A stretch of DNA of 24,814 nt, from IMG/VR virus record IMGVR_UViG_3300022882_000107, positions 1 through 24,814 of that record. One strand, 5' to 3'. Below the pieces are notes generated by a model that was given only the letters and a program-made list of their open reading frames with translations, had not been told where the DNA came from and searched no databases. Of this stretch, positions 1-24,814 are shown piece after piece. Every line of letters begins with the position of its first letter. Position 1 is the first letter of the stretch. The stretch is from a virus (Duplodnaviria; Caudoviricetes). The position numbers and the translations under genes were made by a program.

Positions 1-290
1 TCAAAACTTTCGCTTATCCATTCTGAATACCTTACCCATTGCTTTGTGTTTTTGTTGTAAACAGAACAACTATTACCCCTTCTAGCTTGTGTGGTTGAAT
101 AAAAGAATCTGTTTTTTCTTACATATTTATGAGCCCTTCCATATGACAAAGGCGTTAAGTCTCTACTAGTAAATACTTTTATATTTTTAATTGTAGCCTT
201 TTCTTTAGCTTTTCGTCTTGCTTGTTCGTCTTTAATTTCTTGTTTCAACGATTTCAACCCTGCTGTTGACATATCTTTGATATTGTTCAT
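1..290 (-). CDS. Hypothetical protein, 3'-truncated by the window edge
   Basis: Not in track. ATG at 290 with AGGAG RBS at 300-296; reads MNNIKDMSTAGLKSLKQEIKDEQARRKAKEK... with no stop to position 1. Confidence 0.75.
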   Translation of the reverse strand, partial: MNNIKDMSTAGLKSLKQEIKDEQARRKAKEKATIKNIKVFTSRDLTPLSYGRAHKYVRKNRFFYSTTQARRGNSCSVYNKNTKQWVRYSEWISESF

Positions 291-292
291 TG

Positions 293-964
293 TTACTCCT
301 TATTTTGAGGTTTGTTATCCAGAGCAAGAACTATCTTGGCTCTTGCGACTTCTAAAACTTTTGTGAACTTAGGTGCATCAGCGTCAACCTTTTTTATAAT
401 TGTATCAATAGTATCAACCAAATCACCCATAGTCTTGATAGGCAGTAGATAAAATTCGTCATTCTCCCAGATAAGCAGAGACTCCTGAACATCCTTTAAA
501 TCACCTATGTATCGGTCGTATATCTCAAATAATTCAGTTTCTATATCAGTAGTCATAGGCATCGATCTAACAAGCAATATCAATTTATTTATTGCTGTTG
601 TCATCTTTTCAAGTTCAGCCTTTGACAACTTAGACTTAACAACTTGTGGCTTCTCCAACTCTTCAGCCCTGCAAGCTATGAGGGTTTTCAAACCTGTTAT
701 CTCGTTTTTTAAATCATCATTTAAGTCGGCAACCATGAAATACTTATTTTCGTAAGCTAGTGTCAATTCTTCTGACCTTTTGCAATGCTCAAAGATGTCA
801 TCTTTTTCTTTATTCACTTCGTATATTCGTTTTCTCAAATCAGAAACCAGTCTGTTCCTTCTTCCTACTATATTCCAGTTCATAACTGCCATACATGTAG
901 TACAGACAAAAAATACAAACAATACTATTGATATTGTCATTAGTTGTATCGTTAATTCATTCAT
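293..964 (-). CDS. Hypothetical membrane-anchored coiled-coil protein
   Basis: 223 aa; hydrophobic N-terminal segment (ISIVLFVFFVCTTCMAVM) then heptad-rich helical region; AAGGA RBS. Confidence 0.75.
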   Translation of the reverse strand: MNELTIQLMTISIVLFVFFVCTTCMAVMNWNIVGRRNRLVSDLRKRIYEVNKEKDDIFEHCKRSEELTLAYENKYFMVADLNDDLKNEITGLKTLIACRAEELEKPQVVKSKLSKAELEKMTTAINKLILLVRSMPMTTDIETELFEIYDRYIGDLKDVQESLLIWENDEFYLLPIKTMGDLVDTIDTIIKKVDADAPKFTKVLEVARAKIVLALDNKPQNKE

Positions 965-973
965 TTTTATCCT

Positions 974-1159
974 TTATTTATGTTTCATTTGTTGTTCAAT
1001 TTCTCTATAATTGCAGTACCAGATAACACATTTTCTAACAAATGGTGCTGGTTTCATAATTTCACGACTTCCCATCTCTATTATCATTGCATATTCTTCA
1101 TCCGAAAAACTTGCATGAACTCTCTTCGTAAGTCCTTGCGTCTCCATTTCTTCTGTCAT
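974..1159 (-). CDS. Ribbon-helix-helix (CopG/Arc-like) DNA-binding protein
   Basis: KRVHASFSDEEYAMIIEMGSREIMKPAPFVRKCV fits the RHH strand-helix-helix pattern; has its own promoter immediately upstream. Confidence 0.6.
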   Translation of the reverse strand: MTEEMETQGLTKRVHASFSDEEYAMIIEMGSREIMKPAPFVRKCVIWYCNYREIEQQMKHK

Positions 1160-1191
1160 TTTTATTTCCTTTTCTGTTTAAGATTGCCAAC

Positions 1192-1240
1192 ACCTTACTA
1201 CATCCTCTCTTTTTTGTCAACAACTATTTGTAACTATTTG
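1192..1240 (-). promoter_or_regulatory. Sigma70 promoter for the RHH gene with upstream direct repeats
   Basis: Minus strand TTGACA (1220-1215), 17 bp, TAAGGT (1197-1192); direct repeat AACTATTTG at 1222-1230 and 1232-1240. Confidence 0.6.
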
Positions 1241-1462
1241 TTACTTTTCTTTTTCTACGATTACATAGCCTTTGTTTAAAGGGCAATCATCTTCCAAATC
1301 TTCATAGGGAAACAATTCTATAGCCTTGAGTATCCCTAAGTTAATCCCGTGATATTTGACAGCAACCTGTTTTATGTGAGTTGATCGAATCGTTTTGTTA
1401 TTCTTTTCTATTTCATGCAAGACTCTGTCTGAAAACTTTTGAATTATCTCTTTTGTATTCAT
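1241..1462 (-). CDS. Hypothetical protein
   Basis: 73 aa ORF in a tightly packed minus-strand operon. Confidence 0.65.
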   Translation of the reverse strand: MNTKEIIQKFSDRVLHEIEKNNKTIRSTHIKQVAVKYHGINLGILKAIELFPYEDLEDDCPLNKGYVIVEKEK

Positions 1463-1465
1463 TTT

Positions 1466-1606
1466 TCACTTTTCTTTTTCTGTCTCATATTTTTGTATCT
1501 GCCTGTCCAGTATTTTATAGTAAACAAGTAGAATAACAGTTAAAACAAAAAGCCCCATAGTTATAACAGATAATGCTGTTAATACATTTATTTCTATAAC
1601 ACTCAT
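1466..1606 (-). CDS. Small single-pass membrane protein
   Basis: Track ORF 1466-1660; ATG at 1606 (MSVIEINV...) avoids overlap; one long hydrophobic helix. Confidence 0.55.
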   Translation of the reverse strand: MSVIEINVLTALSVITMGLFVLTVILLVYYKILDRQIQKYETEKEK

Positions 1607-1614
1607 ATCGCTTC

Positions 1615-2064
1615 TCACTTTCTTTTTAACGGCTGCGCTACTGGTGGAAAACAATTGCATCCACTAACGAAGTCATCGTAGCCAGTTTGTCTGTTGTATT
1701 TACTCCTTATCATCGTTCCCTGTTCGTCAGAACCAGAGATTACAGAACCACCGCCACCTCTCAATTCCAGTTTTCCAGTCTTGCAAACTTTGCCTTTTAC
1801 CAAATCACTCTGAACGAACGCTAAGGGGTGCTTACTGCACAAACCACATTCACCACCTCCTAGTATAGGGTCGGGTGTAAACAACGCTCCACAGGACGCA
1901 CAGGTGTCTTGTCCTTGATTGTAAGCACAAACCAAGTTGTCGTGAAGTTCGACAATTCGTTTTCCTTCTTTCGTGTTAGAATCAGATTCTTCTTTTTTAA
2001 GTAGTTCAGTCATTCTGTCTTCAAACCACTTCAATCTCTTTTCTTGTCTCTCTGTCAATTTCAT
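1615..2064 (-). CDS. Hypothetical Cys-containing (possible Zn-binding) protein
   Basis: 149 aa; CASC...CGLC pairs and a C-terminal CNC. Confidence 0.65.
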   Translation of the reverse strand: MKLTERQEKRLKWFEDRMTELLKKEESDSNTKEGKRIVELHDNLVCAYNQGQDTCASCGALFTPDPILGGGECGLCSKHPLAFVQSDLVKGKVCKTGKLELRGGGGSVISGSDEQGTMIRSKYNRQTGYDDFVSGCNCFPPVAQPLKRK

Positions 2065-2229
2065 TTATCTCTTTCCAGTCATTTTTAGAATTTTAGCAAA
2101 TCTTCGCCCTATTGTATCTTTCCAATCGAAGAACGAATTACACTCGTAACAATAATATTGTTTAAGAACTACAAGAACTAATTTCTTGCCACATTCTTTG
2201 CAATATCTCGTTCTCTTAAACATTTTCAT
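2065..2229 (-). CDS. Small zinc-ribbon protein (54 aa)
   Basis: Not in track. MKMFKRTRYCKECGKKLVLVVLKQYYCYECNSFFDW...; two CxxC motifs; GGAG RBS; stop abuts the next ATG. Confidence 0.65.
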   Translation of the reverse strand: MKMFKRTRYCKECGKKLVLVVLKQYYCYECNSFFDWKDTIGRRFAKILKMTGKR

Positions 2230-2348
2230 TTTCAAACTCCAGGTACATGTTTAATAATTCCAGCAGTATTTCATCAGTTACAATTTCTTTATTCATTTTG
2301 TTCCTTTGTATTTACTGGTGTTGTTTCCTTCATTTTATTTCCTTTGGT

Positions 2349-2729
2349 TTAATATTCTATTAATGTTTTGTTTATGTGATCTTCTTCCGCTTTTTCTTCT
2401 TCGAGTCTTTGTTTTATATATTTTTCGTTTTCGAAACTAATTTTTGTTCTCTTTTCCGTTACAAGTTTCTCGAAATCCTCTTGCCATTTACCCTCATGCA
2501 ACCATCCGTAAGTTTCAGTCCAACCTCGTACGCCACCAGTAACGCCATAAACAATAACAGCTCCGTTGTTAATACAACAGTTTCCGTCACCGTTAGGTTT
2601 TGCAATTTCCCCTTCTTTTAATATTTGAATCCTAAAAGTTCGACCACGAGCGTGATTACCTGATGTAATATATAGTTTTCCATACTGACCTGTTTTAAAC
2701 AACAACGCATATTTTCTTGCACCCTTCAT
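2349..2729 (-). CDS. Hypothetical phage protein
   Basis: 126 aa; AAGGGGA RBS; G/W-rich segment YGVTGGVRGWTETYGWLHEGKW. Confidence 0.75.
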   Translation of the reverse strand: MKGARKYALLFKTGQYGKLYITSGNHARGRTFRIQILKEGEIAKPNGDGNCCINNGAVIVYGVTGGVRGWTETYGWLHEGKWQEDFEKLVTEKRTKISFENEKYIKQRLEEEKAEEDHINKTLIEY

Positions 2730-2827
2730 AACATCCCCTTTATTTTATAAACCCAAAGATCCACAGTCACAACAAAACGCTGGGATCAATCCTTCTCTTA
2801 TTCCTAAATCACTTGCACTTAACATAA

Positions 2828-3007
2828 TTATTCTACTTCCTGTTTTAGTATGTTCACATCAAAAAAACCATCTTTAATCAATTTTTTTGAATATTCTTGG
2901 TCCTGTTCAAAAGTTGTATGTTTTAGCGACTGCAACAAACAAGCAGTTTTGACTCTTCCGTTTTTGCTGTTAACTTTTGATGCCGATATTGTTGTTAATA
3001 CTTTCAT
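2828..3007 (-). CDS. Hypothetical protein (59 aa)
   Basis: Not in track. MKVLTTISASKVNSKNGRVK...; ATGA overlap with the stop of 3004-3189. Confidence 0.55.
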   Translation of the reverse strand: MKVLTTISASKVNSKNGRVKTACLLQSLKHTTFEQDQEYSKKLIKDGFFDVNILKQEVE

Positions 3008-3189
3008 GCTATTTCTTTCTCTCTGTTGATTTCTTCTTTTGTTTTAATTTGCATCAGTTGACCGTTGCCACTTTCGATTATTCCGGCACTTGCAAGGTGC
3101 TTTTTTATCTCTGTTACTCCGTCAAGGTTCCATACTTGATTAACTCGATCAAGTCCGCCCTGTCTGTCAATTAGTTCATTTAATGTCAT
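3004..3189 (-). CDS. Hypothetical protein
   Basis: 61 aa; AAGGCGG upstream; ATGA-coupled on both sides. Confidence 0.65.
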   Translation of the reverse strand: MTLNELIDRQGGLDRVNQVWNLDGVTEIKKHLASAGIIESGNGQLMQIKTKEEINREKEIA

Positions 3190-3326
3190 TTTACCGCCTT
3201 GTCCAGTAATTCAATTACTTTTTTGTCGTTGTCCTGGATATACGCCATAACCAATTTGTGATCTGTCATAACTGATATATCCAAACCTCTTTTTTCGCAC
3301 TCTTCCCTTATTTCGTAATAGTACAT
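3186..3326 (-). CDS. Hypothetical protein (46 aa)
   Basis: Not in track. MYYYEIREECEKRGLDIS...; AAGGAAG RBS; ATGA overlap with the next gene. Confidence 0.6.
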   Translation of the reverse strand: MYYYEIREECEKRGLDISVMTDHKLVMAYIQDNDKKVIELLDKAVK

Positions 3327-3338
3327 TTTTTACTTCCT

Positions 3339-3372
3339 TAAACCCCCCTTTTCAGGGGGCGGTTTGTTTTTA
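3339..3372. terminator. GC-rich intergenic hairpin (possible terminator or processing stem)
   Basis: Minus strand AAACCGCCCCCT-GAAA-AGGGGGGTTT with GNRA loop; T-rich tail is on the plus strand. Confidence 0.55.
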
Positions 3373-3383
3373 TTGTTTAGTTA

Positions 3384-3731
3384 TTAACACCAAATAGATC
3401 TAAATTTTTCAATATCTTTAGATGCTGTTTCAATCATATTATCAAGTGCTTTTATTTTGCTGTCAGTCACAACATTACAGCTAACACCTGATATATAAAC
3501 AAGTTGCTTATTCCATATATCAACATATTGACCGTCAAAATCAATATAGATGTTATACGTATACATGCTTGCGTTTCCGTCAGCTTTTCTGCATTCGTAT
3601 TGCTCCATTTCTTGCTTGTTGGGTAATTCAATGTCGTATTTCTCGCCGTTGAAATCCGCGGCTATAATTTCTCCGTTTAGAATATTAGCTAGCTTGTTTA
3701 GCTTTTTCCATGTATTTGTTGATATGTTCAT
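3384..3731 (-). CDS. Hypothetical protein
   Basis: Track ORF 3384-3737; ATG at 3731 with GGGAG upstream. Confidence 0.7.
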   Translation of the reverse strand: MNISTNTWKKLNKLANILNGEIIAADFNGEKYDIELPNKQEMEQYECRKADGNASMYTYNIYIDFDGQYVDIWNKQLVYISGVSCNVVTDSKIKALDNMIETASKDIEKFRSIWC

Positions 3732-3733
3732 TT

Positions 3734-3835
3734 TCAAATGCTCCCGTCTAATTTTAAGATTAATAATATTACCGCTGCCGTGACCGTTGCGACCTTTACA
3801 AAGTTAATTGTAAATTCTATGTACTTGTTTCTCAT
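3734..3835 (-). CDS. Small hydrophobic peptide (33 aa)
   Basis: Not in track. MRNKYIEFTINFVKVATVTAAVILLILKLDGSI; GAAGGCG upstream; fills the gap exactly. Confidence 0.45.
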   Translation of the reverse strand: MRNKYIEFTINFVKVATVTAAVILLILKLDGSI

Positions 3836-3865
3836 GCTTCGCCTTCCGTTAATGTTAATAATAAT

Positions 3866-3902
3866 ACCTTGCAAGGCTCGACCGTTCAAGCCTTGCCGGG
3901 TG
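3866..3902 (-). other. Intergenic RNA hairpin
   Basis: Minus strand GCAAGGCTTGA-ACGG-TCGAGCCTTGC (11 bp), followed by ATTATTATTAACA. Confidence 0.55.
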
Positions 3903-3905
3903 TCA

Positions 3906-4547
3906 TTATCCCCAGAGTTTAATCGCTGCTTTGTGTTTCTTTGTCGCTTCGTTTAGTTCCTTTTTTGCATAGGTTAGACTATAAGAATGTTCCCGCTTTG
4001 CAGGATTTTCTTTATAAAACAGATGTGCTTTTTTCTTGATTTGTACTTGGACCTCGTAATAATCAATACTTTCAGGCATTGACAAATTTATATCATTGGC
4101 TTTGCTCTCCCAGTATTCCGCCCTTCTCTCGTGTTCTTCTGCTTTCTCTGACATTTCAACGCTCTTGTTCATTGCGTTATGACTGCGCTCTATTGCTCTC
4201 CTGTGCTTCTTCTCGCTGTGGTGTCCTACTAATATAGGTTGACCAAAAGGAATACCATCAACTGCGCTGTGTGAAGCCTGAAAAGCTGTATTGCTCTTAT
4301 TTTCTGCTGATGCTTTCCAGGTGTTATACTTTTCAGCTTTCGCCTTTGCTCTCTCCTGGACGTTGTAGCCGTCCGCCCTGATTATTGAATAATAAAACAA
4401 GCCGTTTCTTGATGCGACCAAGTTGTAAACTTCGCACTCGTGTTCATTTCCGTATTTTGTTTCAAGTGTTATAATCTCGCCTTTTTCGTGTTCTTCTGTA
4501 CATTCAGCACAAAAGACATTTGGACAATATTTTTTATATACATTCAT
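3906..4547 (-). CDS. DUF3560 domain-containing protein
   Basis: Signature GIPFGQPILVGHHSEKKHRRAIER typical of DUF3560 in phages and mobile elements. Confidence 0.85.
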   Translation of the reverse strand: MNVYKKYCPNVFCAECTEEHEKGEIITLETKYGNEHECEVYNLVASRNGLFYYSIIRADGYNVQERAKAKAEKYNTWKASAENKSNTAFQASHSAVDGIPFGQPILVGHHSEKKHRRAIERSHNAMNKSVEMSEKAEEHERRAEYWESKANDINLSMPESIDYYEVQVQIKKKAHLFYKENPAKREHSYSLTYAKKELNEATKKHKAAIKLWG

Positions 4548-4756
4548 TTTGTTCTTTCTTGTTTGTTTTCTACCTTATTTTTTAGGTGGTTAAAAAATGC
4601 GTTGCCTTGAGTTAAATTTGCCGTTCTTTTGAATTTGATTTGTGTTGCGTAATCGTGCAGCACACATTTGTTATCAAAAGAAATTTGGCAATATTCTTTT
4701 TCAAAATCTACACCTTGCTTAATTAGTTCACTTTTGATTAGTTCTTTTGTGTTCAT
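4544..4756 (-). CDS. Hypothetical protein
   Basis: 70 aa; GGAG RBS; ATGA overlap. Confidence 0.65.
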   Translation of the reverse strand: MNTKELIKSELIKQGVDFEKEYCQISFDNKCVLHDYATQIKFKRTANLTQGNAFFNHLKNKVENKQERTK

Positions 4757-4758
4757 TT

Positions 4759-5025
4759 TTATTTCTCCAATTTGTTTATTATATTATAAGCATCTTCGAC
4801 CCACGCATAAAGAGGAGCGCCGGCGTCAAGGTCTTTGTCTTCTGCAAGTATAAGAGCAGATTTTGCAAGCCCTTTTATAGCTTCCAATAGTTCAGGTGCT
4901 GCCGCTGCTATTTCTCCGTTTTCCTCATGGTTTAAAGCATTGTCCCAGCTGTTAAGTGACGCAATCCAATAGTTCTCAGGTACCGTTCTTATTGTCATTG
5001 TTTCTTTTTCAAATATCCATTTCAT
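4759..5025 (-). CDS. Phage protein with AAAPELLEA motif
   Basis: NGEIAAAAPELLEAIK matches the common phage small-protein motif NAxLIAAAPELLEAL. Confidence 0.75.
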   Translation of the reverse strand: MKWIFEKETMTIRTVPENYWIASLNSWDNALNHEENGEIAAAAPELLEAIKGLAKSALILAEDKDLDAGAPLYAWVEDAYNIINKLEK

Positions 5026-5057
5026 TTTGCGCCGCCTTTTCTGTTTGTTGTTGTTGT

Positions 5058-5240
5058 TTAAAATTCATTTTCTAAAATCTGCTCTAGTGCGTCCCACCCG
5101 TTTTTATGTCTTAAACCGTCTACTACATTTATATTTTCAAGTGCTATGTTTGGATTAATTTTCAGCATACCACACAAAAACTCAAAATCATCTCTTGTAA
5201 CTGGTCTATGATAACCGTTGACTGGTGGATAGTGTATCAT
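5058..5240 (-). CDS. Hypothetical protein
   Basis: 60 aa ORF in the operon. Confidence 0.6.
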   Translation of the reverse strand: MIHYPPVNGYHRPVTRDDFEFLCGMLKINPNIALENINVVDGLRHKNGWDALEQILENEF

Positions 5241-5260
5241 TGTCTTGCTTTCTTTTTGTG

Positions 5261-5383
5261 TTAATAATTCGACTCAGGCCATATGCTAGCATTTGAGACT
5301 GCTTTTGAGGCTTCGTCTAATGACTTGCCTTTAACTAATTCGGTGACTTCATTCTTAACTTGTTCTGTTTGTTTAAAGTTCAT
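5261..5383 (-). CDS. Hypothetical protein (40 aa), ends inside the 23-bp repeat
   Basis: Not in track. MNFKQTEQVKNEVTELVKGKSLDEASKAVSNASIWPESNY; ATGA overlap with 5380-5517. Confidence 0.5.
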   Translation of the reverse strand: MNFKQTEQVKNEVTELVKGKSLDEASKAVSNASIWPESNY

Positions 5384-5517
5384 TCTGTTTCCAATCTCTT
5401 CAAGTTTGCTTTCATCATTGCTATGTCATCTCTAAGATCATAGTTATTAAAGTGACCTGTAGTGATTTTGTATTCCGCTATCTCAATTTCCTGTCTTATG
5501 CGTACTTTAATGTTCAT
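5380..5517 (-). CDS. Hypothetical protein (45 aa)
   Basis: Not in track. MNIKVRIRQEIEIAEYKITTGHF...; GGAG RBS. Confidence 0.55.
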   Translation of the reverse strand: MNIKVRIRQEIEIAEYKITTGHFNNYDLRDDIAMMKANLKRLETE

Positions 5518-5583
5518 CGTCTCGTCTCCATTGTTGTTAATAATTCGACTCAGGCCACTAAGTTAATGACCTGAATTGAGTTG

Positions 5584-5841
5584 TTAAGCTATTTTAATGA
5601 TTTCTTTTGATTTGTTGTCAGTCAATGTTTTCGTTTTGAAGTCAATGTAGCCATCGTAACAATCTCGTTGCTCATCATCCCATACGTTATTATTGATAAA
5701 CATGCCATCATAAACCTCTGTATTCTTTGCATTATAATTGAAACCGTATCCGCGGGCGTGCGGTGCATTCAGACAATACATGCCGCCGCAAACGTTTAAA
5801 GCATCTTTTATTACCTTGTGACTAATAAATTTAGTTTTCAT
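5584..5841 (-). CDS. Hypothetical protein, first gene of the leftward operon
   Basis: 85 aa; AAAGG RBS; about 55 nt downstream of a sigma54 motif. Confidence 0.7.
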   Translation of the reverse strand: MKTKFISHKVIKDALNVCGGMYCLNAPHARGYGFNYNAKNTEVYDGMFINNNVWDDEQRDCYDGYIDFKTKTLTDNKSKEIIKIA

Positions 5842-5895
5842 GTTGTAACCTTTTCTGTTGTGCTTCGGTCTCTATTGCCGTTGCTGTGTAGATAG

Positions 5896-5913
5896 TAGCA
5901 ATGTGCATGCCAA
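5896..5913 (-). promoter_or_regulatory. Sigma54 (RpoN) -24/-12 promoter 1
   Basis: Minus strand TTGGCATGCACATTGCTA = TGGCA-N6-TTGC (GG-N10-GC), pointing at the left operon. Confidence 0.75.
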
Positions 5914-5950
5914 CTATCCCAAAACACCCAAACTATTTTTATTTATTTAT

Positions 5951-5975
5951 TAAGTCGTTTATATCAAGCTCTTTA
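5951..5975. promoter_or_regulatory. IHF-like binding site
   Basis: TAAGTCGTTTATATCAAGCTCTTTA; each strand is 1 mismatch from WATCAANNNNTTR; AT-rich flank. Confidence 0.5.
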
Positions 5976-6031
5976 CAAAAGCATAATAATCTGATATGTT
6001 TCGCAATGTTACCAAATGTTTGCCGTATCCT

Positions 6032-6068
6032 TGTCATTTCTGATAATTGAGAATGTCATATCTGATAA
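6032..6068. promoter_or_regulatory. Tandem candidate upstream activator sites
   Basis: TGTCATTTCTGATAA (6032-6046) and TGTCATATCTGATAA (6054-6068), near-palindromic, 22 bp apart. Confidence 0.5.
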
Positions 6069-6155
6069 AGTATCATTATCTTGTCGTTATGTGATTATGT
6101 TGCTACTATCCTATTGTAAACCAGTGTTTTAAATGGGTTGACAATACTCTACGGG

Positions 6156-6256
6156 CTGTTAATAACCTGTTAATAACTTTTGCTTAATATCTTATAATCC
6201 TTTGACATACAACAACTTAGCCCCTGTTAATAACCTGTTAATAACCTGTTAATAAC
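6156..6256. repeat. Five copies of the 11-mer CTGTTAATAAC (DnaA-box-like)
   Basis: Copies at 6156, 6167, 6224, 6235, 6246; reverse complement contains TTATTAACA. Confidence 0.85.
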
Positions 6257-6517
6257 TCTAGTGTGGTAGATTAAAACAACCATTTAGCCCTGTGTTTCTA
6301 TGCGTACGTGTGGCCAAATCAAAAGCGTACGTGTTTAGGGAAAGGGATCATGCATTGATACATCATTATTTGGTTATTATGCACCTCTTGACTACCCAGG
6401 CGTGACAATAGCGCGACAATACAAGGCACACTAAACAGCCAAGGCACTGCACACAAGGCACATACAACTAATAGCCAGTCGGGTGGCCCACCCACTAGCA
6501 CACCAACACACCAAATT

Positions 6518-6584
6518 CATAGATATATAAAGCCAAAATCTTTTATCCAATCCATAGATATATAAAGCCAAAATCTTTTATCCA
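6518..6584. repeat. 32-bp tandem direct repeat
   Basis: CATAGATATATAAAGCCAAAATCTTTTATCCA at 6518-6549 and 6553-6584. Confidence 0.9.
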
Positions 6585-6662
6585 CCCCCTACCCTATATT
6601 TACGTTTATACATATATTGAATACCTCTGTGTCCAGTCTTGAGTTTTGCCCAAAAGTGCCCC

Positions 6663-6680
6663 TAGCAAGAATCGTGCCAA
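6663..6680 (-). promoter_or_regulatory. Sigma54 (RpoN) -24/-12 promoter 2
   Basis: Minus strand TTGGCACGATTCTTGCTA, an exact match to TGGCACG-N4-TTGC. Confidence 0.8.
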
Positions 6681-6851
6681 TGGATAAAATAATGATAAGA
6701 ATCTACAAGAAAAAGGTTAAGAATCAGATATTCAGAAAGTTGATATTGGGGTTAAATCGGTCTAAAATTTGGCAGTGAAAATGGGCGGTTATGAGTGAAG
6801 ACAAAAGGGTAGATTTACAAAAACTTAACAATTACCGAATTGTCGATACTC

Positions 6852-7072
6852 ATGGCGCCACACCCTTTTTTCGTAGTGTGTGGGAACAACGAGAAATCAC
6901 TAGTTGTGTGGGAGGCGTTTTATGGAGTAAATAAATAAAGTGTAAAAGTGGAAATATAGAGAAAAAAGACGTTTTTGGGGGGTTTGCAAAGTGTTTGTAG
7001 TTAATGGATTATAGCGACGGTATGGCGCCACACGCACACCCCCTCTCTAAGGAGAGATATAAATGTGTGGGA
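6852..7072. repeat. Cluster of inverted CCACAC/GTGTGG motifs
   Basis: ATGGCGCCACAC at 6852 and 7022; TGTGTGGGA at 6877, 6905 and 7064. Confidence 0.7.
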
Positions 7073-7187
7073 ATAGTTTTGTATTGTGAGACATAAATAA
7101 AAAGTGACCGCTACGCTTTTTTATTTAAGGCTTACACAATCCAAACCAAAACGTAGAAAAATTTTTAGTAGAGAATTGAAGAATAAA

Positions 7188-7250
7188 AAAAATAAAAAAA
7201 TAATTAAAAAAGTGCTTGACTTTTTTCAGTGATTTTGATATGCTTGTTTT
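7188..7250 (+). promoter_or_regulatory. Sigma70 promoter, copy A (63 bp identical to 8915-8977)
   Basis: A-tract UP element, TTGACT (7216), 17 bp, extended -10 TGnTATGCT (7239-7244). Confidence 0.8.
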
Positions 7251-7367
7251 AAATTAAGCGAGAACTCACATTCTTGATAATTAATGAAGCCTTCAGAAAA
7301 TGATGTTATGTGAGAGCTGGAAAGAGATTTCTGGTTGACATCGTTTTCTGGAGGTTTTTTTTTGGAG
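7251..7367 (+). ncRNA. Structured leader/attenuator RNA, copy A
   Basis: 21-bp stem 7287-7307/7337-7357, 7-nt bulge ATGTGAG complementary to upstream CTCACAT (7265-7271), apical stem with GAGA loop, T-run, then GGAG. Confidence 0.7.
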
Positions 7368-7374
7368 TAACAAA

Positions 7375-7596
7375 ATGACGGTACCTCAAACAGTATACAT
7401 GAGAAATCTTGCAGACAATCAGCTTTATGGTTACGCTATGGCAACGAAAGGAGTTCCTTTAGAAGAATTAATCGAGAGTATGAATTTGACTTCACAAGAA
7501 TGGCAAAAAATAAAAAGAACAACATGTTCATCAAGCGTAAAAGAACTTAATGTGGAAATTGAAAATTACTTTAAAAAGAAAGTCGCAAAAGAATGA
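7375..7596 (+). CDS. Hypothetical protein
   Basis: 73 aa; GGAG RBS directly after the leader T-run. Confidence 0.7.
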   Translation: MTVPQTVYMRNLADNQLYGYAMATKGVPLEELIESMNLTSQEWQKIKRTTCSSSVKELNVEIENYFKKKVAKE

Positions 7597-7823
7597 CAAG
7601 TGTAGAAGAAAAAATGGACAAAAGGTTTTTGAGAATTATTTTGAATTGTCAAAATGCTAGAAATAGATATCCAAATACTTATGAAGCTAAGTACAAAAAA
7701 CAGAGGGATAAGTATTCAAAAGAAATCATCGAAAACAATCTTATCGAGAAGTGTGGTGAAGAGGTGTATTTCGCAAGGCAGTTATGCATGGCCAATGACT
7801 TAGAATATAAACACAAGGAGTAA
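7593..7823 (+). CDS. Hypothetical protein
   Basis: 76 aa; ATGA overlap. Confidence 0.65.
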   Translation: MTSVEEKMDKRFLRIILNCQNARNRYPNTYEAKYKKQRDKYSKEIIENNLIEKCGEEVYFARQLCMANDLEYKHKE

Positions 7824-7828
7824 TAATT

Positions 7829-8224
7829 ATGAGTATAATTGATGACATGAAGAGGTTGGACACGATGGAAACAAGTGTGGCAAAGTTAGAATCTAGAATC
7901 AAAGAATTAGAACATGAGAATTATCTGAAAGAAATAAGACTCGTTAGACTTGAACGCTGGAAAAAGAATAACAGCAGGTCTCACAAGAAGAAAGTTTTGT
8001 TCACGCCTAAAGACTGGTGTCTGCATATTAACAATTCTAGTAGTGAAGATAAGCTTATGGATTTTTTGATTGAACAAGGAATCATTGAAAAGATTATGAG
8101 AGCTTGTCTCTGTATTGGCTATAAAACAACGTTGAAAGAATTTGAAGGAAATAACATAATGATTGCCGGAAAGTATTATGCAAGGTTCCCCGCATCGTTC
8201 TACGAAGGACTTGATTATGAATGA
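7829..8224 (+). CDS. Coiled-coil + putative winged-helix protein (antirepressor-like), paralog A
   Basis: AAGGAG RBS; shares LExWK, TPxDWC, GYKT and RFPASFYExLDY with 9114-9461; loosely resembles the ANT/KilAC pattern (inference). Confidence 0.6.
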   Translation: MSIIDDMKRLDTMETSVAKLESRIKELEHENYLKEIRLVRLERWKKNNSRSHKKKVLFTPKDWCLHINNSSSEDKLMDFLIEQGIIEKIMRACLCIGYKTTLKEFEGNNIMIAGKYYARFPASFYEGLDYE

Positions 8225-8705
8225 TTTTAACACAAACACAGAAAACAAAGATGAGTGGCTTACACCTCCATACATCATTGAAGCAATCGGACCATTTGAT
8301 TTGGATCCATGTGCGCCGATTGTCAGACCATGGTCGACAGCGACAAAACATTACACAATCAAGGATGATGGATTGAATAAAGATTGGAGTAATACCAGAG
8401 TTTGGTTAAACCCTCCTTACGGCAGACAAACATTTGAGTGGATAGAAAAACTTGCTGAACATCGCAAAGGAATAGCATTGATATTTGCTAGAACTGAAAC
8501 AAAAGGTTTTCATGCTCAAATCTGGGAAAAAGCAGATGCAGTTTTCTTTTTTAAGGGCAGATTGAAATTCTATCATGTTGATGGAACTCAAGGTGGATGT
8601 GCAAATGCTCCAAGTTGTTTGGTGTCCTATTCAAACTATGATACTTTTTGTATTAATGCAGCAATTAATGCAAAGCTTATAAAAGGCAGATTAATAATAC
8701 TTTAA
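8217..8705 (+). CDS. Phage DNA N6-adenine methyltransferase (Dam-like, PF05869 type)
   Basis: DEWLTPP, FDLDPCA, catalytic NPPY (WLNPPYG), ARTET, FxKGRLKF; ATG at 8217 with GAAGGA RBS. Confidence 0.92.
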   Translation: MNDFNTNTENKDEWLTPPYIIEAIGPFDLDPCAPIVRPWSTATKHYTIKDDGLNKDWSNTRVWLNPPYGRQTFEWIEKLAEHRKGIALIFARTETKGFHAQIWEKADAVFFFKGRLKFYHVDGTQGGCANAPSCLVSYSNYDTFCINAAINAKLIKGRLIIL

Positions 8706-8794
8706 TTAACGGTGCTCTTCTCTTAACCCAGAGCCCCCCGCGTTTCTCGGTGCAGGGAAAAATGACTATGACGAAAGGAAAATGAAATGAGCAA
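8704..8794 (+). repeat. About 90-bp intergenic repeat, copy A
   Basis: First 44 nt and last 32 nt identical to 9461-9550; includes RBS AAAGGA and ATGAGCAA. Confidence 0.9.
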
Positions 8795-8930
8795 GGGTTC
8801 ACGGAATCGGACAACCGACCGGCAAGCTTACGAAAATGCCGACTACTGGAAACATTTGCCGACCCCGTGCCCTGATTTTAAGGAAAAAGTTCGTAAAAAT
8901 ATAATCAAAGGAACAAAAATAAAAAAATAA
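8787..8930 (+). CDS. Small basic phage protein (47 aa)
   Basis: Not in track. MSKGSRNRTTDRQAYENADYWKHL...; same RBS and start as 9543. Confidence 0.55.
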   Translation: MSKGSRNRTTDRQAYENADYWKHLPTPCPDFKEKVRKNIIKGTKIKK

Positions 8931-8977
8931 TTAAAAAAGTGCTTGACTTTTTTCAGTGATTTTGATATGCTTGTTTT
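8915..8977 (+). promoter_or_regulatory. Sigma70 promoter, copy B
   Basis: TTGACT (8943), 17 bp, TATGCT (8966); identical to 7188-7250. Confidence 0.8.
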
Positions 8978-9105
8978 CAAATGAAAGTACTGTCTCAAAA
9001 CAAGTATGATTCAAATTAAATGAAGCCGTACAGTTTTAGCATGTTTTGAGAGTCTTTGTCGAAAGGTAAAGATTGTGCTAAGACTGTATGGCTTTTTTTT
9101 TGGAG
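8978..9105 (+). ncRNA. Structured leader/attenuator RNA, copy B
   Basis: 20-bp stem 9023-9042/9075-9094, bulge GTTTTGAG (TGTTTTGAGA complementary to TCTCAAAACA 8993-9002), 10-bp apical stem with GAAA loop, T9, GGAG. Confidence 0.72.
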
Positions 9106-9113
9106 TAAACGTT

Positions 9114-9461
9114 ATGAACGAGATTGAAGAATTGAAGGAATTAGTTGAGAAGCTAACATTAAGAATTGTTAAACTTGAGCTTTGGAAAAGAAAAAGTCGC
9201 CAAAAGACTCCAAAGAAAAAGGATTCATATACACCGTTTGATTGGTGCAAATATATTGGGAAGCCTGATGACGATGTAAATCTTGTAAAATATTTACTTA
9301 AACGAGGAATGATTGAATATGTTCTGGTTGATGGTATGATAGTAGGCTATAAAACATCGTCGGAAGAGTTTAAAGAAAATAACATGAAAGTTGCTGGAAT
9401 GTATTTTGTAAGGTTCCCAGCATCGTTCTACGAAAAACTTGATTATTACTGGAGAATTTGA
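9114..9461 (+). CDS. Coiled-coil + putative winged-helix protein (antirepressor-like), paralog B
   Basis: ATG at 9114 after GGAG (track start 9075 lies inside the RNA stem); paralog of 7829-8224. Confidence 0.65.
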   Translation: MNEIEELKELVEKLTLRIVKLELWKRKSRQKTPKKKDSYTPFDWCKYIGKPDDDVNLVKYLLKRGMIEYVLVDGMIVGYKTSSEEFKENNMKVAGMYFVRFPASFYEKLDYYWRI

Positions 9462-9550
9462 ATTAACGGTGCTCTTCTCTTAACCCAGAGCCCCCCGCGT
9501 TTCTTGTGCAGGAAAACGTGACTATGACGAAAGGAAAATGAAATGAGCAA
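9461..9550 (+). repeat. About 90-bp intergenic repeat, copy B
   Basis: See 8704-8794. Confidence 0.9.
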
Positions 9551-9749
9551 AATTACAGACATGACAGATGAACAATTGAAAGACCGTATTTTCGTATCAG
9601 GTTTACATCTGGGATATTTGAATAATAAGATTGGTATGGACAACTATCTTGGACTGCCAATTGATAAACAAGACCGTGAACACCTGAATGATGAACTATG
9701 TGTAACAGGTGCTCTTTATCACGAATACAAACAAAGAGGGATTGAATGA
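9543..9749 (+). CDS. Hypothetical protein
   Basis: 68 aa; AAAGGA RBS. Confidence 0.7.
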   Translation: MSKITDMTDEQLKDRIFVSGLHLGYLNNKIGMDNYLGLPIDKQDREHLNDELCVTGALYHEYKQRGIE

Positions 9750-9889
9750 AAACAAATGTGAAACTAAAATACAGACAATGTTGTTATTGCAATAGGATAG
9801 TTCCGTCAAGTTATAACTTTGTCGAACATATTAGAATGTGTAAGCAACAAAGTAAATACATAAAATGGCTTGATGGAGACAGAAGATGA
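9746..9889 (+). CDS. Small C2HC-type zinc finger protein (47 aa)
   Basis: Not in track. ...CCYCNRIVPSSYNFVEHIRMC...; ATGA overlaps at both ends. Confidence 0.6.
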   Translation: MKTNVKLKYRQCCYCNRIVPSSYNFVEHIRMCKQQSKYIKWLDGDRR

Positions 9890-10134
9890 AAACAGAAATC
9901 AAAGGGATTGTGCAGTCCGTAGAAACTATCTGCAACGACAAATATATAGTTATCGATGAAAACGGCTCAAATCGTTCTCTTACAATCGAACTTGATGTTA
10001 GTCAAGAGGACGATATTTTAAACAACTATAAAGTTGGTGATGAAATAACAATTATATTATCAGACAAGAAACTTTTGAAAGAAACAATAAATATTGGAAA
10101 TAACTATGAACAAGATAACAGTAGCAACTATTAA
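9886..10134 (+). CDS. Hypothetical protein (beta-rich, possibly OB-fold-like)
   Basis: 82 aa; IKGIVQSV...YKVGDEITI pattern; GGAG RBS. Confidence 0.6.
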   Translation: MKTEIKGIVQSVETICNDKYIVIDENGSNRSLTIELDVSQEDDILNNYKVGDEITIILSDKKLLKETINIGNNYEQDNSSNY

Positions 10135-10315
10135 TGGTACTCTTCACACTGTAGATATTAATGATATTAAATTATCACCCGCAGATAATAATAAATATAC
10201 TCGAGTAAAGTATTTTGATGTCGCATTTAGAGAAGGAAAAAACCAAGTTGTCGCCGCAAAAGAATATGACAGACTAGACAAATTGATAAAGGCAATCAAG
10301 AACAGCATAATCTAA
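10106..10315 (+). CDS. Hypothetical protein
   Basis: Track 10094-10315; ATG at 10106. Confidence 0.6.
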   Translation: MNKITVATINGTLHTVDINDIKLSPADNNKYTRVKYFDVAFREGKNQVVAAKEYDRLDKLIKAIKNSII

Positions 10316-10428
10316 CTTTTTATTTTAATTCTTATGCTCAATTTGATGAGATTTATGTTGGCAAAAACGATGAATAGCATAAAATATACCAAAAAGTGAA
10401 GAAAAATGAGAATAATCGAAAATAGTTC

Positions 10429-10457
10429 TTGCTTTTTTTGTCAAATTTTGGTATATG
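10429..10457 (+). promoter_or_regulatory. Putative sigma70 promoter upstream of packaging/structural genes
   Basis: TTGCTT, 17 bp T-rich spacer, TGgTATATG; resembles promoters A and B. Confidence 0.45.
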
Positions 10458-10533
10458 TATGAATGTCTTAAACGAAACTATGTAGAAAACTTAAAACAAA
10501 GAAGAAAATTATTATGGGTAACACAAACAGAAA

Positions 10534-10737
10534 ATGAAAACTCTTGGAGTGACAAAAAAAAAGGCAAAAAGTAGTAAGGCAAAAAGTAGTAAGGCAAAAA
10601 GTAGTAATACAAACAGAAGTGGTTCATTTACTAATGCTGGTGTGCAAAACACTCCAAAGCAAATTGATGCAGCAAGCCAAATACGTATAAAGGCAAGACG
10701 TAAACTTAAAGCTGACAAATTGAAGAAAAAGAAGTAA
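10534..10737 (+). CDS. Small very basic Lys-rich protein with KAKSS x3
   Basis: 67 aa, 2 acidic residues; exact 15-nt tandem AAGGCAAAAAGTAGT x3 at 10561-10605. Confidence 0.6.
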   Translation: MKTLGVTKKKAKSSKAKSSKAKSSNTNRSGSFTNAGVQNTPKQIDAASQIRIKARRKLKADKLKKKK

Positions 10738-10889
10738 CACTTTACGTCTGGCAGGGAAAGCTCAGGATAAGAAGCTAGCAGCAGCGAGGAAAAAGGGGAA
10801 AAACCAAAGGCTCCAGAAGGCTACGAATATTCTTCAGCTACGAATTGATTTACTAGGTTATACCGTTAGTTGGTTAGTTATAGTTACGT

Positions 10890-10931
10890 TCTCTGCCCTA
10901 GACCTCAAATCGTGAGAGGGGCAGAGTTTTT
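10890..10931 (+). terminator. Intrinsic terminator-like hairpin before packaging genes
   Basis: CTCTGCCCT...GGGGCAGAG followed by TTTTT; inner CTCA-AATCG-TGAG stem. Confidence 0.6.
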
Positions 10932-10936
10932 AAACG

Positions 10937-10976
10937 AAGGATTGAATGAACTTGGAAAGGATTGAATGAACTTGGA
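10937..10976 (+). repeat. Exact 20-bp tandem duplication of RBS and start codon
   Basis: AAGGATTGAATGAACTTGGA x2. Confidence 0.9.
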
Positions 10977-11181
10977 AAACATTGAAAAGGTTGATTATTT
11001 GCTTGAAGATTGGAACAAAATAAAAGTTTTGTTTGGTTTTAAAGAAGACTTTAAAAGTATTTCTTTTGATTTTGGATCTAGTACTATCAATTTTTCTAAG
11101 CATGATACTTTAACTAATTGCATTTTTAAAGCATTGACAGTTCGCAAGATTGAAATTGAGGAGGAACTTACGAAGTTATGA
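10966..11181 (+). CDS. Hypothetical protein
   Basis: 71 aa; AAGGA RBS. Confidence 0.65.
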   Translation: MNLENIEKVDYLLEDWNKIKVLFGFKEDFKSISFDFGSSTINFSKHDTLTNCIFKALTVRKIEIEEELTKL

Positions 11182-11327
11182 GTGAAACAATAATATATGA
11201 ACCAGATTGCGGAATTAGAAAATACGAAGAAATAGAGAGAGAACTAATCAAAAACTTGAATAGACTTAGCAAAAGACGTTTGAATTATCAGTCAAGTTTT
11301 CTTCAAGCATCTAAATCATGGTCGTAA
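11178..11327 (+). CDS. Hypothetical protein (49 aa)
   Basis: Not in track. MSETIIYEPDCGIRKYEEIE...; ATGA overlap. Confidence 0.5.
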   Translation: MSETIIYEPDCGIRKYEEIERELIKNLNRLSKRRLNYQSSFLQASKSWS

Positions 11328-11345
11328 AACGAGGAGAAATGCAGA

Positions 11346-11876
11346 ATGGCAGTGACATCTGTTGAGACAAAGAAGCTTTTGAAAGAGCATGGTTTGTGGC
11401 AGGATTTTTGTGATGAACGAGCAGACATGAGAACCGATGAAGCATCTGCAAAGGATATCGAAACTTTACTGTCATCTTATGTTGCAAAATGCAAAGGGCC
11501 AGAGAGTAAGAGCGTAAAAAAGATTGTAGTGCCTCCAGAAGTACTTGAGTTTTTACGAGGAAAGAAGGCTACTCCAGAGGAAATCTCTAGGTGGGTTTTA
11601 GAGAGTTTGATGTTTAGGCACACTGCTGTTGATTTGAAGAAAGCACCGGATGCCATAGCCTTAAAGTATTATGTTGATTGCAGAGAATCTCAAGCATTTT
11701 ACATGGATTTTAAGAAGAACTTTGTAAACAAGAGTATTGGCCAAGGTCAAAAAGAGGACGAAAACAATTTTGATGGAAAAGACATTTGTGATTTGATAGA
11801 TGTTCTTGTTGAAATGAACAAGGTTGCGAAAATGGAGGAAAAGAAAATACTAAGGGAAATAGATGATGGAGTTTAA
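11346..11876 (+). CDS. Putative terminase small subunit
   Basis: 176 aa helical protein overlapping the start of the large terminase; GAGGAG RBS; positional call. Confidence 0.55.
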   Translation: MAVTSVETKKLLKEHGLWQDFCDERADMRTDEASAKDIETLLSSYVAKCKGPESKSVKKIVVPPEVLEFLRGKKATPEEISRWVLESLMFRHTAVDLKKAPDAIALKYYVDCRESQAFYMDFKKNFVNKSIGQGQKEDENNFDGKDICDLIDVLVEMNKVAKMEEKKILREIDDGV

Positions 11877-13719
11877 ATATGACCAGTATGTTCCTAAAAC
11901 TTTATTTGCAAATTTAATCTTTCGTAAAATGATACTTGAGAAATGCGGTAAAGAATTAAGGTTCAGAGCTTTCATACAAAAAATCATCAGAGAGGATTAT
12001 CTATTTTTCACAAACACTTTTGCTTGGGCCGAAAATCCTAGAAGTGTTGTTACCAGAATGCCGTTCATTGTTTATGACTACCAAGATGAATTTTTTAAAA
12101 ATGAATGGAATAGGATATTATCAAAGGTGGATCCAGGTGATGCAACGATTGAAAAGACTAGAGATATGGGAGCATCAGTATGTATGATGACTTTGATATA
12201 TGCTCCTTGGTTGTTGCTACCAAAGGAATCGCCATTTAGAGCTGGAGTTGTTTCGAGAAAGGAACCGTTGGTTGATGGAGCTGCCGGAAGTTTGTTTGAA
12301 AAACTTGATTATCTGCACGACAACATTCCAGGGTGGATGAAGCCATCAAAAGTTACAAGAGTGGTTTTAGCCTTTGTGAATGACGAAACAAAATCGACTA
12401 TCAACGGTGAATCAACTAACAAAGATTTCTTTAGAGGGCCAAGACTGGATGTGTTTATTGGTGATGAATGGGCGGCGATTAACGACAATGATGCAGTTAG
12501 AGGTGATGGTGCTACCGGTGAGACCGCATACATTAGATATTTTGTATCAACTCACAAAGGTCCACTAACACAATTTAACATCAAGTGTAAGACTGCTGCA
12601 TTTCTTTATCAGTGGCATTGGAGCTTGCACGAGGAAAAGAACAAGGGCTTGTACACGTCAAAGATGGATATTAATGGTGATTATGTTCTTAAAATCTTAG
12701 ATACAAGCTACAGTGCAGTAGTAACCGTACTTAGGAGAGGCGTAAGGGGGTCAAAAAAGGTTAAGTTCCCCCAAGACTATCCTTGGATACTAGATGGAAA
12801 GAAAAGGTCTCCTTGGTATGATACAGCAGCTTCTAAGATGGCAGACGATAAAATGGTTGCTCAAGAGCTTGATATGGATGCAAGTGGTTCAGATCAGTTG
12901 TTCTTCTCAAAGGCAGTGATTGAAAAGAAAATCATGCTTGAGGGAATGTTACCACTATATCAGGGTGTTATCAAGGATAGCGTTATACAGGAAAATGAGA
13001 ATGGAGAGTTGAGTTGCTGGTTTAACAATATCAACGAAGCTGGAAAGATAGACAAAGACTGGCTGTATGCTAGAAGATTTATTGTGAGTTCAGATGTATC
13101 GTTTGGTACAGGAGCTAGTAATTCGGTGGCAGTTGTTTATGATGCGGTGAGGAAAGAAAAGGTTGCAAGGTGGCAGTCACCTAACTATGACCCAAAGGAT
13201 TTTGCAAGAATATCAGTGATGTTGGCGAAGATGTTTAATGATGCGTTCCTAATCTGGGATGCTACTGGTGTGGTTGGAAAGACATTTTCAAATGAGATTG
13301 AAGCTTTGCAGTACAGTAACTTGTATTACAGGAACGATACTGATGCTGGATTTTATTTTAACGATGATGCCAGAAGTGCATTATTGATGACATATAGGTA
13401 TTCGTTGGGGCAAGACAAGATTACAAACAGGAGTATTGACGGATTAAACGAGTGCATGGAATTTATTATTGAGCCAGGACCAAAGATTGTTCATAGAGCG
13501 ACTAAATTAATTAGCAATCCTACTGGTGCGAGAAATGCTCATGGTGATGAAGTTATGGCAGATGCAATGGTTGCTCATGTTTTAGAAAGTGAACCAATTT
13601 ATGTTGATACGAAAACTAAACCGATTATTCAAGCTAATTCAGTGGCAGCACGAATGAGAGAATATAACAAAGAGCAACTTGGAAATGACAGGGATGCTTA
13701 TATTATGGGAGTTAGATGA
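11863..13719 (+). CDS. terL: Terminase large subunit
   Basis: YDYQ adenine motif, Walker A EKTRDMGAS, Walker B VFIGDE, VST coupling motif, RNase H-fold nuclease SSDVSFGTGAS and HGDEVMADA. Confidence 0.93.
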   Translation: MMEFKYDQYVPKTLFANLIFRKMILEKCGKELRFRAFIQKIIREDYLFFTNTFAWAENPRSVVTRMPFIVYDYQDEFFKNEWNRILSKVDPGDATIEKTRDMGASVCMMTLIYAPWLLLPKESPFRAGVVSRKEPLVDGAAGSLFEKLDYLHDNIPGWMKPSKVTRVVLAFVNDETKSTINGESTNKDFFRGPRLDVFIGDEWAAINDNDAVRGDGATGETAYIRYFVSTHKGPLTQFNIKCKTAAFLYQWHWSLHEEKNKGLYTSKMDINGDYVLKILDTSYSAVVTVLRRGVRGSKKVKFPQDYPWILDGKKRSPWYDTAASKMADDKMVAQELDMDASGSDQLFFSKAVIEKKIMLEGMLPLYQGVIKDSVIQENENGELSCWFNNINEAGKIDKDWLYARRFIVSSDVSFGTGASNSVAVVYDAVRKEKVARWQSPNYDPKDFARISVMLAKMFNDAFLIWDATGVVGKTFSNEIEALQYSNLYYRNDTDAGFYFNDDARSALLMTYRYSLGQDKITNRSIDGLNECMEFIIEPGPKIVHRATKLISNPTGARNAHGDEVMADAMVAHVLESEPIYVDTKTKPIIQANSVAARMREYNKEQLGNDRDAYIMGVR

Positions 13720-15413
13720 GAAAACAAGGACCTTCAGTGATAGACCAGAAGATGCACGAAAGTGTGGAAGATTCAATTAGTAATTTAAGTTATAAGAGAG
13801 ATTTACACAAAGAGTTTGTTGCTAACTATGTTGGAAATCATTATTCAGATGACCTTACTTTAGGTGCTACTAAGATTTATGAAAACAATATTGAGTTGTT
13901 TGTTGCTACATACACTTCCTCTATGGCACCAGCCGAACTTGTAACTCATGTAACATCTGACATAATGAGCCTTTCTGGTATGGCAAAGACAATATCAATG
14001 GGGGCTGATAAAGACATAAAAGAAGCAAATCTTGCAGAGTGTCTTTCTAAAGTTTATGTGGATTCATTATTTACTCTTGGAATTGTGAAGATTGGTTTGT
14101 CAAAGATTGCTACCTATGAAGGACGTGATATCGCAGCACCATTTGCCGACTATGTTCCTTTCGATAATTACTTCATAGATATGTCAGCAAAGACAAGTGA
14201 TGCAATTCAGTTTGAGGGAAATGACTATTGGCTTGAAGCAGATTTGATTGATGAGATTTTTAACAAAAAAGTTGATGGTGAAGATAATGAGATTGATGAA
14301 TCACAAGGCGGAAAGACGCAATCTCTTAGTGGTGTCAATCCAGCTATAACGACTTATAAAGATAGAGTTCATTTGAGAGATGTTTGGGTTCCTTCCGAAA
14401 GTAAGATTTACACTTATGTTGTTGAAACTTTGGAATTAATTTCAGAGGTTGAATATGATGGTGATGAAGATGGTCCGTATGAAAGATTGTTTTATTGGGA
14501 TGTTCCTGGAAATATATTACCGCTAAGTCCTCTTGCATCTGTATTTGGAATGAGTACACTTTGCAATGATATTTACCGCAAAAATGCAATGCAAGCTCTC
14601 TCCCAAAAGAATATATCAGTTGTTGGTAGTGGTGATGATGATGATGCTATCAGAGCAAACTCTACTCCAGATGGACATATCGTTTCTATGAGAAAAGGTT
14701 CACGTCCGGAGAAGGTTAATCTGGGTGGACTGCAAACAAACACTATGGTATTTTCAGACAATCTACGAACTAATTTTTCTAGGCAATCCGGCAATCTTGA
14801 TTCTCTTGGTGGACTTCGACCGCAAGCAGATACTTATAAACAAGAAGATTTGCTCAACGAGAATGCAAGCGGTGGAATCGCTTATATGTCAGCTAGACTG
14901 AATAAGTTTGTAAATAAGATTGTTAGCCGATTTATATATTACAGATGGACAGATCCAGTCGCTCAAATGGATTTAGAAAAACCAATTGGTAAAACTGGAT
15001 TGGTTCTTCCTGTTCAGTGGAATAGCGAAACTCAAGAAGGTGACTTTTTGGATTTCAACTTTGATGTTGAGATTGTATCAGCAGTTGACAAGTCTCCAGA
15101 AGCTAGGTATCAGAAGCTAGTTGGCACAATGAACGAAATTATACTCCCTCTTGGTCCAGCTATTGAAGCAGCCGGTGGAGTTATAGATGCTCAAGCAATT
15201 ATCAAACGTGCATCTGAATTAAGGAATTTACCAGAGTTAGAAGATATCATTAAATTTGGTCAGCCTGTTCAGACAGAAGAAGAGTCTGCTGATAGGCAAG
15301 TAACAAAGCCCCCATCAGAACCAAAGGTCTATCAACACATTGGTGGTGGCGGTGGACAACCAGAGGGATTGGCTAATATGTTGCAGTCTGAAGGTGGAGG
15401 TGAAAGTCAATAA
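13716..15413 (+). CDS. Portal protein
   Basis: 565 aa immediately after terL; GIVKIG and YVPFDNYFID segments typical of P22/podovirus-like portals; disordered Q/G/P tail. Confidence 0.82.
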   Translation: MRKQGPSVIDQKMHESVEDSISNLSYKRDLHKEFVANYVGNHYSDDLTLGATKIYENNIELFVATYTSSMAPAELVTHVTSDIMSLSGMAKTISMGADKDIKEANLAECLSKVYVDSLFTLGIVKIGLSKIATYEGRDIAAPFADYVPFDNYFIDMSAKTSDAIQFEGNDYWLEADLIDEIFNKKVDGEDNEIDESQGGKTQSLSGVNPAITTYKDRVHLRDVWVPSESKIYTYVVETLELISEVEYDGDEDGPYERLFYWDVPGNILPLSPLASVFGMSTLCNDIYRKNAMQALSQKNISVVGSGDDDDAIRANSTPDGHIVSMRKGSRPEKVNLGGLQTNTMVFSDNLRTNFSRQSGNLDSLGGLRPQADTYKQEDLLNENASGGIAYMSARLNKFVNKIVSRFIYYRWTDPVAQMDLEKPIGKTGLVLPVQWNSETQEGDFLDFNFDVEIVSAVDKSPEARYQKLVGTMNEIILPLGPAIEAAGGVIDAQAIIKRASELRNLPELEDIIKFGQPVQTEEESADRQVTKPPSEPKVYQHIGGGGGQPEGLANMLQSEGGGESQ

Positions 15414-15754
15414 TGCCTATCTACGTCTACGAAACTAAAGATGGTGAAAAAATAGATAAAGTTTTTTCTTTACAAAAGCGACCAGAAACTATAACATTAC
15501 AAGATGGAAGAGTCGCTAAGAGGATTTTTGCTGTTTGTAGCTTTAGTGGTGGAGATACTTCTAAGGGTTGGCCATTGAAAGATTTCGCTTGTGGTGTCTC
15601 TCCAAGTGAGGTAGCGGAACGTAGAGCAGAATTTAAGAAAAAAGGTATAAAAGCGGATGTTCACCCTGACGGTGATATTATTCATCATAATGCGGTTGAA
15701 CGAAAAGATACATTAAAAAAACTTGGTCTACATGACCGAAATTGTTATAACTAG
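15413..15754 (+). CDS. FmdB-like phage protein (degenerate zinc ribbon)
   Basis: MPIYVYE...G...F N-terminus and RIF motif; this family often lies between portal and scaffold; CxxC pairs absent. Confidence 0.65.
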   Translation: MPIYVYETKDGEKIDKVFSLQKRPETITLQDGRVAKRIFAVCSFSGGDTSKGWPLKDFACGVSPSEVAERRAEFKKKGIKADVHPDGDIIHHNAVERKDTLKKLGLHDRNCYN

Positions 15755-15765
15755 GAGAAATTGAA

Positions 15766-16620
15766 ATGGCTAAAGATATAGTAAAAGAAACGATGAAAGA
15801 AATGTTGACTATTGCTGATGAAGCAAGCAAGGGCGTAAACGCTGAAGATATTGCGGTTGACCCACTTGGACAAGAAGATGTAAAAGATGAGAAAATTGTT
15901 GAAGAGAAAAAACAAGATGAACCAATCGTAGACGAGGTAGAAGTCGAGGATGACGATGGACAAGATGACGGACAAGATGACGATGCAGAGTTTAATGTAA
16001 GTGACGAAGTGGTTGAAAGTGCAATCAAGGCTGGAATGAGCTATTCAGATATTTTGAAACTTAACGATGAAGATATGATAAGTAGAATGGCAAATCTTTC
16101 CATTAACAAAAATGTTGACAAAAAAGAAGATGCTCCAAAAGCAGATGAACCAATGGATTTGTCATTTCTTGATATAGAAGATATCTTTGAGATGGAAGAC
16201 CCAGCAGCAGTATTTACAGGATTAAAAGGAATAATTTCAGGTTTAGCAGACCAAATCTCTACGTTGAAAACTCAACGTCAACAGGACGTGCTAATTGACG
16301 GCACCTCGGAGATGATGTCAAAGTTAAAACCAGAACAGCAGGTAAAGGTAAGGGAGAAAATGGATGTTCTCTCAAAGGGATATAGTCAAAGTGGGGTAAA
16401 GGCTAGTGCAAGTGACATTTTTAATGAAGCTTCAAAATTAGCATTGGGAGATACTTTGTCTAAGGATGCAATAAATAAATTGACAAATCGTTCTAAAAAG
16501 ACCATTCAACGAGTACCAGGTAAAAAGGGTATAAAGGTTAAACGAGCTTTAACCGAAGAAGAAGCCCATGAAAGTGTACTTGCAAAAATGGAAAAAAAGA
16601 TGGACGGTTTTGCTAAATAG
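15766..16620 (+). CDS. Capsid scaffolding protein
   Basis: Very acidic N-terminal half, basic C-terminus, directly before the capsid gene; AGGAG RBS. Confidence 0.7.
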   Translation: MAKDIVKETMKEMLTIADEASKGVNAEDIAVDPLGQEDVKDEKIVEEKKQDEPIVDEVEVEDDDGQDDGQDDDAEFNVSDEVVESAIKAGMSYSDILKLNDEDMISRMANLSINKNVDKKEDAPKADEPMDLSFLDIEDIFEMEDPAAVFTGLKGIISGLADQISTLKTQRQQDVLIDGTSEMMSKLKPEQQVKVREKMDVLSKGYSQSGVKASASDIFNEASKLALGDTLSKDAINKLTNRSKKTIQRVPGKKGIKVKRALTEEEAHESVLAKMEKKMDGFAK

Positions 16621-16633
16621 AAAGAGCTAAACA

Positions 16634-17674
16634 ATGGCAATTCAAGAATTAACACCAGACCAGATTAATGATTTGGTTGAGGGCACACTACCTGATATAG
16701 TAAAAAAGGGTGGTTATACGAATTTACAAACAGATATTACTGAATTTGTGGGAATGAGTAATCTGTATGATAAACATATAAAAACATTTCATGGCGGTAT
16801 GCCTTGGCGTGTTGACGCACAGGTTGACCAAAATCATAGTGCAAAATGGACAGGGTTGTATGCGGATGATTCAACTGCTTCTGGCGATACAATGGAGAAA
16901 ATCGAGATTAAACCTCGTTTCTTAACGGCAAATATTACTTGGGATGTAAAAGAACCTATGTTCCAGCAAGGTGCTTCGGCAATTTATGACTTGCTCGAAA
17001 CTCGTAGTACTGCTAGAGATGTTTCTATTGCAGAAAAGCTTGAAAATTCAATCTTTAATGGTGCACAAGATTCCAGTGACAAACTTACTATGTTTGGTTT
17101 GGATTATTGGCTGCAGAGAAGTGCTAGTAAAGGCTTCAATGGTGGAGACCCTGCTGGTTTTGCAGAAGGTTGCGGTGGTTTAAAAATTGCTGATGTTCCT
17201 CGTTGGGCTAATTACACAGATACTTATTCTGCTATTACAAAAACTGACCTTGTTAAAGCAATGAGAACAGCTTTTGTGAAAACAAACTTCAAGTCTATTA
17301 CTAAAAATGCTGTTCCAATGCTTGGCAAAGGAAGAGGCATTTATTGTACAACAGATACACTGTTAGAGTTTGAAGATATTTTAGATGCAGGAAACATGAA
17401 TCTTGGTACAGATTTAACAAATACAGCTGGCGAAGTTCTGTTTAAGAGCTTACCACTTGTTGCTGTTCCTATTTTGGATGACGATGCTACAGCTCCAATC
17501 TTGATGATTGATTGGAATACAATGGCATTTGGCATTCAGGCTGGTTGGAAAAAGAAGATGAGTAAACCTACGCAAGTAGCAAACAAACATACTGTTTTCC
17601 AAGTTCATACAGACATGGTTGTTAATCTCGCCTGTACTAATCGTAGAAACAATTCTATTATTTACAAGGTTTAA
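16634..17674 (+). CDS. Major capsid protein (HK97-like fold)
   Basis: 346 aa after scaffold; LENSIFNG...MFGLDYW and C-terminal NLACTNRRNN resemble podovirus-type MCPs. Confidence 0.82.
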   Translation: MAIQELTPDQINDLVEGTLPDIVKKGGYTNLQTDITEFVGMSNLYDKHIKTFHGGMPWRVDAQVDQNHSAKWTGLYADDSTASGDTMEKIEIKPRFLTANITWDVKEPMFQQGASAIYDLLETRSTARDVSIAEKLENSIFNGAQDSSDKLTMFGLDYWLQRSASKGFNGGDPAGFAEGCGGLKIADVPRWANYTDTYSAITKTDLVKAMRTAFVKTNFKSITKNAVPMLGKGRGIYCTTDTLLEFEDILDAGNMNLGTDLTNTAGEVLFKSLPLVAVPILDDDATAPILMIDWNTMAFGIQAGWKKKMSKPTQVANKHTVFQVHTDMVVNLACTNRRNNSIIYKV

Positions 17675-17704
17675 AATAATATTTAAAGGAAAGAGGATAT
17701 TAAA

Positions 17705-18715
17705 ATGAGTGGTGGACCAAACACAATCGTAAATGCTCCTAACAGAGAAGTTATGAGACAAAAATATGATGGAACGGATGCAATTGAAGTGGGTGAAAGC
17801 TTCTTCGGTGATTCAGATGAGGTTAATGTAGTAGTAAGACCAACAATAGCAGCTTCAAGGCGTTTTGCTGGTGTTTCAATGGAAGCTCAAAGAGCTAATA
17901 CTACACGCAATTATATTGATCTTGCAACTCCAGGCTCTAAGTCTGCGCAGGTTGCTGTTGCTGAAAATGTAAGTATCGGCGACCCTATTTCTGCTCTTGT
18001 TGCAGATGGTCGAGGATTCTTTGTTAAAGGTGGTATTGCAGGTACTTCTACGGCAGTTGCTAAACAAGCTACGACAAATGTACTTGTTTCGTTACTTGCG
18101 AATACAGCAAGTGTTGCAGATGATGGTATCACAATTACGTTGCCAGAAGCTGTCACAACGACTGCTGCTGGACAGACTGTTCAGATTCTATCAAGTGCCG
18201 CTGGTGTTTTAACCGGTGGAAGCTATAAGATATCAAGTGTTACTAGCACAACAGTTATTGTGTTGACTTCAACTTGTGCTGGCAGTGTTCTAAGTGGTGC
18301 TACAAAAGCATGTCTATGTATATATGCTGTAAAACCTCTGGTTTATGCAGAAATACTAGATGGTGTTCAAACTTGTGGCGTTCAATACATTAATGGTATT
18401 GCAGCAACATTGACTCCTACAGGTGTTACAGTTTGTCAAGGCAATCAAGCTTTGGCTGCTGATATTACTGTTACAATCCCAGCTGGCGAACAAGGCGACT
18501 TTAAAGTTGTCAAGATGGCTGCTGCTGGTATTACTGGTGGTTTTGTTTACAACATAACTCCTGCTGCTGGCGTTTCACTCGTTGATACTGATGGTACAAC
18601 TGATCTTGCTTCTGCTGACCTTACAAATGCAGCTACGTCTGTTTTTGGTATGCAGTATATAGGAACCTCTTGGTTTTTAAGTAAAATTGTTGGTGTTACT
18701 GAAACAGGAAGTTAA
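17705..18715 (+). CDS. Capsid decoration/cement-like protein with extra beta domains
   Basis: Follows MCP; A/T/G/V-rich; RFAGVS and VSIGDPI segments resemble cement proteins. Confidence 0.55.
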   Translation: MSGGPNTIVNAPNREVMRQKYDGTDAIEVGESFFGDSDEVNVVVRPTIAASRRFAGVSMEAQRANTTRNYIDLATPGSKSAQVAVAENVSIGDPISALVADGRGFFVKGGIAGTSTAVAKQATTNVLVSLLANTASVADDGITITLPEAVTTTAAGQTVQILSSAAGVLTGGSYKISSVTSTTVIVLTSTCAGSVLSGATKACLCIYAVKPLVYAEILDGVQTCGVQYINGIAATLTPTGVTVCQGNQALAADITVTIPAGEQGDFKVVKMAAAGITGGFVYNITPAAGVSLVDTDGTTDLASADLTNAATSVFGMQYIGTSWFLSKIVGVTETGS

Positions 18716-18726
18716 GGTAAAATAAT

Positions 18727-19470
18727 ATGAATACCTACGAGACACTGAAATCAGATGTTGGCTACTTTCTTGGATATGGACACAGTGGATTTTCTGCTGA
18801 TGAAGTATTAGAGATTGAAAAAGCAGTCAACAAGGGCGTTGATGCGTTTTTGCATCCTAAGATAGTTGATGAAGTTGGTTACAAATGGTCGTTTCTAACG
18901 CCTGTTTCTACCATCACTTTGACTGTTGACGAAGATACTTACGCATTGCCTTCTGGTATTACTGGAATCGTAGGTAATTTACATTATCCAAAAGATAGTG
19001 GGCTTGCGTCCATAGCTTTTGATGTCGGTCAACAAAGAATTGAAGAAGCTCAACAATTTTATGGGAATGAAGGATATCCAACTTTGGGTACTCTTCTTTC
19101 CACAAAGGTTGATGATGCTTTAGTTCAAAAATTACTTGTTTATCCTACGCCCCAAGTAGAGGTAGTTATCACGTTCAAAGGGATAATTGATGTTGACGAA
19201 ACTATCGTTGATGCCGAATCTCCTGCTGGAATGGAATTATACTCTGGGGTTATCAGTCAATCTTGTTTGGCAGCTGCTGAACTTTACGTGGATGATGATG
19301 ATGGTAAACATGAAAAGAGATTTGTTGAAATGTTGAAGGGAGCAATTGATCGTGATAGAAGGCTGAAACCTAGTTTACTTGGTTATGCTGGCGATAAAAG
19401 ACCTTTTCAATCTGATGTCTTTAATTATAATGGTTCAAGTCCGTTTTATAACAACTTTAGGAGAGAATAA
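18727..19470 (+). CDS. Head-tail adaptor protein
   Basis: WSFL...TLTVDEDTYALPS and LLVYPTP motifs typical of podovirus adaptor/tail tubular proteins. Confidence 0.72.
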   Translation: MNTYETLKSDVGYFLGYGHSGFSADEVLEIEKAVNKGVDAFLHPKIVDEVGYKWSFLTPVSTITLTVDEDTYALPSGITGIVGNLHYPKDSGLASIAFDVGQQRIEEAQQFYGNEGYPTLGTLLSTKVDDALVQKLLVYPTPQVEVVITFKGIIDVDETIVDAESPAGMELYSGVISQSCLAAAELYVDDDDGKHEKRFVEMLKGAIDRDRRLKPSLLGYAGDKRPFQSDVFNYNGSSPFYNNFRRE

Positions 19471-20216
19471 TGAGAGCAAGAGTAAAAGATTTACTTCATA
19501 TTAAGAACGATGAAGCAGTTGATGGGTTGATGAAAGGAATAGGAGTAACGACTCCTACTGACGGAGACCCAGGATGGATGGGTGGTGCTACTTTTTTGAA
19601 TAGTACCAATGGTTATGTTTATTACAATGAAGGTAGTATTACTTCTTGTGATTTCAATAAAAGTGATACGCTGACAGTTGCTCAGATAGCTTTGCTTGAT
19701 GTTACGGCTGGTACGGCTGAGGCAAGTAAAGTATTAACAGCTGATGCTAATATTGACATTGATACACTTAGAAATGTTGGACTTACTGGTGACCTTACGG
19801 TTGGTGGTGACGCGGCAGTTACCGGAGCTATTACAGCTGCTTCTCTAGTTGTTGCATCATTAAGTAATACACCTGTTGCTAGGACAGCGACAACTACTGG
19901 TGCGACTACTGGTACTATTGCAGATGCAGGTGTTTTTCAGCATGTTAATGTGACTTCGGATAGTGCTGCTAAAATTATTATACTTCCTACTCCTACGCCT
20001 GGAACTATAGTAGTATTGGCGGTTACTTCTACAGGGTATGAGTTGAGGTCAAGTGCACCATCTACTGTACTGATTGGTGGAGGTACAGGAGGGGCAGCTG
20101 TTGAGTCAGCTATTCCAGCAGATAGTGTAGCGGTTCTATATTGTACTTCAGCTACTTCGTGGCTTGGTTTTACAATTACAGGAACTACTTTGGCTGCTGT
20201 TGAAGCGGCTGCTTAA
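19470..20216 (+). CDS. Virion structural protein (fibre/spike-like)
   Basis: T/A/G-rich; YYNEGS motif, GDLTVGGDAAVTG repeat and IIILPTPTPG C-terminal domain. Confidence 0.6.
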   Translation: MRARVKDLLHIKNDEAVDGLMKGIGVTTPTDGDPGWMGGATFLNSTNGYVYYNEGSITSCDFNKSDTLTVAQIALLDVTAGTAEASKVLTADANIDIDTLRNVGLTGDLTVGGDAAVTGAITAASLVVASLSNTPVARTATTTGATTGTIADAGVFQHVNVTSDSAAKIIILPTPTPGTIVVLAVTSTGYELRSSAPSTVLIGGGTGGAAVESAIPADSVAVLYCTSATSWLGFTITGTTLAAVEAAA

Positions 20217-20230
20217 ATGAGAAAACAAGT

Positions 20231-20256
20231 GCGACTCTTCGGGGTCGCTTAACTTT
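20231..20256 (+). terminator. UUCG hairpin, weak terminator
   Basis: GCGACTC-TTCG-GGGTCGC followed by TTAACTTT, between structural and lysis genes. Confidence 0.6.
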
Positions 20257-20271
20257 AGAAAGGTTTTTCTC

Positions 20272-20559
20272 ATGGACAATGTTGTTGAAATGGTTGCGAT
20301 ATCGAAGTTGGCTATTTATGTACTAATAGGAGTTACGGTTTTCTTCTGGTCGCTAATCATGGCGATGCTCGGTTGGTACATTAAAATGACGTATGCTGTT
20401 CAACAGAGGCTTATCGATAGGGTTGGAACCTTAGAGAAGGATTCAGTTACTTGGCCTAAGTGCGAGGACTTGAGAGACAAATGCCCTTGGGGCAAAGCAT
20501 CGGAGGAGTTGAGACATAACGTTCAAAGGCTTCTTGTTGCAAATGGGATAGTAACATAG
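20272..20559 (+). CDS. Single-TM membrane protein (holin/antiholin-like)
   Basis: One TM helix then a short coiled coil; first gene of the lysis cluster. Confidence 0.55.
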   Translation: MDNVVEMVAISKLAIYVLIGVTVFFWSLIMAMLGWYIKMTYAVQQRLIDRVGTLEKDSVTWPKCEDLRDKCPWGKASEELRHNVQRLLVANGIVT

Positions 20560-20570
20560 AAAGGTAAATT

Positions 20571-20810
20571 ATGGCAGAACTATTAAAATGGGTTGGCGGT
20601 TCGATAGTGGTTATCTATTGTCTGCTTAAAGGAGCTAAAGAAGTAATTCTTTTAACTCCATCAAAGAAAGATGATAAGTTTTGGAACAGCTCTCTTGTAA
20701 AGGGTGGAAATGTTATGATTCAACTCGGTGCTGATTTATTCAAAATCGAGAAGATTAAAGGGTTGATTGTTTTGAAACCTATTGACATACCAGAGGATGA
20801 CGTGGAATGA
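20571..20810 (+). CDS. Putative holin
   Basis: Hydrophobic N-terminus and LTPSKKDD motif seen in small phage holin-like proteins (TPxxxDD). Confidence 0.55.
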   Translation: MAELLKWVGGSIVVIYCLLKGAKEVILLTPSKKDDKFWNSSLVKGGNVMIQLGADLFKIEKIKGLIVLKPIDIPEDDVE

Positions 20811-20983
20811 CCGGGAAGCTTATAACAGGGTTATTTGCTGGGATAGCTACCTTGGTGGTAGCTATCCTTACTTTTATTTTCAAAAGGAAAGATAAAAAAG
20901 ATGCAGATAAAAAGAAATCTAAGAAGAGCATGGTTGATAGTGTTGATTCTGACCGTGAGCGTTTTATTCAGCGTGGGCTGTAG
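20807..20983 (+). CDS. Putative i-spanin (58 aa)
   Basis: Not in track. MTGKLITGLFAGIATLVVAILTFIFKRKDKK...; N-terminal TM; ATGA-coupled; overlaps the lipoprotein gene in another frame. Confidence 0.6.
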   Translation: MTGKLITGLFAGIATLVVAILTFIFKRKDKKDADKKKSKKSMVDSVDSDRERFIQRGL

Positions 20984-21173
20984 AACGACACCAGAACACG
21001 TTAAAATCTTCAATCCAGAAGGTATGTACGTGATAAGCAGGAGTAGAGGCAAGGTAGAACTTTACAGCAAGAATAAGGGAACCAATTCCTTTAGTTATTT
21101 TGGTTGGAAGAATTTGAGTACCCTAGAGGGCTATAGTATAACATTAGTAGATTGGACAAAAGAAGATGATTGA
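20901..21173 (+). CDS. Lipoprotein, putative o-spanin
   Basis: Basic N-terminus, hydrophobic core, lipobox-like FSVG-C; starts within the TM gene. Confidence 0.62.
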   Translation: MQIKRNLRRAWLIVLILTVSVLFSVGCRTTPEHVKIFNPEGMYVISRSRGKVELYSKNKGTNSFSYFGWKNLSTLEGYSITLVDWTKEDD

Positions 21174-21927
21174 GAAAATAATAAAGTTTTTTATGTTTAT
21201 ATTTTATTGGGCGGTAGCTCACGAGCCTGAAGAGGATGTGCCAGAACCTACGCCTGACCCTGAAAGACTAAAGACTGTTCAGAAAGTGCTCTTATGGATG
21301 GAGAGTGGCAGTGCGAAATTGCAAGACATAACGAATCTCAAACGATGCTCCATGAATCAGCATGATGTAATTATAACAGATACTAAAATAGATTTAAAGG
21401 CAACGAGAACAGTTCAGTTAGCTGGCGGTTTAGTTGCTCTGTGTGTACATCCTTGGTACTCCCCCTGGAATAAAGGTATGACAGAATGTCTGAAACAAGT
21501 TAAAGAATATGCAAAGCACTATGATTACATTGTACTTGACTACGAAGGTCCTCTTGCCAATGCAGACTTTGCTAAGAAGTTGCAACAGTTTGGCAAGCCT
21601 TTGATTCTTGCTCCTAAAGCCGACCCAAAGTATATGGTCGATCAATATGAAGGACTCTCCAACCTAGAGGGAGTTGTCTTTGCTTGGTGGAACTACAGTT
21701 ATACGCTGAAAGACTGGCAGAAATTTCTTAAAGACTATGAGTTTAGGTCATCTTGTAAACATCTAGTGCTTTTGAGTATAGGCAAAAAGTATCGTAAGTA
21801 CGTTTCAGATGCAGAGATTAAGAACATTATTTTGAATTTAAAGGATGTAAGGGCTGGTAGTTTTTCACCTAAGAATGACTATCCAGCATTCAGGGTGGTT
21901 AATAAGATTTTAATAAAGGGGAAATAA
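21166..21927 (+). CDS. Putative glycoside hydrolase (TIM-barrel-like), candidate endolysin
   Basis: YDYIVLDYEG acidic motif resembling GH18/GH25 catalytic strands; hydrophobic N-terminus and PE/PT linker; in the lysis cluster. Confidence 0.45.
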   Translation: MIEKIIKFFMFIFYWAVAHEPEEDVPEPTPDPERLKTVQKVLLWMESGSAKLQDITNLKRCSMNQHDVIITDTKIDLKATRTVQLAGGLVALCVHPWYSPWNKGMTECLKQVKEYAKHYDYIVLDYEGPLANADFAKKLQQFGKPLILAPKADPKYMVDQYEGLSNLEGVVFAWWNYSYTLKDWQKFLKDYEFRSSCKHLVLLSIGKKYRKYVSDAEIKNIILNLKDVRAGSFSPKNDYPAFRVVNKILIKGK

Positions 21928-22223
21928 TGAGTGTAACGATTACAGAAGCTAAACAAGTAGCGGATATGGCTACAGCAACGCAGACGGATTTGGAAACGTT
22001 GAAGATACCCGGGTCTATCGTGTTAGATGCAGTCAATATATCTAAGTCAACAGACGCTGATGCTTTCTGTGTCTATTTTTTGGCTTGGTTGAAAGCAAAT
22101 CGCCAGATTGAATTTAAAGCAAATGGCGTCATTTCGATGTGGAATGCTGATGTGAACGGTTACATGGACTTAAATGCGGAAGGAGCAACTGGTAGTGAAA
22201 ATATTAACTTGGATAACGTGTAG
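21927..22223 (+). CDS. Hypothetical protein, probably structural
   Basis: 98 aa; TAATG coupling; AAGGGG RBS. Confidence 0.65.
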   Translation: MSVTITEAKQVADMATATQTDLETLKIPGSIVLDAVNISKSTDADAFCVYFLAWLKANRQIEFKANGVISMWNADVNGYMDLNAEGATGSENINLDNV

Positions 22224-24814
22224 TTTACTTGCGGTTAGTTGTTATGGTATTAACGCACCAGTAGTTGTAGATAGGACTACTCATCTAATAACTTGGCCTA
22301 CAGACTTTATAGACCTGAATTTTGGATATCTTGATGAGTCCTTTAATGCTATGAGTAACAATGTTACAGCATCTACGAATTGGGTTGCAGATCAACTTGA
22401 TGGCATAAGTACTGATATCTACTTGGAGTTATACGGTGATTTGAATGCAAGCGTACTTGCTCTGTCGACTAATCATAATACCACTTTGAATACGGTAAAC
22501 ACAAATCTCCTTAATCAGATAGACATTGTTGATACCGACCTTACAGCAGATATAACAGCATTAGATATAGAACTTAGTGCAGATATAAACACTGTTGACA
22601 CAAACTCTACAGCTCAATTGTATATTGTTAATACTAATCTGACTGCTGAAATTGGGACTTTAGACGTTAAATTGAGTGCAGATATAAATACTGTCGATAC
22701 TAATCTTACAAGTGAGATAAATATTGTTGACACAAATTCTACAGCTCAACTATATATTGTCAATACTAACTTAACTGCCGAGATCGCTCTGTTTACTGAA
22801 TCTACGGTTAATTATTTTACGGCATCAAATACTTTTTTGAGTTTTGCTGGATTAAGGAGTTCCGCAATAGTTACTACAAATATCACGAGCATAGACTTTG
22901 GCCCCCCTGTGGTTACCAATTTCTCTTATACAACTACATACGACTTTTATCCTTTTGTTACCAAGAGTATTACCAATGCTTTGTATGCTATCGTAACCGG
23001 CAAGGTTGATTCTATAGATTTTATAGCCTCTACTAATGCCTTAACTGTTTCTATTGCTACTAAGGTTGACTCTAGTGATTATGTAATACACACCAACGCA
23101 GTAGCTGTGTCTACTAATGCTATTGTGGTTGATTTAGCTACTAAAACAACGTATGCTGAAACCACTAACATTGCCAACAACGCAGTGTCTGATTATGACA
23201 GCACCAACAACTTTGTGAAAGCGCCAGGGATTACCAACATTGCCGACAATGCTGTATGGGAGTACGCTTCAACAAACAATTTTGTTACCGCTCCTATCGT
23301 TACCAACATTGCAGAGAATGCTATAGCAGACTATACCAACACAATAAATGTAATTACAACCGATGAAGATGGGCGAGTGATTCCATCAACGTTTTTTGAT
23401 GACAATGGTGTAGTTAGAACAAACGGAATTAGTGGCTACGTGACAGAAGCGTCAAGTCCAAACTACGATGTCAATACGACTTCGTACTTCTTCGGTGCGG
23501 AGAATGCTACTGGGTATAGTATTACTACAAATACAGAGGGGTATGTCGGATCAATTACTACAAATGCAGCGACCACAAATTATAACATGGGAAGTATCTA
23601 TTTTAGTTTTGACACAGGTACTTCAAACTACAACACCTTTGCTTCTGCCTGGAGTTTAAGTACTAATGTTTATATGTTTTGGGATGATGTTGATACTTAT
23701 GAACAGGGTGCTATACCTCTTAACTTTGGGAATTTGTTAAAAGAGTCAACTAATCCACAAAGATGGGCATCACAAATAAGAGCAGCAGTAGACGCCACTC
23801 AATTTGTGGATTTTCAGGCGGTATCAAATTCTTTCGTAACTTCTGTTTACCCTCCTACTAACGGTTTATTATATGGAACTACCAGCGTATACACAAACAC
23901 AGCTTTGCTATACTCTTTTGATGATATAGCTGCGGTATTGTGGAATCCAACCAACTCCCCATCTACTACCATAACGAACACGACTTATACGACAAATTGG
24001 GTGGCAACGGTTGACACAAACATCACATATTCCCCTCTAGTAAACGAGAGTGCGTTAGCAGACGAGGGGTTTGCAACAACTCAATTCGTAAACAGTGCAA
24101 TAGCACCCTTGGCGACATCAACCGAATTAGATGCGGTTGCAAGTGCGGGAACTAACTATGCACAAATGGTTGCCTTGTACGGTTCAAACTACGTTGAGAA
24201 ACTCGAGCAGTATGGAACGCTTGACATAACAATCACGCCCGATAGCGCATGGACTTTTGACGGATCAGGAACGATAACAGCCTACAGTGGAAGCTATACA
24301 GACGTTGTTATTCCTTATGAGATTGGTGGGGTTGCGGTTACTAATATTGGGGATATGCTTTTTGAAACTGATACCAACGTTGAATCTATTATTGCAGGCA
24401 AGAATCTTATTTCTATTGGTAGCGACTTCTCAGGCGCTTGTGATGCTCTAGTATCCATAACGTTGCCAAGTGTTATTTCTGTTGGTGATAGTTTTGCTAG
24501 CGGATGTGCATCATTAAATTCTGTTTCGTTATCGTGTGAAGCCCCAACTGTTGGTTTGACACCCTACCTAACATCCCTCAACGTCACAAACTACGTCCTT
24601 AACGCCACAGCGACGGGATGGAGTGACACGTTTGGCGGTAAACCAGTAGTTTTCCCTAGTCATACTTTAGAAGATGTGGAAATTAAAGGCGATGCAACAA
24701 TAAACGGGGTTGGGATTGCAACGATTACGATAACCAACGGATTTGCAACAACTCAATACGTTGATTCTGCTATTGCTGGCATTGACACAAGTGACTTGGC
24801 AAGCACCTCCTACG
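22195..24814 (+). CDS. Large fibre/adhesin-like protein with signal peptide, hendecad repeats and BspA-like LRR; runs off the window
   Basis: Not in track (no stop). Frame open from ATG 22174 / GTG 22195 (AGGAG at 22181) to the end; MKILTWITCSLLAVSCYG-INAP; LRR_5-like region about 24250-24655. Confidence 0.85.
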   Translation, partial: MKILTWITCSLLAVSCYGINAPVVVDRTTHLITWPTDFIDLNFGYLDESFNAMSNNVTASTNWVADQLDGISTDIYLELYGDLNASVLALSTNHNTTLNTVNTNLLNQIDIVDTDLTADITALDIELSADINTVDTNSTAQLYIVNTNLTAEIGTLDVKLSADINTVDTNLTSEINIVDTNSTAQLYIVNTNLTAEIALFTESTVNYFTASNTFLSFAGLRSSAIVTTNITSIDFGPPVVTNFSYTTTYDFYPFVTKSITNALYAIVTGKVDSIDFIASTNALTVSIATKVDSSDYVIHTNAVAVSTNAIVVDLATKTTYAETTNIANNAVSDYDSTNNFVKAPGITNIADNAVWEYASTNNFVTAPIVTNIAENAIADYTNTINVITTDEDGRVIPSTFFDDNGVVRTNGISGYVTEASSPNYDVNTTSYFFGAENATGYSITTNTEGYVGSITTNAATTNYNMGSIYFSFDTGTSNYNTFASAWSLSTNVYMFWDDVDTYEQGAIPLNFGNLLKESTNPQRWASQIRAAVDATQFVDFQAVSNSFVTSVYPPTNGLLYGTTSVYTNTALLYSFDDIAAVLWNPTNSPSTTITNTTYTTNWVATVDTNITYSPLVNESALADEGFATTQFVNSAIAPLATSTELDAVASAGTNYAQMVALYGSNYVEKLEQYGTLDITITPDSAWTFDGSGTITAYSGSYTDVVIPYEIGGVAVTNIGDMLFETDTNVESIIAGKNLISIGSDFSGACDALVSITLPSVISVGDSFASGCASLNSVSLSCEAPTVGLTPYLTSLNVTNYVLNATATGWSDTFGGKPVVFPSHTLEDVEIKGDATINGVGIATITITNGFATTQYVDSAIAGIDTSDLASTSY

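Follow-up and report, generated by a model that had tools for sequence, protein, structure and literature searches.

Two paralogous phage leaders with bulged terminator-like hairpins and a candidate leader:bulge pairing

The window, by which we mean the whole 24,814-nucleotide stretch of DNA analyzed here (positions 1 to 24,814 of IMG/VR record IMGVR_UViG_3300022882_000107, an uncultured temperate virus of the Caudoviricetes), carries two similar units that head a long rightward operon running into the terminase and structural genes. Each unit is predicted from its sequence to consist of a sigma-70-type promoter followed by a leader of ~110-125 nt, behind which the first gene starts. The contig comprises 50.9 kb and is estimated to be 80% complete.

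Organization of the two units

The promoters, hairpins and genes of the two units, all on the + strand, are as follows:

7185..7253, + strand: promoter repeat copy 1, with an A-rich upstream tract, -35 TTGACT at 7216-7221 and TG-extended -10 TATGCT at 7239-7244
7286..7358, + strand: bulged hairpin 1; lower stem 7286-7308/7336-7358, bulge 7309-7315, apical stem 7316-7323/7328-7335, GAGA loop 7324-7327
7355-7363 / 7364-7367 / 7375, + strand: T9 run, GGAG and ATG of unit 1, read from the sequence
7375-7596, + strand: 73-codon ORF, first gene behind leader 1 (ATG 7375)
7829..8224, + strand: ORF of 131 aa, third gene behind leader 1, paralogue of 9114..9461
8912..8980, + strand: promoter repeat copy 2, -35 at 8943-8948 and -10 at 8966-8971
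9022..9095, + strand: bulged hairpin 2; lower stem 9022-9042/9075-9095, bulge 9043-9050, apical stem 9051-9060/9065-9074, GAAA loop 9061-9064
9093-9101 / 9102-9105 / 9114, + strand: T9 run, GGAG and ATG of unit 2, read from the sequence
9114..9461, + strand: ORF of 115 aa, first gene behind leader 2, paralogue of 7829..8224

A repeat search recovered the promoter region as two copies of 69 nt (7185-7253 and 8912-8980) that are 97% identical, and alignment confirmed that the 63-bp cores at 7188-7250 and 8915-8977 are identical, as the original prediction had it. The promoter scan finds TTGACT-17-TATGCT with a TG before the -10 in both copies (7216-7244 and 8943-8971); because the scan as a whole was not above chance (75 sites vs 62.9 expected), the promoter call rests on the A-rich tract and on the hexamers, both of which are kept in relatives around a variable spacer (CAGTGA, AGCTGT, TAGGGT). 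Transcription would accordingly start near 7251 in copy 1 and near 8978 in copy 2, and the copies diverge from ~+3 onward, i.e., the initially transcribed region is not conserved.

Behind the promoters the two units were held to share one fold while differing in sequence, and folding together with shuffled controls bears this out: hairpin 1 reaches -36.3 kcal/mol (z -7.6) and hairpin 2 reaches -37.3 kcal/mol (z -8.8), with 0/200 shuffles as good in either case and 31 pairs per hairpin (8-9 GC, 15 AU, 7-8 GU). The stem sizes originally given, 20-21 bp below the bulge and 9-10 bp above it, describe copy 2 correctly (21-bp lower stem, 8-nt bulge, 10-bp apical stem) and fit copy 1 a little less exactly (23-bp lower stem, 7-nt bulge, 8-bp apical stem), while the expected T9 run followed by GGAG and a start codon is present in both copies. 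Together with its U9, each predicted hairpin ends 105-118 nt past the inferred start and is predicted to serve as an intrinsic terminator that immediately adjoins the first gene's ribosome site.

The two paralogous ORFs share 45% identity (E 1e-31) and have no match in Pfam, PHROGs or Atlas; a likeness to antirepressor C-terminal domains was considered and found no support. Since the two copies precede paralogues that are only 45% identical, the fold and the pairing described below have survived long divergence. The contig also contains a 94-nt repeat, which is not structured (z +1.2 and +0.3). Contigs of 4 DNA sequencing runs contained no leader variants; an apparent joint in them (9500 back to 8750) and loose ends at 8794 are due to this repeat and not to a deletion variant. 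Among the sequencing runs listed, no RNA run containing the stretch was found.

Leader:bulge complementarity and its distribution

Upstream of each bulged hairpin lies a small 5' hairpin, and each leader also contains a nine-codon reading frame:

7252..7282, + strand: 5' leader hairpin 1, with the 6-nt loop CUCACA at 7265-7270
7265-7271, + strand: segment L1, CUCACAU, complementary to B1
7284..7313, + strand: mini-ORF 1, nine codons (MKPSENDVM*), starting at the hairpin base with its stop inside bulge 1
7308-7314, + strand: segment B1, AUGUGAG, in bulged hairpin 1, complementary to L1
8982..9013, + strand: 5' leader hairpin 2, with the loop CUCAAA at 8994-8999
8993-9002, + strand: segment L2, UCUCAAAACA, complementary to B2
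9020..9049, + strand: mini-ORF 2, nine codons (MKPYSFSMF*), laid out in copy 2 as mini-ORF 1 is in copy 1
9042-9051, + strand: segment B2, UGUUUUGAGA, in bulged hairpin 2, complementary to L2

The L segments sit in the 6-nt loops of the 5' hairpins in both copies, and these hairpins are themselves weak (-4.5 kcal/mol, z -2.6, 5/200 shuffles as good for copy 1; -5.4 kcal/mol, z -2.0, 10/200 for copy 2). The proposed complementarity of each bulge to its own upstream leader is exact in both units, linking CTCACAT (7265-7271) with ATGTGAG (7308-7314) over 7 nt in copy 1 and TCTCAAAACA (8993-9002) with TGTTTTGAGA (9042-9051) over 10 nt in copy 2. In a test set up once the pairing was already known, with the leaders dinucleotide-shuffled against a 19-20-nt bulge segment, runs of equal or greater length arose in 249 of 20000 shuffles for copy 1 (p ~0.012) and in 116 of 20000 for copy 2 (~0.006), which is a modest result; with the copies treated as independent, the joint probability is ~7e-5. 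Two leader:bulge pairs change on both sides between the copies (C-G to A-U and U-A to A-U, in a shared register), so that the claim of covariation stands for two compensated positions; it does not extend to bulges that differ throughout, as both contain ATGTTnTGnGAG and a CUCA:UGAG core is common to both copies. The cognate L:B duplexes are predicted at -12.6 and -15.5 kcal/mol vs -6.2 and -8.0 kcal/mol for the cross pairs, and it is only from these predicted energies, with the CUCA:UGAG core in common, that the two codes might be taken as orthogonal or as two immunity specificities.

When the nascent RNA is folded from its inferred start only as far as the bulge, with the 3' strand of the stem yet to be transcribed, the L:B helix is the most stable structure in both copies (7265-7271/7308-7314 at -8.7 kcal/mol in copy 1; 8993/8994-9002 with 9041/9042-9050/9051 at -11.6 kcal/mol in copy 2), and in both the helix abuts the apical hairpin at a distance of 0-1 nt. 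Near the leaders, the only complements of B1 and B2 are L1 and L2, and across the 50.9-kb genome the motif counts are at chance level, including those of the two additional targets suggested earlier, TCTCACA (4 on the + strand vs 2.6 expected) and CTCAAACA (2 vs 0.83 expected); the related idea of c4-like action on further targets found no complement at ribosome sites.

Relatives of the element are few. The viral, metagenome and genome collections were scanned with the patterns AATGAAGCC...T8GGAG and ATGAAGCC...T8GGAG, and among the 193 metagenome/genome matches that were folded 5 were true, all from the same two phages; one candidate relative, L009, proved to be a chance match inside a gene. 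In total only three distinct leader sequences were found in these collections, and covariation on this element consequently comes from the two paralogues alone. An exact promoter scan matched only within the same phage, and a degenerate promoter pattern returned 30 loci, the majority being unspecific strong promoters from other phages, among which the bulged hairpin occurs only in this clade. Identity of TerL homologues drops from 92% and 88% down to 39%, for which reason synteny gave no more leaders, and comparison of GenBank phages with 6000-12000 yielded no relative and only a weak Dam-gene match. In the relative G002, the position of 9051 has changed from A to G and the pair is retained as G-U. 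The close relative G003 (92% TerL) keeps the promoter and has no hairpin, which makes the proposed gate dispensable within the clade. In G002, moreover, the upstream context of copy 1 is fused to leader 2 and the intervening 1727 nt are absent.

The same design principle recurs in many other, unrelated phages, in terminator loops, bulges or junction linkers that are complementary to an upstream leader segment. In a sample built on T8GGAGTAA, 110 distinct sites gave 89 terminator-like hairpins. In 14 rows, an unpaired stretch of the hairpin finds its complement in the leader at shuffle p <= 0.07, against an expectation of ~6 or fewer; these 14 rows represent 11 distinct designs, one of which is this clade. 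Three leaders of a junction type covary (UUGGUGG/CCACCAA, UUGCAGG/CCUGCAA and UUGGCGG/CCGCCAA). A large group is a kissing-loop family with the loop frame GTG-CUNNNNC-CAC, in which 48 of 96 distinct loci have a perfect 7-nt complement 43-52 nt upstream, against a permutation mean of 0.58 and maximum of 4; nine different loop codes are represented, and among 14 near-identical scaffolds the paired loop columns (25/81, 27/79) are among the few variable ones. Both hairpins of this family look made to coexist, and a tertiary contact in the finished RNA fits as well as a kinetic block. In 4/6 further designs of the bulge, junction or loop kind, the L:B helix is part of the nascent MFE fold; in the remaining 2/6 it is absent from it.

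Both window leaders have the feature that defines this class, namely a leader segment able to pair over 7 nt or more with an unpaired stretch of a predicted terminator abutting the first gene. Like them, the kissing-loop leader terminators carry a 7-10-nt leader complement to an unpaired terminator part directly before the first gene, and in both the match covaries between relatives. In the large kissing-loop family, however, the partner is the apical 7-nt loop of GTG-CUNNNNC-CAC, whereas in the window it is a 5'-side bulge below a GNRA-capped hairpin, and of the 43 window matches to the conserved loop frame GTGCTNNNNCCAC (<=2 mismatches) none falls in 7185-7375 or 8912-9115. By sequence, the window leaders would be an analogue or a separate lineage of the kissing-loop family and not a sequence-level member. 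Class examples were not found as leaders in GenBank phages (L397 matched in its coding part only and L329 had no match), a scan of the window and of 5 examples taken from other phages revealed no family for the design in Rfam 15, and the leader-terminator pairing design was not found in the literature searched.

Comparison with known phage RNA systems

That the leaders would match no Rfam family, C4 included, was upheld by cmscan of the whole window at E <= 10, which returned 5 unrelated matches, none of them in 7180-9140. The isolated leaders gave 19 and 30 weak, generic hairpin-like matches with no C4-type RNA or IsrK even at E <= 10, the best scores being 21.1 bits (gathering score 80) and 24.7 bits (gathering score 59). 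The antisense RNA of P1 and P7 and its sites are known in Rfam as C4, c4-2 and c4-a1b1, and changes in short unpaired segments of c4 set immunity specificity. As in the window, short unpaired segments of the leader RNA match upstream sites on the same transcript, but c4 has its target, a2b2, where ribosomes bind the following gene, and the window has no such site.

Termination in P4 is not known to take place at an intrinsic terminator containing seqB; in the window, by contrast, it is the predicted terminator hairpin that supplies the complementary segment, in its bulge. According to PMC4825925, P4 CI arises from an untranslated promoter-proximal leader with an internal single-stranded segment complementary to an upstream one, which leads to premature termination before the genes. 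This seqB/seqA relationship has a counterpart in the window in L1:B1 (7 nt) and L2:B2 (10 nt), whereas the P4 RNA is released by processing and also pairs with a downstream seqC, for which the window offers no downstream complement, and P4 CI has no sequence or covariance-model similarity to the window leaders. The same source describes IsrK of the Gifsy-1 prophage, where a promoter-proximal intrinsic terminator gives rise to a short RNA and a read-through mRNA and the short RNA pairs with the long one (PMC4825925). IsrK acts on translation of a downstream ORF through long complementarity to that ORF, while the window has a loop-bulge match inside the terminator.

The PR'-6S RNA-tR' arrangement of lambda, which operates with Q, opens the long late operon with a strong promoter and an intrinsic terminator no more than ~100-200 nt behind it. 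The window shares with it, by prediction, a promoter closely followed by an intrinsic terminator (-36 to -37 kcal/mol), but lambda depends on the Q protein together with a Q-binding element and a sigma-dependent pause, with no role for leader-terminator complementarity. The divergence of the copies from ~+3 argues against a shared pause element, and no ORF matches the Q family or any other antiterminator family in Pfam or PHROGs (0/51, comprising 30 in the window and 21 further ones on the 50.9-kb contig, ~80% complete, most of which match nothing). PMC9378689 mentions the lambda PR'-tR' arrangement and describes putL and putR of HK022 as two similarly folded copies of a two-hairpin RNA that lie behind two promoters of the phage and act on termination. 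The put RNA is ~70 nt long, is no terminator itself and acts by binding polymerase; in the window, the second hairpin with its U9 is the predicted terminator. The 6-nt loops of the two leaders probably lie outside the hexaloop consensus of ANTAR targets. The dual-hexaloop ANTAR targets (PMC8934654) were set aside on that ground. canT of Tn916 is a 452-nt region unlike the window element. The systems considered also included conAn (PMC8191782) and terminators whose long stems resist antitermination (PMC10325885). The nearest analogues are P4 CI, c4 and IsrK, and the leaders would be a variant of RNA-based phage leader control without being members of those systems.

Proposed gate, rival explanations and meaning

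The reading that we put forward, giving it somewhat less than an even chance, is that of a leader attenuator: as the RNA emerges, the helix between leader and bulge would form before the terminator and would likely impede its closing, both this putative action and its direction being conjectural. Pairing of the 5' loop with the bulge (7 bp and 10 bp) would likely decide whether the terminator closes in time. The helix would take almost no nucleotides from the terminator stem, namely its top 1-2 pairs only; once formed, it would trap the stem's 5' strand within a closed loop of ~37 nt, so that the 21-23-bp lower stem (about two helical turns) presumably could not wind all the way down as long as the helix stays shut. 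The linker measures only 14-19 nt, and the 3' end of the RNA would be anchored in the polymerase. On this reading, a free leader loop would favor read-through, and an occupied or sequestered loop would favor termination, releasing a small RNA of ~112 or ~123 nt. The loop might be occupied by the 5' hairpin, by a protein or, in trans, by the bulge of a leader RNA that has terminated earlier, the last of which would amount to code-specific negative feedback, an immunity-like control by analogy with P4 CI. The broader proposal is more doubtful, namely that this is a widespread phage RNA gate in which a code-like leader helix, without competing for stem nucleotides, closes a loop that the stem cannot wind through, with a trans form, acting on nascent leaders that carry the matching code, that would provide RNA-only, code-specific immunity and timing of early, replication and late operons.

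At ~-36 kcal/mol, the terminator greatly exceeds the L:B helix in stability and may simply win unless a helper intervenes. The units could be ordinary leader terminators of great strength, overcome by a phage protein in the manner of lambda PR'-tR' with Q or of an N-type system, with a constitutive promoter, a short terminated RNA as by-product, and an L:B match that is incidental or structural. A strong consensus-like promoter with a terminator ~110 nt on, at the head of a long rightward operon, is what such a system would look like; a second terminator-like hairpin with a T-run lies within the operon (10891-10931), and an antiterminator could hide among the early ORFs, most of which lack a known function. 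We nevertheless regard this explanation as unlikely, as it leaves the compensated L:B pairing and its covarying recurrence in other phages unexplained, none of the 51 ORFs matches an antiterminator family in Pfam or PHROGs, the region where a Q-type pause site would lie is not conserved between the copies, and G003, judging from its sequence, has the same operon expressed without the hairpin. The absence of the hairpin from G003 can also be turned toward a reading that involves no regulation at all, in which the units are duplicated module-boundary terminators or insulators in recombining cassettes and the match reflects chance and shared ancestry; the promoter repeat does mark a recombination joint in G002, where the region upstream of copy 1 is joined to leader 2, and the CUCA:UGAG core is inherited and hence not independent evidence. 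Yet a terminator that directly follows its own promoter has nothing to insulate, two positions are compensated, the joint shuffle probability is low if the copies are independent, and the design recurs in unrelated phages far above control, so that we consider this reading very improbable.

The remaining two explanations assign a function to other parts of the leader. Having both a promoter and a terminator, each unit is complete in itself and could be a small-RNA gene whose ~112- or ~123-nt product acts in trans, using its bulge or 5' loop as the seed; the match within the molecule would then mask or fold this seed, as a1b1 does upstream of c4. Trans-active, leader-terminated phage RNAs are known, among them IsrK, which PMC4825925 describes along with P4 CI. 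This is improbable, in that no ribosome site carries a complement to the bulge or loop, motif counts being at chance, and in that the ribosome site of the next gene begins one base past the U-run and is served by no other promoter, which means that read-through must occur. Lowest of all we place attenuation by a leader peptide, in which a ribosome on the 9-codon mini-ORF, moving along the 5' strand of the stem, would prevent the terminator from forming. In both copies an ATG at the hairpin base is followed exactly 27 nt later by a TGA in the bulge, the frame is kept although the stems differ by a 2-nt indel, and translation would also account for the conserved AATGAAGCC and TGAG. Neither ATG, however, is preceded by a Shine-Dalgarno sequence, while the genes of this phage have GGAG-type sites; the chance of the coincidence is put at only 0.03-0.17 by a rough estimate, and no mini-ORF recurs consistently across the other designs of the bulge or junction type.

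If pairing gates termination as the leader attenuator proposes, the leader would be a compact, protein-free and re-addressable switch of ~110 nt whose specificity lies in 7-10 nt, and two such gates with different codes in one genome would constitute a natural compensatory-mutant pair. It would add a mechanism to the few RNA-based phage immunity and antitermination systems (P4 CI, c4, IsrK and put), and the 48 of 96 loci with their nine codes suggest, at the level of sequence, that many uncultured phages may control replication, antirepressor or late genes in this way.

The promoter-leader units and their internal complementarity

The rightward operon of the phage starts with an element of two predicted promoter-leader units (copy 1, about 7185-7375; copy 2, about 8912-9114), the promoters of which lie in a 69-nt direct repeat, 97% identical, placed by a repeat search of the window at 7185-7253 and 8912-8980. 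Both repeat copies carry an A-rich tract followed by TTGACT-17-TATGCT with a TG extension. A promoter consensus scan is insufficient by itself, giving 75 sites against 62.9 expected, which is not above chance; the promoter call is supported because both hexamers are preserved in three relatives whose spacers differ (CAGTGA, AGCTGT, TAGGGT). The features of the two leaders are as follows.

7252-7282: weak 5' hairpin, copy 1 (-4.5 kcal/mol; 5 of 200 shuffles as good)
8982-9013: weak 5' hairpin, copy 2 (-5.4 kcal/mol; 10 of 200 shuffles as good)
7286-7358: bulged hairpin of 31 bp, copy 1 (23 + 8 bp, 7-nt bulge, GAGA loop)
9022-9095: bulged hairpin of 31 bp, copy 2 (21 + 10 bp, 8-nt bulge, GAAA loop)
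7284-7313: mini-ORF MKPSENDVM, copy 1
9020-9049: mini-ORF MKPYSFSMF, copy 2

The bulged hairpins are strongly stable (-36.3 kcal/mol, z -7.6 in copy 1; -37.3 kcal/mol, z -8.8 in copy 2; 0 of 200 shuffles as good in either), and each is followed by T9, GGAG and an ATG (at 7375 and 9114). Paralogous genes, 45% identical, lie behind the two units. The complementarity between leader and bulge that had been claimed for both units is exact in each: CUCACAU (7265-7271) pairs with AUGUGAG (7308-7314) in copy 1, and UCUCAAAACA (8993-9002) with UGUUUUGAGA (9042-9051) in copy 2; both times the leader segment (L) is in the 6-nt loop that caps the small 5' hairpin. The further claim, that the bulges (B) carry different recognition codes, holds in part: two differences between the copies are compensated in the leader, but the bulges share ATGTTnTGnGAG, so that the codes differ at few positions only.

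All three relatives share CTTGCTTTTTTTGTCAAATTTTGGTATATGT (window 10428-10456; viral locus L007, about 2385-2415; related contig G002, 1521-1546), a further promoter-like site and the third that is conserved; the leader behind it is plain, without a hairpin.

Phage setting and apparent recombination among relatives

The window, a 24.8-kb fragment of a viral contig, has an estimated completeness of 28%; judged by sequence, it is one phage with G001 (IMG/VR, 50,930 nt), to which it is 99.988% identical (3 mismatches in 24,814 nt). The leftward operon encodes Erf, a YqaJ exonuclease, SSB, an ERCC4 nuclease, a primase-helicase and an integrase, a content that indicates a temperate phage, and the rightward operon holds small ORFs without known function, structural genes and the following.

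8217-8705: Dam methylase
11863-13719: terminase

Between the divergent operons, a stretch of about 1.3 kb (5842-7184) is non-coding and rich in repeats; it is possibly an origin or operator region, with CTGTTAATAAC iterons at 6156-6276, a 35-nt tandem repeat at 6514-6583 and several GTGTG/CACAC hairpin-like motifs. The DNA runs containing at least half of the window's words (X1-X7) are all labelled salt lake metagenome; no leader variants were seen in the DNA runs, and no RNA run containing the window was found among the sequencing runs listed.

The clade is narrow, with identities of the terminase large subunit (TerL) of 92% and 88% and the next at 39%. G002 (TerL 98%) has a single unit in which the upstream context of copy 1 is fused to leader 2 (locus L008 805-975, compared with window 7185-9114), so that it lacks the 1727 nt that separate the promoter repeats; one change adjoins its bulge, the pair being preserved as G-U. 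This 1727-nt cassette, comprising leader 1, two small ORFs, a 131-aa ORF, Dam and a 47-aa ORF, is apparently present or absent through recombination at the promoter repeat. G003 (TerL 92%) keeps the promoter, and its 35-nt leader runs directly into GGAG-ATG with no hairpin. Anchored pattern scans of viral, metagenome and genome collections gave window-clade sequences only; the metagenome and genome scans supplied 193 matches for folding, of which 5 were true, and the distinct leaders total three.

Other repeats and hairpins occur in the rightward operon. Besides the promoter repeat there is a direct repeat of about 94 nt whose copies (8701-8794 and 9458-9550) are 93-98% identical. It lies each time between a stop codon (Dam, 8705; 115-aa ORF, 9461) and a small-ORF start (8787; 9543) and includes the ribosome site and first codons of that ORF; its structure is not significant (z +1.2, +0.3), and it probably serves as a module boundary or in recombination. 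At 10891-10931, 5' of the terminase region, there is a terminator-like hairpin with T5, its counterpart in L007 (about 3148-3190) having a different, compensated stem; the CUCAAA and GUGAGAG in the upper part of the window hairpin are probably coincidence. A 20-nt tandem duplication at 10940-10979 spans the start of ORF 10966-11181, and ORF 10534-10737 contains three tandem 15-nt units (AAGGCAAAAAGTAGT) at 10561-10620.

A candidate gate on termination and its alternatives

When the nascent RNA was folded from the start site to the bulge or apical hairpin, a stage at which the 3' strand of the stem is yet to be made, the minimum-energy fold was the L:B helix in both copies (-8.7 and -11.6 kcal/mol), as it was in four of six other bulge, junction or loop designs. 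The helix, 0-1 nt away from the apical hairpin, closes a loop that contains the 5' strand of the stem; it overlaps the terminator by the top 1-2 pairs only, which sets it apart from the classical competing antiterminator. Once the helix is closed, and while polymerase holds the RNA 3' end, the 21-23-bp stem, about two turns, would be unable to wind to its base, as full winding would need a 14-19-nt linker, presumably too short, to wrap the helix; closure of the base pairs critical for termination would therefore be delayed. A free leader loop would favour read-through and an occupied or sequestered one termination, and the terminated leader RNA may also act in trans, on nascent leaders that share its code; the duplex energies are -12.6 and -15.5 kcal/mol (cognate) against -6.2 and -8.0 (cross). 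Such trans action would resemble that of P4 CI and IsrK (PMC4825925).

That L:B pairing is a functional gate on the predicted termination is a tentative reading of these models, to which we give a little under an even chance, with lower confidence in the switch direction and trans action. Counting against the gate are a terminator far more stable than the L:B helix, the hairpin-less G003, and the kissing-loop leader terminators of other phages, whose hairpins match in height, a feature that fits a finished tertiary contact equally well. Plain terminators overcome by a protein antiterminator are unlikely, though the strongest of the alternatives: the 51 ORFs scanned include no recognized one, but the majority are without known function. 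It is rather improbable that the units are small-RNA genes acting on other targets, as no targets were found, and slightly more so that a chance match accompanies module-boundary terminators; dinucleotide-shuffled leaders gave a run at least equal in 249 of 20000 cases for copy 1 and 116 of 20000 for copy 2. Least probable is a leader-peptide attenuator, for which the 9-codon mini-ORF of both copies is suitably placed, spanning the 5' strand of the stem, with its start at the hairpin base and its TGA within the bulge, but lacks a Shine-Dalgarno sequence.

In its working, the element appears by analogy closest to leader immunity and attenuation based on RNA. Family-feature tests speak against membership in the C4, P4 CI, IsrK and put units, and the element is probably not a Q-type unit either, no Q family having been recognized among the 51 ORFs. 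The Rfam comparison proposed with the original prediction leaves membership in a described family unsupported: in Rfam 15 neither the whole window nor the isolated leaders came near any family threshold, and none of the weak matches was of C4 or IsrK type. The extra targets that it had suggested occur at chance frequency, and bulge complements were absent from ribosome sites for either copy.

Related designs in other phages

To learn whether there is anything special about long hairpins that precede GGAGTAA, viral contigs were sampled for T8GGAGTAA (120 of about 470 loci; 110 distinct sites). Among the matches listed, 89 of the 110 sites had a terminator-like hairpin, and 14 rows, against about six or fewer expected, had a leader complement to an unpaired part of the hairpin at shuffle p <= 0.07; these represent 11 distinct designs, the window's clade being one. 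The bulge shape has its bulge on the 3' side of the apical hairpin (loci L292, 9 nt, and L302, 7 nt), and in the junction shape the linkers of three-way hairpins have covarying partners (UUGGUGG/CCACCAA, UUGCAGG/CCUGCAA, UUGGCGG/CCGCCAA). Loci L329, L342 and L338 are three-way-junction terminator leaders 3' of strong promoters, in which the linker CCNNCAA covaries with UUGNNGG upstream; they matched no Rfam family at E <= 1.

In the apical shape, a 7-nt terminator loop matches the loop of a hairpin further upstream. A scan for GTGCTNNNNCCAC-N13-17-T7 (120 of about 290 loci; 96 distinct) found a perfect 7-nt complement 43-52 nt upstream in 48 of the 96 among the matches listed; permuted loop assignments averaged 0.58 and never exceeded 4. 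The family has at least nine loop codes, and in a set of 14 nearly identical scaffolds few columns vary, those of the paired loops among them. In these 48 loci of the kissing-loop family, a large family of two-hairpin leaders, the loop of hairpin 1 (G-NNNN-AG) exactly complements the terminator loop (GTG-CUNNNNC-CAC).

L358-L477 (viral contigs): kissing-loop family; examples L397 228-334, L402 302-409, L360 234-334

Its promoters are Firmicutes-type in some phages and Bacteroidota-type in others, and the genes behind the leaders presumably resemble, by their N-termini, replication-initiator and Rha-type genes. An Rfam scan of five class examples from other phages was negative at E <= 1, and the class examples compared with GenBank phages did not turn up there as leaders; for the window and these five loci the design class is absent from Rfam 15, and it was not found in the open-access papers and bioRxiv preprints searched. 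The window leaders are without the GTG-CUNNNNC-CAC frame and, on sequence comparison, are a separate bulge-type variant of this wider design.
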